A stretch of DNA of 64,000 nt from NCBI GenBank assembly GCA_964558505.1, contig CAZLEI010000004.1, forward strand, positions 9,367 through 73,366, written 5' to 3'. This stretch comes from an uncultured Methanomassiliicoccales archaeon (GTDB lineage Archaea > Thermoplasmatota > Thermoplasmata > Methanomassiliicoccales > Methanomethylophilaceae). Shown here in pieces: positions 1-64,000 of the stretch. Within the stretch, counting starts at the first letter, position 1. Each line of letters starts with the position of its first letter. A program made the translations under genes and the position numbers. The notes beneath the pieces were generated by a model. It searched no databases. It saw only the letters and a list, made by a program, of their open reading frames with translations, and was not told where the DNA came from.

Positions 1-2
1 TG

Positions 3-467
3 ATCGGGAGGAAGAAATCCAAGACTGCGTCCAGGGACGATCTGTACGACACCTGTGTCAAGGCTTTCGAGAACAACGATTGGAAGTACGTGGCAGACAA
101 GAAAGACTGCATAATCTACTCGGAGTTCACGGGGGACGATATGCCAATAGAGATATTCCTGGGGGTATCGGACACCATTCTGAATTACACATGCTTCCTC
201 GGTTTCAAGGCGGAATCGTCGAAGTACATGGAGGTCGCCTGGAGCCTCAACAGCATAAACAAGGACCTGACATTCGGGTCTTTCAGGCTGGATCCGGAGA
301 CCGGGCTCCTCACGTTCAACTACAGCCATCTCTATGTGGAATCCGCCCCGTCTTCCGACCTCATCGCCGCCATCATGAACATGGTCCTGGAGATCGTCGA
401 TAAGCATGACGGCGACCTGAAGAAGATCGCCGTCGTGACGGAGAATTCCAATCCGATGTTCGGGTGA
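3..467 (+). CDS. hypothetical protein, 5' partial (frame open to window edge); possibly YbjN-like
   Basis: Frame 3 has no stop from position 3; the ORF-track start at 90 is a GTG inside this frame. The protein-like translation continues upstream (…DDLYDTCVKAFENNDWKY…). The YbjN-like assignment is a weak guess from sequence pattern only. Confidence 0.5.
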   Translation: MGRKKSKTASRDDLYDTCVKAFENNDWKYVADKKDCIIYSEFTGDDMPIEIFLGVSDTILNYTCFLGFKAESSKYMEVAWSLNSINKDLTFGSFRLDPETGLLTFNYSHLYVESAPSSDLIAAIMNMVLEIVDKHDGDLKKIAVVTENSNPMFG

Positions 468-534
468 TTCCTGCACGATATCGCCGGTCCCGGGAGCATC
501 ATCGCCGGCGGCACACTGCCCGAGTCCCCGTGCC

Positions 535-1305
535 ATGTTCCGATGCGAGGGGCGGATGATATCCTGTCCGCGCATCCGAAAACGTATTACCCCTAATCGC
601 GATTGCCCGGGCGTGGCATTGCACGAGCGGTGGGTATCGGAGAGGCGTCAGGAGCATTATTACAAGCTCGCCAAGAAGCTGAACTACAGGTCCAGGGCAT
701 CCTTCAAACTGATGCAGTTGGACGACCGCTTCAATGTTTTCAAAGCCGGCGATTCCGTCGTCGACCTTGGGGCATGCCCCGGCGGCTGGCTCCAGGTGGC
801 CAAGGAGCGCGTCGGAGAGGATGGCCGCGTGATCGGCGTGGACCTCCGCCCGATCAGGCCGCTCGAGGGGATAGTCACGATCGTCGGGGACATAACCGAC
901 GACAAGACGCTCCTGGAGCTTCTGGACAAATTCGGCGGGAAGGCAGACGTCGTCCTGTCGGACATGGCACCGAACATCGCCGGCCATTATTCCATGGACC
1001 ACGCACGGTCCATGAACCTGTGCATGTACGCCATAGATGTATGCGACCGTGTCCTGAAGAAGAACGGAAAGCTGGTGATGAAGGCGTTCATGGGGGACAT
1101 GTTCTCATCGCTCGAGAAGGAACTGGACGGGCGCTTCCAATCCGTGCGCGTGACATCCCCGGATGCGTCAAGGGACACATCGTCGGAGGTGTACATAGTG
1201 TGCAAAGGGTTCCTGGCGAGCAAGAACGTCCGCATGGTCCGCCCCAAGCCGGAAGAGGCAGAGGCCCCCAAATCCGAGTTCACCGTCAAGGGGAACCTCG
1301 TATGA
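535..1305 (+). CDS. rlmE: 23S rRNA (uridine-2'-O)-methyltransferase RlmE/FtsJ
   Basis: Translation carries the FtsJ SAM-binding motif DLGACPGGW and a YRSRASFKL N-region. In-frame GTG at 613 (VALHERW…) is an alternative start; a TATA-like ACGTATTAC about 30 nt upstream of it would make the transcript leaderless. Confidence 0.85.
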   Translation: MFRCEGRMISCPRIRKRITPNRDCPGVALHERWVSERRQEHYYKLAKKLNYRSRASFKLMQLDDRFNVFKAGDSVVDLGACPGGWLQVAKERVGEDGRVIGVDLRPIRPLEGIVTIVGDITDDKTLLELLDKFGGKADVVLSDMAPNIAGHYSMDHARSMNLCMYAIDVCDRVLKKNGKLVMKAFMGDMFSSLEKELDGRFQSVRVTSPDASRDTSSEVYIVCKGFLASKNVRMVRPKPEEAEAPKSEFTVKGNLV

Positions 1306-1919
1306 GGCCGGGGAAGATAATCTGCATAGGCTGGAACTATCGTTCTCATCTGCATGAGACGGATGCGGAGCTTCCCACGGAGCCCATAGTCTTCCTGAAA
1401 CCGCCATCATGCATCATCGGTGACGGCGACGGCATAATCATACCCGACGGCGTCTCCAACGTGCAGCACGAGGTGGAGCTTGCCCTGGTGTTCGGCAGGA
1501 CCGGCAGGAACATCCCGGAATCCGAATCGATGTCCTATGTATCCCATGTCGCCGTGTTCAACGACATCACTGCCCGCGACATGCAGACCTCCGCCCGTGC
1601 AAGCGGGAATCCCTGGTCCCTGTCCAAGGGCATGGACACTTTCGGTCCTATGTCGGAGCCTGTGCCGGCCGACGGCCTGGACATCTCGGATCTGCGCATG
1701 GAACTAACGGTGAACGGTGTGCTGAGGCAGGCCGGGAGAACATCCGAGATGGTGTTCCCCATCCGCATGCTGATATCGTACGTCTCAAGATTCATGACCA
1801 TCGAGGCCGGGGACATAATGGCGACCGGGACGCCCGAGGGGATCGGGGAGATCCGTCGCGGGGACACCGTGTGCGCATCCATCGGCGGTGTCGGGTCCGT
1901 CACGAACATCGTCCGTTAA
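1302..1919 (+). CDS. fumarylacetoacetate hydrolase (FAH) family protein / 2-keto-4-pentenoate hydratase-like
   Basis: Translation MRPGKIICIGWNYRSHLHE…VFLKPPS…GTPEGIG matches FAH-family conserved blocks. ATG at 1302 overlaps the rlmE stop (ATGA). Confidence 0.85.
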   Translation: MRPGKIICIGWNYRSHLHETDAELPTEPIVFLKPPSCIIGDGDGIIIPDGVSNVQHEVELALVFGRTGRNIPESESMSYVSHVAVFNDITARDMQTSARASGNPWSLSKGMDTFGPMSEPVPADGLDISDLRMELTVNGVLRQAGRTSEMVFPIRMLISYVSRFMTIEAGDIMATGTPEGIGEIRRGDTVCASIGGVGSVTNIVR

Positions 1920-4666
1920 TCCCAGAATCTTTTATTCTTAGCGTACAGGATCTCCGCGTTCAATATGTCGCGGAGGAATTCGTCCTCGTCCACATACATG
2001 CTCCTGAGGATCCTGGATGCGGCATCCGGACCTACGCCCCTTCCGGCCAAGGCGTATGCCGCCCGGCGTCCGTGCTCATTCGCCAGGTTGGCTATGCGCT
2101 TGATCCTCATGATGTCCTTCTTCTCCTGGTCGGACAGCTTGGACGGGTCGGCCTTCAGCAACTTCACGGCCTCGCGGTCGTATTCTTTCAGGATGGCCAC
2201 CATGATGCCCCCGCATTGCGGACAGGTGAACTTCTTGGGTGCATCGCCGACCCTGAACCTCCATTGGCTCTTGCATGAGAGGCAGGTGGCGAACAGGACC
2301 TCGTCCTCGATCCTCTTCTTGAGCGCCATCAGGATGGAATGGTCTGCGCGAACCGGCTGCATGAGCTCTTTGGATCTGACGATCCCTTCCAGGCCGATGG
2401 GCGAGATCCCTCCCAGGACGACCCTGATCCTCCCTTCGGCGATGTCTGACACCGCCTTCTCTGCACACGGTATGTCCAGGTCCTCCCAGAGGACCTTGTT
2501 CACCGCCTCTTTGTAGGCGGGCGTGTCCTTGTGCATCTCGAAGAGCCTCGAGAAGTTCATGAACCTGTGGTCGGCGTCCTTGTTGATGATCCCGAACTTC
2601 TTGGCCACGAAGACGAACCTCCATCTCAGGTACGTGGAATTCAGGATCGTGAGCCTGGACAGCGCTTCGACCGTCCCGGGTTTAACGGACATGACGGTGT
2701 CGAGCAGCAGCTCCTTCTTGATATTGCGCGGAAGTTCCAGTATGATGCGGTACGGGTCGGTGGACACTCCTACGCTCTCTCCCAGCCTGGCGGTGAGCAG
2801 TGCGGCGTAGATCTTGCTCAAAGTCTCGTTCACCTTCGTGCCGAAGCAGCAGTTCACGATCGCCAGGCGGTCGCCGACCTCGAGGGTCACGGTCTCGTCC
2901 GTCGGTACGGTGTGCTTCTCCTTCTGATCCGAAATGAATCCCTTCACGCATTCCAGTGCGGCATCGTCCCCGGGGTACTGGGACAGGTTCTCCAGGCGCC
3001 TCATCGCCCCGACCTCTTGTGCGATGTCGTATGGCACGGGTATATCGGACCCGACCCACGATGGGACGGCACCGACATCGCGCGCTTCCTCGACGAGTAT
3101 CTCATCCTCCCTCATCTCGACGATGCGCCAGGTGCGGCCTTTGGCTATGAACATGGCGTACTCTTCGGCGAAGCTCGCCACGAAGCTCTCGTCGAGCGTC
3201 CCGATGACCGCACGTGTGCCGATGTCGCGTATCATGTACGAGCGTTCGTCGGGTATCATCGATATGTTGCTGTAGAAGTAATCCATGCCCTTCTTGGAAC
3301 GTCTGAAACCATCATCGTCCTCGAAGAGAAGCTTGATGGATTTCAGCTGTTCGAGGACAGCGTCCATATCCGACCTCTCGAGGTCCCTGAACACATGGGA
3401 CCGTCTGAACGTCTCGAAGGCCTCGTCCCGGGTTATGCGTTTGGCCATGGTCATGGCCACCAATTGGTTGGCTACCACGCTGAGGGGGCTGGTGCGCCCG
3501 ACCTTGTCCTCGAGCTCCTTGGCATCGCATTTCCTGGCGATGACCAGTGATTCCGCGACCTCGTCCGGGGCAGTGGCGAGGATGACCGCGCGGATGGTCT
3601 CGCCGATCCTGTGCCCTGCGCGCCCTGCGCGCTGGATCATGCGCGCCACCTGCCTCGGGGAATTGTACTGTATGACAAGGTCGGTAGTTCCGACATCGAT
3701 TCCAAGTTCCAATGACGAGGTGCACACGAGCGCTTTGGTCTCCCCGCGCTTGAAACTGTCCTCCATCTCTATGCGGTTCTCCTTGGACAGGGACCCGTGG
3801 TGGACGTCGATTGGCAGGGTCTCGTCCCAGAGGCGGTATCTGGCGGCCAGCCACTCCGCGGTCTCCCTGGTGTTCACGAAGAACAGGGTGGAGTTCCCCT
3901 CTTCTATCATCTTGCGGGCGCGGACCATTACGGCCACGATGTCAGGGTCCCCCTGGAGCTTGTCCTGGAGTGCCACCTCGTCATCCCTGGGGGACGGTTT
4001 CTCGACACGGATGTCGAAATCCCTGAACGTGTCGTGTTTGGAGATGATGCAGTCCCGGCCGACCCCCATGAGGAAATGCGCGACCTCGCCGATGTTCCCC
4101 ACGGTGGCGGAAAGCCCGATCCTCTGGTAATTGCCGGCGAGGCCGGCAAGCCTTTCCATGGCGACGCTGAGCTGAGCTCCGCGCTCGGTGGTGGCCAGTT
4201 CATGGATCTCGTCCACGACGAACCATCTGACGTTCTTCAGATGCTGTACCAGGTTTTTCCCCGTGAACATTATCTGCATGGTCTCGGGGGTGGTGATGAG
4301 GATATCGGGGGGATTCGCCGATTGTTTCGCCCTCTCGGCCGCGGGGGTGTCCCCGTGCCTGACCCCGACCTTGATGTCCAGGGATTTCCCGTAATCCTCC
4401 ATCCTCTTCAGCATGTCCCTGTTGAGCGCGCGCAGAGGGGTGACGTATATGCACTGTATGCCTTTTCGACCGGGGTTGCGATGGATGTCGTCTAGGATCG
4501 GCAGCATCGCGGCCTCCGTCTTCCCGATGCCGGTCGGGGCCACGAGAAGTATGTCCTTGCCGGCTTGGATTATGGGTATGGCCGCCCTCTGAGGGTCGGT
4601 GGGCGATGTTATCCCCCGGTCTCTCAGAATGGAGACGATGTCAGGGGATAGTGTATCGAATTGCAT
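1916..4666 (-). CDS. lhr: Lhr-type (large helicase-related) DEAD/DEAH-box ATP-dependent helicase
   Basis: 916 aa with Walker A APTGIGKT, DEIH box, SAT and QRAGRAGH motifs, then a long Lhr-type C-terminal extension ending in a Cys4 zinc ribbon (CLSCKSQW…CPQCGG). Confidence 0.9.
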   Translation of the reverse strand: MQFDTLSPDIVSILRDRGITSPTDPQRAAIPIIQAGKDILLVAPTGIGKTEAAMLPILDDIHRNPGRKGIQCIYVTPLRALNRDMLKRMEDYGKSLDIKVGVRHGDTPAAERAKQSANPPDILITTPETMQIMFTGKNLVQHLKNVRWFVVDEIHELATTERGAQLSVAMERLAGLAGNYQRIGLSATVGNIGEVAHFLMGVGRDCIISKHDTFRDFDIRVEKPSPRDDEVALQDKLQGDPDIVAVMVRARKMIEEGNSTLFFVNTRETAEWLAARYRLWDETLPIDVHHGSLSKENRIEMEDSFKRGETKALVCTSSLELGIDVGTTDLVIQYNSPRQVARMIQRAGRAGHRIGETIRAVILATAPDEVAESLVIARKCDAKELEDKVGRTSPLSVVANQLVAMTMAKRITRDEAFETFRRSHVFRDLERSDMDAVLEQLKSIKLLFEDDDGFRRSKKGMDYFYSNISMIPDERSYMIRDIGTRAVIGTLDESFVASFAEEYAMFIAKGRTWRIVEMREDEILVEEARDVGAVPSWVGSDIPVPYDIAQEVGAMRRLENLSQYPGDDAALECVKGFISDQKEKHTVPTDETVTLEVGDRLAIVNCCFGTKVNETLSKIYAALLTARLGESVGVSTDPYRIILELPRNIKKELLLDTVMSVKPGTVEALSRLTILNSTYLRWRFVFVAKKFGIINKDADHRFMNFSRLFEMHKDTPAYKEAVNKVLWEDLDIPCAEKAVSDIAEGRIRVVLGGISPIGLEGIVRSKELMQPVRADHSILMALKKRIEDEVLFATCLSCKSQWRFRVGDAPKKFTCPQCGGIMVAILKEYDREAVKLLKADPSKLSDQEKKDIMRIKRIANLANEHGRRAAYALAGRGVGPDAASRILRSMYVDEDEFLRDILNAEILYAKNKRFWD

Positions 4667-4720
4667 TTCACAAAAAATGAAGAAAGAGCACCGGGCAGGA
4701 GCCCGATGCTCATGAAGGGA

Positions 4721-6412
4721 TCATTTCCTCTTCTTGTTGTTCCTGATGATGCGGAGGTTCTCTTTCACCGCAGCGCGGATCTCGGTGGCCTGGTCCTCTC
4801 CGTCGGTGATGTCGGACTCTTTGAAGTGGAGGACTATCCATCCCTCTTCGCGGAGTTTGTCATCATTGCTCGTGTCGGCGGCCTCTCCGTCGACATAGAC
4901 GGCGACCAAGCTCTTCACGAAAGCGACGGGTATCTCGCAGGGACCGTAGTTCTTCCTGCACCTGAGGCCCTTGTTCCATGCCGCCCTCCTGAGGAGGGTC
5001 GACGGCGAGTTGTCGAACTCCAGGGTCTCGAAGTCGCCATCGGAGTCGGAGATCTCATCTTCGGATTCCTCTGCGGCCGCGATCGCGACCGGCTCCTCTT
5101 TGGCGGGAAGCGCCTCGATGGGCTCTGCCGCGGGGAGGACATCGATGGGCTTGGCTGCCGGGATGGCAGACACGGCCTCGGCCGCTTTGGCGACGGGGGC
5201 TTTCTCTTTCGGTTCTTCCTTGGGGACTTCCTTCGGTTCTTCCTTGGGTGCGGTGACCTGCAGGAGCATCTGCGAGATGTCCATTATCTTGATCTTCGAC
5301 CCGATCTTCTTCGCTCCCGCGGACAGGTTGAGCACGCAGAAGGGACAGGAGGTGATGAGCACTTCCGCACCGACTGCCTCCGCATCCCTGACCCTCTCGG
5401 CAGCGATATTGACGGCGAAATCGTTGAATTGGCTCTTGTATCCGCCGCCTGCGCCGCAGCACCTGGAGTTCATCCTGTTGCGGGTCATCTCGACGAATTC
5501 GACGCCCTTGATCTTCTTGAGGATGTTCCTGGGCTCCTCGAAGACGCCGGAGTGCCTTCCGAGGTGGCAGGGGTCGTGGTACGTGACCTTTGCCTTGAAC
5601 TCGTTGTTGAGGGGGAGTTTCCTCTCGCTGATGAGCCTGTCCACGTACTGTGTGAAGTGATAGACGTTCTGTCCGACTTTGGCGAAGTAGTTGCCGAAGT
5701 CGTGGGAGACGGTCTTGTAGCATCCGGAGCAGGTCATGACCATGTCCTTCGCTCCGATCCCGTCTGCCTTGTTGACGACGGTCTCAGCGGCGACAGCGGT
5801 GAGGCTGAGGTTCCCGGTCCTGAGTGCAGGTGAAGTGCAGCAGTACTCGTCGGCACCGAGGCAGTTCATCTTGACACCGGCGCGGTCGAGGACGACGACA
5901 CCGGCCTGTGCGATACCCTGCATCCTGTACGATCCGGTGCATCCGGCGAAGAAGACGACATCAGGCACGGCTGCCCTCTCGACGTTCGCAGGCCACCATG
6001 CGTCCCTTTTCTGAGGGGACTCCTTGTACGGGTTGCGGTTGGCCGCTATGCTGTTGGCGAGCGACTTGTGCGCGGACAGGGGGGCGACGCCTTCCTGGAC
6101 GAGCCATGCCCTGACCTTCTCCCAGAATTCGACGAGGCGGATCTGCGCGTGGCAGACGGCCTCGCAATTGCCGCATCCGGTGCACTTGTACATCGCATCA
6201 ACGAACTCGGGGCTGAGTGTGATGTTCCTGCTGAGCAGGCCGTCCATCACGCCAGCTCCTCTTTTGTCAAGCTGGCTGAGATAGTAGATCTTTCCCCTGG
6301 GCGTCACGGACTCCCATGGTGTCTGGGAGTGCGCCTCACAGACGTCGATGCAATAACCGCACTGAACACAGGCGGTCATCTCCTTCTGGATACGCGGCAT
6401 TTTGTCCAACAT
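4721..6412 (-). CDS. HdrD/GlpC-family iron-sulfur protein (2x[4Fe-4S] + 2 CCG domains) fused to a C-terminal DUF559/Vsr-like endonuclease-fold domain
   Basis: N-terminus has two CX2CX2CX3C ferredoxin motifs (CVQCGYCIDVC, CTGCGNCEAVC) and two Cys-rich CCG-type domains (…YCCTSP…, …RCCGAGGG…TSCPFC). A PKEEPKE-rich low-complexity linker follows. The last ~100 aa (LLRRAAWNKGLRCRKNYGPCEIPVAFVKSLVAVYVDGE…EEGWIVLHF) follows the Vsr/DUF559 pattern. Confidence 0.85.
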   Translation of the reverse strand: MLDKMPRIQKEMTACVQCGYCIDVCEAHSQTPWESVTPRGKIYYLSQLDKRGAGVMDGLLSRNITLSPEFVDAMYKCTGCGNCEAVCHAQIRLVEFWEKVRAWLVQEGVAPLSAHKSLANSIAANRNPYKESPQKRDAWWPANVERAAVPDVVFFAGCTGSYRMQGIAQAGVVVLDRAGVKMNCLGADEYCCTSPALRTGNLSLTAVAAETVVNKADGIGAKDMVMTCSGCYKTVSHDFGNYFAKVGQNVYHFTQYVDRLISERKLPLNNEFKAKVTYHDPCHLGRHSGVFEEPRNILKKIKGVEFVEMTRNRMNSRCCGAGGGYKSQFNDFAVNIAAERVRDAEAVGAEVLITSCPFCVLNLSAGAKKIGSKIKIMDISQMLLQVTAPKEEPKEVPKEEPKEKAPVAKAAEAVSAIPAAKPIDVLPAAEPIEALPAKEEPVAIAAAEESEDEISDSDGDFETLEFDNSPSTLLRRAAWNKGLRCRKNYGPCEIPVAFVKSLVAVYVDGEAADTSNDDKLREEGWIVLHFKESDITDGEDQATEIRAAVKENLRIIRNNKKRK

Positions 6413-6652
6413 ACGTCTTCCTCTTTATCGTGAATGGCGGCGTACCCTTCAGGTTCGCCTCCTTCTAATAAGGGAAAGGACATGTTAGCACAATATTTAG
6501 GCTTTCGGTTCTTCCGGCGGAGCCCTGATGTCGTCTGAAACATATGCGGACGGGCATTCGGCCGTACGGTGCCAGCCATCGATATCGGGAACAGTCGGCA
6601 CGCTTCATCGAACAGAGGGTCCGAAGTAAATAGCCAGCATGGCCGATTCCCA

Positions 6653-7027
6653 TCATGAGGCCAGTGAGATGGCCACTATCCTGCCCACGGCCGCACCGCC
6701 TACGCAGATGAACGTGTTGATGACGAAGTTGACCACCGCCAGCCCGGTCATGCCGGATGTGTATAGTTCCAGCGTTTCGACCGAGAACGACGACATGGTC
6801 GTGAATGCACCGAACAGTCCTATGAACAGGAAGCTCCTGATCTCGGCAGGCACCGAGCTCATGGAGAAAAGCAAAGCGGTCATCAGGAAGCACCCCGCGA
6901 AATTGACTATGAACGTGTTCCACGGTATCCCGCCCGGGTTCGTGACATATGTGCCCACCAGGCAGCGGAGCACTGCCCCGATCGCACCGCCGGCGGCGAC
7001 CAGCAGGAAAAATGTCAGCTGATCCAT
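6653..7027 (-). CDS. crcB: fluoride ion channel CrcB/Fluc
   Basis: Translation GGAIGAVLRCL…FLFIGLFGAFTTMSSFSVE matches CrcB motifs. Start chosen at ATG 7027 (MDQLTFF…), which gives the family-typical N-terminal length and has GAGGTG (Shine-Dalgarno-like) 8 nt upstream. The ORF track extends to GTG 7072. Confidence 0.85.
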   Translation of the reverse strand: MDQLTFFLLVAAGGAIGAVLRCLVGTYVTNPGGIPWNTFIVNFAGCFLMTALLFSMSSVPAEIRSFLFIGLFGAFTTMSSFSVETLELYTSGMTGLAVVNFVINTFICVGGAAVGRIVAISLAS

Positions 7028-7104
7028 CCGCACACCTCTTTCAACCACATTGCTCTGACGCATCTCAGGCACCTCTCGAACATCTCATTCACGATCCTGC
7101 AAGG

Positions 7105-7190
7105 CGTTGGCCGTTGCCATGGACGGTAGGAATCATCAGCGTATGCGGTTCCGGCGCTCGGCCGGGGGAGAAATCCATTCCCCGGACATA
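7105..7190 (-). promoter_or_regulatory. possible fluoride-riboswitch-like leader upstream of crcB (tentative)
   Basis: The minus-strand leader contains GCUGAUGAUUCCUACC, resembling the conserved 3' strand of the crcB RNA motif (…CUGAUGnCCUCUAC). It is preceded by a CCGGC…GCCGG stem, but the overall fold could not be fitted to the consensus by eye. Confidence 0.25.
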
Positions 7191-7284
7191 TGTCCGACAG
7201 CCGGAACGGTCAGAGGTTGAATAATGTTTCGGGACGCCGTCGTCCCGGGTGGTAAATGCGCCATTGGCGGCCGAATGATAATTA

Positions 7285-7358
7285 GTGGGCCTGGCCGGAT
7301 TTGAACCGACGGCCATCTGGTTATGAGCCAGACGCTCCACCAGCCTAAGCTACAGGCC
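7285..7358 (-). tRNA. tRNA-Met (anticodon CAT; elongator Met or Ile2-type, not initiator)
   Basis: Cloverleaf folds by hand: acceptor GGGCCUG/CAGGCCC, anticodon loop CUCAUAA, T-loop GGUUCAAAUCC, discriminator A. G1:C73 argues against an initiator. Confidence 0.85.
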
Positions 7359-7424
7359 CGTATGTGCGGTTAGACCCGATAAAGATAAAAAGATATCGGT
7401 TCAAACTGCGCGAAATGAAGAATA

Positions 7425-7500
7425 TGGCGCCGTCGCACGGGCTCGAACCGTGGACCTTGTGATTAACAGTCACACGCTCTACCAACTGAGCTACGACGGC
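7425..7500 (-). tRNA. tRNA-Asn (GTT), CCA encoded
   Basis: Acceptor GCCGUCG/CGACGGC, anticodon stem UGUGA/UCACA with loop CUGUUAA, T-arm CACGG-UUCGAGC-CCGUG. The 3' CCA is present in the DNA. Confidence 0.9.
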
Positions 7501-7525
7501 AGACCTATTGCAGCAAAAGTAAGAC

Positions 7526-7537
7526 TAATATTAAAGG
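7526..7537 (-). promoter_or_regulatory. TATA-like box (CTTTAATATTAG on the minus strand) about 30 nt upstream of tRNA-Asn
   Basis: AT-rich TATA-like element at the expected distance from the tRNA 5' end. Confidence 0.3.
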
Positions 7538-7538
7538 G

Positions 7539-7850
7539 TTATGGGCGTTCCGCGGTCTCGGTCTTCATTTTGACGACCATATCCGCCAAACTGTCCAGTC
7601 TTCCTGCGAGGCTTTTCATGAATTCCTCGTAATATTCCGTGACGACCGCTCCCTCGGAGGTGGCGGAGATCAGGCCGTCATTCTCCAGAAGGCGAAGGGA
7701 GTACCTGACCTTGTGCTTCGGTATGTCCAGCATCTCCGATAGACGTGTAAGGCCGATCGGTTGGTTGTCCTTGGTGACCGTCAGCATGCGGATGTGGCGC
7801 TCCAGGAGCTCCATCTCGTCATATGCCCTGCCGAAAACTCCGTCCTTCAT
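7539..7850 (-). CDS. small winged-helix DNA-binding protein (putative transcriptional regulator)
   Basis: 103 aa; the central segment LTRLSEMLDIPKHKVRYSLRLLENDGLI is a typical HTH/winged-helix recognition pattern. Confidence 0.6.
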   Translation of the reverse strand: MKDGVFGRAYDEMELLERHIRMLTVTKDNQPIGLTRLSEMLDIPKHKVRYSLRLLENDGLISATSEGAVVTEYYEEFMKSLAGRLDSLADMVVKMKTETAERP

Positions 7851-7958
7851 AAGACACCATCTGAATATGTGTATATAACCGTGCTATCGGATAGCAGTGT
7901 CAGAAGCGCTGCTGACACAAAACCACATGTCTGGTTGCGACGGCAGCAGGTCGCCGGA

Positions 7959-8129
7959 TCAGCGGCCGAACCAATACTGTCTTCCCCACTTGCTGTAGTT
8001 CGCCCACCATCCCTGGATGAACGATCCGCAACAGTCGAGGGCCTTCTGCTCTGCGTCGGGGCCTTTATAGGTCTTGTAGCAGTTCAGGCACTGGAATCTG
8101 AGATCAACTTCCTTAGCTTTCTTTGCCAT
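7959..8129 (-). CDS. small Cys-rich (zinc-ribbon-like) protein, 56 aa, not in the ORF track
   Basis: The reverse complement translates to MAKKAKEVDLRFQCLNCYKTYKGPDAEQKALDCCGSFIQGWWANYSKWGRQYWFGR*. It has a CxxC…CC pattern, lies in an otherwise empty 400-bp gap, and uses GC3-rich codons like neighbouring genes. Confidence 0.35.
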   Translation of the reverse strand: MAKKAKEVDLRFQCLNCYKTYKGPDAEQKALDCCGSFIQGWWANYSKWGRQYWFGR

Positions 8130-8266
8130 ATGTAACCCGATTGTCCGCTCTGTTAATAAATGTTGGCGATAGTGCCGATGGCGGCGCCTGGGATGGAAAA
8201 TCCATCGTATCGAATAGAAACAACGTGCAAATATTATATATATTTACAAGAACGTGCGTCTAGTCT

Positions 8267-8767
8267 ATGAACAGAATCAAGGTCATCAACGAACCTTCTG
8301 AGCTTGTGCCCATGCTCAGGTCCGTGGACACTCCAGTGAAAAGGGATGTCCTCAAGGAAGTGACCTTGGAGTGGAGGACCGCCGACGAGATCGAGAAGAA
8401 ATTCGGCTCGGAAGGCAGGGACGCGATCATCTTCTTCGAGAAGATGAAATTGGTGGAGACACGCTGGCTTTCCACCAACGGTAATTATCCCGAAAAATCC
8501 TACCACACATACTACACTTCCTTCCATATCAATGCACAGTGGCCCGTGTATGAGATCTCGGATGTACTGGCAGCCGCCATGATGAGTGCCGAGGAATACG
8601 GGGACATCGAGGATAGGATACTGAAAGAGGTCGGTAAGGACGGACGTTTTTCCGGAGATGTCGCGGAAGCGCTAGGTCTCACATCCACTATGCTCAAGAG
8701 CCTGGTCAGGCGGTCGGTCAAGATGGACTACCGCGGACACAGGATCGAGATGATTCACGAAGAGTAA
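8267..8767 (+). CDS. hypothetical protein with ArsR-like winged-helix N-terminus
   Basis: 166 aa. The N-terminal LVPMLRSVDTPVKRDVLKEV…ADEIEKKFG resembles an ArsR-type HTH; the C-terminus carries a second HTH-like segment. Confidence 0.6.
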   Translation: MNRIKVINEPSELVPMLRSVDTPVKRDVLKEVTLEWRTADEIEKKFGSEGRDAIIFFEKMKLVETRWLSTNGNYPEKSYHTYYTSFHINAQWPVYEISDVLAAAMMSAEEYGDIEDRILKEVGKDGRFSGDVAEALGLTSTMLKSLVRRSVKMDYRGHRIEMIHEE

Positions 8768-8771
8768 GACG

Positions 8772-9290
8772 ATGTCTGATATCTGGATCATGAGGATCGG
8801 GCACCGCCCGGAAAGGGACAAGAGAGTGACGACTCATGTCGCCCTCTCGTCCCGTGCTTTGGGTGCCAAAGGCATATACGTCGATACCAAGGACGAAGTG
8901 CTGGAAGGCAACATACGCAGCGTGGTCGACCGTTTCGGCGGGGATTACACGATAGAGACTGGCGTCAGCTGGAAGAGGGCCACAAGCAACTTCGATGGCA
9001 AAGTGGTCCATCTGACCATGTACGGCCAAAGGGTGGATGAGGCCCTTCCGCGCATACCCAAGGATGAGAACCTGATGGTTATAGTGGGTGCGGAGAAGGT
9101 CCCGCCGGAAGTGTATCAGCGTGCGGATTTCAATGTCTCCGTGGGGAATCAGCCCCATTCCGAGATAGCCGCTCTCGCTATATTCTTGGACAGGTACACC
9201 GAGGGCAAGGCGCTCTACTCCGACAGGCATGGGAAGATGACCGTCGTCCCTAATGAGAGGGGGAAGACCGTTGTCGATCTATCCGAATGA
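8772..9290 (+). CDS. trm56: tRNA (cytidine56-2'-O)-methyltransferase aTrm56 (SPOUT)
   Basis: MRIGHRPERDKRVTTHVALSSRALGAKG… matches the conserved Trm56 N-terminal block (RLGHRPERDKRITTHV…). Confidence 0.85.
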   Translation: MSDIWIMRIGHRPERDKRVTTHVALSSRALGAKGIYVDTKDEVLEGNIRSVVDRFGGDYTIETGVSWKRATSNFDGKVVHLTMYGQRVDEALPRIPKDENLMVIVGAEKVPPEVYQRADFNVSVGNQPHSEIAALAIFLDRYTEGKALYSDRHGKMTVVPNERGKTVVDLSE

Positions 9291-9861
9291 TGTCGAATGC
9301 GTCAGGCGCCTGAAGGAAGCAGGGTGCAAGAAGCGCGTCATCATCCACTGCTGCACCGTGCGCGTGCTTGCGGACGAGATCGCCAAGGGCATACCGTCTG
9401 CAGATCCCGTCCTGGTCACGGCCGGGGCGCTCCTCCACGACATCGGAAGGGCGGTGGACCATTCGATAATGCACGCCAACGTCGGAGCAGACATGCTGTC
9501 GGACGCAGGCATGCCAGCAGAGCTGGTGGACATCGTCAGGAAGCACACGGGCGCAGGCCTGGATGCGCAGGACGCGATCGAGATGGGGCTCCCGGAGGGA
9601 GACTACATACCATCGAGCATCGAGGAGAAGATCGTGGCGCATGCCGACAACATGGTCAGTGATAACCGCCTGGTGTATCACGAGCACTCCGTGGACAAGC
9701 TGATGACGAAAGGTGCAGTACGCGGCGCAGAGAGGGTCGAGGCACTCCACAGGGAGCTGTCCACGATGTACGGCGAGGATCTGGACGTGCTCGTCCGCCG
9801 GCTCGGGGAATACCCCGTGCTGAAAGGCCCCTGCGCGAAGTACTTAGACGACAGGGCCTGA
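9253..9861 (+). CDS. HD-domain phosphohydrolase
   Basis: The HD motif (…LLHDIGRAVDH…) sits in the correct context. The start is ambiguous: ATG 9253 or TTG 9271, both overlapping the trm56 3' end. Confidence 0.75.
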   Translation: MRGGRPLSIYPNDVECVRRLKEAGCKKRVIIHCCTVRVLADEIAKGIPSADPVLVTAGALLHDIGRAVDHSIMHANVGADMLSDAGMPAELVDIVRKHTGAGLDAQDAIEMGLPEGDYIPSSIEEKIVAHADNMVSDNRLVYHEHSVDKLMTKGAVRGAERVEALHRELSTMYGEDLDVLVRRLGEYPVLKGPCAKYLDDRA

Positions 9862-10101
9862 GCGGTCGACACGGTCGGGGAACGTGTTGAGGATGATCAC
9901 ATCTCCCACCGACTGGACCCATCTGAACGGCACGGCGATCGCAGTGCCTGGCTCCACGAGGGCGGGGCTCGGCTTCTGGATGTACAGGCTGTCTATCCTC
10001 ATGTTGGCGAGGTCCACGACCAGATCGTCAACGATGCCCAGGAACACTGCCTTCGGCGTGTAGACCTCGAGGCCTCTGATGTTCCCGGTATCCTCCAACA
10101 T
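9844..10101 (-). CDS. PRC-barrel domain protein
   Basis: 85 aa with …GLEVYTPKAVFLGIVDDLVVD…, the pattern of small archaeal PRC-barrel proteins. Confidence 0.6.
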   Translation of the reverse strand: MLEDTGNIRGLEVYTPKAVFLGIVDDLVVDLANMRIDSLYIQKPSPALVEPGTAIAVPFRWVQSVGDVIILNTFPDRVDRSGPVV

Positions 10102-10176
10102 GCCACGTGCATGCGTACCTGCGCATAAAACCGTACCGTTAACGGTGTTTAGAAACCTATTTATGGTTACAGCATA

Positions 10177-10509
10177 ATGGGTATGCAGGTGCTACAAATG
10201 GTCACAGAACTTACTGAAGCAACATTTGATGATTTCATAAAGAACAACGCAGTGGTCCTCATCGACTGCTGGGCCCCATGGTGTGGCCCCTGCAGGAGGA
10301 TGGGCCCCGTCATCGAAGAGGTCGCGGCCGATCTCGCAGGGAAGGTCGCGGTGGCGAAGCTCAACACCGACGAGAACCAGGGGATATCCGCGAAGCTGAG
10401 GATCAACGCGATCCCCACGCTCCTGGTCTACAGGAACGGTGTCGCGGGCGCACCTCTCGTCGGACTCAGGCCGAAAGCAGAGATAATCGCCTACGTGATG
10501 GGCCAGTGA
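10177..10509 (+). CDS. trxA: thioredoxin
   Basis: WAPWCGPCR active site within a thioredoxin fold-length protein. Confidence 0.9.
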   Translation: MGMQVLQMVTELTEATFDDFIKNNAVVLIDCWAPWCGPCRRMGPVIEEVAADLAGKVAVAKLNTDENQGISAKLRINAIPTLLVYRNGVAGAPLVGLRPKAEIIAYVMGQ

Positions 10510-10513
10510 TCGT

Positions 10514-11398
10514 ATGATCACAGCCGACGTCGCCGTCATTGGCCTGGGGCCGGCCGGGCTCCAGGCGGCCATACATTCATCCAGGCACAAAGCCGTGACC
10601 GTCGCCGTCGGTAAAACCTTCAACAGCTCGATCGCCGGGGCCAGTGTTGAGAACTACCTGGGGTTCGAGTCCTTGGACGGGTCCGCCCTCCTGGCCACCG
10701 GCACCGTCCAAGCGGAGTCCTTCGGATGCAAGGTCATCCCGGAGAACGTCACGGCGGTGTCGGGGCAGGCAGGGGCATTCCTGCTGACGCTCGAGGGCGG
10801 AGAAGTGATATCCGCGAAGGCGGTGGTCCTCGCCACGGGCATATCCCGCGTGAAGCTGGGTGTTCCCGGTGAGAAGGAATTCTTCGGAAAAGGCGTTAGT
10901 TACTGTGCATCCTGCGACTGTAATTTCTATAAAGGCCGCAAGGTGGCGATATTCGGCAATGAGACCGAGGCGGCGGCATCCGCAGAGCTCATGACCAAGT
11001 ACGCGTCTGAAGTGTATTGGGTCACCCCGGCAACGACGGCATCCCCCAAGATGGTCGCAGATGCGGAGGCGGCAGGTGCCAAGGTCCTTCGGACGACCAT
11101 CGAGAAGATAATGGGCACAGATGCCGTTCAGTCCATACTCCTCGGTGACGGCACGTCCGTGGATGTGGACGGCGTCTTCATAGAGTTGGGCGCCAGATCG
11201 GCGGCCGACCTGGCGATGGACATGGGGGTCATGCCAGAGGCGGACGACACCATAAAGGTGGACTCGTCCTGCTCGGCAGGCGTTCCCGGCGTGTTCGCAT
11301 GCGGCGATGTCACGGGCAGGCCCTGGCAGGTGGCCAAGGCCGTCGGCCAAGGTTGCGTGGCCGGCAATTCCGCGGCGGCATTCATCAGGGGATCGTGA
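10514..11398 (+). CDS. trxB: thioredoxin-disulfide reductase-like flavoprotein
   Basis: N-terminal FAD GxGxxG (VIGLGPAGLQAA), redox-active CASCDC pair, NAD(P) site (VAIFGNETEAAAS), C-terminal GVFACGD. Immediately downstream of trxA. Confidence 0.85.
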   Translation: MITADVAVIGLGPAGLQAAIHSSRHKAVTVAVGKTFNSSIAGASVENYLGFESLDGSALLATGTVQAESFGCKVIPENVTAVSGQAGAFLLTLEGGEVISAKAVVLATGISRVKLGVPGEKEFFGKGVSYCASCDCNFYKGRKVAIFGNETEAAASAELMTKYASEVYWVTPATTASPKMVADAEAAGAKVLRTTIEKIMGTDAVQSILLGDGTSVDVDGVFIELGARSAADLAMDMGVMPEADDTIKVDSSCSAGVPGVFACGDVTGRPWQVAKAVGQGCVAGNSAAAFIRGS

Positions 11399-11910
11399 TG
11401 ACCGTAGAGGATGTGATCTCCGGGATGCTCAGGGCCGAGGGCGGTTTCCAGAAAGCGCTCAGGAGCATGATCGTGGACGAACTCGACATGACCATGAACG
11501 AGTTCTGCGAGGTCACGGGCATTTCCAAGAGCACAATGTACAAGATCCTGGAGGAGAAACGCGAACCCAACCTCCGCACGGTACGTCAGATCGTCAAGGC
11601 GCTGAGGGCCCTGGCCTCCGCCGACGGCGAGAGGTTCATCGCTGTAATAGCGTCGGACACCGTCCTCGAATCCCTGCCTGACCATGTGGATTTCGACGGC
11701 CATATGGTCCCGATAAGGGAATATCCGGTCAGCACCGTGGAGGATGCGATCATCGCCGCCGTCAGGGCGGAACGTGACGGCGCGCTCGGTGTCGTCTGCG
11801 CTCCCATCGTGGCTCCCACGATCGAAAGGATCCTGTCGGTGCCCGTATCGCCCGTGATACCGTCGACGAGCCTTTCCCGCGCCATAGACGGCATAATGGA
11901 CTCACTTTGA
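11398..11910 (+). CDS. HTH-domain protein (putative transcriptional regulator)
   Basis: ATG 11398 overlaps the trxB stop (TGATG). An HTH segment (MNEFCEVTGISKSTMYKILEE) is present. The ORF-track start at 11299 lies inside trxB in another frame and is rejected. Confidence 0.6.
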   Translation: MTVEDVISGMLRAEGGFQKALRSMIVDELDMTMNEFCEVTGISKSTMYKILEEKREPNLRTVRQIVKALRALASADGERFIAVIASDTVLESLPDHVDFDGHMVPIREYPVSTVEDAIIAAVRAERDGALGVVCAPIVAPTIERILSVPVSPVIPSTSLSRAIDGIMDSL

Positions 11911-11992
11911 GTTGTTAGCGGGCCTTATTGTTAAAATAGCACCTTAACTATTCTCGTGTGGGGGAGTAGCTATAGCGTTCGAACTGCAGATT

Positions 11993-12430
11993 GTGAGCAA
12001 TACGCCGTTGAGTTCGGTGCAGGATATAGATATCGTGGCAGAGACGTTTCTGATGCAGATCGGCTACATACCGAAAGGATACGACCCCAAGACCGCGGCC
12101 ACCGCGCTCAGGGACAGCGTCCCCTACCGTCTGTTCATGGATTGCTTCGTCAGGAACATGTCCAAAGCATGGGCGGTCGAAGAGCTCGCGGCCATACTCG
12201 GGACCACGAAGCCCACCGTCTACAGGCACATCAACAAACTGAAGTCGATGGACCTGCTGGAAGGCGTGGATGTGGAGTTCGACGGCCAGATGCGCAAAGG
12301 ATACAGGATAAGATACGGCGACCTCGGCAAGGCCTGGAGTTTCGCGGAGGCCAACGTCAACATGGCGATGGACAACTACCGCAAGACCGTGGCGCATTTC
12401 CAGGCGCTCGTGACCGCAGAGAAGGATTGA
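11993..12430 (+). CDS. winged-helix transcriptional regulator-like protein
   Basis: 145 aa; the segment LAAILGTTKPTVYRHINKLKSMDLLEG is a classical wHTH. Confidence 0.55.
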   Translation: MSNTPLSSVQDIDIVAETFLMQIGYIPKGYDPKTAATALRDSVPYRLFMDCFVRNMSKAWAVEELAAILGTTKPTVYRHINKLKSMDLLEGVDVEFDGQMRKGYRIRYGDLGKAWSFAEANVNMAMDNYRKTVAHFQALVTAEKD

Positions 12431-12432
12431 TT

Positions 12433-12684
12433 ATGTTCGGAGACGGAGACCAAGAGCTTTCCAAGGGCTGCGAGTACGCAGTCCACGTGTCCGGTGACGG
12501 GGACAAGACCTTCACCGGGATCTTCAAAGGGTACATCATGCTGGGGGCCGATGCCGCCTTGGCCATGGACTGCGGTGGCGAGACGCATTACGTGCCGACG
12601 TCCCAGATATCTTATATGACGGTGGTTAGCCGGGCGGCGCCCAAGCTCGAGACCCGTTACGCAGACGGCATCAACTACGGATGA
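12433..12684 (+). CDS. small hypothetical protein (83 aa)
   Basis: ATG 2 nt after the preceding stop, same strand, protein-like composition (MFGDGDQELSKGCEYAVHVSGDGDKTF…). No recognised family. Confidence 0.4.
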   Translation: MFGDGDQELSKGCEYAVHVSGDGDKTFTGIFKGYIMLGADAALAMDCGGETHYVPTSQISYMTVVSRAAPKLETRYADGINYG

Positions 12685-12688
12685 TCCA

Positions 12689-14224
12689 ATGGCCGGCGGA
12701 TTGAGCGAACGCATAATAGAGATGGTGAAATCGGGCGAGATACGCGACCGCGACCAATTGCAGCGTGTGAAGGTGGCGATGTGCGGAGAGTACGGTCTGA
12801 AGTCCGTCCCGCCAAACTCTGAGATCCTGGCGGCCGTTCCCCCGGAGGACCGGGAGCTGCTGGAGCCTCTGCTCATAAAGAAACCGATGAGGACGCTGAG
12901 CGGTGTTGCGGTGGTAGCAGTCATGACGTCGCCGTTCCCATGCCCGCACGGGAAGTGCTCGTACTGCCCCGGCGGGGTCGAGAACAACTCGCCGCAGTCC
13001 TACACCGGGAAGGAACCGGCCGCCAGGCGCGCCGAGCGCAACGAGTTCGATCCGTTCCGTCAGGTCACCGACCGCGTGACCCAGTTGGAGGCCATCGGCC
13101 ATAAGACCGACAAGATAGACCTCATCATCATGGGCGGGACGTTCACCAGCAGGGAGGCCGAATACCAGGAATGGTTCGTCCGCAGGTGCTTCGATGCCAT
13201 GAACGGCAGGGAGGCCCCGGACCTGGAGACCGCCCAGATGTGGAACGAGGATGCACCGCACAGGTGCGTCGGCTTGACCGTGGAGACCCGCCCGGACGTG
13301 TTCACGGATGCGCAGATCGAGAACGCCATGTACCTGGGCGCGACGCGCGTGGAGCTGGGAGTCCAGATACTCGACGACGACATCCTGTCGGCCGTGGACC
13401 GCGGCCACGGCATAGCCGAGGTGGAAGCGTCCACGGCGGCCTGCAAATCGCACGGGCTGAAGGTCTGCTATCATATCATGCCGGGGCTTCCGGGGTCTTC
13501 TCCCGAACGCGACCTGGAATGTTTCAAACGCGTGTTCGACGATCCCGGGTTCAGGCCGGACATGCTGAAGTTCTATCCCACGCTAGTGGTTGCTGGCACA
13601 AGGCTTTTCGACATGTGGGAGGCGGGGGAGTACGAGCCTTACGACCTGGAGACCGCGATCACCCTCCTGTGCAGTATGAAATCCGAGGTGCCGGAGTATG
13701 TGAGGATCCAGCGGATACAGAGGGACATACCCGTGCCGCAGATATCCGCGGGCATATTGCGGAGCAACATCCGCGAGCTGGTCCAGGACAAGATGCGCGA
13801 GGATGGCCGCCCATGCAGATGCATCAGGTGCAGAGAGGTCGGCCATACCGGCGTTTCCCTGGACGATCCTTCCGAGGTGTCCATGAGGACCGTCGAGTAC
13901 GAGGCGTCCGGGGGCACCGAGCGCTTCATGCAGCTGGAGTACAAGGATTCCATCATAGGTTATGTCAGGCTGCGGACGGATGATACGGACACGGCCACGA
14001 TACGCGAGCTCAAAGTGTTCGGCAAGATGGCGGCCATCGGCGAGGACGGCGAGGACTGGCAGCACCGCGGGTTCGGCAGGTCTCTGGTGGAGGCGGCCGA
14101 GTCGGCAGCACGTGCCGACGGGAAGAAGCGCATAAGGGTGACCAGCGGGGTGGGCGTCAGAGGGTACTACAGGTCGCTCGGGTATTCCCTGGAACGTCCG
14201 TATATGGCGAAGGACCTCAATTGA
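12689..14224 (+). CDS. elp3: Elp3-family radical SAM/GNAT tRNA uridine-34 modification enzyme
   Basis: Radical-SAM cysteine cluster (CPHGKCSYCPGG), a conserved Elp3 central region and a C-terminal GNAT acetyltransferase domain. Confidence 0.92.
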   Translation: MAGGLSERIIEMVKSGEIRDRDQLQRVKVAMCGEYGLKSVPPNSEILAAVPPEDRELLEPLLIKKPMRTLSGVAVVAVMTSPFPCPHGKCSYCPGGVENNSPQSYTGKEPAARRAERNEFDPFRQVTDRVTQLEAIGHKTDKIDLIIMGGTFTSREAEYQEWFVRRCFDAMNGREAPDLETAQMWNEDAPHRCVGLTVETRPDVFTDAQIENAMYLGATRVELGVQILDDDILSAVDRGHGIAEVEASTAACKSHGLKVCYHIMPGLPGSSPERDLECFKRVFDDPGFRPDMLKFYPTLVVAGTRLFDMWEAGEYEPYDLETAITLLCSMKSEVPEYVRIQRIQRDIPVPQISAGILRSNIRELVQDKMREDGRPCRCIRCREVGHTGVSLDDPSEVSMRTVEYEASGGTERFMQLEYKDSIIGYVRLRTDDTDTATIRELKVFGKMAAIGEDGEDWQHRGFGRSLVEAAESAARADGKKRIRVTSGVGVRGYYRSLGYSLERPYMAKDLN

Positions 14225-14456
14225 TGACGATGCGGGATGCCTCGATGGAGACCGTGTCCGCCTGGATGACATATCTGCCTTTCTCGTCCACTTTGTGGTT
14301 CTTGGTGTACACGGCACCGTTGGAATCCACCAGCAGGTACAGCAGGTCCCCCGTTGCGGTGTCGATCACGAGCCCGTCGAGCACGCCCAGGCTGCGCCCG
14401 CCGGCGGTCTCCACGGGTTTGCCGTTCATCTCGGACAGGAAGATCCTGCTGCCCAT
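14217..14456 (-). CDS. PRC-barrel domain protein
   Basis: 79 aa (MGSRIFLSEMNGKPVETAGG…) with PRC-barrel character. The 145-aa ORF-track version extends N-terminally over the cdc48 3' end in another frame and is truncated here. Confidence 0.55.
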   Translation of the reverse strand: MGSRIFLSEMNGKPVETAGGRSLGVLDGLVIDTATGDLLYLLVDSNGAVYTKNHKVDEKGRYVIQADTVSIEASRIVIN

Positions 14457-14461
14457 CTGGA

Positions 14462-16663
14462 TCACCCGTAGAACGGGACGTCGTCCCAGATCCCGTGGCG
14501 TTTCCTCATCTCCGCGCCGGCCTGCTCGTAGCTGTCGAACGTCTTCTGGTCCACGGACGGCTTGCAGATCCCAAGGGCCTTCTTGAAGTGGCGCCATTCG
14601 ACGAATTGTATGTTCGGCTTCTCGCGGAAGGCCGCCATCCCCGCTTCCCTGCACAGTGCGGCGAGGTCGGCGCCGACGAATCCGTCGGTCGCCTCGGCAA
14701 CGTCGATCAGGTCGATGTTCATGAGCGGCATCGAACGGGTGTGTATCTCCAGTATCCTGAGCCTGGTCTCGAGGTCAGGTTTCCCGATGAGGATCATGCG
14801 GTCGAACCTGCCCGGCCTCAAAAGCGCCGGATCCACCATGTCCGGGCGGTTGGTGGCACCCATTATCATCACGTTCTTCAGGCTCTCCACGCCGTCCATG
14901 GATGTCAGCAGCTGGTTGACGACCCTCTCCCAGGTGGATGAGTCGCTGTGGCCGCGCACGGGGGCTATGGAATCGATCTCGTCGAAGAATATGATGCACG
15001 GCGCCATCTGCTTGGCGCGCTTGAATATCTGACGGACGGCTTGCTCGGTCTCGCCCAGCCATTTGCTGGCTATCTCCGGTCCGCTGACGCAGATGAAGTT
15101 CGCCCCGGATTCGTTTGCCACGGCCTTCGCGATGAGTGTCTTGCCGGTCCCGGGAGGACCGTATAGCAGGACTCCTTTGGCCGGAGGTATCCCGAGGCGT
15201 TCGAAGGCCTTGACGTTCTCTGTCGGTATGAACGCGTCGCGTATCTCGGATTTCACGTCCTCGAGCCCGCCGACATCCGCCCAGGTGACCTTGGGGATCT
15301 CCACCAGGACCTCCCTCATGCCGCTGGGGTCCACCTCGGACAGTGCGGACACGAAATCATCCATCTCCACCCTCATCTCCTCCAAGATGGGGCGCGGGAC
15401 AGGCTTGTCCAGGTCCAGTTCCGGCATCTTCCTGCTGAGGCATTTCATGGCGCCCTCCCTGCAGAGTGCCGCCAGGTCTGCGCCGACGAACCCCTGCGTC
15501 ATCCCGGCCAGGGCATCGATGTCCACATCGGCGGTCAGGGGCATGTCCCTCGTATGGACGCCCAGGATCTCCCGGCGGCCGTTCCTGTTCGGTACGCCGA
15601 TCTCGATCTCGCGGTCGAACCTGCCCGGTCTCCTGAGCGCAGGGTCGATGGCATCCTCCCTGTTGGTCGCGCCGATGACCACCACGTCACCTCTGTCGCT
15701 GAGCCCGTCCATGAGGGTCAGCAGCTGGGCGACCACGCGCCTCTCGACCTCGCCGTACACGGCGTTCCGGTTGGGGGCGATCGAATCGATCTCATCCAGG
15801 AATATGATGCTCGGGGTGTTCTCCTCGGCCTCTTTGAATATTTCCCTCAGGCGTTCCTCGCTCTGCCCGTAGTACCTGCCCATGATCTCCGGGCCCTGGA
15901 CTGCGAAGAAGGATGCGCCCGACTCGTTGGCAACGGCCTTCGCGATCAGGGTCTTCCCGGTCCCCGGGGGGCCGTAGAGGAGGACGCCTTTGGGTGCGGA
16001 TATGCCCATGCGGTCGAACAGCTCGGGGTGCTTCAGCGGGAGCTCTATCATCTCCCTGATCCTCTTGAGCTCCTCGTCCAGGCCGCCGATCTCATCATAT
16101 GTTATCTGGTCTCCGCGTCCGGCGGAAGTGGATGCGGCCTCTTCTTTGATGGATATCTCTGTTTCGGGGCCGACGATGACGGCATCGGCGGGAATGGTCG
16201 AGACCACGTGGAAAGTGGAGCGGTTGCCCATGAGGGCGATGTTCGGAACGATGATGTCGATGCCTTTGACCAGGGGGCGGGACAGGAGCCCGTTGCGGAA
16301 CACGCCCTCCATCCCCGGTTCGAACCTGATCCTCTTCCCGGCGGGTATGTTGGGGGCCAGGACGACCTTCTCGGCCGGCATGGGCTCGCAGGCGCGCACC
16401 TTGACATTCTCGTCCACGCTGACTCCGGCGTTGGTCCTCGTGAGGCCGTCGATGCGGATCAGCCCGCGTCCTTCGTCCTCCGGGACTCCCTTCATCACCT
16501 TGGCGACGACCGTCTTCCGTCCGATTATCTCGATGGTGTCGCCTATCTCGAGGCCCAATGCGGTGCGGGCCTCGATATCCATTCTCGCGCGGCCGTAGCC
16601 CGCTTCAGACTGCTTGCGCGCCATGGCAACCTTGAGCTCGATGAATCCGTCGGAGATCTCCAT
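14462..16663 (-). CDS. cdc48: Cdc48/VCP-like AAA+ ATPase (two AAA domains)
   Basis: Two Walker A boxes (GPPGTGKT x2), two Walker B/second-region-of-homology blocks and a double-psi-barrel N-domain. Start chosen at M11 ([12 protein letters not shown]…) because a TATA-like TTTATGTAAAAA sits about 35 nt upstream, consistent with a leaderless mRNA. ATG 16693 is the alternative. Confidence 0.9.
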
Positions 16664-16902
16664 CGTACGGCCATGGGAGCGCCCATATTTCATTTTTACA
16701 TAAAGTGCGCATGCGTTCCTTTTTATCCCATGAATGCTCTCTATCGTCCGTCGTCGGCGCTCCCGGCGGTGCGTTATTGTGCAAAATCAGGGGTTCATCT
16801 CAGAAAACCCAGGATTTCTGCACGGAACGGAAAGCTTGCATGGGGAGGACTTATATATGAGTATCAATTCCGTCCAAAGCACAAGCTTTAAGCTATCATC
16901 AA

Positions 16903-16976
16903 GGGCCTGTAGCTCAGCTAGGTAGAGCATCTGACTTTTAATCAGGTGGTCAAGGGTTCGAATCCCTTCAGGCCCG
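16903..16976 (+). tRNA. tRNA-Lys (TTT)
   Basis: Acceptor GGGCCUG/CAGGCCC, anticodon loop CUUUUAA, T-arm AAGGG-UUCGAAU-CCCUU, discriminator G. A TTATATAT element lies about 45 nt upstream. Confidence 0.9.
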
Positions 16977-17097
16977 CATGATGGTCTTCATGAGCGATCA
17001 ACGGCGGATCAAGTATGAGGAAAAAGATGACTACAGTGACTTTTAGCAAACAGCTTTCCCGCTGAACCGTTAGGCGGAGCAACTAACAGGTGAAATC

Positions 17098-17364
17098 ATG
17101 GCAGTAGACAACATCTCGTTCAACGTTCTCAAGCACGACCTCGTGCCTGAGCACCACCTTCTGTCCGAGGAGGATGCGGAGAAGATTCTCTCCAGCATGG
17201 GCATGACCCGTGACCAGCTTCCTAAGGTCAGGAAGAGCGATGCAGGCATCAGGGTACTGGAGAGCATTTACGGTCCTATCGAAGAAGGCCGTGTGGTTAA
17301 GATTGTGAGGAAGAGTGAGACGGCCCAGGAGTTCGTCGCATACAGACTCGTCACGAGGGGGTAA
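17098..17364 (+). CDS. rpoH: DNA-directed RNA polymerase subunit H (Rpo5)
   Basis: 88 aa with [23 protein letters not shown]… characteristic of RpoH. GGTGA Shine-Dalgarno-like element 7 nt upstream. First gene of the RNAP operon. Confidence 0.9.
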
Positions 17365-17368
17365 ATTC

Positions 17369-20300
17369 TTGAGAGATCTAGTCAAATTGTATTTCGACGA
17401 GCGCAGCATAGTCAACCATCACGTATCGTCGTTCAACGACTTCCTCGCCACTGTCGACAATCCCAACAGCAGGATGCAGAGGATCGTCGACGATATGAGG
17501 GTCCCCACAGATGACGCAGACAGGGGCATCATCAAACTGGACCCGGAGCGCACCGGGGGAAGGAACATCGAGATCCGCATCGGCAGGAGGCGCGATGAGA
17601 ACGGCCTTGTCGATCCCCAGTCGAAACCTACAATACGCATCGACGAGCCGAAGGTCATGGAGGCCAACGGATACAGCCACGAGCTGACCCCCATGGAGGC
17701 CAGGCTCAGGAACCTCAACTACCTTTCACCTGTATATGTTCACTTCGACGTCCTCGAAGACGGCGTCGAGAAAGAGATGGCGGAGGCCGACAGATGGATC
17801 CACGTCGGCGACATGCCCATGATGGTCAAATCCAAAGGGTGCAACCTCAACAGGACCACCGTGGAGAACCACAAAGAGCATGAGATCACCGACGAAGAGT
17901 ACAAAGCGGAGCTCATCGCCAACAAAGAGGACCCCAGGGAGCCCGGAGGATACTTCATCATCGGCGGCACCGAGAGGGCCCTGATCACGCTGGAGGACCT
18001 GGCACCCAACAGGGTCATGGTCGAGTACAACGAGAAGTACGGCACCGCCGTCGAAGTAGCGAAGGTGTTCTCCCAGAGGGAGGGGTACCGTGCGCTCACC
18101 CTCGTTGAGAAGAAGAAGGACGGCATGGTCATGGTATCCGTGCCCGTCGCATCCGGATCCATCCCGCTCATCGCGCTCATGAAAGCGCTGGGAATGGAGT
18201 CCGACCAGGAGATATACGACACCATCGTGTCCCGCGACGACATGGCGAACATCGTCTACGCCAACATCGAGAGCTCCTACGACAAGAAGACCTACGCCCC
18301 CAACGGCTACCACACCCAGGAGGACGCGATCCTGTTCCTGGAGAGGAACTTCGCCGCCGGTCAGGCCAAGGAGTACAGGACGAAGAAGGTCGAGAGCATC
18401 CTCGACCGTTCCCTGCTGCCCCACCTCGGAGACTCCGAGGCGGACCGCATGAAGAAGGCCATTTACCTGGGACGCGTCGCCCGCGCCGTCCTCGAGCTGT
18501 CCCTCGGGGAGAGGAAAGAGGACGACAAGGACCACTACGCCAACAAGAGGCTCAAGCTCTCCGGCGACCTCATGGAGGATCTGTTCAGGACGAGCTTCAA
18601 CAGCCTCATGAAGGACCTGAAGTACCAGCTGGAGAGGAACTGGGGACGCAAGAAGAGCGAGCTCAACATATCGTCCTCCATCCGCCCCGACCTGCTCACG
18701 CACAAGCTCCTGCACGCCCTCGCGACCGGTAACTGGGTCGGCGGACGCGCCGGTGTCTCGCAGCTCCTCGACAGGACATCCAACATGTCCGCGATGTCGC
18801 ACCTCAGGAGGATAACGTCCTCGCTGACCAGGAGCCAGCCTCACTTCGAGGCACGTGACCTGCACCCCACGCAGTGGGGAAGGCTGTGCCCTTCAGAGAC
18901 CCCCGAGGGTCAGAACTGCGGTCTGGTGAAGAACGCGGCCCTCATCATCGACGTCTCCGAGGGATTCCCCGACTCCGATGTCAAGTGGATGCTGAAGGAG
19001 TTCGATGTCGGACCCGTCAAACAGCAGTACACCCGTGTCTACGTCAACGGCGACCTGGTAGGTTCCCACGAGGATGCCAGGAAGCTCCTGGACGGCATAC
19101 GCGACCGCCGCAGGTGCGGACTCCTCTCCAACGAGATCAACATCCGTTTCGACGAGGACATGAACGAGGTCATCATCAACTGCGACGAGGGCCGTCTCAG
19201 ACGCCCCCTGCTCGTCCTGAAGGACGGCAGGACCATGCTCACCAGGAAGCACCTGGAGGGCATCCGCGACAAGAAGATCAAATGGAACGACCTGTTCCGC
19301 GAGGGCATACTCGAGTGGCTCGACGCCGAAGAGGAAGAGGATGTGCTCATCGCCGTGGACGCGTACGATGTCCCCAACAGATGCGAGCACTGCGGACACG
19401 CGCTCTCGCCCATGGACGTCGACTGGATGAACCCCGGGATCGAGGGCGATTGCGTCCTCAAATGCAAATGGTGCGGAGGGGACATGGCAGTGCCCACGAA
19501 GATCACGTCCGCCCACACCCACATGGAGGTGGACCCGATGGTCATCATCGGTGTCGCATCCGGTATCGTCCCGTACCCCGAGCACAACTCCGCGCCCCGT
19601 GTCACGATGGGCGCCGCGATGGCCAAACAGGCACTCGGGATACCTGCGGCGAACTACCGCCTCAGGCCCGACACCCGCGGACACCTGCTCCACTACCCCC
19701 AGGTGCCCATGGTCCAGACCCAGACCATGCAGTTCATGGGATACAACCACAGGCCCGCCGGTCAGAATTTCTGCATCGCGGTCCTTTCATACCACGGATA
19801 CAACATAGAAGATGCCCTTGTCATGAACAAGAGCTCCATACAGAGAGGGCTCGGCAGGTCCACGTTCATGAGGTCCTACCGTTCCGAGGAGCGCCGCTAC
19901 CCCGGCGGACAGGAGGACCACTTCGAGATCCCCATGCCCGACGTCATCGGTGCCCGCGCCGACCTGGCGTACGCATCTCTGGGAGAGGACGGCCTGATCG
20001 CGCCCGAGTCCGACGTGACCGGCGCGGACGTCCTCATCGGAAAGACATCCCCGCCCCGTTTCCTCGAGGAGGAGACGGATTTCCTGACGCCTCAGAAGAG
20101 GAGGGAGACATCCGTCACCGTCAGGCCCGGGGAGAAAGGATACGTCGATTCTGTCATGATCACGGAGTCCGAGAACGGCTCCAGGCTCGTCAGGGTCAAG
20201 ATCAGGGACGAGAGGATCCCCGAGCTGGGCGACAAGTTCTGCTCCAGGTTCGGCCAGAAGGGCGTCATCGGACGCCTGGTCGACCAGTGCGACATGCCGT

Positions 20301-20964
20301 TCACCCAGGACGGCGTCACCCCCGATCTCGTGGTCAACCCCCACGGTATCCCTTCCCGTATGACGATCGGGCACGTGCTCGAGATGATCGCGGGGAAGGT
20401 CGGTGCCATGGACGGACGCGTCATCGACGGCACTGCGTTCTCCGGAGAGAACGAGAGGTCCATCCGCGACGGTCTCGTCAGGAACGGATTCAAGAACACC
20501 GGCAAAGAGGTCATGTACGACGGCAGGACCGGCCGCATGATCCAGACGGACGTCTACACCGGAGTGATCTTCTACGAGAAGCTGCACCACATGGTCAGCG
20601 GGAAGATGCACGTCCGTTCGCGCGGACCCGTCCAGATACTCACCAGGCAGCCCACCGAGGGACGTTCCAGGCAGGGAGGTCTCAGGTTCGGAGAGATGGA
20701 GAGGGACTGTCTCATCGGCCACGGCGCCGCGATGGTCATCAAGGACCGTCTGCTCGATGAGTCCGACGGGACGCAGCAGTACATCTGCGGCAACCCCAAG
20801 TGCGGGCACATCGCGATCATGGACAGGCACGGTTCGCTGTACTGTCCTGTGTGCAAGAACAACACCAGCATCTACCTGGTGCAGACGTCCTATGCGTTCA
20901 AGCTGCTCATGGACGAGCTCCTGTCGCTTGGTGTCGCCATGAGGCTTCAGCTGGAGGACTTAAG

Positions 20965-20968
<4 letters not shown>
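17369..20968 (+). CDS. rpoB: DNA-directed RNA polymerase subunit B (fused B''+B', Rpo2)
   Basis: Rpb2-family blocks run from N- to C-terminus, including the C-terminal Cys4 ribbon (CGNPKCGH…CPVCKN). The subunit is fused, not split. Start is probably TTG 17369 just after the rpoH stop. The ORF-track ATG 17315 would add an Arg/Ser-rich stretch overlapping rpoH in another frame. Confidence 0.93.
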
Positions 20969-25482
<4,514 letters not shown>

Positions 25483-25486
25483 GAAC

Positions 25487-25915
25487 ATGTCTGCCGATAT
25501 CGTACTTACCGAGGACACCCTCAGATACATATCCCTCTTCGAGGCGATAACGAAGGCCAATGTCATCGACTGCATGGATACTGAGGAGAAGCTCGTGTTC
25601 GTCGTCGAGAAGGGCCAGGGCAACATAGCTGTGGGTAAGAAAGGCGAGCATGTGATAAAGCTCAAGGAGAAGACCGGGAAGAACATCCAGGTTGTGGAGT
25701 ACTCCGAGGATCCCGAGCAGTTCGTCATGAACGTGTTCCATATCTACACTCCTCAGAAGGTCGAGATCGAGCAACGCGGGAACATAACCCACGCAACCGT
25801 GACCGTTGATCCCAAGCTCAAGGGACGCGCCATCGGGAAAGCGGGCAAGAACCTGCGCATTGCAAGGGACATCGTCAACAGGCATCACGAGATCCAGAGC
25901 ATCAGCGTGGACTGA
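25487..25915 (+). CDS. nusA: transcription termination/antitermination factor NusA (archaeal two-KH form)
   Basis: 142 aa with two KH-like GxxG segments (GKKGEHV, GKAGKNL). Canonical position after rpl30e in the archaeal RNAP operon. Confidence 0.85.
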   Translation: MSADIVLTEDTLRYISLFEAITKANVIDCMDTEEKLVFVVEKGQGNIAVGKKGEHVIKLKEKTGKNIQVVEYSEDPEQFVMNVFHIYTPQKVEIEQRGNITHATVTVDPKLKGRAIGKAGKNLRIARDIVNRHHEIQSISVD

Positions 25916-26012
25916 TCGTGTCATCCCCGACGGTCGGTGCGCCCCGAGCAGGGACGCCGAAAAACCATTTACCTTCTTTAAATTTATTCAATAATTTGAA
26001 TGTCTGGCTATG

Positions 26013-27125
26013 TTACTTCAACGGTGTACGTTCGACCTCCAGGCCGTCCGCTGTGGGGTACGTTTCCGACAGATAGCATTTGTAAGGCAGCTCCCCCGCG
26101 AGCTCCTCGAGTATCCATGGCGCGACCGCCAGGCAACCCTTCTCGGGCAATGCGGCCATGAGCTCTGCGGGCACTTCGTACGTGCCGGACAGGAGGTCCA
26201 TGGCGGCATCGAGGTCGTCAGCGTACAGCAGCCCCCTTATCAGGGTGCCGTCCTCGGTGACTATCTCATACTCTTCGGCGATGTGCTCGGCACGGCGTAT
26301 GAGACGGTTCCTGAGCTGCACGCCGTCCTTGAATGCAGAAGAGCAGAAATGGACGTTGGCCTTCCGATGCCGTTTGAGCATGGCGTGGGCCACTTCTTCC
26401 GAGCCGGAAACTGCCGACGAGATCTCGTCCTTCAGTCCGTAACCATGCTCTCCCATCATGTTCCAGTTGCTCTCGGAGAACTCCAATTCGTTGAGGTTGA
26501 CGAACCTCACGCCTGCCGACTCGGCATATTTTATAAGCGCGTCCAGGTCCGCATCGTGGCCGGGCAGTGCGGGCACTTCGATGCCCACATCGATGCCGCA
26601 GGTCCTGACGATCTCCGCCAGCGGGGTCCTCTCCATATGAGCCCAAACATCGGGCGACGGATGGAACCTGATCTCGTCCAGTCCGGCATCGGCGACTTTC
26701 TTGACAAGTGCCGGGTCCATGGTGGACGTGTACAGATGGATGTGGTGCTCGTCGCCGAACCGCTCTTTGAGGAGGCGTATCACGCGTATCGTCCTCTCCG
26801 GACTCATGAGCGGGTCCCCGCCGGTTATGCCGGTCCCGGTGGCATCCATGGCCTCGGCTTCCGCGATGATCTCTTCGGGCGCAGTGACCTGCATCTCGTT
26901 GGCGTAGACCACGTCGCGGTCCTTCTTCTCCAACGACACCGGGCAGTAGAAGCAGCCAGTCCCGCAGATCCCGCTGACGAACAGGACCATCTTCGATCCT
27001 TTTATGCAGTGTTCGCAGCCGACGGCCAACCGGCCGTTCGTGGCAGAGCCGCAATCCATCTTCCTGATACGCATCACCGAGCAATCGTCGAACCCTTTAT
27101 TAAGAGTTGTGAACTTGCATGACAT
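26013..27125 (-). CDS. radical SAM domain protein (pyruvate formate-lyase activase-related, COG2108-like)
   Basis: CX3CX2C cluster (CGTGCFYC) within a family-typical ~370-aa protein; G-rich SAM-binding segment (TGITGGDP). Confidence 0.8.
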   Translation of the reverse strand: MSCKFTTLNKGFDDCSVMRIRKMDCGSATNGRLAVGCEHCIKGSKMVLFVSGICGTGCFYCPVSLEKKDRDVVYANEMQVTAPEEIIAEAEAMDATGTGITGGDPLMSPERTIRVIRLLKERFGDEHHIHLYTSTMDPALVKKVADAGLDEIRFHPSPDVWAHMERTPLAEIVRTCGIDVGIEVPALPGHDADLDALIKYAESAGVRFVNLNELEFSESNWNMMGEHGYGLKDEISSAVSGSEEVAHAMLKRHRKANVHFCSSAFKDGVQLRNRLIRRAEHIAEEYEIVTEDGTLIRGLLYADDLDAAMDLLSGTYEVPAELMAALPEKGCLAVAPWILEELAGELPYKCYLSETYPTADGLEVERTPLK

Positions 27126-27134
27126 GGTGAACAG

Positions 27135-27779
27135 ATGAGGAAGGACACGCGCTTGGTATTGGCATTGGATGAGACGAACGAGGAGAAGGCGATGGACATA
27201 GCCAGATCAGTTTCTCCGTACGTCGATGCAGTGAAGATCAATTGGCCTTTGGTCCTTTCCGCGGGGCCGGGGATGATCACCAAGCTCTCGAAGGAGACAG
27301 AGGTCATATGCGATTTCAAAGTGGCCGACATACCCAACACCGTGCGCCTCATCGTCGAGCAGTCGGTATCCAAGGGGGCGTCCGCGGTGATCGTGCATGC
27401 ATTCACCGGGGAGGACTCCATGACAGCCGCCGTCGAGGCCGCCGGAGATGCGGAGATATACGCGGTAACCGAGATGAGCCACCCCGGCGGGAAGATGTTC
27501 ACGGCGCTCCATGCGGAGGAGATGGCGGCGATGGGCGTCAGATGCGGCGCGGCCGGGTTCATAGCGCCTGCCACGCGCCCGGAGAGGATAGCGGCCGTGC
27601 GCTCGATAATCGGGGACAGGAAGATCCTGTCCCCCGGTGTCGGGGCACAGGGCGGCAGCGCATCGTCAGCGATATCCGCAGGGGCGGACTACGTGATAGT
27701 GGGCCGCGCGATCTACGGTTCGGAGGACCCCCGGTCGGCAGCCAGGTCCATATACGAGGAGATAGCGTCGTCCCTGTGA
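27135..27779 (+). CDS. pyrF: orotidine 5'-phosphate decarboxylase
   Basis: LALDETN…DAVKINWPL…DFKVADIPNT… conserved OMP decarboxylase blocks. Confidence 0.88.
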   Translation: MRKDTRLVLALDETNEEKAMDIARSVSPYVDAVKINWPLVLSAGPGMITKLSKETEVICDFKVADIPNTVRLIVEQSVSKGASAVIVHAFTGEDSMTAAVEAAGDAEIYAVTEMSHPGGKMFTALHAEEMAAMGVRCGAAGFIAPATRPERIAAVRSIIGDRKILSPGVGAQGGSASSAISAGADYVIVGRAIYGSEDPRSAARSIYEEIASSL

Positions 27780-27849
27780 CGCCCCCTCTTTTTATTATAT
27801 TATATTTACTCTCTCGCCCGTCCGTAAACCTATAAATAGAACTGCCCCT

Positions 27850-30800
27850 ATGAACCGCCATTCTATAGAAGCGGAGAATTCTAGAATGCGCAAATTCGTA
27901 TCTAAGTCAACCGACTCTCAAAAAGAGAGTAAAGGTCGCTCCATTGTGGGCGACGGTGGATGGTTTGGGAACAATAAGCGCCTGGTCCTGATGCTGTTCG
28001 CGATAGTATTGGTGGCCCTCTTCCTGAGGGTCTTCTATTCGTACGGCATCTCCGTGGGAAGCGGCATCGCCCTTTCCGGAGGATCGAGCGCGGAATATCA
28101 CCTCAGTGTGATTGAGAACCTGGTCGCTACCGGCCAGTTCGTCATCTCGGACCTTGCAGTCAACTACCCGTACGGCGGTCTCAACGTGTTCCCGCCGTTG
28201 ATGGACGTCATCGTCGCCCTGTTCGCGTGGATCGCCACGGCTGCAGGCGTGCCCGTCGCTACGGCGAGTGCGGCGGCTCTGTCCTGGTTCGCACCCATCG
28301 TCGGCACCCTTGCCGTTGTTGCTGCGTACTACCTCGGAGTCGAGATGTACAACAAGAAGGTCGGCGTGCTTGCTGCCCTCTTCCTTGCTGTGTTCCCCCT
28401 CATGATATCGGGAACCGTGTTCTCCAACGGGACTGAGAGCGCGTTCTACCTGTTCCTCTTCATCGGCATGCTGTTCTTCCTCGTGAAGGCCGTGAAAGCA
28501 GTCGATGCCACCGAGATGCAGGGATACAAGGCCGTTTTCGCTGACAGGGCGATACTGAAGCCCATGATCTTCACGATCATCTGCTTCGTCCTCATCGCCC
28601 TCACATGGAACGGATTCTACGCCGTGGTCCTCGTGCTCGTGGCCATAATGGTCATCCAGGCGCTCCTCGACAGGTTCAGGGGCAAGGATTTCACGGTCAT
28701 CACCATGCTCTACGCCATGGTCCTCCTGATCGGCATCTGCATCTCTGCGGCATACTACGTACCCGCAGGGCTTTGGAATGCGGTCTTCTCCGGGCCGTTC
28801 ATCGTGTCGATCATGGCGGTCGTCTTCACGCTCGCATACACGAAGGTGCAGTCCAAGCCGTGGATAATCACCATCCCCGTGTTCGCGGTCATCATCGCAG
28901 CGATCTTCGTGGCGCTCTACTTCGCCGCGCCCGCACTCTTCAACGACGTCGTGTTCGGGAACAGCATCTATGGCGGTAACCTCTTCGGGAACCTCATAAT
29001 CGCTTCCGACGGACCGACGCTCTCCCAGCTCGGGACGTACTATGGATGGGCGACCTTCTGGTTCCCCATGGCGATGCTCGTCCTCATGGCATGGGGATTC
29101 CGCAAGAACATGGATTCCAGATTCTACGTCTTCATGTTCCTGTGGTACGCCGCACTCCTGATCCTCACTTGGGTCACCGACGCCACCATGTTCCTTTGCG
29201 CACCGGTCTACGCCATAGGCGCGGCCGCACTCATCGTGAAGGTCTTGGACCTCGTCGACATACGCGGTTATTTCGCCAGTTTCAAAGGGGTCGACTTCAA
29301 ATCCTTCTGGAAGAAGCTGATAAAGCCCGCTCCCTTCATCGCGGTCCTCGTCGGAGTGTTCCTGGTGGCCATGCCCGGTGCGATATACGCCGTGGATGCC
29401 AGCATATCCAACAACGAGAAATCCGACTACAACCTCTCTGCTCTCGGTGCTGCCGGCTACTACGTCGACACCACGGATGCGAACACGATCAACAACCTGT
29501 GGAACCAGTACTCTTCGGAGATCAAGACGGGTGCACTCGTCACCTGGACCAACTACGCCAACACTGCCGCGGCCATCGGCGGGTTCCCCACCGTGACCTC
29601 CATCACCGGCGGAGGCGCATCGGCCGCATCCAACATCATGTTGGCGAACGGAAGCGCAGGCGCGACGGCGGCAATGGCAGTGCGCATGATTGAATCGAAA
29701 GGGCTCTCCGAGTTCCAGTCGATCCTCGCCGCATACCCTGATATCGACTATGCATACCTCACGACCCTGTTCACGAACGAGAAGTTCGTCAAGGACCTCG
29801 TCATCGGTGCACCCGATGTCTACGGTGCGGTATCCACATCCATAACCTTCGAGAACGCCCGCTACCTCGCGGTCGTGGAGTACCTGACATCCAGCCTCTC
29901 CGAGCCCCAGATCGACAAGCTCTACGATGCGGTCTGCGCCCAGATCGACAAGCAGATCAGCTACATAGCGGTCAACGGATCGATGCTCCACCTCTACTAC
30001 AACGACGGATCGTCGCTGTCCACGATGGCGTACCTCAACGATTACGCATTCTCGACGGACGGGTCCGTCACGAAGTTCTACTCCTACGGGACCTCGTCAC
30101 CCTATTACTGCACATACACGAGCGCGATGTACGAGACCTTCCTCTGGAAGTCCATCATCGGCATGTCGCCCGCTGATGTCGGCATATCGTCGGGCATCTC
30201 GTACCTCAGCTCCCTCGCACTCAGCGACGGGACGTACAAGGCACACCCCGGATACGGCCTCAGCAACTACAGCCTGGCCTACTGGCATGTCATGTACAAC
30301 GCGGATAAAGAGGCCACCCTGGCCTCCGAGGGATGGGTCGACATGGATGCGTACGAGGCCATGGCGCTTCAGGAGTCCGAGGGCGGTCTCATCAACTACA
30401 TAGCCGGAACGACCATGTTCGAGTACAGGTCCAACACCGTGACGAACACCCTCAGCGGGAAGGTCACATACGACACGGGGTCGTCCATCGATCCCGCGAA
30501 GGGGATCCAGGTCGCAGTGTTCGAGGGAATGGACACCGACGGCGACGGCAATGTCGACGAGTACATGCAGCGCTGCACCACATACACCAATGCAGAGGGC
30601 AAGTACGAAGTGTCCGTGAGCAACACGGCGGTCGGCTACAAACTGGTCTATTCCGCAGGCACGAAGACGATGACCGGCGGTGTGGAGATCAAGACGCTCT
30701 ACAACCCGGCCCTCAACGATTCGAGGCTCAGCTTCACCGTGGCGAACATCTCCATGAGCGGGCAGGTCCTGGTCAATGGCGAGAAGTACGTCACATCGGC

Positions 30801-33800
30801 TGCCGAGCCGATCACGGTGCAGATACTCGGTGCCAGCACAGGATACAAGAGCTCGGTGACGTCCGCGTCCGGAGCATTCACCTTCAACAACGTCCTTCCC
30901 GACAGCTACACCATAACCGTGGTCAAGGCGAACGGGAACACGCTCGTATCGACCACATACAAGACGCTCGAGGGACACAACTCGGGCATAGAGGTCGAGA
31001 CCGCAACCGGGAAGATCACGGTCACGGTCACCGACGACACCGGGAACACCGTCAACGGCGGCTCGGTCGTCGCCACCGACACCACCGATGGACAGAGGTT
31101 CTACGGGACCATCGAGAACGGCACGGCAGTGATACAGGTCATCCCCGGGAAGTTCACGATCAGCGCGGCGGACGGGTACTCTTCAGTGTACTCCACATCC
31201 GTCACGGTGGCATCCTCCGGATCCAAGACGGCGAGCCTCACGGTCTACAAGAGCGTCGATCTCTCGGTCACAGTTCCGACTGCCGGGATGTCCGTGACCC
31301 TGTCCGGGTCTGACGGCTTCACGATGTCCGCATCCTCCGGGAACACCACGACTGCGAAGTTCGCGGTGCCGATAAGCGTGGGTGCGGGGGTCGGGAACGG
31401 ATACACGTTCACGCTCACAGCATCCAATGGGGACAAAGCGGGATCATCGCTTCACTGGGCCACATGGACCTACTCCGGTTCGTCCACTGCGTCCGTGAGC
31501 CTTTCGTCCGCAGGCACTCTCCAGCAGGTCACAGGAACCCTGAAGGACAGCTCCGGCACCGCAACTGCTGGAACAGTGCTGTTCTACACCGCAGACGGAA
31601 AGGTCCTGACGGGATCCGCCGGCAGCGATGGCGCGATCACGGCTCTCCTGCCCTCCGGAACGTACACCATGTACGCATTCGACGGCAGCGACTCGGTGAT
31701 CCTCAAGAAGATAACGGTCGGGTCCGCCGTGCTCGCTCTCGGAGATGTCACCATGTCCGATGCACGCAAGATCACGTCCACGCTCAACTATTCCACGTAC
31801 ATGTCGTCCTCGACCAGCAAGACCCTCAGGTTCCTGCAGGTCAACATCGACGAGATCATCGTTGGAGAGGAGACCTTCTCGTTCTTCTACATGACGAACT
31901 CCTCCGGGAAAGCGATCGTGTACATACCGAGCGGCAGCTCGTGCACAGTGAACGTCCCTGCGATGTCCACGTCCGCGCTCACGATGGAAGCCCAGGCCAA
32001 CAAGATAGAGGCCGGCACTTCCAACAGCAGCAAGACGTACTCGGCCACCACGGTCGATGTCAACGTCAAATGCGGCGACGGGTACACAGTGCACCTCGAT
32101 CCGTACAGCAGCACCCTCAAGGAGGTCACCGTGACCCCCGCAGGAGTCGCTGTCAGGCCGGGTCAGTACACCGCGAAGGTCGAGGCCTCCTCCGGTTACT
32201 ACTACACCGGAACGGTCTACATCTACCCCGGAATGACCAGCATGACCCTCGACATAACACCGACAAAGGTCAACAAGGTCACCATATCGGGCCTGGACGC
32301 CTCCGATGTCGTCGATGTGAAGCCTCTCGACGGCGGCTCCAGCGTCAATGACGAAGCGGCGAAGGGCATATGGTATGTGGAATCCGGCTACAGCTACTAC
32401 TTCAAGATAACAGCGAGCAACGGCAACATCGCCTACCTCTCTGCAGACAATGTATCGGCCGATGTCACGTTCACCGGACCGGCGAAGACTGCGCCCATCA
32501 AGGTCACGGGATTCGTCGGAGTGGCCGGGACCGGAGATCTGGTCGTCGAGTACGGCGGGGTCTCGGTGCCCTTCTCCATAAAGGGAGGAGTGTACACGGC
32601 CACGTTGCCGACAGGCATCACCGGGGACATCAGGTTCACGGCGAGCGTCGCCAACACCGTCGACGGTAAGACGTACTACTTCGACAGGTCGGTCACGATG
32701 GCATCGAACCAGGTGACGGACGGTCTCGTGCTGAACCTCAGCTCCGTGGACAGCGGTGTCACCGCAGCCCTCGGCAGCACGGTGGTCAACACGGCGAACG
32801 ACATGGTCTCGTTCTCCATCCTGCTGACCAACACATCGAACTCGGCGGTCACCCTGGTGCCTTCCGGCGGAAGCGCATGGAGCAAGATATCGTTCCCCAG
32901 CGGATCCATCGTGGTCCCCGCCAAGGGCACGTACACCTTGACCGTGGCCAATGCCGTCTACACGCACGGCACCGCTGCCGGAAGCTCGTCGCTCAGCGTC
33001 AGTTTCTCGGATGCGGCAGGCAGCACGGTTCTGTCGACCACGGTCGATGCCCCCGGGATGTACCCGGCATATGCCGTCAACAGCGGTGCGGGAAGCTTCT
33101 CCAACGGAGTGGCGACCTTCGGGTTCACAGTGACCAACAACCTGGACGTCGAGCAGACAGTCCTGGTCGACGGAGGATCCGCATGGAAGACCATCGACTT
33201 CACCCTGTCCGGCGCGTCCGTGCAGGCAGTGACGGTGCCCGCGAAGGGAACGGTCACGGTCGTGGCCAATGCGACATACGATGCGGCCAAGCACGGAATG
33301 GGCGACAAGACGATGTCGGTCATCCTGTCCAGTGTGAATGGCGACAAGATGCAGACCATGACGGTCGATACCACCGGAATGATCCATTCCGCAACGACCT
33401 CGACCGTCGTGGACTCCAGCCTCGGGACCGACGCGTCCTCGGATGCGGTCAACGGATACGAGTACATGTACGCGGTGACACTGAACAACAAGGACAATTT
33501 CGCGAAGTTCGCATCGCTCTCGGTCACCGGCAACCTGTCCGGATGGTATGTGACCATCATGGACGCGGCCGGAACGACGATACTCGATGCCAACGGCGGA
33601 TCCTACAAGATCCCGGCCTTCTCCACGGAGACGGTCTATGTGAAGGTCATGTCGCATCAGGGAGCGGTTGCCGTGCCCAGTCTCACCATCGCGGTGACCG
33701 TGACGGACGGGGCAGGGAATTCGATGCCGGTCTCGACGACGAGCTCGAACATCGCGATCAGCGGCAACACTGCCACCATGACGCAGTCCGAAGGCTCCAT

Positions 33801-33963
33801 CAATGTATCGGTCAAGGACCCGAGCGCATCAGGTACCGGCATCTACAATTCGGCGGGCAACATCCCCACTGGATTCTGGATCCTGCTGGTCGTGTCGGTG
33901 ATGCTCCTGTTCCTTGTACTCTACCTCGGAATGAGAAGGGGGGTGTTCACACGCAGAAAGTAA
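27850..33963 (+). CDS. STT3/AglB-like multi-pass GT-C membrane domain fused to ~1300 aa of extracellular beta-sandwich repeats with a C-terminal TM anchor (giant surface protein)
   Basis: The N-terminal ~700 aa have about 13 predicted TM helices. The first external loop has STT3-like blocks (…AEYHLSVIENLVATGQF…NYPYGG…FPPLMDV… versus eukaryotic STT3 …DPYFNYR…WYPLGR…YPGLM…). A divergent WWDYG-position motif reads VTWTNYA. A Thr/Ser/Gly-rich repeat region follows, and the protein ends …PTGFWILLVVSVMLLFLVLYLGMRRGVFTRRK (TM plus basic tail). Start may be M13 at 27886, depending on which TATA-like element is used. Confidence 0.85.
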   Translation: MNRHSIEAENSRMRKFVSKSTDSQKESKGRSIVGDGGWFGNNKRLVLMLFAIVLVALFLRVFYSYGISVGSGIALSGGSSAEYHLSVIENLVATGQFVISDLAVNYPYGGLNVFPPLMDVIVALFAWIATAAGVPVATASAAALSWFAPIVGTLAVVAAYYLGVEMYNKKVGVLAALFLAVFPLMISGTVFSNGTESAFYLFLFIGMLFFLVKAVKAVDATEMQGYKAVFADRAILKPMIFTIICFVLIALTWNGFYAVVLVLVAIMVIQALLDRFRGKDFTVITMLYAMVLLIGICISAAYYVPAGLWNAVFSGPFIVSIMAVVFTLAYTKVQSKPWIITIPVFAVIIAAIFVALYFAAPALFNDVVFGNSIYGGNLFGNLIIASDGPTLSQLGTYYGWATFWFPMAMLVLMAWGFRKNMDSRFYVFMFLWYAALLILTWVTDATMFLCAPVYAIGAAALIVKVLDLVDIRGYFASFKGVDFKSFWKKLIKPAPFIAVLVGVFLVAMPGAIYAVDASISNNEKSDYNLSALGAAGYYVDTTDANTINNLWNQYSSEIKTGALVTWTNYANTAAAIGGFPTVTSITGGGASAASNIMLANGSAGATAAMAVRMIESKGLSEFQSILAAYPDIDYAYLTTLFTNEKFVKDLVIGAPDVYGAVSTSITFENARYLAVVEYLTSSLSEPQIDKLYDAVCAQIDKQISYIAVNGSMLHLYYNDGSSLSTMAYLNDYAFSTDGSVTKFYSYGTSSPYYCTYTSAMYETFLWKSIIGMSPADVGISSGISYLSSLALSDGTYKAHPGYGLSNYSLAYWHVMYNADKEATLASEGWVDMDAYEAMALQESEGGLINYIAGTTMFEYRSNTVTNTLSGKVTYDTGSSIDPAKGIQVAVFEGMDTDGDGNVDEYMQRCTTYTNAEGKYEVSVSNTAVGYKLVYSAGTKTMTGGVEIKTLYNPALNDSRLSFTVANISMSGQVLVNGEKYVTSAAEPITVQILGASTGYKSSVTSASGAFTFNNVLPDSYTITVVKANGNTLVSTTYKTLEGHNSGIEVETATGKITVTVTDDTGNTVNGGSVVATDTTDGQRFYGTIENGTAVIQVIPGKFTISAADGYSSVYSTSVTVASSGSKTASLTVYKSVDLSVTVPTAGMSVTLSGSDGFTMSASSGNTTTAKFAVPISVGAGVGNGYTFTLTASNGDKAGSSLHWATWTYSGSSTASVSLSSAGTLQQVTGTLKDSSGTATAGTVLFYTADGKVLTGSAGSDGAITALLPSGTYTMYAFDGSDSVILKKITVGSAVLALGDVTMSDARKITSTLNYSTYMSSSTSKTLRFLQVNIDEIIVGEETFSFFYMTNSSGKAIVYIPSGSSCTVNVPAMSTSALTMEAQANKIEAGTSNSSKTYSATTVDVNVKCGDGYTVHLDPYSSTLKEVTVTPAGVAVRPGQYTAKVEASSGYYYTGTVYIYPGMTSMTLDITPTKVNKVTISGLDASDVVDVKPLDGGSSVNDEAAKGIWYVESGYSYYFKITASNGNIAYLSADNVSADVTFTGPAKTAPIKVTGFVGVAGTGDLVVEYGGVSVPFSIKGGVYTATLPTGITGDIRFTASVANTVDGKTYYFDRSVTMASNQVTDGLVLNLSSVDSGVTAALGSTVVNTANDMVSFSILLTNTSNSAVTLVPSGGSAWSKISFPSGSIVVPAKGTYTLTVANAVYTHGTAAGSSSLSVSFSDAAGSTVLSTTVDAPGMYPAYAVNSGAGSFSNGVATFGFTVTNNLDVEQTVLVDGGSAWKTIDFTLSGASVQAVTVPAKGTVTVVANATYDAAKHGMGDKTMSVILSSVNGDKMQTMTVDTTGMIHSATTSTVVDSSLGTDASSDAVNGYEYMYAVTLNNKDNFAKFASLSVTGNLSGWYVTIMDAAGTTILDANGGSYKIPAFSTETVYVKVMSHQGAVAVPSLTIAVTVTDGAGNSMPVSTTSSNIAISGNTATMTQSEGSINVSVKDPSASGTGIYNSAGNIPTGFWILLVVSVMLLFLVLYLGMRRGVFTRRK

Positions 33964-33989
33964 CTTCAGCAATAGTCGCTCTGGCGATC

Positions 33990-34736
33990 GTGGGGATATT
34001 GGGGTTCTGCCTCATGCCCTGCGATCCCGCGGACGGAATGCACGTAGATATCAAGGGAGACGATTACGTCGTCAAGACGTCGGGATCCATATCCTACGAT
34101 ATCGTCGGATACGACAGCGCATTCGACAGCACCCACAGCTACGACTACACCGCGGCGCTCTACGACGCCGCGGGGAAGTCCCAGTCCAGTGCTGTCAGTC
34201 CCTCGTCCGGTACGATGAGCAACGGGTCCTACACGACCCTGTCCATCACCGCGCCGTCAACCGCCGGCACGTACACCCTCAAGGTGACCGTGACCGACGG
34301 GGACGACTCCAAGGTCAAAGAGGTAAGGGAGTCCATCATCAGGGTGGTCGCCCCGATCACCCTCTCTGCCACACTGGAGAACACCAGCTCCATCGCCCTG
34401 AAGAACCTCGTGGTGTACTTCATGGTCGACGGGAAGAAACTGGATGACAGCAACCAGCAGGTGTCCGTGGATGCTTTCGGGACCTCCGACATCAAATACG
34501 AGTACGTCACGTACGGACTGTCTTCCGGCGCTCACAGCTATGCCATAGTGACAGACAGCGAGACCGTGATCGATATCGTGGGCCTCGATGTCCAGAACAA
34601 GTTCTACGTGGGACAGGAGAGCTACTCCGGAGTCACCGCCATCCTCGGCGTGCTCGCAGTGATACTCTTCATCATCCTCCTGTACATCTACAGGAAGCCC
34701 GTGAAGAACTACGGCAAGCCGAAGGCCAGGCGTTAA
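33990..34736 (+). CDS. cell-surface protein with beta-sandwich (CARDB/Ig-like) domain and C-terminal TM anchor
   Basis: Begins within or just after the giant gene's end in another frame. Hydrophobic N-terminal segment (…AIVALAIVGILGFCLMPC), Thr/Ser-rich body, C-terminal …ILGVLAVILFIILLYIYRKPVKNYGKPKARR. Start is uncertain: candidates are GTG 33990, TTG 33999 and ATG 34014, and no canonical start exists upstream of the hydrophobic segment. Confidence 0.55.
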   Translation: MGILGFCLMPCDPADGMHVDIKGDDYVVKTSGSISYDIVGYDSAFDSTHSYDYTAALYDAAGKSQSSAVSPSSGTMSNGSYTTLSITAPSTAGTYTLKVTVTDGDDSKVKEVRESIIRVVAPITLSATLENTSSIALKNLVVYFMVDGKKLDDSNQQVSVDAFGTSDIKYEYVTYGLSSGAHSYAIVTDSETVIDIVGLDVQNKFYVGQESYSGVTAILGVLAVILFIILLYIYRKPVKNYGKPKARR

Positions 34737-34744
34737 ACTTCAAT

Positions 34745-34790
34745 GCCGGGGCGTCCCCCCGGCTTCAAACGATTTATTCCTTGTTTTTCG
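34745..34790 (+). terminator. hairpin (GCCGGGG-n5-CCCCGGC) followed by T-rich tract after the surface-protein gene
   Basis: Perfect 7-bp GC stem at 34745-34763, then TTCAAACGATTTATTCCTTGTTTTTCG. Confidence 0.4.
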
Positions 34791-34896
34791 ATCAGGCTCC
34801 ATGTCGGTCAGCGATGTGCCTGCAAGACCATTCCGGACGCATCTCGATCTTCCGGCGGGTGTTTCCGTAATATCCGGGTTATATTCAGAAATATGA

Positions 34897-34904
34897 TTTA
34901 ATAT
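34897..34904 (+). promoter_or_regulatory. TATA-like box (TTTAATAT) 22-29 nt upstream of the MarR-family gene ATG (leaderless transcript likely)
   Basis: AT-rich element at archaeal promoter distance; a second TTATATT lies 15 nt further upstream. Confidence 0.35.
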
Positions 34905-34925
34905 CCATCAGCTCATGGACTGTGC

Positions 34926-35390
34926 ATGACCGAGCCTCGGGAAACAGATGCAGTGCACGATGCCGACGTCAGTGGAAGCTTGAACAACCTGATGTCGTCC
35001 TGGACCATAATCGAGCTTCGCATGATGGCATCGAGAAGCCAAGACAATGCCCTGACATTCAACAGCATACTGTACCTCGACATGATATCTTTCACCGAAG
35101 ATTGCACCGTTACGAAGCTTGCCGACATCCTCAAGGTATCGAAACCGACCGTCACATCCAAGATCAACGAGCTCGTCGATATGGGATTGGTCGTGAAGAC
35201 CCGGTCCGATACCGATGGCCGGGTCAGTTTCCTGGACCTGTCGCCGGATGTGATGTTCCCGTACGACAACGAGATCGCGAAGATCAGGCATGTCGTGGAC
35301 AAACTGAATGAGATGTATTCCGGAGAAGACCTCCTGTTATTCTGCAATATCCTGGATAAAGCATCTGAACTGCTCATGGATGATGTGTAA
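34926..35390 (+). CDS. MarR-family transcriptional regulator
   Basis: wHTH core …CTVTKLADILKVSKPTVTSKINELVDMGLVVKTRSDTDGRV… typical of MarR. Sits upstream of an MFS efflux gene. Confidence 0.85.
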   Translation: MTEPRETDAVHDADVSGSLNNLMSSWTIIELRMMASRSQDNALTFNSILYLDMISFTEDCTVTKLADILKVSKPTVTSKINELVDMGLVVKTRSDTDGRVSFLDLSPDVMFPYDNEIAKIRHVVDKLNEMYSGEDLLLFCNILDKASELLMDDV

Positions 35391-35489
35391 GGCTCATCCG
35401 AGCCTGTCCCAGGTAATATCGTGCACGATCTTGCACCATAGATAGTTAGGAAAACAAAACTAAATATATCCGAGAGATGATGAGAGCCC

Positions 35490-36914
35490 ATGACTGACGT
35501 CCTGAGGGATCCTCGTGCACAGCAGCTGCTTCTTGTAGCCGTGGTCATAGCGATGTTCATGGATGGCATGGATGGTTCCATCGTCAATGTGGCGCTCCCC
35601 GTGATCGCCGGCAGCATGGGCGTAGGCACCAGCACCGTGTCATGGGTGGTGACCATCTATTTTCTGATGATGGCAGGCCTGATATTGATATTCGGTAAGA
35701 TCGCCGACGGAGGTCATCTGAAGAAGGTGTTCATATGCGGATTCCTGATATTCTCGGTCAGTTCCCTCATGTGCGGGATCTCCACAGGGCTGGACACGCT
35801 CCTCATAGGCAGGGCCATCCAAGGGATCGGAGCATCCATGCTGGCGGCGTCCGCGATGATGATGTGCGTGAAGTACTATCCTGCGAGCAGGATGGGATAC
35901 GCCCTGTCCATAACCGTGCTCGGTGCATCCATAGGGACGGTCCTGGGTCCGACCCTGGGCGGCGTCCTCACGGAGGTGCTGTCCTGGCACTGGATATTCC
36001 TGATAAACGTCCCCATAGGTCTGGTGGCCGCGATCTTCTCGATGAAGGCCATCCCTGCAGACAGGAGGTCCGAGGAACGCGAACCCTTCGATCTCGTAGG
36101 GGCGGCCATACTGTTCGTGTCGCTGTCCTGCGGCCTCTATGTGGTGGAGACACTCCCGTCCACGGGGTTCGGCGTCTCATCGATGATGCTCACGGCCATA
36201 TGCCTCATCGGCCTGGTAGCTCTTGTGTTCTGGGAGAGGAGATGCGAGCATCCGGTGATCCTGCTATCCCTGTTCAGGATACGTGATTTCGTGTTCGTGC
36301 TCGTGGCATACCTGCTGATAAACCTGATACTGATGGGCATCCTGTACCTGTTGCCGTTCTACCTCAGCAAGGGCATGGGCTTCGATTCGATGGTCACCGG
36401 TCTGTACCTGCTGATCCCTTCCGCGGTCACATTGGTGATATGCACCAAGGCCAGCAAGATATCCGATAAGATCGGCCGCAGGCCATTCGTTCTCGTGGCC
36501 TGTGCGGCCATGCTCCTGATGACCGCGATACTGTCGGTCATAACCCCCGATATGGGGCTCTGGATGCTCATAGTCGCATTGCTGTGCTTCGGTCTCGTGT
36601 GGGGCGTGTGCGGGGGGCCAGCATCCAGCCGCATCGTGGAGAATTCACCGAAGGAGAGCCATGGCTACGCGTCTTCCCTGATGTCCTTCAGCATCTACTT
36701 CGCGGCCGCACTCGGTACCGCAGTGTTCTCGGCGCTTTTCGCGGCGGGTTCCGGATTGGGCATGATAGATTTCTCCACGATGCCGTTGGACGGATTCTTG
36801 TCCGGGTTCCATCTCGCGGCCTTGGCGGGCATACTGCTGTCTGTGATGGCACTGCTGCTGTCTGCCGTGGTCAACGAGAAGAAGAACGGGCACGGGATCT
36901 CGAAAGAGGATTGA
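35490..36914 (+). CDS. MFS transporter, DHA2 (EmrB/QacA)-like, 14 TM segments
   Basis: 474 aa, highly hydrophobic with MFS signature-like loops (…GKIADGGHLKKVF…, …GRAIQGIGAS…). Confidence 0.9.
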   Translation: MTDVLRDPRAQQLLLVAVVIAMFMDGMDGSIVNVALPVIAGSMGVGTSTVSWVVTIYFLMMAGLILIFGKIADGGHLKKVFICGFLIFSVSSLMCGISTGLDTLLIGRAIQGIGASMLAASAMMMCVKYYPASRMGYALSITVLGASIGTVLGPTLGGVLTEVLSWHWIFLINVPIGLVAAIFSMKAIPADRRSEEREPFDLVGAAILFVSLSCGLYVVETLPSTGFGVSSMMLTAICLIGLVALVFWERRCEHPVILLSLFRIRDFVFVLVAYLLINLILMGILYLLPFYLSKGMGFDSMVTGLYLLIPSAVTLVICTKASKISDKIGRRPFVLVACAAMLLMTAILSVITPDMGLWMLIVALLCFGLVWGVCGGPASSRIVENSPKESHGYASSLMSFSIYFAAALGTAVFSALFAAGSGLGMIDFSTMPLDGFLSGFHLAALAGILLSVMALLLSAVVNEKKNGHGISKED

Positions 36915-36937
36915 CACGGGCCGTCGCGGATGCCGCA

Positions 36938-37516
36938 TCATGCACGTCTCATGACGATGGCATTGGCAAGATCGGTCCGTGTCTTCTCCATCACGCCTCT
37001 GGCTATGTCCTGTTTGCGTCTCATGGGCATGATGGCGTCCGGAACATCGAACAGCATGATCTCGGCACAGATCTCCTCCATGGATGAGAACATGCGCTTG
37101 GCATCTTCGAGCCTGTCCTCCATGAGCATGGAGAGTGCGATCCTGCGCATCTCGCCGAGGCAGTCTGCAAGGCCAAGGGCCCACGATTGAGGAGATACGC
37201 AGATGTCCTCCGGGGACGGCAGAGGGGCATCGCGGCAGACCGCATCGAACAACGCGGCCTCGGCGAGTTCCATCATCGCATCTTCCACAGGGCCGGACGA
37301 CCGCATCTCCGGCCCCAATGACATCGTCAGGGATTCCATATCGGACATCGCGGATCTCAGCAGATCGGGTTCGGGAGATCCGGTGTGGATCCCGTGGATG
37401 ATGCGCTTGGTGCTCCTGATGATCGTTCTCGATGAGGCGATGGCGTGTTCGCGTTCGGTTTCGAGAGCGCCCATCTTGGCGTTCACGGATGCGATGTTCT
37501 CGGAGAGTCCTTTCAT
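36938..37516 (-). CDS. hypothetical alpha-helical protein (possibly translin-family; uncertain)
   Basis: 192 aa starting at MKGLSEN…. The ORF-track 271-aa version adds an Arg-rich N-terminus overlapping truA in another frame and is rejected. No signature motif recognised. Confidence 0.5.
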   Translation of the reverse strand: MKGLSENIASVNAKMGALETEREHAIASSRTIIRSTKRIIHGIHTGSPEPDLLRSAMSDMESLTMSLGPEMRSSGPVEDAMMELAEAALFDAVCRDAPLPSPEDICVSPQSWALGLADCLGEMRRIALSMLMEDRLEDAKRMFSSMEEICAEIMLFDVPDAIMPMRRKQDIARGVMEKTRTDLANAIVMRRA

Positions 37517-37539
37517 GTCCTCGGCATCGTGGGACGGTG

Positions 37540-38322
37540 TTATAACTGCAACGTCCTGAAGAAATCGGCACGGAGGGACAATCTGAATTGCTCTTCGGTG
37601 CAAAGACGGTCGAATGCGCCCTCCTGACCTTTGAAGACGATGCCCTCGTAACTGACGTCGGTCAGCGTGAGCGCGTCTGCCCGGGCGAGTCCGAACGACA
37701 TGTCCTCCCCGTCCAATGCCCTCTTCACATCCTCGATGTCCACGGCACCGCACCCGACGCCGGAGGATGCGGCGATTATACGGCGGATGAGGTTCCAGAG
37801 ATAGAACAATGCACGGAATTCCACGATCAGGTTATCGCCGTCGGCGACAACGGATATGGAGCGGATCTCACCGGTGGTCGGTTTCCCGTCGGAACGGCAG
37901 AACCTCTTGTAGTCATGTTCTCCGACGAACAGCTGGGCGCATTCGTTGAACAGTTCCAGATCTATGCCTTTGGCGGGAAGTATGTACCTATAGGACCTCT
38001 CGTCCGCTATACGGGGGTTGAACCCTTCCGGTACACGGGTGATGCCCCGGAAGTACACGCCCTTCGAGACGGCGTTGAGCGCTTTCAGAAGGACCTCGTC
38101 GTTCTGGAAATTGGTGTTGAACGCCATGACATTCCCGAGGGAATTCACTCCGGTGTCCGTACGGCTGGCACTTTTCAAATTGAACCATTCCTCGGGCATC
38201 CCGGAGATGATCGTCAGAGTTCTGAGGACCTCTCCTTCCACCGTGCGTTGGCCGACCTGTCTCTGGGATCCGTTGAACCCTGCGCCCAAATAGGCGATCT
38301 TCGCCGCCATCCTGCGGGTCAT
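37540..38322 (-). CDS. truA: tRNA pseudouridine(38-40) synthase TruA
   Basis: AYLGAGFNGSQRQ N-terminus and catalytic SRTDTGVNS (TruA RTD motif). Confidence 0.9.
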   Translation of the reverse strand: MTRRMAAKIAYLGAGFNGSQRQVGQRTVEGEVLRTLTIISGMPEEWFNLKSASRTDTGVNSLGNVMAFNTNFQNDEVLLKALNAVSKGVYFRGITRVPEGFNPRIADERSYRYILPAKGIDLELFNECAQLFVGEHDYKRFCRSDGKPTTGEIRSISVVADGDNLIVEFRALFYLWNLIRRIIAASSGVGCGAVDIEDVKRALDGEDMSFGLARADALTLTDVSYEGIVFKGQEGAFDRLCTEEQFRLSLRADFFRTLQL

Positions 38323-39638
38323 GAACGGAGCTGTGCCATGTGGTCAACTCTGCGTTGGACCAGTGCGCGCGTGCCTATGTCGTGGCGGACTGCCATGGCA
38401 TCGCATTTCACATGCTCGAGCGCATCCTCGCAATGTTCCTCGGCCTCTTCGATGCTGGACCCGATGCCCACTATCCCGACGGAGCGGGATGTGCCAGTGA
38501 CGAGTTTCCCGTTCTTCACGTCCACGTTCGCATAGTATGCCGCGGCGCCGCAACGGGCTATCGCTTCCTCGTCCACCGATATCTCATGGCCGGATTCGGA
38601 TTTGACACCGTATCCGCGGGGGACCACGTACTTGCACACGGTGGCCTTCTTCATGAACCCGATCTCCCCGGACAGTGTTCCGGTGGCCATCATCATGCAT
38701 ATGTCGGCGAAACCGGTCTCCAGTATGGGCAGGACATTCATCGCCTCCGGGTCTCCGAATCTCGCATTGATCTCGATGATCTTCGGTCCGTTCACGGTGA
38801 GCATGAACTGACCGTACATGGGGCCGCGATAGGGGCAGCCCTCCTCGGCCATGGCATCCACGATATCCTGGAGGATGGCGAGGGACGCTTCCCTTTCCCG
38901 GACGGTGACGAACGGCAGGAGGTGGTCGGCATCCGTGTAGGAGCCCATGCCGCCGGTGTTGGGGCCGACGTCGCCTTCGTACGCTCTCTTGTGGTCCTGC
39001 ACCAACGGCATGGGGATGATTGTCTTTCCGTCGCAGAACACCATCTGCGTGAATTCCTCTCCGACAGCCTTCTCCTCGAGGATCACGCCGGCTCCCCCGA
39101 TGTTTCCGTCGAATATCTCGTTGACGTACTCCATGGTCTCTTCGAAGCTGTGCAGGTGCTCGCCCTGGACCTTGACGCCTTTGCCCCCGGTGAGCCCGAC
39201 GGGCTTCACGACGATCTCATGATCGACGGTCTTCAGGTACTCCTCGGCATCCTTGGCGTTGTCGAACGGGGCGAAACCGAGGTTCCCCTTGATGCCATGG
39301 CGTTGTACCAGATCCCTCATGAAAGCTTTCGACGTCTCTATCCTGGCAGCGGCCTTGGTAGGCGAGGCGCACCTGACGCCGATGGATTCCAGCGCATCCA
39401 CGATGCCTGCCTCCAGGGGGGCCTCGGGCCCGATGAAAGCGAGCTCCACGCCTTTCTCCTTCGCATATGCGCAGACTGCATCGATGTCCTTCTCATCGAT
39501 CAGTTTGCAATCCTTCGCCCGGGCCATTATGCCCGGGTTCGCGTTCTTCATGACCGCGTATACCTCGGCTCCCGACCTGTAGAGCGCTTCCACGGCCGCG
39601 TGCTCTCTTCCGCCGCCGCCTACTGCGAGTATCTTCAT
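38319..39638 (-). CDS. purD: phosphoribosylamine--glycine ligase
   Basis: Start at MKILAVGGGGREHA…, the canonical GARS N-terminus, with an ATP-grasp body. The Arg/His-rich upstream ORF-track extension overlapping hypB is rejected. Confidence 0.9.
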   Translation of the reverse strand: MKILAVGGGGREHAAVEALYRSGAEVYAVMKNANPGIMARAKDCKLIDEKDIDAVCAYAKEKGVELAFIGPEAPLEAGIVDALESIGVRCASPTKAAARIETSKAFMRDLVQRHGIKGNLGFAPFDNAKDAEEYLKTVDHEIVVKPVGLTGGKGVKVQGEHLHSFEETMEYVNEIFDGNIGGAGVILEEKAVGEEFTQMVFCDGKTIIPMPLVQDHKRAYEGDVGPNTGGMGSYTDADHLLPFVTVREREASLAILQDIVDAMAEEGCPYRGPMYGQFMLTVNGPKIIEINARFGDPEAMNVLPILETGFADICMMMATGTLSGEIGFMKKATVCKYVVPRGYGVKSESGHEISVDEEAIARCGAAAYYANVDVKNGKLVTGTSRSVGIVGIGSSIEEAEEHCEDALEHVKCDAMAVRHDIGTRALVQRRVDHMAQLRS

Positions 39639-39649
39639 TTGAATCATCC

Positions 39650-40300
39650 TCAGAGTTTCAGCGCGGACAGGATCTCGTCTATCCCGTCTCCTGTCCTGAC
39701 GCTGCATTTGATCATCTTCTTGAGGCCGCCTGTGAGCTTCGCGTAATCTCCGGCGATGACCTCCGGATCCACGCCGACAGCATCGGCGATGTCCATCTTG
39801 TTCAGTATGGCCACGTCCGAGTGCAGGAATATGTCGTGGTGCTTCCTGACCATGTCGTCCCCCTCGGTGGTGGATATGACGACGACCCTGTAATCCGTTC
39901 CCAGCGGGAAGTCTGCGGGGCAGACGAGGTTGCCGACGTTCTCTATGAAGACCACGTCGTAATCGTCCAGCTTGATGTCCGCGAGCTTGTGCTCGATCAT
40001 GTGGGCGTCCAGGTGGCATTCCTTCTCCGTATTGCAGTTGACCGCGTCGAGACCGGATTCCGCCATCCTGTTGAAATCATCGGCCCCGGCGACATCGCCT
40101 GCTATGGCGCAGACCCTGACGCCCTTCTCCCTGAGCCTCTCGGCCAGTTTGATGATGAGGGCGGTCTTGCCTGCTCCGATGGATCCCATGAAGTCCACGG
40201 ATCTTATGCCATGGTCCTTCAGGAGGCGGTAGTTCGCGTGGGCGAGCTTGTTGTTCTCCTTCAGAACATCATACTCCATGCCTACGGATATGTTGTGCAT
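39650..40300 (-). CDS. hypB: hydrogenase nickel incorporation GTPase HypB
   Basis: G1 (GSIGAGKTAL), …ENVGNLVCPA… and …ILNKMD… G-motifs characteristic of HypB. Confidence 0.9.
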   Translation of the reverse strand: MHNISVGMEYDVLKENNKLAHANYRLLKDHGIRSVDFMGSIGAGKTALIIKLAERLREKGVRVCAIAGDVAGADDFNRMAESGLDAVNCNTEKECHLDAHMIEHKLADIKLDDYDVVFIENVGNLVCPADFPLGTDYRVVVISTTEGDDMVRKHHDIFLHSDVAILNKMDIADAVGVDPEVIAGDYAKLTGGLKKMIKCSVRTGDGIDEILSALKL

Positions 40301-40539
40301 GCGACCTGCATGGCATTAACCGTAAAAATGATTCGCGGGCATCTATCCGCGTCCGTGCCGTTCCGCGGCGGACCGTCTCGGCCGGACCCGTCGCGGTAAC
40401 TGTCCGTCGAACATGCCCCATGGCCGATCGGCGGCATCCATGGTGCGGATGCGGCTGTTCGGGGACCCTATCGGTTGCGCGCCCGCGCTCGCAACGAAAT
40501 TAAAGGAGCAGCACATCACCAACCGCAGGGTGCTTGGTA

Positions 40540-41838
40540 ATGAGCTATTCGGAAACGTTGTCAAAAAGATTGGAGTCGATAGGTGCAGAGGAGGGGACCA
40601 GGCTGTCCGTCACAGTGGATGGCAAGAATTACACGGGAGCATTGATGCCCCACCACGATTTCAGCGCCGAGGACATCGTCATACTGAAGCTCAAGAGCGG
40701 ATACAATGTCGGCATCAGGATCGACGCCGGATCCAAGATCGAGGTGCTCGAGAGGCCGACCGCCAGGCACAAGACGGATGCCGCGGCGGAGCCCAAGAAG
40801 GGGCTCATGAACCTCGTCCTCATCGGGACCGGCGGGACCATCGCATCATATGTCGATTACAGGACCGGCGCCGTGCACCCCGCGCTGTCCACTTCCGATA
40901 TGGTCAATGCGGTGCCCGAGATCAAAGATGTGGCCAACATATCCGCGAAAGTGCTCTTCTCCATATTCTCGGAGAACATGGACATCCGGAACTGGCAGGA
41001 GCTCGCGGCGGCAGTCGCAGAGGAGCTCTCCAACGGCGCGGACGGCATAATAATCCCACACGGCACGGATACCATGGGGTACACGGCCGCCGCCCTCTCG
41101 TTCATGCTCCAGGGCATCGACAGGCCAGTCGTGCTGGTCGGCGCCCAGAGGTCCTCGGACAGGCCATCGTCCGATGCGTCCAGCAACCTCATGGCCTGCG
41201 CCAGGTTCTGCACCAAGGGCAAACGCGCCGGTGTATTCGTCATCATGCACGACACTCCCGGTGACGATTCCTTCGCGGTGCACACCGGGGCGAGGGTCAG
41301 GAAGATGCACACATCGCGTCGCGATGCGTTCAGGAGCATAAACACCGAGCCCGTGGCGCACATAGACGCCGACGGGAAGATAACATTCAATTCGGAATGT
41401 CCGTCCGTTACCGCGGCCAAAGTGGAAGCGCGCACATCCATGGAACGCTCGGTCGTGCTCCTGCAGTTCTATCCCGGGATGGACCCTTCCCTCTTCAGGG
41501 ACGTGTTCCTCAAGAGCAAGGGCGTGGTGATAGCAGGATCCGGCCTGGGGCACGTGAACGAGAACATGGTCCCGCTCATCAGGGAGGCCGTATCCAAAGG
41601 CACGGTCGTGGTGATGACGTCCCAGTGCATCAACGGACGCACCAACATGAATGTCTACAACACGGGCAGGGACCTGATAAGCGCCGGTGTGATATCGGTC
41701 AGCGACATGCTCCCGGAGACGGCGTACGTGAAGCTGATGTGGGCATTGGCCAACACCTGCAATGCCGATGAGGCACGGAAGGTCATGCAGACGCCTCTTG
41801 CAGGCGAGATGGGGGACAGGAGGTCTATCGATGTCTGA
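40540..41838 (+). CDS. gatD: glutamyl-tRNA(Gln) amidotransferase subunit D
   Basis: AMMPA-like N-domain followed by an asparaginase-like domain (…LIGTGGTIAS…, …HGTDTM…) typical of archaeal GatD. The ORF-track TTG 40534 is the alternative start. Confidence 0.9.
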   Translation: MSYSETLSKRLESIGAEEGTRLSVTVDGKNYTGALMPHHDFSAEDIVILKLKSGYNVGIRIDAGSKIEVLERPTARHKTDAAAEPKKGLMNLVLIGTGGTIASYVDYRTGAVHPALSTSDMVNAVPEIKDVANISAKVLFSIFSENMDIRNWQELAAAVAEELSNGADGIIIPHGTDTMGYTAAALSFMLQGIDRPVVLVGAQRSSDRPSSDASSNLMACARFCTKGKRAGVFVIMHDTPGDDSFAVHTGARVRKMHTSRRDAFRSINTEPVAHIDADGKITFNSECPSVTAAKVEARTSMERSVVLLQFYPGMDPSLFRDVFLKSKGVVIAGSGLGHVNENMVPLIREAVSKGTVVVMTSQCINGRTNMNVYNTGRDLISAGVISVSDMLPETAYVKLMWALANTCNADEARKVMQTPLAGEMGDRRSIDV

Positions 41839-43699
41839 GGATTACGAGATGATGTGCGGGATCGAGATCCACCAGCAGCTGGACACCCAGAAGCTGTTCT
41901 GCTCCTGCGACAGCCACCTCTGCGAGGATGGCCAGGGAGCGTACTTCAGGAAGCTCAGGCCGACCACCAGCGAGATGGGGGAGGTGGACCGCGCCGCGTT
42001 GGCACAGTTCCAGAGGGGCTTCGGATACCGTTACCAATGCTGCAAGGAGACGAGCTGCCTCGTGGAACTCGACGAGGAGCCGCCCCACGAGGTGAACGCG
42101 AAAGCCATGGCGACGGTCCTCACCTTCTCGGCGATGATGGACGCCCGCGTTGTGGATGAAGTGCATTTCATGAGGAAGATCGTGGTCGACGGGTCCAACA
42201 CATCCGGGTTCCAGAGGACTGCTCTCATAGCCACGGATGGTTCCGTGGAGGTCAACGGCCGGAACATATCCATACTGTCGGTGTGCCTCGAAGAGGATGC
42301 GGCCCGCAAGATCGAGACCACCGCCGGGGAGATCACGTACAGGTTGGACAGGCTGGGGATCCCGCTGATCGAGATCGCCACCGGACCGGATATGAGGACG
42401 CCCGAGGAGGTGATGGAGGTCGCTCTGAGGATCGGCACCCTTCTCAGGGCGACCAAGAAGGTCAAGCGCGGCATCGGGACGATCCGCGAAGACCTCAACA
42501 TCTCGATCCCGGGCGGCGCACGCATCGAGATCAAGGGCGTGCAGGAGCTCAGGCTCCTCCCCCTCTATGTTGAGAACGAGGTCAACAGGCAGAGGATGCT
42601 CCTGAGGATCAAAGGGATCCTGGAGGAGCGCGGCACCGCCCAGGTGCCGATGGACGTGGAGGACGTCACGGACGTGTTCAAAGAGTGCCAATCCAAGATC
42701 ATCCAGGGTGCTTTCGCCGAGAAGGGGAAGGTCATGGCCGTCAGGTTGCCCGGGTTCGCCGGTCTCATGAACGGCGATTCCGGCAAACTCAGGCTGGGGG
42801 CCGAGATGGCCCAGAGGGCCCGCACCAAAGGCGTCAAGGGCATATTCCATTCTGACGAGCTTCCCAATTACGGCATAGACCAATGCTTCGTGGATGCGCT
42901 GAGGGCCAGGCTCGGGATGACCGGCCCCCTCGATGCATTCGTCATTTGCGCAGCCAAGGAGAAGAAGGCCGTCGATGCCCTGCAGATGGCGGTCGACAGG
43001 GCGAACGAGGCCATGTCCGGCGTTCCGGAGGAGACCAGGGACCCCCTGCCGGACGGTACGACGAAGTACTCCCGTCCTCTCCCCGGAGCGGCCAGGATGT
43101 ACCCCGAGACGGATGTCCCGCCCACGACGATCACCAGGGAGAGGATGGCCGATGTCAAGGCGAACCTCCCCGAGTTCCCGGAGCAGATAGAGAACAGGCT
43201 GGTGGACCAGTACGGCATAAACTCCCAGCAGGCCCATCAGATCGTCAGGCAGAGCAACGACGAGCTGTTCGAGATCCTCGCAAAGGAATACGATATGGCC
43301 TCGGTGGCTGCGACCATGTTCACCAACACATTCAGCGAATTGGAGCGCGACGGCGTGGACCATCATGTGTTCACGGATGCGATGATGACCGAGGTGTTCG
43401 GGCTCCTGAAGCAGGGCAGGTTCGCCAAGGAGGCATTGCCCGCGATACTGAAGGAGATGTCCTCCGGCACAGGGTGCGAGAAGGCGATAGAGAAGCTCGG
43501 CCTGGGTGCAGTGGACGACGGCGAGGCCGTGAAGATAATCGCGGGCATCGTCGATCAGCGTGCGGACTTCATACGCGAGAAGGGCATGGCCGCGGTCGGT
43601 CCTTTGATGGGCCCGGTCATGGGAGCGCTCAGGGGAAAGGTCGACGGCAAGAAGGCCAGCGACCTCCTGGAGAAGGAGATCAAGCGCGTCTTGGGATGA
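41831..43699 (+). CDS. gatE: glutamyl-tRNA(Gln) amidotransferase subunit E
   Basis: MMCGIEIHQQLDT…CSCDSHL… GatB/E-family N-terminus; ATG 41831 overlaps gatD by 8 nt. C-terminal YqeY/GatB tail. Confidence 0.9.
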   Translation: MSEDYEMMCGIEIHQQLDTQKLFCSCDSHLCEDGQGAYFRKLRPTTSEMGEVDRAALAQFQRGFGYRYQCCKETSCLVELDEEPPHEVNAKAMATVLTFSAMMDARVVDEVHFMRKIVVDGSNTSGFQRTALIATDGSVEVNGRNISILSVCLEEDAARKIETTAGEITYRLDRLGIPLIEIATGPDMRTPEEVMEVALRIGTLLRATKKVKRGIGTIREDLNISIPGGARIEIKGVQELRLLPLYVENEVNRQRMLLRIKGILEERGTAQVPMDVEDVTDVFKECQSKIIQGAFAEKGKVMAVRLPGFAGLMNGDSGKLRLGAEMAQRARTKGVKGIFHSDELPNYGIDQCFVDALRARLGMTGPLDAFVICAAKEKKAVDALQMAVDRANEAMSGVPEETRDPLPDGTTKYSRPLPGAARMYPETDVPPTTITRERMADVKANLPEFPEQIENRLVDQYGINSQQAHQIVRQSNDELFEILAKEYDMASVAATMFTNTFSELERDGVDHHVFTDAMMTEVFGLLKQGRFAKEALPAILKEMSSGTGCEKAIEKLGLGAVDDGEAVKIIAGIVDQRADFIREKGMAAVGPLMGPVMGALRGKVDGKKASDLLEKEIKRVLG

Positions 43700-44279
43700 T
43701 CTCGAGCACGCTGAGCCTCTCGAAGAACAAGGGAAGCTCCCCGAGCACCTTGACGGAGTGAGGCGACAGGAGGGATGCCAGGGCATCCTGGTCCATCAGC
43801 GACGAGACCACGACGACCACACGGCCGTCCGGATTCAGATGGGAGGGTGCCCCTTCGAGCAGGCGGGGCAGCGGGCCCAGGCCGTCCGGTCCACCGGACC
43901 ACGCGCGTGCGAGCCCCTCGCCCTCGTCCACAGGGAGGTACGGTAGGTTGAACACCACGGTGTCGAAGCATCCTCCGACCCCGTCGTACACATCCGACAG
44001 GCCGACGTCCAGATCGAGGCAGTTCCTAGCGGCGTTCTCCATCGTGCAGTCCACGGCATCCGGGTTCACATCCACCGCCGTGACCTCCGCGCCGTTCTTG
44101 GCGCAGTGGAGGGACACCACGCCGGATCCGCATCCCACCTCTAGAACCTTCTCACCTTCGGAGATCGCCAAGGATTCGATGAGCAGGATGCTGTCGTCCG
44201 ATGGAGGGTACACCTCGGCTGTCGTGCGGATGTCGATTCCGGTATCGTATTCCATGGGGCTCGATTGCTCAGCAACCAT
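43680..44279 (-). CDS. class I SAM-dependent methyltransferase, HemK/Mtq2-like (probable release-factor glutamine N5-methyltransferase)
   Basis: SAM motif I (VLEVGCGSGVVS) and NPPY-type catalytic motif (FNLPYLP) in a ~200-aa protein. Confidence 0.75.
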   Translation of the reverse strand: MVAEQSSPMEYDTGIDIRTTAEVYPPSDDSILLIESLAISEGEKVLEVGCGSGVVSLHCAKNGAEVTAVDVNPDAVDCTMENAARNCLDLDVGLSDVYDGVGGCFDTVVFNLPYLPVDEGEGLARAWSGGPDGLGPLPRLLEGAPSHLNPDGRVVVVVSSLMDQDALASLLSPHSVKVLGELPLFFERLSVLEIIPRRA

Positions 44280-44322
44280 AAAACGATGATGATTTCATCT
44301 ATCAGTTGGGAGATATGCATCC

Positions 44323-44898
44323 ATGATCACATTGGACGTACTGACGTTCGGGAACCTTGTCCGCGGGGAAGACGGGAAGATCACCGAGGCAAATTCCACA
44401 GCGACCCTCATAAGGGCAGACGGCCGTCTCATCGTGGTGGACACGAGCACGCCGTACATGCGTCCGGCGATAAAGACCGCGTTCAAGCAGATAGGCGTGT
44501 TCCCCAAGGATGTGGACACCGTTGTCCTGACCCACTCGCATTCCGACCATATCGGCAATCTCGACATGTTCCAGAATGCAAAGGTCCTGATACGCGCAGA
44601 GGAGGCCGGGAACATAGAGGGTGCTGAGGCGGTGTCCTCGGACATGACGATCGCGAAAGGCGTCCGCCTGGTCCACACTCCGGGTCATACCAAGGGCTCC
44701 ATGAGCGTGTTCGCCGACGGGGACCTGAAGTACGCAGTCGTGGGCGACGCGATCCCATTGAAGGACAATGTGAAGAAGATGGTGCCGCCCGGCGTCAATC
44801 ACGATGCCGATCTCGCCATGAAAAGTATTAAGACCATAATCGAATACGCAGACATGGTCATTCCCGGGCACGATTCCCCTTTCATGACCAGGATGTGA
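44323..44898 (+). CDS. MBL-fold metallo-hydrolase
   Basis: THSHSDHIGN (HxHxDH) plus downstream His (HTPGHT) and Asp/His ligands. Confidence 0.8.
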   Translation: MITLDVLTFGNLVRGEDGKITEANSTATLIRADGRLIVVDTSTPYMRPAIKTAFKQIGVFPKDVDTVVLTHSHSDHIGNLDMFQNAKVLIRAEEAGNIEGAEAVSSDMTIAKGVRLVHTPGHTKGSMSVFADGDLKYAVVGDAIPLKDNVKKMVPPGVNHDADLAMKSIKTIIEYADMVIPGHDSPFMTRM

Positions 44899-44902
44899 CG
44901 AT

Positions 44903-45571
44903 ATGAGAGAGGTTCCTGAAATCATTTACTACGAGTGTCCTGACTGCGACGATTACACCAATCACGATGTCCTCAAAGGGCAGATGGGAAGGGCCACCCT
45001 CATGGGCACGTTCCGGTGCGAGGAGTGCGGACGTGTTTTCTCCGCCACCATACCCATGCCGGAGCTTCTGACGGTCAAGGTCATCGTCAGCATGGGCACA
45101 GAGACCGAGGTCTCCTCCACGGAGATAGAGAGCAACGATATCCTGGCCGTCGATGACGAGTTCTTCCTCGATGACGGGCGCAGGGTCAGGATCACCGCCC
45201 TCGAGATCGCAGAGGGCAGACACGTCAAGAAGTCCAAATCCGAGCTGATAAAGGTCATCTGGGTCAAGCAGTACGACGTACTGAGCATCAAGGTGTCCGT
45301 CAACGATAACCGCAAGACGTACTCGGTACGCATCGAGGCGGAACCGGATGACGATTTCGAGGTCGGGCAGACGTTGCAGTTCGAGAACTTCGACTGCCTG
45401 ATACACGCCATAAAGGCACAGTACCGCCTGGTCAGGAGAGGGTCCGTCGAGGCGAGGGACATCGTCAGGGTGTACGGAAAGATAAGGCGCAAGACCTACG
45501 AGGTCCTCGATCTCGAAGAAGACGATGAAGACGACTTCATCGACGGGGATGCGGGAATAATCGACGAATGA
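44903..45571 (+). CDS. hypothetical protein with N-terminal Cys4 zinc ribbon and acidic C-terminal tail
   Basis: CPDCDD…CEECGR ribbon, then two beta-rich segments and a …EEDDEDDFIDGDAGIIDE tail. No family recognised. Confidence 0.55.
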   Translation: MREVPEIIYYECPDCDDYTNHDVLKGQMGRATLMGTFRCEECGRVFSATIPMPELLTVKVIVSMGTETEVSSTEIESNDILAVDDEFFLDDGRRVRITALEIAEGRHVKKSKSELIKVIWVKQYDVLSIKVSVNDNRKTYSVRIEAEPDDDFEVGQTLQFENFDCLIHAIKAQYRLVRRGSVEARDIVRVYGKIRRKTYEVLDLEEDDEDDFIDGDAGIIDE

Positions 45572-45572
45572 A

Positions 45573-46235
45573 TCATTCGTCGAGTATGAATTCCAGCACG
45601 TCGGAGATGTTCTGGCTGCGGACCACGTGGTCCGCGGCCTCCTCCGTCCATTGATCGGTAGGGTTGAATGCTATCGACATGCCGCTGTTCTCGAACATGG
45701 ATATGTCCGTGTAGGAGTTGCCGATCGAGACAGTGCGCTCCTTGGTGGTCCCCATCTTCTCGATGTACTCGCGCACTGTGCGTCCTTTGTCCCGGAGGTC
45801 GACATACAGTATGCCCTCTCCGGTGAGACGTCCGTCAGGGTGGGCCTCCAGGCCGTCTGCGGCATAATCGTCGAATCCGAACTCCTCGGCCAGCATCTTG
45901 GCGGCCAGGTCGATCCCGCCGCTGACGATCACCGAGGCGATCCCGTTGTACCTCAGGGATTCGACAGTCTCCTGGATCCCGCCTATCAGGGGCATGTCCT
46001 TGAACGTCCTGGCTATCTCGTCGACGGTTATGTCCTTCTTCACATTCAGCCAAAGGCCGATGTCCCTGCGCATGAATTCCATCTCGTCGATCTCGCCGTT
46101 GACGTACGCATGATAGGCGTTCTCGTTGTCCACGCCGAAATGCTGATGCACCCAGCACCATGAGCTCCTGAGCTCGGTCAGGGTGCCATCCATGTCGAAT
46201 ACGATGAGGTCGAATCTTCTTCCCAAGGCCATCAT
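45573..46235 (-). CDS. HAD-superfamily hydrolase, phosphoserine-phosphatase (SerB)-like
   Basis: HAD motif I (FDMDGTLT) and subsequent K and D(D) motifs. The ORF-track 453-aa version adds an Arg-rich out-of-frame N-terminus overlapping the permease gene and is truncated. Confidence 0.8.
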   Translation of the reverse strand: MMALGRRFDLIVFDMDGTLTELRSSWCWVHQHFGVDNENAYHAYVNGEIDEMEFMRRDIGLWLNVKKDITVDEIARTFKDMPLIGGIQETVESLRYNGIASVIVSGGIDLAAKMLAEEFGFDDYAADGLEAHPDGRLTGEGILYVDLRDKGRTVREYIEKMGTTKERTVSIGNSYTDISMFENSGMSIAFNPTDQWTEEAADHVVRSQNISDVLEFILDE

Positions 46236-47119
46236 CTTCCGTATCTTATCCTGCGGGTGTTCCTTACCCGGATGAACACGAATATCGTCAACACAGCTAC
46301 AAACAAGACCGTTATCGCCACGATCCCTCCGTTGTTGAAGAATTCGGTGCCGAAGGTATCGAACGATATCGAGAGGTCGACGCCGAAGTCGATACGGAAT
46401 CTTTCCATCCCCTCTCCGTAGATCTCTTCGGACATCATCATCCTCCGGAGGAATGCCACAGGGTAGCTGGAACCGCAGATCTTCACCAGGGCTCCGAAGA
46501 TCCCGAGCGTTCCGATCGGGACTGCCACGCCCGTGATGAATCCGATGACGACGTTCATGGCCACATTGATCGATGTGAACGTGGTGTACTTGTGAACGAA
46601 GGTGACGATCATGAACATGAACTCTGAGTTGAGGATCGTCGACAGCGCGATCATCCCGATGCAAAGGGGCAGGTTCTTTATGGCCGGCATCGCGGCAACG
46701 CCGTTGGTGGACAGTGCGAAGAGCAGGGCGACGGCGGCGGCGAACACGATCAGTGAGATGACCATGCCCATGACGAACGCGGCCGTGACGTACGACATCG
46801 CCAGCTTGTAGGTGGAGACGGGTGCGATCAGGAAGTCCTTCATGACATTGTTGCTCTTGTCCCTGGACACGTTGCCGAGGACGCCCATGGGGACGATCAT
46901 GGTGGTTATCGCCACCAGGCCGGCGGCGAGCCATTGGTACACGTACAGGGTGACATCCTTGCCCGGGAGAAGCTCTTTGTACGTCCCGATGATGCTGTCG
47001 CCGATCAGTAGGAAGACGGCGATGACGATGATCAGACCCAGCAATGAGAACATCACGGTGTTCGTGCTTCTTATGTAGACGTAGATGTTCCTCTTGACGA
47101 GGGATATGAACGGGCTCAT
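46232..47119 (-). CDS. ABC-2 type transporter permease
   Basis: 295 aa with about 6 TM segments; a 4-nt overlap places it directly downstream of an ABC ATPase gene. Confidence 0.75.
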   Translation of the reverse strand: MSPFISLVKRNIYVYIRSTNTVMFSLLGLIIVIAVFLLIGDSIIGTYKELLPGKDVTLYVYQWLAAGLVAITTMIVPMGVLGNVSRDKSNNVMKDFLIAPVSTYKLAMSYVTAAFVMGMVISLIVFAAAVALLFALSTNGVAAMPAIKNLPLCIGMIALSTILNSEFMFMIVTFVHKYTTFTSINVAMNVVIGFITGVAVPIGTLGIFGALVKICGSSYPVAFLRRMMMSEEIYGEGMERFRIDFGVDLSISFDTFGTEFFNNGGIVAITVLFVAVLTIFVFIRVRNTRRIRYGR

Positions 47120-48039
47120 CTGGATCCGCCCTTTTGTGAGATGGCCTCTACGAAAGCCTCTTCCAGGGATCCGTTGACAACCTCGAATTCATTGAGATAG
47201 GACTCGTATTTCTGCACGATGGGGATGGCCTCCATCGTATTGCCGATCATTATTGTGATCGTGGTACGGGTAGCATGATACTTCACACCGTCCCCGTCGA
47301 GACGTCCTTTCAGCTCGTCGATGTCCTTGGGTATGAATATGACCCTGTCGGAAGAGTATTTGTTCCTGAGATCGACAGGCGTCCCCTTGTCGACGATCCT
47401 TCCGTGGTCCATGATGATTATCTCATTGCATCTCGCAGCTTCGGCGACGACGGATGTGCATATTATCATCGTGTATCTCCTCTCGGTTCTGAGTTTGCTG
47501 ACGATATCCCAGATGCTCATCCTGATGCCGGGGTCCACATTGAGGGTGGGCTCGTCCATGATGAGTATCTTCGGAGATCCGATTATTGCTCTGGCTATAT
47601 CTGCCTTCTTCTTGCTCTCGATGCTCAGGTTGCCGTACCTCTCATCCAACAGGCTGCTTATCCCCAGGTTGTAGGCCGCATCCTCTGCGACATCCTCCAC
47701 ATCCTCCAGATTGCGCGGGTACAGGCACCCGCGGATCTCCAGGTTCTCTCTAACGGTCATCATCGGATCCAACATGGGGTGTGCGAAAACGCAGCCGATC
47801 CTTTTGCGCACACTGTCGTCATCGTATTCGGTGCCCACATCGAAACCGTCGATGGTAACCTTCCCGGCCGTGATGTCGGATATGGTGAGGAGTATCCTGA
47901 GCAAAGAGGTCTTGCCGGACCCATTGCTGCCCAGTATTGCAACCGTGGTCCCCTCCTCGATCTCGAAATCTATCCCGTCTAGAGCGACTGTTTCCTTGTA
48001 CCTCTTGACGAGGTTCCTGACCTTGATGATAGATGCCAG
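47116..48039 (-). CDS. ABC transporter ATP-binding protein (start codon non-canonical or unresolved)
   Basis: Q-loop, LSGG-like signature and Walker B (ILIMDEP) lie in the ORF-track segment 47116-47904. Walker A (ILGSNGSGKTSLL) and the usual IIKVRNLVKRYKETV N-terminus are encoded upstream of the track's TTG, in the same frame. That frame has no ATG, GTG or TTG between the stop at 48052 and the Walker A; only CTG and ATC codons are available. Confidence 0.7.
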   Translation of the reverse strand: MASIIKVRNLVKRYKETVALDGIDFEIEEGTTVAILGSNGSGKTSLLRILLTISDITAGKVTIDGFDVGTEYDDDSVRKRIGCVFAHPMLDPMMTVRENLEIRGCLYPRNLEDVEDVAEDAAYNLGISSLLDERYGNLSIESKKKADIARAIIGSPKILIMDEPTLNVDPGIRMSIWDIVSKLRTERRYTMIICTSVVAEAARCNEIIIMDHGRIVDKGTPVDLRNKYSSDRVIFIPKDIDELKGRLDGDGVKYHATRTTITIMIGNTMEAIPIVQKYESYLNEFEVVNGSLEEAFVEAISQKGGSR

Positions 48040-48170
48040 TAGACCACCCAGTTATCGATGTGCAATGGGCGTAGAACGATATTAAATTGCTGGCTGTGCT
48101 TCGGCGATGCATCCGATGGTGTTGCCCGGGCTCGACAAAAACCTTATTGTCGAGTCACATACGGTGACTG

Positions 48171-48884
48171 ATGATAACCATAATCGGGACAGGCCACATA
48201 TTCCGCATAGCCGAGCATGTCTCGTTCATCATCAAGCACCTGTGGCCGGACGCGGTGCTGGTCGAGTTGGATGTCACCCGGTACAACGCGATGACGGGAA
48301 AGCCCGTCGACGGGACCGCGGAGAGGAAGAAGGCCCCGTGGATCTACCGCAGCACGGCGAAGTACCAGTCCAAGATGGCCAGCAAATACAAGGCCGATGT
48401 CGGAGGAGAGCTGTTGGCGGCCGTGAACACAGGGAAGCTGGTGGGCGCGGAGATAATACTGATAGACTCTGATGCCGAGAATGCGATGGCCGATGCCTGG
48501 AACGAGATGCCGTTCGGCGAGCGTGCGAGGTACACGATGTCGATGTTCCGCGACAGGATCGGGGGGCGCAGGAACGTGGAGAGGACGCAATCCGATTACT
48601 CTGACAACGAGGCCGTATACCTGGAATCCCTGAGGTCGAGATACCCGGTCCTCATGCGTAACCTCATCGACGACAGGGATGAGCACATGTACGGGCAGAT
48701 CGCCGAGGCATCGAAGACCCATGACAATATGGTCGTGGTCGTCGGCGACGCCCATGTGGAAGGGATCGTGTCGAGGATAGGCGATAGCGACACGGTCATG
48801 AAGATCAGGCTCAAGGATCTCCTGGACACCGACAGGCTCGGCGAGATCAAATCCAAGATATGGAACGGAGAGGACAATCAATGA
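48171..48884 (+). CDS. TraB/GumN-family protein
   Basis: MITIIGTGHIF…VLVELD… N-terminus with a conserved His/Glu pattern typical of TraB-family (pheromone-shutdown-like) proteins. Confidence 0.8.
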   Translation: MITIIGTGHIFRIAEHVSFIIKHLWPDAVLVELDVTRYNAMTGKPVDGTAERKKAPWIYRSTAKYQSKMASKYKADVGGELLAAVNTGKLVGAEIILIDSDAENAMADAWNEMPFGERARYTMSMFRDRIGGRRNVERTQSDYSDNEAVYLESLRSRYPVLMRNLIDDRDEHMYGQIAEASKTHDNMVVVVGDAHVEGIVSRIGDSDTVMKIRLKDLLDTDRLGEIKSKIWNGEDNQ

Positions 48885-49546
48885 AGATCGAGCTTTTGGC
48901 ATACACGCACGATGCGGACAAGATCTGCGCGGCGGCGGGCAAGTCCTGTTATTCGGACAGATCCTCTGCGGATTTGGTGGGGGATGAGGATCCGGAGAAG
49001 GTGCTGGGCAGGATCGTTGGCATGGGGCATCATTCAGTAGTGGAGCACGCATCCTTCACATTCTCGGTGGAAGGCGTGTCCAGGGCGCTGACGCATCAAT
49101 TGGTGAGGCACAGGATCGCCTCGTTCTCCCAACAGAGCCAGAGGTATGTATCATTGGACTCCCCGACTTACGTAGTCCCGGAGACCGTGGCGGCCGATCC
49201 GGAATTGAACGCCCTTTACGAGGAGACCATGGACACCATATGGGAGGCATACCGCAGATTGGGGGAGAAGGTGCCGGCGGAAGACGCCCGTTACGTGCTC
49301 CCCAACGGATGCACGACCAACATAACGGTGACCATGAACGCCCGGGAGCTCCTCCATTTCTTCTCTCTGAGGTGCTGCAACCGCGCACAATGGGAGATCC
49401 GTCAGATGGCGGATGTCATGCTGATCCTGTGCAAAGAGGTCTCTCCGACCATATTCATGGGCGCGGGACCCCCCTGTGTAAGGGATAAATGCCTCGAAGG
49501 CAAGAAGAGTTGCGGCCATCCGCGCTCAGACCTAAAAAAGGTTTAA
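48881..49546 (+). CDS. thyX: FAD-dependent thymidylate synthase ThyX
   Basis: ThyX motif RHRIASFSQQSQRY (RHRxxxxxxxSxR). Start MKIELLAYT… overlaps the traB stop (ATGA). Confidence 0.9.
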   Translation: MKIELLAYTHDADKICAAAGKSCYSDRSSADLVGDEDPEKVLGRIVGMGHHSVVEHASFTFSVEGVSRALTHQLVRHRIASFSQQSQRYVSLDSPTYVVPETVAADPELNALYEETMDTIWEAYRRLGEKVPAEDARYVLPNGCTTNITVTMNARELLHFFSLRCCNRAQWEIRQMADVMLILCKEVSPTIFMGAGPPCVRDKCLEGKKSCGHPRSDLKKV

Positions 49547-49550
49547 ATAA
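49543..49550 (+). promoter_or_regulatory. TATA box (TTTAAATA) with purine-rich BRE-like AAAAAGG upstream, 35 nt before the rps17e ATG
   Basis: Near-consensus archaeal TATA at the expected spacing; it overlaps the thyX stop codon. Confidence 0.4.
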
Positions 49551-49584
49551 TGATAGCCTTAATGCGGGTTACTCGGTGAACGAT

Positions 49585-49776
49585 ATGGGAAGAATCAGAC
49601 CCACCTACATCAAGAGAGTCGCTATCGAACTTGTCAACAAGTACCCGCAGGCCTTCAGCAAGGACTTCGAGAACAACAAGGAGATGGTCAGCTCCCTTAC
49701 GGACGTTTCCTCGGTAAAGATGAGGAACAGGATCGCAGGGTACATAACCCGCTACCTGTCCCACCCTGAGGTATAA
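49585..49776 (+). CDS. rps17e: 30S ribosomal protein S17e
   Basis: MGRIRPTYIKRVAIELVNKYPQAFSKDFENNK… is the canonical S17e N-terminus. The ORF-track start at 49489 is in-frame upstream but is not supported by the promoter position. Confidence 0.88.
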   Translation: MGRIRPTYIKRVAIELVNKYPQAFSKDFENNKEMVSSLTDVSSVKMRNRIAGYITRYLSHPEV

Positions 49777-49817
49777 ACACCATTACCAAACTTCGGTTAG
49801 GGAAAGCTCCGCACATT

Positions 49818-49894
49818 GCCCGCGTGGGGTAGCTTGGATATCCTGTGAGATTGCGGATCTCTTGACTCGGATTCGAATTCCGACGCGGGCGCCA
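49818..49894 (+). tRNA. tRNA-Arg (GCG), CCA encoded
   Basis: Acceptor GCCCGCG/CGCGGGC, T-arm UCGGA-UUCGAAU-UCCGA, anticodon loop UUGCGGA (stem 4 bp plus a mismatch), discriminator G, then CCA. Confidence 0.8.
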
Positions 49895-49925
49895 TTTTCA
49901 TCAGAATCAGCGATCTTTAGGAAGT

Positions 49926-51869
49926 TCATTCATCATCTTCCTCGATCTCGGCAGGCCAGACCTTGCTGACGATCTCCACATCCCCCGGCGGCAGTATCCT
50001 GGATACCTCTTCCTCGGGGACGTTCAGTTCTTTGGCGATCTCGTTGGCCTTGCGGCCGCTCTTTCCGCGGCCGGGCCTGATCACGAAGTACTTCTCAGAG
50101 AGGTTCTGCACGGCATCCAAGGGGCCGCACATGACCTTCCTGGTGCCCTGATAGGTTATCTCGCCCACTGCCAGTTCGATGGGCAGGTGGTACTCGTAGT
50201 TCCTCTTGCCGCGGATGATGAATGCTCCGCGGGGAACGAATTCTCCCGCCTGCGGGGTCTTGCTTACCTGGTCGGGGTAGACCCAGAATGCGGTGCCCTC
50301 CACCATGGCAGCCACCCACGCCTTGGATTGCGTGATGGCGAAGGCGCATGCCTGACGGAAGTCCGCGGGCGTGGCATCCTTCGATCCCTTCAGTACCACG
50401 GACGGTGCTCCGTGCACGTCGGCGTGCGCGTAGACGTCATCCTCTTTCAGCTGCTTCTTGACGAGGTTGTCGTTGGTGTGGGCATCCCTTCCCGCCATCA
50501 CGAGCTTCCCGGACGTGGTGATGAACCATTTGTTCTTCTCGAACCAGAACTGCTTCGTAGGCTGGACCTTGGTCTTGGCGATCGCCTTGGAGCGGTCCGC
50601 ATCCTTCTGCATCTTGGCCATCTCCTCTTTGCTGGAGTTCAGGGCATCCTCCGCCCTCTTCGCCTTCTCCGTCAGGTCCTTGCTCTCCTGGTATATGTCG
50701 GAGGCATTGGCATCGATCCCCTTGGTGTAATCCAGGGTCACGTTCAGGTCGCAGAACACGCCGGTGACCTTGTTCTTGGACGGGTCTATGGCCGATACAT
50801 AGGGGATCCTCATCGCTCCCTCGGACAGCTTGTCCCAGCTGAGCTTCGTGCTCTGCTGTTGAAGTACGGTGAGGAGTTCGTTGACCTTGGCGTAATCGGC
50901 ATAGATGGTGTCCGCACGCCTGCGGAGGTCCTCGGCCTCGAGGCGGTATTCCTCGATGGTCTCGGACTGCATGTCTATCCTCTTCTGCAGTTTGGCGATG
51001 ACGGGGTTGACATAGGCCTCCTCTTCTTCGTCAGCTATGGAATCCAGGTATTTCGACAGGGCATCCGACATGGTGTCGCAGGGCACTTTGCTAAGGCCGT
51101 CGTATGCAACGAGGTCGACGGGCGCCGCGTCCACGATGGTATCGCCGTCGGCGAACACCATGGGCACCGGATTCTCCAGCATGGTGCTGACGAGTTCGTT
51201 CACCGCCGAGTGCATCTTCGCCACAGTGGCGTCGTCTATGTCCGCAGTGGCGGCGTTCTTGTCCACCCCGCAGCGCCTGCACACTTCCTCGGCGTACTGT
51301 CCGCCGAGGTTCACGGCGGTCGCCAGGGTCCTGACGGTATCCGTGCCGGATGACCTGAACGCGGCCGCGAACTCCTCCTCTGTGGACTGCGTGGGATCGA
51401 ACCTGGGCTTCGCCATGTGGTATTCTTCGCCGGGACGGACCACACGGTCCCTCCAGGTCTTGTGTATGAGGCAGTTCATGATCTTCCCTTCGGAGATCAG
51501 CAGGACGTTCCCGCCGCCGAACAGCTCGAACACCAGGGTGTATTCCCCGTCGGATTTGGTGAGCTCCATGACCACGGTCCTGTCGAATCCGATCTGGTAC
51601 GTCTTACCGACCCTGGCGTTGTCTATGTACTTCCTCAGGTAGGTGGCGAACGACAGCGGCAGCGCCGGCGATTCCGGTTTGCTGTCCGGCATGTACAGCC
51701 ATTTCTTGTCCTTCAGGAACAGCTCCTTCTTGCCCTGTCCCTGGACATTGATCCTGAACAGGACATTGCCCGCTCCCCACTGGAACACCTTGTCCATATG
51801 GGCACCCTCGAGGGCGGCCATTTCTGTGACAACGGAGCGGACGTCGAAAGAGCTCATTTCCTTCTTCAT
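49926..51869 (-). CDS. NFACT-family protein (Rqc2/NEMF/FbpA homolog; ribosome quality control)
   Basis: NFACT-N and NFACT-R regions with a central coiled coil and a C-terminal NFACT-C segment (…FIIRGKRNYEY…). Start taken at MKKEMSSFDVR… (M12). Confidence 0.85.
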   Translation of the reverse strand: MKKEMSSFDVRSVVTEMAALEGAHMDKVFQWGAGNVLFRINVQGQGKKELFLKDKKWLYMPDSKPESPALPLSFATYLRKYIDNARVGKTYQIGFDRTVVMELTKSDGEYTLVFELFGGGNVLLISEGKIMNCLIHKTWRDRVVRPGEEYHMAKPRFDPTQSTEEEFAAAFRSSGTDTVRTLATAVNLGGQYAEEVCRRCGVDKNAATADIDDATVAKMHSAVNELVSTMLENPVPMVFADGDTIVDAAPVDLVAYDGLSKVPCDTMSDALSKYLDSIADEEEEAYVNPVIAKLQKRIDMQSETIEEYRLEAEDLRRRADTIYADYAKVNELLTVLQQQSTKLSWDKLSEGAMRIPYVSAIDPSKNKVTGVFCDLNVTLDYTKGIDANASDIYQESKDLTEKAKRAEDALNSSKEEMAKMQKDADRSKAIAKTKVQPTKQFWFEKNKWFITTSGKLVMAGRDAHTNDNLVKKQLKEDDVYAHADVHGAPSVVLKGSKDATPADFRQACAFAITQSKAWVAAMVEGTAFWVYPDQVSKTPQAGEFVPRGAFIIRGKRNYEYHLPIELAVGEITYQGTRKVMCGPLDAVQNLSEKYFVIRPGRGKSGRKANEIAKELNVPEEEVSRILPPGDVEIVSKVWPAEIEEDDE

Positions 51870-51965
51870 GCGCGGGTATAGGCGGGACGGTTTGATAAAC
51901 ATTGACTTCCGAATCGATCAGTGTCAGAAAGGTTTATCAATGAAGGCCATGTTAGACCCTTCAAC

Positions 51966-52040
51966 GCCGCTGTGGCTAAGGGGTATAGCGACGCCTTGGT
52001 AAGGCGTAGGTCGAGGGTTCAATTCCCTCCAGCGGCTCCA
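51966..52040 (+). tRNA. tRNA-Thr (GGT), CCA encoded
   Basis: Acceptor GCCGCUG/CAGCGGC, D-stem GCUA/UAGC, anticodon stem ACGCC/GGCGU with loop UUGGUAA, T-arm GAGGG-UUCAAUU-CCCUC, discriminator U, then CCA. Confidence 0.88.
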
Positions 52041-52273
52041 TTCTCGCCTTCTGGTCGAGCGAACAGCTCGAAAGACTTCAGCGATCTTCGGATACGGTCA
52101 GTCCGTCATCGGTCGGGCCTCGGATTCCCAATCAATTGTTCCAGAGATATGCGCGGAGCATTCATGCTCACAATGTGGGAAACGATCCGCGCCTCGTGCT
52201 CCACGGTGCCGAGACGTGCTTGTGCCCCGCGCCTCGGGATGCCGAGGCCGGGGCGGAGCCTACGGAATCCGGC

Positions 52274-53461
52274 TCAGGACATCCTGTAGAATACCCATCC
52301 GGACCAGATCTTGGGGAAGAAGAAAGTGGTCTTCTTGGGCATGCGCTTCCCGATCATCGAGAGGTCCCAGATAGTCTTGAGGGACGGTTCGTTGAGGACG
52401 ATCGCCAGATCGTGCTCCTTGCGGGCCATCTTCTCCTTGACCGAGGACAGCTCGGCGTCATAGGAGACCTTCGCCTTGTCCTCGTCGGATTTGTAGATGC
52501 CTTTCATGATGATCTCCTGGGCGACATACGTGTCCAGGTTCCACATGGGATCGGCGGCGCCGTCGTATTTCGCGACGAAGCACCTGCCGGACTTGAACAT
52601 GAGCCCCATCATCCAATCCTTCATGCAGGATTCCATCTCCTCCTCGGTGACCTCTTTGACCGACATCTTCTCGGAGATCTTGGCGATGGCGTTCTTCTCG
52701 GAGATCGATTCCGCATCGATCAGGCGGTGGGTCGGCCAGATGACCAGTCCCGGGTCCTTGTCCGCGACCAGCGTCGCCAGGACATATCCCTTCTTCTCGT
52801 CGTCCGGATTCTCCAGGGAGTAGTTCAGGGCGGTCTCGTACCTGTGGTGGCCGTCGGCGATGAGCATCCTCTGGGATGCCAGCTCCTTGGTGACGGCTTC
52901 GCAGATCTCGGGATCCGCGATCCTCAGGTACCTGTGCTCCACGCCGCTGTCGTCCACGTACCTGTAGACGAGTTTGGCGTTGTTCTTGACCTTGAAATCC
53001 AGGTCCTTCGACAGTCCCTCGAATATGCCGAATATCGACTCGAGGTGCGTCTCCATGTCCCTGAGCAGGTTGAGGCGGTCGGCCTTGACCTTGGAGAACG
53101 TCTCCTCGTGAGGTATGATGTGCCCCTCCTCGTACTTCTCGGTCTTCAGTATCCCCACGATGCCGGTCCTGACTTTCTTCGTGCCGGCATCGTCGAATGT
53201 CTGTTCGTAAAGGTAGAATGAATCAGTGTCCTGTTTCAGTGCGCCTTCGGAGATCCAGGAATCCATCTCCTTCCGGGCCCCCGAGTACCTTTTGTCCGCG
53301 TCGGGCAGGAGCGTGAGGCGGGTGACGTTGTGGGGTCTCGACTGCAGGTCTTTCAGGTACGCGTCTCCGATGACGTCGTAAGGGGGTGAGATGCGGTCGC
53401 CTATCTTCTCGCCGTCCTTGAGGGACGGCCTGTATCCGGGGAATGGCAGGAATGTAACCAT
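52274..53461 (-). CDS. DUF1015-family protein
   Basis: N-terminal MVTFLPFPGYRP…PPYDVI pattern typical of DUF1015. Start at M13 fits a TATA-like AAAATTATTATTG about 40 nt upstream. Confidence 0.8.
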   Translation of the reverse strand: MVTFLPFPGYRPSLKDGEKIGDRISPPYDVIGDAYLKDLQSRPHNVTRLTLLPDADKRYSGARKEMDSWISEGALKQDTDSFYLYEQTFDDAGTKKVRTGIVGILKTEKYEEGHIIPHEETFSKVKADRLNLLRDMETHLESIFGIFEGLSKDLDFKVKNNAKLVYRYVDDSGVEHRYLRIADPEICEAVTKELASQRMLIADGHHRYETALNYSLENPDDEKKGYVLATLVADKDPGLVIWPTHRLIDAESISEKNAIAKISEKMSVKEVTEEEMESCMKDWMMGLMFKSGRCFVAKYDGAADPMWNLDTYVAQEIIMKGIYKSDEDKAKVSYDAELSSVKEKMARKEHDLAIVLNEPSLKTIWDLSMIGKRMPKKTTFFFPKIWSGWVFYRMS

Positions 53462-53516
53462 GATGGGGCCTCTTGCAGGGCAATCCCACCATGGCAATAA
53501 TAATTTTCGCAGGGTT

Positions 53517-54563
53517 TCAGCAGATCCTGGGGACAGGGTCGCCTGCGGGGGCTTCCAGTATCCTGCGTCCGCCGACCTCGGTCTTCAAGACTACCCTGTG
53601 GGGGCCGTCGTTGGCGTATCCGATGATGGCGGCGTCCTTCCCTTCGGGAGTGGACCTGAGCGTCCTCACGATCTCCTCGGCCATGTCGGGCACGCAGGCG
53701 ATCATGGCCTTGCCCTCGTTGCCGATGTTCAGCGGGTCGATGCCCAGCAGGTCGCAGGCGTTCACCACGCCATCCCTCAGGGGGATGTCCGCATACTCGA
53801 TCTCCATGCCGACCTTGGATTTGTCGCACCACTCGTTGAGGGTGTTGGCCATGCCTCCGCGGGTCGGGTCCTTCATGCAGGTGATCCCGCCGGTCCTCAG
53901 TGCCTTCTCGATCATCCTGTTGAGGGGGGCGACATCGCTCTGGACCTCGCTCTCGAATCCGTAGCCTTCGCGGAATGACAGGAGCGCCACGCCGTGGTCT
54001 CCCAGGTACCCGGATGCTATGATGGCATCGCCCGGCCTGATGTTGTCGTCGGTGCACCAGCGGGAATCGAACTTGCGGTACGCCTCGACGACCGATATGT
54101 CGTGGTCCAGGTAGTCCGGCCTCTTCCCGATGGCGGATGTGCACATGAACATCTGATCCACGGCGCCGGCCTCGACGACCTTGGTGTCGCCGGTGACGAT
54201 AGGGACGCCGCAGCCTTCAGCGGTCTTGCCGAGGCTTTCCATGACCTTGTCGACGATGTCGATGTCCAAACCCTCTTCGATTATGGCGGAACAGGACAGC
54301 GCGATGGGCCTGGCACCCATGACCGATATGTCGTTGACGGTGCCCGCCACGCAGATCTTGCCGATATCGCCGCCGGGGAAGAAGAGGGGCTTCACAGTGT
54401 GACCGTCGGTCGTGAACACCACATCATCCACCACAGCCGAGTCATCCATGGCGTCCAATGCGACCTCGCTCTGCATCTTGGGGAAATGGCAGGTCACATG
54501 CTTGGACAGGAAATCCTGCATGGTCTCTCCTCCAGCTCCGTGGTTCATCACTACTTTCTGCAT
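53517..54563 (-). CDS. hypE: hydrogenase maturation factor HypE
   Basis: PurM-like fold with the HypE-specific C-terminal …PRIC. Confidence 0.9.
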   Translation of the reverse strand: MQKVVMNHGAGGETMQDFLSKHVTCHFPKMQSEVALDAMDDSAVVDDVVFTTDGHTVKPLFFPGGDIGKICVAGTVNDISVMGARPIALSCSAIIEEGLDIDIVDKVMESLGKTAEGCGVPIVTGDTKVVEAGAVDQMFMCTSAIGKRPDYLDHDISVVEAYRKFDSRWCTDDNIRPGDAIIASGYLGDHGVALLSFREGYGFESEVQSDVAPLNRMIEKALRTGGITCMKDPTRGGMANTLNEWCDKSKVGMEIEYADIPLRDGVVNACDLLGIDPLNIGNEGKAMIACVPDMAEEIVRTLRSTPEGKDAAIIGYANDGPHRVVLKTEVGGRRILEAPAGDPVPRIC

Positions 54564-54770
54564 GATGCACGCGCATTATCTACCGCGCATAAAGACTTTC
54601 ACACGTGCACGGCGCTGCGGCCGCAACGGGCGGTCCGCGGCAGCGGCGAACCCCGGTTCCGGGCGCCGGCCCCGGGCAGTCTCCGACGGACCGGGCATGC
54701 GTTTCCATGCGCCGTTTCGATATCCAGGATGCGCCTGGTTTAATAGAGCGGAGGCATTAGGAGAGATCAA

Positions 54771-54845
54771 GGGCCTGTAGGGTAACTAGGATCATCCTTT
54801 CAGCCTTCGGAGCTGATAATCCGGGTTCAAATCCCGGCGGGCCCA
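54771..54845 (+). tRNA. tRNA-Arg (TCG) (anticodon assignment moderately confident)
   Basis: Acceptor GGGCCUG/CGGGCCC, perfect T-arm CCGGG-UUCAAAU-CCCGG, anticodon stem UCAGC/GCUGA with loop CUUCGGA, discriminator A. The D-arm and position 26 region is 2 nt longer than standard. Confidence 0.7.
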
Positions 54846-54951
54846 CATGATCCCGCCACTCCATCCATGTTATCGGACATCCGCGGGAGAATCCTTTATA
54901 TCTTATTCCGATTCGCCAACTCGGGAATGCGTCGCGTTCCAGGATGAAAAC

Positions 54952-55506
54952 ATGACAGACACGAAGAAGCTCGGGAAGAGAGTCAAGATGTACAGAGAGA
55001 AACTTGGGCTGACCCAGGAGGACCTTGCTGCGAACACCGGACTAACCGTCTCCTACGTGCAGGATGTCGAAACGGGCGAGGTCTACCCCCCGATAGGTAA
55101 CATCATCAAGCTGTCCAGGGCCCTGGGCCAGAGGGTCGGTACCTTCATGGACGACCAGTTCCAGCCAGATCCCATCATCGTCCGCTCGGACGCAAGGGTG
55201 GAGGACACGTCCAAGAAGGGCGCAGAGGGCCATTATCATTATTACCACCTGGGAAGGGGCAAGACGGACAGGCACATGGAGCCCATGTTCATCAGGATAA
55301 TGGAGGATGACGTGAAGAAGATCTCATCCCACGAGGGAGAGGAGTTCATCATCGTCGTATCCGGGAAGATCCTGGTGAAGTACGGCAAGCAGGAATCGGT
55401 GCTGGAGGCGGGGGATTCGGCGTACTACAACTCCGTGGTGCCCCACTACATAGGAGCCATCGACGGCCCCGCTGAGATCTATGCGGTGCTGTATGTCCCG
55501 GATTGA
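54952..55506 (+). CDS. XRE-family HTH + cupin domain transcriptional regulator
   Basis: N-terminal HTH (LGKRVKMYREKLGLTQEDLAANTGLTVSYVQDVE) and C-terminal cupin beta-barrel (…EGEEFIIVVSGKILVKYG…). Confidence 0.8.
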   Translation: MTDTKKLGKRVKMYREKLGLTQEDLAANTGLTVSYVQDVETGEVYPPIGNIIKLSRALGQRVGTFMDDQFQPDPIIVRSDARVEDTSKKGAEGHYHYYHLGRGKTDRHMEPMFIRIMEDDVKKISSHEGEEFIIVVSGKILVKYGKQESVLEAGDSAYYNSVVPHYIGAIDGPAEIYAVLYVPD

Positions 55507-55515
55507 GGCGATATC

Positions 55516-57180
55516 ATGCCGTGCACACCTAGGGAGAACATAACGTCGGACGAGAGGCTCGGCGACCTGCTGGACAAATGCATCAGGAACCATCCGGACA
55601 ACGATGCCATAGTGTACGTTGACAGGGACCTGAGGCTTTCCTGGAGGGAGTGGGGCATCGAGGTCGACCGTGTGGCCAAGGGGATGATGGCCATGGGCAT
55701 CCAGAAGGGCGAGAAGGTCGCCGTGTGGGCGACGAACGTCCCGGATTGGGTGACCATAATGTTCGCGACCGCGAAGATAGGCGCGATCATGCTGACCATC
55801 AATACGAATTACAAATCCAGTGAGCTCGATTACGTGCTCAGGCAGTCCGACATGGAGAACCTGTTCCTCATCAACGGGGTCCGCGACTGCGATTACGTGG
55901 AAACGGTGTACGGACTGGTCCCAGAACTGAGGATCCAGCCCCGCGAATCGTTCCACAGCGACAAGTACCCGCACCTCAAGAGGGTGATATTCCTCGGTCC
56001 GGAGAAGCACCGCGGGATGTACTCCATGAACGAGCTCAAATCGCTCGCCGTGCAGACCGATGATGCGGAATACAAGGCGAGGCAGGACGCAGTGGACGTC
56101 CACGATGTGGTGATGATGCAGTACACCTCGGGCACCACAGGGTTCCCGAAGGGCGTGATGCTCACGCATTTCAACATAGCCAATGACGGGTACTGGCTGG
56201 GAGCGAACATGAACTACTGCTCCGATGACAGGCTGTGCCTCACGGTGCCGCTGTTCCATTGCTTCGGCTGCGTGCTCGGCGTGATGGCCGTCATCAACCA
56301 CGGCGTCACGATGGTCTTCTGCGAGGTCTTCGATCCCGTGAAGGTCATGACGTCCATCGAGGTCGAGAGATGCACATCCGTGTACGGAGTGCCCACGATG
56401 TTCATCGCCATGATGGAGCACAAGCTGTTCAACAAGTTCGATTTCTCTTCCCTGAGGACCGGTATAATGGCCGGATCTCCCTGCCCCATCAAGGCCATGC
56501 AGGACGTGGTCGAGAAGATGAACATGAAGGAGATCACCATAGTCTACGGGCTCACAGAGGCGTCGCCGGGTATGACCCAGACAACATGGGACGAGCCTTC
56601 GCTGGAGAGGAAGTGCTCCACGGTCGGCAAGCACCTCCAGGGCGTGGAGACGGAGATCCTGGACACGGAGACCGGGGAGATATGCCCGACCGGGGTGGTC
56701 GGGGAGTTCTGCTGCCGCGGGTACAACGTCATGAAAGGGTACTACAAGATGCCCGAGGAGACCGCGAAGGTCATCGACAGGAACGGTTGGCTCCATTCCG
56801 GGGACCTGGGCGTCAAGGATGCCGAGGGATACTTCTCGGTCACCGGGAGGATAAAGGACATGATCATCCGCGGAGGGGAGAACATCTACCCCAAGGAGGT
56901 CGAGGATTTCCTCTACCACATGCCCGGAGTGAGCGATGTCCAGGTGGTCGGCGTGCCCAGTGCAAAGTACGGCGAGCAGCCCGGTGCCTTTGTGATCCGG
57001 AAGAAGGGTCACGAGGACATGATCGAGCAGGATGTGCTCGACTACTGCAAGGACAAGATCGCCTGGTACAAGACCCCGAAGTACATCGCGTTCGTGGACG
57101 AGTTCCCGTTGACCGCCAGCGGGAAGATCATGAAGTTCAAGCTCCGCGAGATGGCTCACGAGCGTTGGCCGGATGCCTGA
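55516..57180 (+). CDS. AMP-dependent synthetase/ligase (acyl-CoA synthetase family)
   Basis: AMP-binding signature YTSGTTGFPKGVMLTH, plus conserved …YGLTE… and C-terminal …GKIMKFKLRE… blocks. Confidence 0.88.
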   Translation: MPCTPRENITSDERLGDLLDKCIRNHPDNDAIVYVDRDLRLSWREWGIEVDRVAKGMMAMGIQKGEKVAVWATNVPDWVTIMFATAKIGAIMLTINTNYKSSELDYVLRQSDMENLFLINGVRDCDYVETVYGLVPELRIQPRESFHSDKYPHLKRVIFLGPEKHRGMYSMNELKSLAVQTDDAEYKARQDAVDVHDVVMMQYTSGTTGFPKGVMLTHFNIANDGYWLGANMNYCSDDRLCLTVPLFHCFGCVLGVMAVINHGVTMVFCEVFDPVKVMTSIEVERCTSVYGVPTMFIAMMEHKLFNKFDFSSLRTGIMAGSPCPIKAMQDVVEKMNMKEITIVYGLTEASPGMTQTTWDEPSLERKCSTVGKHLQGVETEILDTETGEICPTGVVGEFCCRGYNVMKGYYKMPEETAKVIDRNGWLHSGDLGVKDAEGYFSVTGRIKDMIIRGGENIYPKEVEDFLYHMPGVSDVQVVGVPSAKYGEQPGAFVIRKKGHEDMIEQDVLDYCKDKIAWYKTPKYIAFVDEFPLTASGKIMKFKLREMAHERWPDA

Positions 57181-57677
57181 TCGGGCAGATCCGCATCGAA
57201 ACCTCTTATTTTCATTTTCATCGGGAGATGCCCGACACGGATCGTGTTAGGGAAATATTGGTCCACGGCCGCGGGGCACGTGGACCGAGGTATCAGAAAT
57301 GAAGAATGCTCAAGCCCAGATGGGGTAAGGGGCCCTGCAGTTTTTACTGCAGGATTATCGCGGTCATCAGTAGAGTCTTGCGAACCACCGTGGAGCGTCA
57401 GGTCGTAGCAGAGGTAAAGCACCAATCGGACACATCTTTCCTTGCCAAGGTCCTGTACTCTGAACAATAGTTCTCGCCGCTTATCTTCATGACTTGCCGT
57501 TTGGAAATTGTAGCTTACCTCCGAATTAGAATCTATGTACTACTATTTATACCTAATTGAATACGATATTCGTAGAAATTCTACTGAAAAATAATGAAAA
57601 CGTAGAAATAATATGATAAAACCCTGCCAATCGAATGCCTGGCCACTCTTTACGAAATCAGTAGCACGAGGTCATCG

Positions 57678-59252
57678 ATGGGAAGCCGTATCAATCCGCG
57701 GCCGTTATCTGTACGCATGAAGCACGATAACAGCGGCCTGAGGTCAGAAGTTCCCGCCTTCCGTGACGCAACGCGCAGATTCTACGCGAAAGAGATCACG
57801 GTCAAAGAATACAAAGGGATTTCCGGAAGGTTCGGAAGTTATGCCCAGAGAGGGGGCGAGCGCAACATGGTCCGCCTTCGTTTCGCGGGCGGAGCGGTAT
57901 CGGCCGACAAGGCGGCCTTCATCGCGGAGTGCATCACGCGTTACGGGATCGACATGGTCCATCTGACGACCTGTCAGGCGGTGCAGCTGCACAACCTCAC
58001 AGGCGAGGCGGCCGCGGACATAGTGGATGCGGCATTCGATCACGGCATCATAACCCTCGGCGGAGGAGGGGACTGTCCACGCAATGTCACCGCCTCGCCG
58101 CTGTCGGGCATCGAGCCCGGCGAGAACTTCGACGTGCTGCCATATGCGGAGATCGCAGAATCATATCTGCTGAGTATCCTCGACAGCATCAAGCTCCCGA
58201 GGAAGCTGAAGGTCGGATTCTCCAACTCTTCCGAGAATACGACACATGTGACATTCAGGGACCTCGGGTTCGCATCCGCTCCCGACGGCACGTTCGACGT
58301 GTACTGCGCCGGCGGTCTGGGGAACAACCCCCTCATGGGCATCCATGTGGCGACCGGCGTCGATCCATCGAAGATGCTCTATCATGTCCGCGCCATGGTG
58401 GATGTCTTCGTCAAGCACGGCAATTACGAGAACCGTTCCAAGGCCAGGACGCGTTACATGCAGGAGTCGATGGGCGAGGACGCCTTGCGTGCGGCATACG
58501 GCGAGGCGGTGGATGCGCTTCTGTCGTCGGGAGGTCTGGACATCTCCGCCGATGACAGATCCGTGCACAAGGCAGGGTGCGGGAAGATACAATCGGACCG
58601 CGTGCATCCTCAGAAACAGGATGGGCTGTACTATGTATCTTACCATCCTCTCGGCGGGGACCCGTCGCCGTCGAGGATGGTCGAGATGGCGGCCTTGGCG
58701 GCGGACATCCCCGAGGCAGGGATCCGCGTATCGACGGACGGGACGATGTACATAATCAATCTCACGGCAGAGGAGGCCGTCCGCGCCCTGGATGTCACGG
58801 ACGATGGTGCCCGGACGCTGTTCGAATCATCCGTGTCGTGCGTGGGTGCAACAATATGCCAGATCGGCCTTCGCGATTCCCGCGGGCTCTTGGACGGACT
58901 CATAGAGATGGAGCGTTCGGAGGGGTTCGCCGACGGTGTCCTGCCCAGGATCAACATATCGGGATGCACTTCCTCCTGCGGGGCGCATCAGATCGGGGTC
59001 ATCGGCCTGAACGGCACCACCAAGCAGATCGGCGGTTCCTCCCATCCGTGCTTCAATCTGCATGTGAACGGGTCGCATCTCCAGGGGGAGGAGCGTTTCG
59101 GGGAGCCCCTCGGCGCATTGGCCGAAGAGGATGTCGCGGAGTTCCTGAGGGATGTTGGGCGGGCGGTCGTGGCGTCGGGCATGATGTACCGCGCATGGTA
59201 CGATGCGGACGGCGGCGAGATAAGGAGGATCGCCGCGAAGTACATCATCTGA
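57678..59252 (+). CDS. nitrite/sulfite reductase family protein (siroheme-[4Fe-4S] type, small form)
   Basis: Two ferredoxin-like half domains and the Cys clusters …SCVGATICQ… and …GCTSSCGAHQ… that ligate the siroheme-[4Fe-4S] centre. Confidence 0.8.
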   Translation: MGSRINPRPLSVRMKHDNSGLRSEVPAFRDATRRFYAKEITVKEYKGISGRFGSYAQRGGERNMVRLRFAGGAVSADKAAFIAECITRYGIDMVHLTTCQAVQLHNLTGEAAADIVDAAFDHGIITLGGGGDCPRNVTASPLSGIEPGENFDVLPYAEIAESYLLSILDSIKLPRKLKVGFSNSSENTTHVTFRDLGFASAPDGTFDVYCAGGLGNNPLMGIHVATGVDPSKMLYHVRAMVDVFVKHGNYENRSKARTRYMQESMGEDALRAAYGEAVDALLSSGGLDISADDRSVHKAGCGKIQSDRVHPQKQDGLYYVSYHPLGGDPSPSRMVEMAALAADIPEAGIRVSTDGTMYIINLTAEEAVRALDVTDDGARTLFESSVSCVGATICQIGLRDSRGLLDGLIEMERSEGFADGVLPRINISGCTSSCGAHQIGVIGLNGTTKQIGGSSHPCFNLHVNGSHLQGEERFGEPLGALAEEDVAEFLRDVGRAVVASGMMYRAWYDADGGEIRRIAAKYII

Positions 59253-59305
59253 TTGAAAACGATGAAACGGTTTGAGCCGGCCCTTACGGGCCGGCGATAC
59301 AGCCA

Positions 59306-60418
59306 TCACTGCAGCTGCTCGGAGCAGAACGGGCAGAACTTAGGGGTCTTCCTGAGTCCGCTGAGGTCCTCTCCGCAGTACGGGCAGACGCTGAACTTCT
59401 TAGGCTCCCCGGTCGCCGACGGTGCCGGTTGAGGTGCCGCCGCGGGGGCGGCCTGCTGGGGCGCCGCGGCGGGCGCCTGCTTGCCGCATTCCTTGCAGAA
59501 CTTGTAAGGATAGTCGTTCACGCCTCCGCAGAACGGGCACATTATCTTCGGATTCTGTGCACTCGCTCCCTGCTGCTGCATCTGCTGCATCCCCTGTGCC
59601 TGCTGCTGCTGGTTAAGCTGCTGGTACATCTGGGGGAACAATAGCATTCCTGTTCCTATCGCGGCCCCTCCCTCCGAATTTCCTATGGCGTCGGCCATGC
59701 GGTCCATGACCTCGTACCTCTTGAACGATTCACCGTTCGCGCTGCTGAACTGCAGGTACTGGAAGACCTTCTCCTGGTCCTCGTCGGTGGTCCTGACCTC
59801 GTTGATCTTCAGCGAGAGGAGCTCGATGCCCCTCTGGGAGAAGTACTGCTCCGTCAGCACCTTGGTGCTGGTGGATGCTTTCTCGAGGTTGTTCAGAACA
59901 TCCATGTAGTACTGCTTGGTGAGTTGCTGGGTTATCTGCTCGTTTATGAACCCCTTCATGAAGGCGTTCACGTCGCCGGTGCTGAAGTTCCCCATCCCGC
60001 CGAGCACCTGCGTGAAGAATACGGGCACATCGTTGACGCGGAACTGGTACTCTCCGTTGGCCATGAGCGTTATCGGCACCTCGTACCCGACCTGGGCCTT
60101 GATCATCCCTCTGATGCCCCATTTCCCGTTGAACATCTTCTGCGAGACGTAGATGATCTCCGCCTTGAACGGCGATTCCTTGTATCCGAGTAGCACGTTG
60201 TACAGCTTGGTGAGCCACGGTATGTTGCTGGTCGTCAGGACGTGCCTGCCGGCCGGGAGCACTCCGAGCATCTGCCCGTCCCTGACGAATATCGCCACGG
60301 CGTGCTCGGGAACGGTGACGGATGTCAGCGTCCTCAGGTCGTCGTGCTCGTATCTGTACACTATGTCGTCCGGGCCCTGGCTTTTCCAGGATATGACATT
60401 CTCTTTGGCCATTCTCAT
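59306..60418 (-). CDS. SPFH/Band-7-like domain protein with Gln-rich linker and two C-terminal zinc ribbons (YdjI-like architecture)
   Basis: N-terminal …VISWKSQGPDDIVYRYEHDDL…AIFVRDGQ…GRHVLTTSNIPWL… matches the SPFH-like (Band_7_1-type) family. A poly-Q stretch (QQLNQQQQAQGMQQMQQQ) follows, then CPFCGG…CKECG and CPYCGE…CPFCSE ribbons. Confidence 0.8.
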   Translation of the reverse strand: MRMAKENVISWKSQGPDDIVYRYEHDDLRTLTSVTVPEHAVAIFVRDGQMLGVLPAGRHVLTTSNIPWLTKLYNVLLGYKESPFKAEIIYVSQKMFNGKWGIRGMIKAQVGYEVPITLMANGEYQFRVNDVPVFFTQVLGGMGNFSTGDVNAFMKGFINEQITQQLTKQYYMDVLNNLEKASTSTKVLTEQYFSQRGIELLSLKINEVRTTDEDQEKVFQYLQFSSANGESFKRYEVMDRMADAIGNSEGGAAIGTGMLLFPQMYQQLNQQQQAQGMQQMQQQGASAQNPKIMCPFCGGVNDYPYKFCKECGKQAPAAAPQQAAPAAAPQPAPSATGEPKKFSVCPYCGEDLSGLRKTPKFCPFCSEQLQ

Positions 60419-60969
60419 TCACTCTCCGTTGTAGCGCCGTCCCCGGCGAAGCCTTTGATGACCTTGTCCCTCTCGGTGAACTCCTCGATGACGGTGTCGA
60501 TCATCCTCTCGAAGTCCCTTATGGGCTTCTTCAGGTCCATGCCGCCGGAATCGATGTAGTCCAGGAGGCCCTGGGCGTCCGTGCGGATCTGCGCCGAGCC
60601 CTCCAGGAGCTTGGCGTCCCATTCGATGACGGCGTCCAGCTCCTTCTCCAGGACCTTCACAGAGGCCCAGATCCCGCTGTACCCGTTGACGGCCTTCCTT
60701 ATGCCCACTGCATACTTGTCGACCTTCGTCCTGATCCTCTCCACGTCCCTCATCAGGTCGACGTCGTTCAGCACGGCGCGCTGGATGGTGGCGAGGTCCG
60801 CCTTCGTTCCCTCCAGGGTGCGGGCGACCTCTTCGCGGACCGCCCTGTCCTCGTCCCTGCGCAGGTTCTTCTCCCTGTATCCCCTGTAGAAGGGGATGTA
60901 CATCGCGACCCTCTCGGTCAGGGAGCGGGTCCCTTTCATCTGGTCGTCCACTGTAGCATCGAATCCCAT
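60415..60969 (-). CDS. hypothetical coiled-coil protein (184 aa)
   Basis: Charged, heptad-like composition throughout and no TM segment. 4-nt overlap with the downstream SPFH gene suggests translational coupling. Confidence 0.55.
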   Translation of the reverse strand: MGFDATVDDQMKGTRSLTERVAMYIPFYRGYREKNLRRDEDRAVREEVARTLEGTKADLATIQRAVLNDVDLMRDVERIRTKVDKYAVGIRKAVNGYSGIWASVKVLEKELDAVIEWDAKLLEGSAQIRTDAQGLLDYIDSGGMDLKKPIRDFERMIDTVIEEFTERDKVIKGFAGDGATTESE

Positions 60970-61359
60970 TCAGTTCAACTCCTTCTTATTCGAAACTCCC
61001 AGGGCGATCGCCAGCATGGCGATGGCCAGGAGTATGACCGCGACGTAGATCCAGACGCTGACGCCCGGTACCGTCGCGGATATTATCGCGCACAATGCTA
61101 TGGCCACCAGCAGCACTCCCCATACGAGGCCGTAGCTGCGGGAGGAAGGTCCGAAACCCTTCTCCTCGCCCGATGCGAACACGGCGCGGACGAGCATGTA
61201 CGCTCCGAATATCAAGACAGCCGTTCCGATGGCCCCGATGACCCCGAACCCGCTGAACAGGAAGTACGAGACTATCCCGACGGCCACTGCCAGAACGAAT
61301 ACGCCGGCCGTTATGGCCAGGTCGCTCCTGGCGTTGATCCTATCCTTGTCGATTGCCAT
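60970..61359 (-). CDS. small integral membrane protein (4 TM, ~129 aa; DUF350-like topology)
   Basis: Four hydrophobic helices. Start chosen at M12 (MAIDKDR…) because a perfect AGGAGG lies 9 nt upstream; the ORF-track start is 61392. Stop abuts the next gene's ATG. Confidence 0.55.
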   Translation of the reverse strand: MAIDKDRINARSDLAITAGVFVLAVAVGIVSYFLFSGFGVIGAIGTAVLIFGAYMLVRAVFASGEEKGFGPSSRSYGLVWGVLLVAIALCAIISATVPGVSVWIYVAVILLAIAMLAIALGVSNKKELN

Positions 61360-61396
61360 AGTTTTTTCCTCCTTTGGTATCAGTATCCTCATTGTA

Positions 61397-62941
61397 TTAG
61401 ATTATGAGCAAATCCCCTTTCGTCATGCGGATGCATCTGGCGGGGACGAGCTTCCCGAACTGCTCCGGCAGCGACACCGAATCGCCCTGGAACCTGCAGG
61501 GTATGAAGACGAGCCCCTTCACGCGGGGCTTGCTGAGCTTCAGCTTGTTGTCGCTGCTGGTGCGCTGTGCGAGGTAGAGGTCCATGAGCTTCTCCGCTTC
61601 GCGTTTGGTGCTCAGGGGGATCGCGACGCTGCGTCCGCCGATCGAGTTGTCGGCGATGGTGCCGGACAGGGCGGTTATGCCCTCTCCGCCGCTTATGCTG
61701 GTCTCGGACCCGCTTATCCCGGCCAGGATGCTGGTCTCCGGCCTGATCTTGAATATGTCCGTGACGGCGGAGGACGGGTCGCCCAGGCAGCCCTGGTCTA
61801 TCACGAAGTCCGCGGGCACGAACAGGTCCTCGGTGACCTCCACGCTCTTCTTCTTCCATAGGGCGCCGGTGACGAAACTGTATTTCAGATCGACGTCCCA
61901 GAACGGGATGAGCACATCCCCGCCCCCGGCGGTCGTCTTCACGGTGCCGATCCCTCCTTTGGCTGCGATGACGGTCGCCAGCTGTGCGAATATCTCGGTG
62001 AAGCGGGATTTGCTGTTCAGCAGGTACCCCCACTGGCCGGACCCGGAAGGTTTCCTCTCTATCACCGCCCTGATGGTGTTCAGGACCTTCATGGCATCCG
62101 GGCCGCCCCTGGCGGCCATGTCCGCCATGTCATGGAGGATGTTGGCGGTGCTGAGCTCCAGGTCGACGGCCTGGAACATTATCCCCAGCTCGGGGCTGGA
62201 GAACGCATTGGCCTTGACGGCCTCCAGGCCCTTGATGCCCGTTTCCACTTTGGTGACGCAACCTATGGTGTCCCCGTTCAGCAGGCTCTCGGTCCCGTTG
62301 CACACCTGCACCAGGGCCTCGAAGCGCTGGCAGGCGAGGTCGTACCCCTTGACCTTCTTCATGACGTTCCCGGCCTCGGTGAAGTTATTGGCCATCAGGA
62401 TGTACCTTCCCGGCTTGTCCTCGGCCAGGAGCTTGAGGTTGTTGATGGTCATGGCGTAGGCCTGTGTGATCCCGGCGGCGGTGTTGATCATGTCCTTGCT
62501 GTCGCCGTCCACGGCCAGTCCCTCCACGGACCTGACCTTGGCGTTGAATTCGAACGCCTTGTCCGACGTGTGCGCCGGATGGCAGTCGGTGTTGATGGTG
62601 AAGGGCAGGGCTATCATAGGGTACGCCAGGAGCGAGTTGAACGCGAAGCGGTACTCCGTGGTCTCCATCTCGACCTTCGGCCTGACGTTGTTCATGAATA
62701 TGCTGTGCCTGGCCACCGGGTCCACGTTCTCCGCCTGGGCCATGGAGAACCCCGACGGTATGGCGCTGCTGATCCAAGATCTGACCTGCCCCATCATCTG
62801 GTCGAGGTAGGCCTTGGCGTCTATGCGCTGCTGGGACGTCCCGCAGCTGGAGCATGTGACGATGGGGGAGTCCGATTCGACGGCCGCCCTCTCGAAGGGG
62901 GCGCCGCAGTACTTGCATCTGAGCATCACCTGGTCTTCCAC
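61397..62941 (-). CDS. hypothetical 514-aa protein with N-terminal zinc ribbon
   Basis: N-terminus CKYCGAPF…CSSCG, then a large soluble domain with no recognised motifs. GTG start 5 nt after the upstream stop, with an AGGTGATCC Shine-Dalgarno-like element overlapping. Confidence 0.55.
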   Translation of the reverse strand: MEDQVMLRCKYCGAPFERAAVESDSPIVTCSSCGTSQQRIDAKAYLDQMMGQVRSWISSAIPSGFSMAQAENVDPVARHSIFMNNVRPKVEMETTEYRFAFNSLLAYPMIALPFTINTDCHPAHTSDKAFEFNAKVRSVEGLAVDGDSKDMINTAAGITQAYAMTINNLKLLAEDKPGRYILMANNFTEAGNVMKKVKGYDLACQRFEALVQVCNGTESLLNGDTIGCVTKVETGIKGLEAVKANAFSSPELGIMFQAVDLELSTANILHDMADMAARGGPDAMKVLNTIRAVIERKPSGSGQWGYLLNSKSRFTEIFAQLATVIAAKGGIGTVKTTAGGGDVLIPFWDVDLKYSFVTGALWKKKSVEVTEDLFVPADFVIDQGCLGDPSSAVTDIFKIRPETSILAGISGSETSISGGEGITALSGTIADNSIGGRSVAIPLSTKREAEKLMDLYLAQRTSSDNKLKLSKPRVKGLVFIPCRFQGDSVSLPEQFGKLVPARCIRMTKGDLLII

Positions 62942-62945
62942 CGGA

Positions 62946-63881
62946 TCACCTGGATGAGAATCTCACGCTCTGGATCTGTATCTCGAGGGCGGCTATCTGC
63001 GCCTGCAGGCGGGCCTCCGTCTGGCGGAGGTCGTTGATGGCTATCTCGTGGTAATGCCTGGCGATCTCGTCCGCCTTGCGGGACACCGCCGTGTAGCATG
63101 CGCGGCACACGTAGACGGAATCGCCCCTGTCGTCGCAGGAGGAGACCAGGTCCCCGTTGTCCTTCCTGAGGATTGGGCTCACGTCGCTGGACATGGGGAA
63201 GAAGTGGATCCCCGAGCCGGTGGCGTTCCTTCCGCACATCCAGCAGGTGCAGCTCTGGGCGTACTTCTTGACCCTGGCCATGTTCTCGTTGCCGTCCTGG
63301 CCGAGCTGCCTGCGGTAGTTGTACGCTATCTGCTCGTACTCCGCACCTTTCTTGGGGTCGTTCCAGACGGCACCCGCGGCCAGGCACTCGTTGCCCACGG
63401 CCATGAGGGTCAGGCCCTTCTTGAGGCCGGACACGGTCGTGTCGCCGTTGAATATCTCCGGTATGATCAGGGTGTCTGCCCCGAACGTCATCTGGTATCT
63501 CTGGGCGATCTCTATGAGCGTCTTCCCCTTCTCGGTCTGGGAGGCTCCGTTGTCGCTGATGGCGAGCGCGTCGATCTCCGACGCGGTGAGTCCGCACTCC
63601 TTGACGAGCTTCTCGCTGTTCACGGTCGTGAGGCCGAATTCGAACTCCCCGACATCAATGGACTCCAGGGCCTTGGCCAGGCCGCGGTACGCTCCGGAGT
63701 CTCCGAAGTGCCCGTTCAGGTTCAGGATGGCGACCATCACTGCCGCGACGTCGTCCTTGCCGCCTTCCTTCGCAATGGATTTCTCGAAGATCCTCTTCGC
63801 TTTGTCGAACTCTCTCCTCTTCACGAGGTCCACTGCATCCTCGTACAACTGGTCTCCGTTCTTGAATAATCCGAATGCCAT
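62946..63881 (-). CDS. hypothetical 311-aa protein with internal zinc ribbon and C-terminal coiled coil
   Basis: CTCWMCGR…CRACY ribbon and a C-terminal heptad region (…LRQTEARLQAQIAALEIQIQS…). First gene of the five-gene minus-strand cluster. Confidence 0.55.
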   Translation of the reverse strand: MAFGLFKNGDQLYEDAVDLVKRREFDKAKRIFEKSIAKEGGKDDVAAVMVAILNLNGHFGDSGAYRGLAKALESIDVGEFEFGLTTVNSEKLVKECGLTASEIDALAISDNGASQTEKGKTLIEIAQRYQMTFGADTLIIPEIFNGDTTVSGLKKGLTLMAVGNECLAAGAVWNDPKKGAEYEQIAYNYRRQLGQDGNENMARVKKYAQSCTCWMCGRNATGSGIHFFPMSSDVSPILRKDNGDLVSSCDDRGDSVYVCRACYTAVSRKADEIARHYHEIAINDLRQTEARLQAQIAALEIQIQSVRFSSR

Positions 63882-64000
63882 GGTTCCGGTCTCCTGACTA
63901 TGGACGAGTATGCGGTTTCCTTGTAGTTAAAAGGCGCGAACCGGGGGACCGGCAGGGTTCAAATATAACAACGAAGCGATTATATATAGATATCAGATAT

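Follow-up and report, generated by a model that had tools for sequence, protein, structure and literature searches.

To our knowledge, AglB is regarded as an almost universal archaeal enzyme and as the hallmark of N-glycosylation. A. fulgidus AglB-L (AfAglB; PDB 3WAJ, 5GMY and 7E9S) is a single-subunit N-oligosaccharyltransferase (OST) of CAZy family GT66 with a 13-TM GT-C domain and a periplasmic domain. In this enzyme Asp47 of the first DXD motif, in external loop EL1, serves as metal ligand and in amide activation, Asp161 and His163 of the second DXD, in EL2, are further metal ligands, the TIXE segment is essential by alanine scanning, Arg426 is the basic residue that touches the phosphate of the lipid-linked oligosaccharide, and the WWDYG motif binds the +2 Ser/Thr of the sequon (PMC8342417). 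Giant AglBs of about 2,000-2,700 aa, here called canonical, are found in other Thermoplasmata, where a beta-sandwich array follows the AglB module and the C-terminus is a TM helix and basic tail, the same order as in the protein described below. They are annotated as 'STT3 domain-containing' or 'carboxypeptidase regulatory-like domain-containing' proteins. In the literature we found no description of the protein family analysed here, or of a catalytically dead AglB.

The stretch that was analysed (64,000 nucleotides, hereafter the window) comes from an uncultured Methanomassiliicoccales archaeon. One of its ORFs encodes a giant protein of 2,037 aa, in a frame that is open without break across 6.1 kb (Table 1); elsewhere the window carries just housekeeping genes, and neither a further STT3 gene nor a glycosylation cluster. 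The Met that family members share is M13 (ATG at 27886), 12 codons downstream of the first start of the ORF, and the true start may therefore lie there, giving 2,025 aa. After the pyrF stop (27777-27779) comes an A/T-rich intergenic stretch with two TATA-like elements, TTTTTATTATATTATATTT (~27789-27807) and TATAAATA (27831-27838), the second of which would favor Met13 as the start codon. The small anchored neighbor that the initial annotation had described is real and conserved. It ends at 34736; its first canonical start is a GTG at 33990 (248 aa), and the ATG at which the orthologues start is matched in the alignment by an ATA at 33972. The hairpin and T-rich tract that follow would make a terminator-like end of the two-gene unit.

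Table 1. Features of the giant-partner locus, in window coordinates
Feature	Coordinates	Strand	Basis or remark
Putative archaeal promoter of the giant-partner operon	27788..27839	+	A/T-rich intergenic, read from sequence; presumed function
Giant gene	27850..33963	+	Probable AglB-derived pseudo-oligosaccharyltransferase, beta-sandwich array and C-terminal anchor
AglB/STT3-type TM domain, aa ~40-520, ~13 TM helices	27967..29409	+	Hydropathy, Pfam STT3, 3WAJ profile, AlphaFold2/Foldseek
S80 at the AfAglB Asp47 position (first DXD)	28087..28089	+	GGSSAEYH vs canonical GGSD.YY
T195-E196-S197, second DXD position	28432..28440	+	Family motif FSNGTE; Asp161-His162-His163 in AfAglB
EL5 segment aa ~379-388 'GNLIIASDGP', TIXE position	28984..29013	+	Catalytic Glu (Glu360 of AfAglB) absent
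Periplasmic AglB-like globular domain, aa ~521-860	29410..30429	+	Foldseek to full-length 7E9S; alignment with canonical giants
W566-T-N-Y-A, degenerate WWDYG remnant	29545..29559	+	W566 aligns with W550 of AfAglB
~13 diverged beta-sandwich (Ig / CarboxypepD_reg / NOMO-like) domains, aa ~861-2005	30430..33864	+	AlphaFold2, weak Pfam, profile
C-terminal TM helix (aa ~2009-2028) and conserved basic cytoplasmic tail MRRGVFTRRK	33865..33960	+	Hydropathy, AlphaFold2 model
Partner gene: N-terminal hydrophobic segment, two beta-sandwich (CARDB-like) domains, C-terminal TM helix, tail RKPVKNYGKPKARR	33972..34736	+	
Hairpin GCCGGGG-CGTCC-CCCCGGC (34745-34763), then T-rich tract	34745..34789	+	Read from sequence

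The N-terminal part of the giant contains a complete AglB/STT3 module (aa ~40-860, ~13 TM helices and the periplasmic domain), as the initial annotation had proposed. The STT3 profile search that it had suggested as a check (Pfam PF02516) gives 36.4 bits over aa 84-355, above the gathering threshold of 24.5. TIGR04154 (archaeo_STT3, the archaeosortase A system-associated OST) gives 95.8 bits over aa 47-513, below its curated cutoff of 450. A phmmer search of aa 1-867 against PDB sequences had no match and a family profile was needed, which matched residues 3-574 of the AglB-L chain (3WAJ) with E=2e-43. The AlphaFold2 model of aa 13-880 (pLDDT 74.8) has AglB (7E9S_A) as its top Foldseek match (E 1e-15, TM-score 0.53), followed by eukaryotic STT3 and PglB. 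Hydropathy places ~13 TM helices within aa 45-513 and one more at aa 2009-2028. Hydropathy, the 3WAJ profile and the model with its Foldseek matches thus all give the GT-C fold, 13 TM helices and then a periplasmic or luminal globular domain, the latter (aa ~521-860) being among the best-conserved parts of the family.

The fold is retained, while all five of the canonical elements tested (first DXD, second DXD, TIXE, Arg426 and WWDYG) are replaced or absent in the giant. The alignment, numbered on AfAglB, comprises 66 members of the window protein's own, degenerate family and eight canonical giants. Its Asp47 column holds Ser in 42 of the 66 family members and Asp in only six, against Asp in all eight canonical giants. 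The positions of Asp161 and His163 are T195 and S197 in the window protein and T/Y in the family, against DHD in six of the eight canonical giants; N193-G-T195 of the window protein makes an N-glycosylation sequon at this very site. The Glu360 column, in an EL5 loop that aligns less securely than the other motifs, is a gap in 52/66 members and A385 in the window protein, which contains no T-I-x-E, whereas all canonical relatives have TIAE or TISE. Arg426 is replaced by A445 and varies across the family, against R or K in 8/8 canonical giants. The WWDYG site, intact in 8/8 canonical giants, mostly reads W[ILM]DY[SAT] in the family. The initial annotation had correctly read VTWTNYA at this position and had proposed aligning EL1, EL5 and WWDYG; catalytic residues turn out to be replaced in each (S80, no Glu360, WTNYA). 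Its view of an OST with potentially altered catalysis was right about the homology and too mild about the catalysis, as the loss extends to five of five elements and not to WWDYG alone.

A protein search found 74 full-length collinear homologues of the giant. Seventy-one Methanomassiliicoccales genome loci from about 70 species carry it, one copy per genome, a count taken from alignment of the degenerate family only. The order of genes is fixed (rpoB-rpoA-L30e-NusA / radical SAM / pyrF / giant / partner) and is identical around degenerate and canonical loci. In domain order, C-terminal anchor, synteny and downstream CARDB-like partner the giant agrees with the Thermoplasmata AglB lineage, and in a tree of the N-terminal domain the degenerate proteins form one monophyletic group, with the canonical giants as sister clade; the basal members of the degenerate group still hold Asp47 and WLDYG or WWDFA. 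The giant gene is thus the positional orthologue of the giant AglB of Thermoplasmata. These comparisons show that the ancestor was already a complete AglB (13 TM helices and periplasmic domain) with ~13 beta-sandwich domains and a C-terminal anchor, and was already encoded beside a small, membrane-anchored, two-domain partner. The fusion beyond ordinary AglB, to which the initial annotation had drawn attention, is therefore real, but it extends well beyond this gene: the architecture is ancestral in a large Thermoplasmata giant-AglB clade, most members of which keep the motifs.

The RefSeq name of the M. alvi copy is only 'carboxypeptidase regulatory-like domain-containing protein' and a precomputed STT3 Pfam match is missing in about half of the family, so that AglB genome surveys may misclassify it either way. 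A published supplement lists 7-13 glycosyltransferases in total for Methanomethylophilaceae, without a GT66 column (PMC9723798).

The ~1300-aa extension of the initial annotation is, as stated, a long beta-sandwich region, and it is conserved, but its domains are not sequence repeats, as a BLAST self-comparison found no internal repeats. The AlphaFold2 model of aa 860-2037, a check that had also been suggested, is all-beta with one helix at the end (pLDDT 80.5). Foldseek gave generic multi-Ig matches only (TM-score <=0.12) and no functional lead, and the Pfam matches in the array, to CarboxypepD_reg and NOMO, are weak. The C-terminal TM helix and basic tail were rightly recognized earlier (aa ~2009-2028; MRRGVFTRRK conserved). 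The proposal of an S-layer module is unsupported: in cryo-EM images the cultured relative Methanomethylophilus alvi has a single membrane, with neither a wall nor an S-layer (PMC10673518).

The partner, of ~250 aa, is common to degenerate and canonical loci (24-50% identity). Its tail RKPVKNYGKPKARR is near-invariant, and the tail motif is present downstream of the giant in 58 of the 60 testable genome loci. Pfam CARDB (PF07705) gives 21.4 bits with the window partner (gathering 22.7) and has matches in the partner orthologues of two canonical-giant loci. Against the PDB, the partner profile matches only a CARDB-like cell-surface protein (2L0D, E=4.5e-5), with neither ribophorin, OST48 nor any other OST subunit among its matches. 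In canonical-giant loci a thioredoxin gene follows the partner. We asked whether its product could be an Ost3/6-like subunit, but at 108 aa it is a soluble WCGPC thioredoxin that lacks TM segments, and we rejected the idea.

The whole protein, including the module that has lost its catalytic residues, is under purifying selection. Among relatives dN/dS is 0.15-0.31 in the TM domain, 0.10-0.44 in the periplasmic domain and 0.19-0.62 in the array, and is lowest in the TM domain in most pairs. Sequons (N-x-S/T) are enriched in canonical giants, in their arrays (observed/expected 1.77; reverse-motif control 1.05), and this enrichment is lost in the degenerate family (1.21; control 1.14), with 0.94 in the window protein; the difference has a Mann-Whitney p=2.5e-6, which overstates independence as the sequences are phylogenetically related. 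The loss suggests an end to N-glycosylation of the surface array in the degenerate clade.

As read from the alignment, the metal-binding residues, TIXE Glu, phosphate-contacting Arg and WWDYG Ser/Thr pocket have all been replaced in the Methanomethylophilaceae-type clade. The loss of all known catalytic residues, together with conservation alongside the partner in about 70 species, makes conversion to a scaffold probable. We therefore favor, at a little better than even odds (roughly 55%), the reading that the giant is a pseudo-oligosaccharyltransferase, maintained at the cell surface as a scaffold complex with two membrane anchors, the scaffold role being proposed from architecture. Such a protein would no longer transfer glycans by the known mechanism, and would form a non-catalytic surface complex, membrane-anchored at both ends. 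Its AglB module would act as a platform in the membrane and as a site for docking, the beta-sandwich arch and the partner could contribute to the coat on the surface of these cells, which lack a wall, and the basic cytoplasmic tails of both proteins may contact a cytoplasmic component.

The giant could instead still be a glycosyltransferase whose active site has been rebuilt in non-canonical form, perhaps with another acceptor or donor specificity, as in non-sequon or O-linked modification of Ser/Thr-rich surface proteins. The family has conserved motifs of its own in the same loops, YHL (EL1), PPLMD, FSNGTE and GNS.Y...YYGW (EL5), and the former catalytic loops contain family-specific residues that are at least 85% conserved (H84, D119, S192, G194, N371, S392, W400 and W404; E196 reaches 83%). 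All members have W566 and 49/66 retain the Asp of W-x-D-Y; together with the loop motifs these make a non-canonical active site conceivable, as do the low dN/dS of the TM domain and the Asp47 of basal members. However, the three metal ligands and the TIXE Glu have given way to S, T, Y, A or a gap, unable to bind metal, and the remaining WWDYG Asp is gone too in several subclades, including the window protein (WTNYA) and M. alvi (WMGNA). The only well-conserved acidic residues left in aa 1-610 are D101, D119, D516 and D584, and with the sequon enrichment gone as well we consider a rebuilt site unlikely.

A second, canonical AglB may be encoded elsewhere in the genome, with N-glycosylation retained and the giant as its accessory non-catalytic subunit or regulator; this we consider improbable. 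Several AglB paralogues occur in some archaea, three of them in A. fulgidus (PMC3703281), the portion of the genome examined was 64 kb, and mid-size AglBs without a taxon label were among the matches of the protein searches. In these word-index searches, which were non-exhaustive (29 and 50 matches), no canonical AglB came from a named Methanomethylophilus, Methanoplasma or Methanogranum genome. Synteny marks the giant itself as the descendant of the ancestral catalytic AglB, each genome has one family locus, the window contains no further STT3 gene, and an array no longer enriched in sequons also speaks against a retained enzyme.

The proposal that the giant is a working, divergent canonical OST fused to an S-layer or adhesin module draws on the Pfam STT3 match and the AglB fold, and JGI labels a close homologue 'asparagine N-glycosylation enzyme membrane subunit Stt3'. 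It is very hard to reconcile with the absence of all five catalytic and substrate-binding elements, among them the TIXE segment that AfAglB cannot do without (PMC8342417), and with a TIGR04154 score so far below cutoff. An assembly artefact, frameshift fusion or decaying pseudogene can be dismissed: the frame is unbroken, the 74 collinear homologues and 71 genome loci exclude the artificial join that the initial annotation had named as its own refutation, dN/dS stays far under 1 in each of the three parts, and both structure models are confident.

The scaffold reading has a wider and more tentative corollary, which we hold at somewhat worse than even odds: that Methanomethylophilaceae-type Methanomassiliicoccales, including the human-gut M. 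alvi, are without any functional N-oligosaccharyltransferase, their sole AglB orthologue having become, stepwise, a non-catalytic, doubly anchored surface scaffold that acts together with its dedicated partner. The second DXD, TIXE and Arg426 would have been lost first, and then Asp47 and WWDYG. These archaea may no longer N-glycosylate in the usual way. If true, they would provide the first case of a pseudo-OST across a whole clade, and would be one of the rare archaeal lineages that lack AglB-dependent N-glycosylation. A family of gut and digester methanogens would then build a wall-less surface without canonical N-glycosylation, the GT-C fold could persist as a pseudoenzyme scaffold, and the order of motif loss would be a natural dissection of which OST elements go first. 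The idea is open to direct test because M. alvi Mx-05 is in culture. The giant and its partner, being conserved, single-copy and probably surface-exposed, could also serve as antigens or markers for Methanomethylophilaceae of the rumen and gut.

The locus can be set against four known systems. With PGF-CTERM / archaeosortase A signals, which the initial annotation had invoked, the giant shares a C-terminal hydrophobic helix, basic residues and a preceding Pro/Gly turn (IPTGFW; family consensus IPxGxWF). We reject membership, as the giant has no PGF tripeptide and no NCBIfam match to TIGR04126 at E<=0.1. The conserved tail ([KR]RGVF[STV]R[RK] in the family) would fit a functional cytoplasmic tail that stays on the protein better than a signal that is cleaved off. 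NOMO2, a subunit of the BOS complex (PDB 9C7V), matches the family profile with E=2.2e-26 and is likewise a long, membrane-tethered string of CarboxypepD_reg-like beta-sandwiches; the likeness is generic and at the level of domains, whole-array TM-scores being <=0.12 for all matches, and would at most support a common ancestry of the domain type, not a shared function. Compared with A. fulgidus AglB-L, whose 13-TM GT-C and periplasmic domains it shares, the giant adds ~1,150 residues of beta-sandwich domains, a second, C-terminal membrane anchor and a dedicated partner gene, and lacks Asp47, Asp161/His163, TIXE Glu360, Arg426 and WWDYG. The canonical giants keep GGSD, TIXE, Arg/Lys and WWDYG, and most of them DHD, all missing from the window giant, and their cytoplasmic tails are not conserved, unlike those of the degenerate family, yet they sit, like the window giant, between pyrF and a CARDB-like partner.

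The giant gene encodes an AglB orthologue without the canonical catalytic machinery. Purifying selection acts on it, both of its ends are anchored, and a small anchored partner always accompanies it. In Archaeoglobus fulgidus AglB-L (AfAglB), the metal is held by Asp47 of the first DXD motif and by Asp161 and His163 of the second; Glu360 of the TIXE motif completes the metal site and joins the first DXD in activating the acceptor amide; the residues by the phosphate are His81 and Arg426, and the +2 Ser/Thr is bound by WWDYG and DK (PMC8342417). When 66 members of the degenerate family (giants without these canonical motifs) were aligned onto AfAglB, the window giant was found to carry S80 at the position of Asp47, T195 and S197 at Asp161 and His163, A445 at Arg426 and W566-T-N-Y-A at WWDYG, and TIXE is absent. 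The initial annotation had read VTWTNYA at the WWDYG position, which is confirmed, and had called the protein divergent, which understates the case since all of these other sites are replaced or absent as well. Across the family, the Asp47 column holds S in 42/66 and D in only 6/66, the second DXD reads T/N-E-Y, 52/66 have a gap in the Glu360 column, and the WWDYG position is mostly W[ILM]DY[SAT], with further decay in several lineages (e.g., WMGNA in Methanomethylophilus alvi). The former catalytic loops hold conserved motifs of the family's own (YHL, PPLMD, FSNGTE, and GNS.Y...YYGW), which are the main argument for a rival reading, that the giant keeps a rebuilt, non-canonical active site with residual catalysis. 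FSNGTE occupies the second-DXD position and contains an N-glycosylation sequon, N193-G-T195, where the active site used to be.

Residues 1-860 form a genuine AglB/STT3 module; the initial annotation had recognised the likeness in the N-terminal ~700. Pfam STT3 scores 36.4 bits (gathering threshold 24.5) and TIGR04154 95.8 bits, far under its cutoff of 450. The giant alone found no match among PDB sequences; a 27-sequence family profile found AfAglB (3WAJ, 5GMY), the match covering chain residues 3-574 with E=2e-43. For aa 13-880, AlphaFold2 gave a model (pLDDT 74.8) whose top Foldseek match is AglB 7E9S (E 1e-15, TM-score 0.53, ~940 aligned columns), followed by human and yeast STT3 and PglB. 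The membrane domain and the periplasmic globular domain are both AglB-like, and the alternative raised by the initial annotation, a different GT-C family, can be dismissed.

Relatives that keep the motifs indicate the order of loss. Eight remoter giants (P0067-74; 2,100-2,400 aa; labelled Thermoplasmata where named) retain GGSD, TIAE, R/K and WWDYG, with DHD in six of the eight, and in 29/29 relatives obtained with a canonical query the motifs are kept wherever the partial sequences cover them. These canonical giants sit in a chromosomal slot identical to that of the degenerate giants, also in a MAG labelled Ca. Methanomethylophilaceae, and a homologous partner gene comes next. By position, then, the window giant is orthologous to a bona fide AglB. 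Searched exhaustively with phmmer, 1.84 billion cluster representatives yielded 499 matches at E<=1e-3. Of the best 150 of the 499, 107 reach a length of 1,800 aa or more, the motif states are bimodal (59 degenerate, ~76 canonical), and the nearest canonical relatives are 29-32% identical to the window giant. A neighbour-joining tree built on the N-domain places the 66 degenerate proteins in one monophyletic group, the sister of the canonical giants, and the basal branches of this group include the window clade and members with Asp47 and WLDYG (such as P0064) or WWDFA. Because basal members still hold Asp47 with WLDYG or WWDFA, these sequences imply a stepwise decay, in which the second DXD, TIXE and Arg426 would have been lost first, and then Asp47 and WWDYG. 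A subgroup that is otherwise canonical (Asp47, TIXE and WWDYG kept; P0069, P0074, P0219, P0241, P0244, P0246, P0252, P0274, P0280) has N-Y-L or R-M-H at the second DXD, the N-Y-L members having Lys at Arg426. In this subgroup the metal site may have changed independently.

The fusion is old and conserved, and not an assembly artefact, a possibility raised by the initial annotation: a protein word-index search gave 74 homologues, nearly all of 1,800-2,400 aa and collinear, from M. alvi, Ca. Methanoplasma and other Methanomassiliicoccales, and a scan with a single genome for each GTDB species gave 71 loci, all Methanomassiliicoccales, with one copy per genome except for one gene split across two contigs. 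The closest loci to the window giant share 55% (L007) and 53% (L008) identity with it. The genes keep a fixed order: rpoB-rpoA'-rpoA''-L30e-NusA, radical SAM/DUF8061 (-), pyrF, giant, ~255-aa partner, ... truA, purD (-), gatD gatE. The window has this order plus an MFS transporter gene, between the unknown gene beside the partner and truA. The MFS gene is a lineage-specific insertion in otherwise fixed synteny, since it is missing at the same position in L001, L003, L004 and L005. The unknown gene has no Pfam match; its position is conserved, its counterpart being 196-205 aa in L001 and L003 and giving a weak Translin match in canonical-type loci. The divergent arrangement of radical SAM/DUF8061 and pyrF was seen in all loci examined, canonical and degenerate. 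Nine records with full Methanomassiliicoccales synteny (L017, L027, L032, L034, L050, L052, L054, L059, L062) bear bacterial titles (Dialister hominis, Ruminococcus sp., Firmicutes bacterium, Prevotella hominis, Lachnospiraceae bacterium, Bacteroidaceae bacterium, Bacteroides ovatus, Bifidobacteriaceae bacterium); they are mislabelled or mis-binned MAGs.

Coordinates of the giant-partner locus in the window
Feature	Position	Strand	Remark
Radical SAM/DUF8061 gene	26013-27125	-	diverges from pyrF, which lies just 5' of giant
TATA-like element	27831-27838		TATAAATA
Giant gene	27850..33963	+	2,037 aa, single unbroken ORF
Family-conserved Met (M13)	27886		ATG
Antisense ORF	27907..29991		overlaps giant
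Sequon N193-G-T195	28426-28434		in FSNGTE
Antisense ORF	31444..33657		overlaps giant
Partner start region	33960-33992		no ATG/GTG/TTG at orthologues' start
Codon aligned with that start	33972-33974		ATA
First canonical partner start	33990		GTG, six codons past ATA
Partner gene	ends 34736	+	different frame, directly after giant stop
Partner tail	34689-34733		RKPVKN[YF]GKPK[AS]RR
Unknown ORF	34913-35656	-	247 aa
MFS transporter gene	35490-36914		

The giant is not decaying, and its dead module is the best-conserved part. Nine closely related pairs within the family give Nei-Gojobori dN/dS values of 0.15-0.31 in the TM domain, 0.10-0.44 in the periplasmic domain and 0.19-0.62 in the array. N-x-S/T sequons in the extracellular part of canonical giants are enriched (observed/expected 1.77; reverse-motif control 1.05), whereas the degenerate family has no specific enrichment (1.21; control 1.14), and the window giant has 16 against 17 expected; the Mann-Whitney p-value is 2.5e-6, with the reservation that the sequences share a phylogeny and are not independent. 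The family has therefore lost its catalytic site together with the sequon signal on the same protein, a pattern that fits a lineage whose array is no longer N-glycosylated.

Hydropathy places ~13 TM helices at aa 45-513 and one at aa 2009-2028. The long beta-sandwich extension previously described is borne out by AlphaFold2: aa 860-2037 are modelled (pLDDT 80.5) as all-beta, with ~13 sandwich domains and a single long closing helix, the C-terminal anchor. The array has only weak CarboxypepD_reg and NOMO-like similarity by sequence profiles, only generic multi-Ig matches by Foldseek (TM-score <=0.12) and no BLAST-detectable internal repeats. The C-terminus matches no PGF-CTERM model, and the suggested likeness is dropped. 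The C-terminal TM anchor is ancestral; conservation of the tail [KR]RGVF[STV]R[RK] is limited to the degenerate family.

The giant and its partner look like one transcription unit from their arrangement, since the partner directly follows the giant stop and is itself followed by a 7-bp GC hairpin and a T-rich tract. An A/T-rich, TATA-like intergenic stretch lies upstream of the pair. The true start of the giant may be M13, 12 codons downstream of the annotated start, because M13 is the family-conserved Met and TATAAATA lies too near ATG 27850 to serve it; the annotated version is then perhaps overlong. The long antisense ORFs are what a G+C content of 58-60% commonly produces. Where the orthologues have their ATG start, the window partner has ATA: either the start is non-canonical, or the signal segment has been shortened, or there is a sequencing error.

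The small anchored protein of the initial annotation is present in its separate frame. It has a hydrophobic segment at the N-terminus and ends in a TM helix and a basic tail, with two CARDB-like beta-sandwich domains in between. The conserved tails of the degenerate-type pair read RKPVKNYGKPKARR and KRGVFSRR. The partner tail is nearly invariant in ~60 species (L007-L077) and lies 3' of the giant in 58/60 testable genome loci, whereas the rest of the partner is only 39-50% identical among three aligned degenerate-type orthologues, which suggests that the tail may have a specific cytoplasmic binding partner. In canonical-type loci the tail is different and variable (QKPSTKKK). There the partner is followed by a gene for a soluble 108-aa thioredoxin with WCGPC (L004 17468-17794, L005 17412-17738), which degenerate-type loci lack. 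The thioredoxin was rejected as an Ost3/6 equivalent, having no TM segment despite a weak OST3_OST6 Pfam match.

No other STT3 gene or glycosylation cluster lies within the 64-kb window. Public annotations call family members 'hypothetical', 'carboxypeptidase regulatory-like domain-containing', 'glycosyltransferase family 39' or 'Stt3', and in a full-text literature search neither the giant family nor any catalytically dead AglB was found described. We infer that the giant and its partner would form a non-catalytic scaffold complex at the surface of wall-less cells. M. alvi, a cultured relative, has just one membrane and neither a wall nor an S-layer (PMC10673518).

Follow-up and report, generated by a model that had tools for sequence, protein, structure and literature searches.

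SPFH proteins classically pair with membrane proteases. The YdjI/SamI-type (Band_7_1) SPFH proteins are widespread, yet B. subtilis is to our knowledge the only organism in which they have been investigated. In that organism the soluble SPFH protein YdjI carries a low-complexity linker ahead of its C-terminal zinc finger(s), and it depends on the membrane proteins YdjG and YdjH for its membrane localisation (PMC8581546; bioRxiv 10.64898/2026.02.06.704340). DUF4178 is one of the domains known from PspA operons (PMC11237479).

The studied system closest to the locus presented here is SamGHI of B. subtilis (PspA-YdjGHI). In both, the terminal gene codes for a Band_7_1 SPFH protein, soluble in B. 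subtilis and predicted to be so here, that contains a low-complexity linker and ends in zinc finger(s), and a zinc-ribbon protein and membrane protein(s), the possible anchors, are encoded ahead of it. Sensing of stress at the membrane, or its organisation, is proposed for both. The archaeal operon differs by having neither pspA nor an equivalent of the TPM-domain protein YdjH, by having as putative membrane anchor a separate, bare 4-TM protein (C), and by two further proteins, D and A, for which no counterpart is described in the B. subtilis operon. We hold it reasonably probable that the five-gene operon specifies an SPFH scaffold complex associated with the membrane, and that it elaborates, in Methanomassiliicoccales specifically, a module that is widespread and so far undescribed.

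The locus is located in the window, by which we mean the whole stretch of 64,000 nucleotides (64 kb) that was analysed. Reading of the ORFs gives five minus-strand genes, A to E, framed by an AT-rich promoter-like leader and a GC hairpin:

63882..64000, minus strand: upstream leader with TATA-like AT-rich boxes at ~63989-63980 and 63968-63961, read from the sequence
62946-63881, minus strand: gene A, ORF of 311 aa
61397-62926, minus strand: gene B, ORF of 509 aa (514 aa from a GTG at 62941)
60970-61359, minus strand: gene C, 129 aa (the ORF reaches 61392, giving 140 aa)
60415-60969, minus strand: gene D, ORF of 184 aa
59306-60418, minus strand: gene E, ORF of 370 aa
59276..59295, no strand assigned: GC-rich hairpin with a perfect 8-bp stem, GCCGGCCC-GTAA-GGGCCGGC, read from the sequence

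All five co-directional genes of the original prediction were found as ORFs at the coordinates it gave, and they are tightly packed, as it described. C and D abut, and the D/E junction is a 4-nt overlap (ATGA) between the start of E and the stop of D. The gaps A/B and B/C are both 4 nt with the longest ORFs, or 19 and 37 nt with the likelier starts supported by Shine-Dalgarno-like elements. For gene B the ATG at 62926, which has GGTGA just ahead of it and is used by the public gene calls, is more likely the true start than the GTG. For gene C the ATG at 61359, with AGGAGG ahead, is the more likely start; the homologues of C are 121-126 aa long. The leader, a putative promoter region, contains an AGGAG Shine-Dalgarno-like element 12 nt ahead of the start of gene A. 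In a near-identical contig (L006) the gene next upstream of A is divergent and 232 nt distant, which argues that the operon begins with gene A. The hairpin lies between the stop of gene E and the stop of a convergent NIR_SIR reductase gene, with a T-rich tract after it on the minus strand; it is likely the terminator of the operon, and it was not among the results of a simple terminator scan.

Nearly all Methanomassiliicoccales species sampled have the operon, with housekeeping genes on its flanks. Conservation of the five-gene order in related genomes had been proposed as a check, and in 64 species-representative Methanomassiliicoccales genome loci with flank enough to judge the order A-B-C-D-E is kept in 61, at a protein identity of 45-65% and despite varying flanking genes. 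These synteny data refute the idea that the adjacency of A to E is fortuitous and the genes unrelated, the probability of which we put at practically nil; the start and stop codons that overlap or abut, and a D-E pair kept across domains of life (see below), speak against it as well, and the claim of a conserved operon stands. In two Methanomassiliicoccales genomes A-B is retained while C-D-E is missing at the locus, so A-B may act on its own.

Protein E matches Pfam Band_7_1 (PF13421) over profile positions 2-204 of 211 with 93.7 bits (cut-off 24, E=1.6e-26). Besides a Gly-rich GxGMLLFPQ motif it has a Q-rich low-complexity linker and two C-terminal CxxC...CxxC zinc ribbons; it has no TM segment. 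The original description of E as an SPFH protein with a linker and two C-terminal zinc ribbons is borne out by these data, with the qualification that the DZR match (E=5.5e-6, 26.9 bits) is slightly under its cut-off of 27.3 bits. Both the family profile and the architecture make E a YdjI/SamI-type SPFH protein, predicted to be soluble.

Of 73 independent metagenome loci, chosen by similarity to one D subfamily, 72 have the gene for D immediately upstream of a Band_7_1/zinc-ribbon gene, at a distance of at most 12 nt, and in most of them the two genes overlap or are 0-3 nt apart. Five more distant members of the D family were checked singly, and one of these (from Thermoflexus, L169) has no adjacent SPFH gene. 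The Band_7_1 partners of D in archaea and bacteria share the architecture of E including the C-terminal double zinc ribbons, and bacterial variants have a 2-TM plus zinc-ribbon protein upstream of D. The combination of zinc-ribbon, small 4-TM, helical and SPFH-zinc-ribbon proteins, to which the original prediction drew attention, recurs far outside the lineage. Judged from the gene junctions, D and E appear to be translationally coupled, and they are almost always adjacent, in archaea as well as bacteria. The D-E pair is a so far undescribed module, widespread in both domains; the passages of PMC11237479 retrieved with keywords mention neither the D family nor a linkage between it and Band_7_1.

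Protein D had been described as an all-coiled-coil protein. It is all-helical, but the AF2 model (pLDDT 81.7, pTM 0.77) shows four helices of 26-33 residues packed in a compact bundle and not an extended coiled coil; a beta-bridge links two conserved loops (residues 35-36 and 104-105). Two sequence features stand out in D, the invariant motif P-x-Y-x-G-Y-x3-N/E-L-R-R-x2-D-R-x2-R and a further loop, G-Y-x-G. The D family is large, has no Pfam model and consists of 1,182 representative clusters (50% identity), 516 of them at E<=1e-10, with members in Nitrososphaerota, Anaerolineae, Thermoflexus and Sumerlaeota. The NCBIfam model NF047596 (LIMLP_15305, Leptospira) aligns to D over positions 26-172 of 175 with 37.6 bits (E=1.9e-9). 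D was rejected as a member of this equivalog, since D and its relatives score 37-63 bits (E from 1e-9 to 4e-17) against a cut-off of 210 bits, but because the alignment covers nearly the full length of the 175-position model we place D and its archaeal and bacterial relatives in the LIMLP_15305 superfamily. A literature search for the function of the Leptospira family returned the locus tag alone.

A divergent archaeal PspA-like system was one of the possibilities raised originally. Such a model hypothesizes that D is a highly divergent PspA/IM30/ESCRT-III protein which polymerises on damaged membrane, and that the operon is the archaeal equivalent of PspA-YdjGHI; D is all-helical, has about the right size and adjoins a YdjI-type SPFH gene, all of which would suit the model. 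However, PspA_IM30 (PF04012) and Snf7 match neither D at E<=1 nor any of 40 family members at E<=0.01, and the profile of the D family finds no PspA, Vipp1 or ESCRT-III chain among PDB sequences at E<=10. The long alpha1-alpha2/3 hairpin with alpha4/alpha5 packing that marks the ESCRT-III fold is not seen in the compact AF2 model. With neither the sequence signal nor the fold, D was rejected as a PspA/ESCRT-III protein. None of the proteins A to E matches PspA_IM30, and phmmer with the PspA of locus L088 as query detected nothing PspA-like among the ORFs of the window and of the Methanomassiliicoccales loci. In two loci, L088 and L170, there is a true PspA_IM30 gene separate from D, the order being D-DUF4178 fusion, PspA_IM30, Band_7_1. 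Taken together we consider the PspA model for D highly improbable.

The same two loci uphold the tie to the PSP network which had been suggested. In them the D family, fused to DUF4178, is directly upstream of PspA_IM30 and Band_7_1 and occupies the slot of the PspA-associated accessory proteins in the operons of PMC11237479. The locus studied here differs from those operons in having neither PspA nor DUF4178, and D is a helical bundle and not a CesT/Tir alpha/beta chaperone. Since D-E brackets true pspA elsewhere, the module putatively belongs, in function, to a wider PSP/SPFH membrane-maintenance network.

Protein C was predicted to be a small 4-TM protein, and four hydrophobic helices were found; no other product of the operon is an integral membrane protein. 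Between B and D, 61 of the 64 complete Methanomassiliicoccales loci have an ORF of at least 90 aa, and in 19 of the 73 metagenome D loci a 4-TM protein is encoded downstream of E. C matches the ~113-aa 4-TM protein encoded at this position in other archaeal loci (profile-profile, probability 98.1%, E=1.2e-13, 110 columns), a match which TM composition could inflate. The comparison to DUF350 proteins did not hold, as Pfam gives no DUF350 match for C, and NfeD_membrane is sub-threshold (14.2 bits, cut-off 26, E=0.045). From its sequence C is thus a 4-TM protein conserved outside the order too, and the only possible membrane anchor of the operon.

Protein B has the N-terminal zinc ribbon that was predicted, together with a helix (residues 1-54). 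After a disordered linker come a TPR/Bro1-like domain of ~250 aa that is all-helical (70-323) and a C-terminal alpha/beta domain (329-509). Compared with YdjG, which by its description has two zinc ribbons, a YpeB/NTF2-like domain and a TM segment, B has one zinc ribbon, the alpha/beta C-terminus and the TPR/Bro1-like domain, but no TM segment. A ~250-aa zinc-ribbon plus alpha/beta protein is encoded upstream of D in 36 of the 73 metagenome D loci. Its N-terminus matches that of B (hhalign 96.9%, E=1.7e-10), and the match of this short protein to the C-terminal domain of B is not significant. The short homologues have no TPR/Bro1-like domain; two of them have C-terminal TM segments and one has a faint PepSY match (E=0.048). 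We take B to be a putative zinc-ribbon adaptor with an N-terminus conserved in other archaeal lineages.

Gene A is always directly upstream of gene B in the Methanomassiliicoccales loci, and all 63 homologues of protein A come from the order Methanomassiliicoccales. The zinc ribbon and coiled coil originally assigned to A are both present, but one canonical TPR motif at the N-terminus (residues 8-44) had been overlooked; a helical region, the zinc ribbon and a C-terminal coiled-coil helix follow it. The CxxC...CxxC cysteines of the ribbon (C213/C216/C259/C262) are invariant in the homologues, 29 of 38 members match TPR_2, and matches to PDB chains of consensus TPRs go down to E=5.7e-20. A is a lineage-specific TPR/zinc-ribbon/coiled-coil accessory protein. 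The partner proteins had been said to belong to no recognisable named family, and none of them passes a Pfam or NCBIfam threshold; TPM_phosphatase was sought in Pfam for A to E without a match, and the suggested comparisons to TPM/YdjH, DUF2491 and DUF2170 found no counterpart among the five proteins.

The locus also resembles stomatin-NfeD, HflK/C-FtsH and flotillin-YqiJ/YuaF in that its SPFH gene is closely coupled to the gene of a small partner, with a small multi-TM protein encoded in the same operon. A model built on this likeness is SPFH-regulated membrane protein quality control or transport, where E-D gates a membrane protease (e.g. of the HtpX-type M48) or a transporter and D is a PhoU/DUF47-like regulator, comparable to HflK/C-FtsH and stomatin-NfeD. 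The model draws on the classical pairing with membrane proteases, on M48 peptidase genes adjoining the module in a few loci (L113, L139, L161; L002/L044) and on the faint match of C to NfeD_membrane. We find it unlikely, since the linkage to M48 is sporadic (3/80 and ~1/80 loci), the operon contains no conserved protease or transporter, and the NfeD and PhoU signals are under any threshold. In contrast to the classical pairs, E has no membrane anchor of its own, its partner D is a soluble four-helix bundle, neither an NfeD OB-fold nor a protease, and C passes no NfeD, DUF350 or YqiJ family threshold.

An antiviral role had also been proposed. Defence genes are typically patchy in distribution. 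The model would be a conflict or abortive-infection module in which D is a CC/HeLo/MLKL-like membrane-disrupting four-helix effector, restrained by the SPFH cage and freed when the zinc-ribbon/TPR proteins sense a signal. The NACHT N-terminal helical domain NNH1 is weakly matched by 11 of 40 D members (best E=1e-4), but four-helix bundles resemble one another generically and all the scores are modest. Moreover, the operon is near-universal in the sampled species of the order and has housekeeping flanks, the PADLOC-DB v2 component models gave zero families for A to E at E<=1, and among 72,556 plasmids, 50,697 phages and 2.9 million viral contigs (IMG/VR) there is no member of the D family. These observations leave the antiviral alternative unsupported and make a conflict module very unlikely.

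We return to the scaffold complex. The operon product is probably a membrane-scaffold or stress-sensing complex. In the model the core pair would be the four-helix protein D physically bound to the soluble SPFH protein E. By analogy with SamG/SamH/SamI, C and the zinc-ribbon proteins would recruit the E oligomer with bound D to the cytoplasmic face of the membrane, where the assembly may organise or monitor the membrane and relay a stress or integrity signal to partner proteins.

Methanomassiliicoccales are thought to have no rigid cell wall. A bolder model postulates that D-E is a new, ancient membrane-remodelling or gating machine of archaea and bacteria, in which a CC/HeLo-like D is kept caged by the SPFH oligomer and, when required, inserts into the membrane or reshapes it, Bro1/MIT-like adaptors (B and A) having been gained in Methanomassiliicoccales. 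If true, it would be a prokaryotic forerunner or analogue of ESCRT adaptor logic working without ESCRT-III. It should be noted that a Bro1/MIT sequence signal was sought in the central domain of B and the N-terminus of A and not found, and that in Foldseek these regions reach Bro1/MIT at E>=0.13, with TPR, 14-3-3 and designed repeat proteins scoring nearly equal; Bro1 and MIT are modules that bind ESCRT-III, and the studied locus has no known ESCRT-III partner. We regard this model as quite unlikely.

A family without a Pfam model, D, is the near-obligate coupled partner of YdjI/SamI-type SPFH proteins in many archaea and bacteria, and recurring zinc-ribbon and 4-TM companions of the pair have been identified. 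D and E, with or without B and C, make up a testable minimal complex for the membrane recruitment and the role of soluble SPFH proteins. The link between SPFH and PspA is optional, PspA being inserted into D-E in some lineages and missing from the operon in most. In membrane maintenance, what SPFH scaffolds do can thereby be told apart more easily from what ESCRT-III does. For the Methanomassiliicoccales, which include gut methanogens, the analysis flags five unannotated genes as a putative order-wide core membrane module.

All five minus-strand genes of the original prediction were found as described. They are called A to E, A being the first and E the last gene of the operon, and are listed here with the hairpin that follows them.

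Genes of the operon and the element behind it (window positions)
62946-63881, minus strand: gene A, ORF of 311 aa
61397-62941, minus strand: gene B, ORF of 514 aa from a GTG, 509 aa from the ATG at 62926
60970-61392, minus strand: gene C, ORF of 140 aa, 129 aa from the ATG at 61359
60415-60969, minus strand: gene D, ORF of 184 aa
59306-60418, minus strand: gene E, ORF of 370 aa
59276-59295: perfect 8-bp GC hairpin between E and the convergent NIR_SIR reductase gene, read from the sequence

C and D abut, and D and E overlap in an ATGA. The public gene calls begin gene B at its ATG at 62926, which has a GGTGA element in front of it; the ATG of gene C at 61359 is preceded by AGGAGG and gives a length nearer to that of the homologues (121-126 aa). 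Upstream of A lies an AT-rich leader with TATA-like boxes, and in a near-identical contig (L006) the next gene upstream of A is divergent. On the plus strand at 54847-59252, convergent with the operon, are genes for an HTH_3-cupin regulator (219 aa), an AMP-binding acyl-CoA-type ligase (554 aa) and a sulfite/nitrite-reductase-like NIR_SIR protein (524 aa), all three metabolic and without relation to the operon.

The synteny of the five genes was analyzed by a scan for relatives of B using one genome per GTDB species, which gave 108 relatives; 80 loci were fetched and 64 of these had enough flanking sequence. The order A-B-C-D-E is kept in 61 of the 64, and the genes are thus not scattered in relatives, the outcome which would have made their adjacency fortuitous. 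The flanks differ, some genomes having glutamine synthetase and glutamate synthase there and others OMP decarboxylase, TspO or LMW phosphatase. Chance adjacency is ruled out by this constant order within varying surroundings, and we conclude that the adjacency is selected. When other conserved genes running in the same direction were looked for, only a divergent type III glutamine synthetase and a glutamate synthase came up, limited to part of the order. The three exceptions are L086 (7521-7541), which lacks C, and L070 and L085 (both at ~5000-8200), which carry A and B directly followed by an sfsA-like gene, C, D and E being missing from the locus. Because of these loci A-B may be a separable sub-module. 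In L086 D has a basic C-terminal extension.

Homologue clusters numbered 268 for B, 272 for D and 63 for A, and all organism-named homologues of these proteins belong to Methanomassiliicoccales or to an unclassified Thermoplasmata/Thermoplasmatales MAG. They carry no Pfam domains except for one D homologue annotated as DUF7118. It should be noted that the complete operon also occurs on eight contigs (L040, L043, L048, L049, L050, L081, L083 and L084) filed under bacterial bins of one human-gut "cleanbin" MAG series (Lachnospiraceae, Bacteroides ovatus, Bifidobacteriaceae, Ruminococcus, Dialister hominis and Firmicutes CAG:194); these are probably mis-binned Methanomethylophilaceae.

The assignment of E as an SPFH protein with two C-terminal zinc ribbons was upheld: it matches Band_7_1 with 93.7 bits against a Pfam cut-off of 24, followed by a Q-rich linker and the two ribbons. 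This is the architecture reported for YdjI/SamI of B. subtilis, a soluble SPFH protein whose membrane localisation depends on YdjG and YdjH, both membrane proteins, and which is needed for PspA foci (PMC8581546; bioRxiv 10.64898/2026.02.06.704340; PMC11237479). PDB sequence and profile searches with E gave no match. A short Gly-rich hydrophobic motif of E, GxGxGMxLIPQ (window 59640-59690, residues ~245-262), lies after the SPFH/coiled-coil part and ahead of the low-complexity linker. It is also present in the E homologues of the metagenome loci L089-L168, with conservation across archaea and bacteria, and might bind the membrane or a partner.

Protein D, described in the original prediction as an all-coiled-coil member of a possibly PspA-like system, is not PspA. 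No PspA/Snf7 signal was present in Pfam scans of 40 D members or in a D-profile search of PDB sequences, and the AF2 model is a compact four-helix bundle (pLDDT 81.7, pTM 0.77) in which a beta-bridge links the two loops of highest conservation, GYxG and the invariant PxYxGY...RRxxDRxxR stretch. D has no Pfam family. Its sole meaningful family match is to NCBIfam LIMLP_15305, near full length and far below threshold, a name found in the literature only as a locus tag in an sRNA table. PDB searches with D returned generic matches only (designed coiled coils). Taken over all alignments, Pfam scans gave only zinc-ribbon and TPR matches, together with weak ones to NNH1 and DUF7118.

The weak NNH1 similarity and a weak fold similarity would be compatible with a defence or effector system having D as a CC/HeLo-like executioner, in line with the antiviral role offered as an alternative in the original prediction. 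Against this reading, there is no PADLOC match, the operon behaves as part of the core genome, and D was found neither by tblastn against plasmids and phages nor in a scan of viral contigs. E matched nothing more than distant SPFH genes, carried by megaplasmids and one phage contig without annotation. The locus is not a defence island, and that explanation was rejected.

An exhaustive profile search showed that the D family extends far beyond the order, with 1,182 representative clusters (516 at E<=1e-10), mostly of 165-185 aa; named members are from Nitrososphaerota, Anaerolineae, Thermoflexus and Sumerlaeota. As the alignment of 106 D sequences was too diverse, metagenome loci were scanned with a subset of 14 sequences, which returned 80 loci; D is followed by 200 nt or more in 73 of them. 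A Band_7_1 gene starts at -8 to +12 nt from the D stop in 72 of these 73, mostly at -1 to +3, and these SPFH proteins also finish in double zinc ribbons. The single locus in which the pair is split (L128) has a 134-aa retropepsin-like ORF with a DTGA motif between D and E (860-1264). In 36 loci the gene preceding D codes for a ~250-aa zinc-ribbon and alpha/beta protein (two variants have C-terminal TM segments), whose ribbon and next helix are homologous to the N-terminus of B (hhalign 96.9%, E=1.7e-10); the C-terminal alpha/beta domains of the two proteins are colinear without being significantly similar (E ~0.1). In 19 loci the gene after E codes for a ~113-aa 4-TM protein matching C over 110 columns (98.1%, E=1.2e-13). 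Many of these loci are probably archaeal, judging from the adjoining Csl4-like and class I LysRS genes. Two loci without the short B homologue, possibly from soil Nitrososphaerota, have upstream of D a small divergent gene (L116, 5375-5740; L125, 5454-5813, minus strand), whose product of ~120 aa is a CxxC...CxxC zinc-ribbon protein with no Pfam match.

Other arrangements around D (more distant family members, looked up one by one)
L087: SWIM-like protein, D, Band_7_1
L171 (Anaerolineae): 2-TM plus zinc-ribbon protein, D, Band_7_1-DZR
L088 (702-4039) and L170 (846-3748): D-DUF4178 fusion, PspA_IM30, Band_7_1
L169 (Thermoflexus, CP076326.1), 5001-5519: orphan D, no adjacent Band_7_1/SPFH gene

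The orphan D of Thermoflexus is an exception to the D-E rule; upstream of it are small membrane or unknown ORFs and downstream a convergent gene for a 687-aa protein and an ERCC3-like helicase gene. The SPFH protein of L170 ends in a SHOCT-like segment, has no zinc ribbons and is followed by a small SHOCT-like ORF. Other D fusions have N-terminal zinc ribbons (P0322, P0324) or an N-terminal TM helix (P0374), and P0416 has a segment weakly similar to the zf-HC2 of anti-sigma factors (E=0.007), which hints at a signalling role.

A protease or transport-regulation unit is faintly hinted at by NfeD and PhoU similarities and by M48 (HtpX-type) genes near the module in a few loci (L113, 3693-5120; L139; L161; L002, 4659-5546), but the M48 linkage is sporadic (3/80 and ~1/80 loci). 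In L113, upstream of the short B homologue, the M48 gene adjoins a C-like 4-TM gene on the opposite strand.

The model of B (pLDDT 82.5) has an N-terminal zinc ribbon and helix, a helical domain of ~250 aa and a C-terminal alpha/beta domain. Neither Foldseek against PDB (no significant match) nor PDB sequence and profile searches placed it, and B has no BRO1/MIT sequence signal. The Bro1/MIT resemblance of the modelled helical domain is a lead only, ordinary TPR-like proteins scoring nearly as well. A combines one canonical TPR (residues 8-44) with a ribbon of four invariant cysteines and a coiled coil at the C-terminus; its PDB searches gave consensus TPR matches only. C is a 4-TM protein with no family match above cut-off.

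The YdjI/SamI class and its link to the PSP system are known already. The searchable literature gave no description of the D family, of the near-obligate coupling of D to Band_7_1 genes, of the homologous B-like and C-like companions or of this five-gene operon of archaea. A PspA-like system had been one possibility in the original prediction; PspA is not part of the operon. The D-E pair is nevertheless tied to the PSP network, because the D-DUF4178, PspA_IM30, Band_7_1 arrangement recurs in two loci; DUF4178 is known as a domain of PspA operons (PMC11237479). In Methanomassiliicoccales the operon is a form, particular to this lineage, of a module that is widespread and has the D-E pair as its invariant core. 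A B-type zinc-ribbon protein and a C-type small membrane protein, predicted to be adaptor and anchor, recur in other lineages; new in this order are the large helical insert of B and protein A as a whole. On the model of SamGHI, C and the zinc-ribbon proteins would recruit to the membrane the soluble SPFH oligomer E together with D, its partner, and the assembly may act there as a scaffold or stress sensor.
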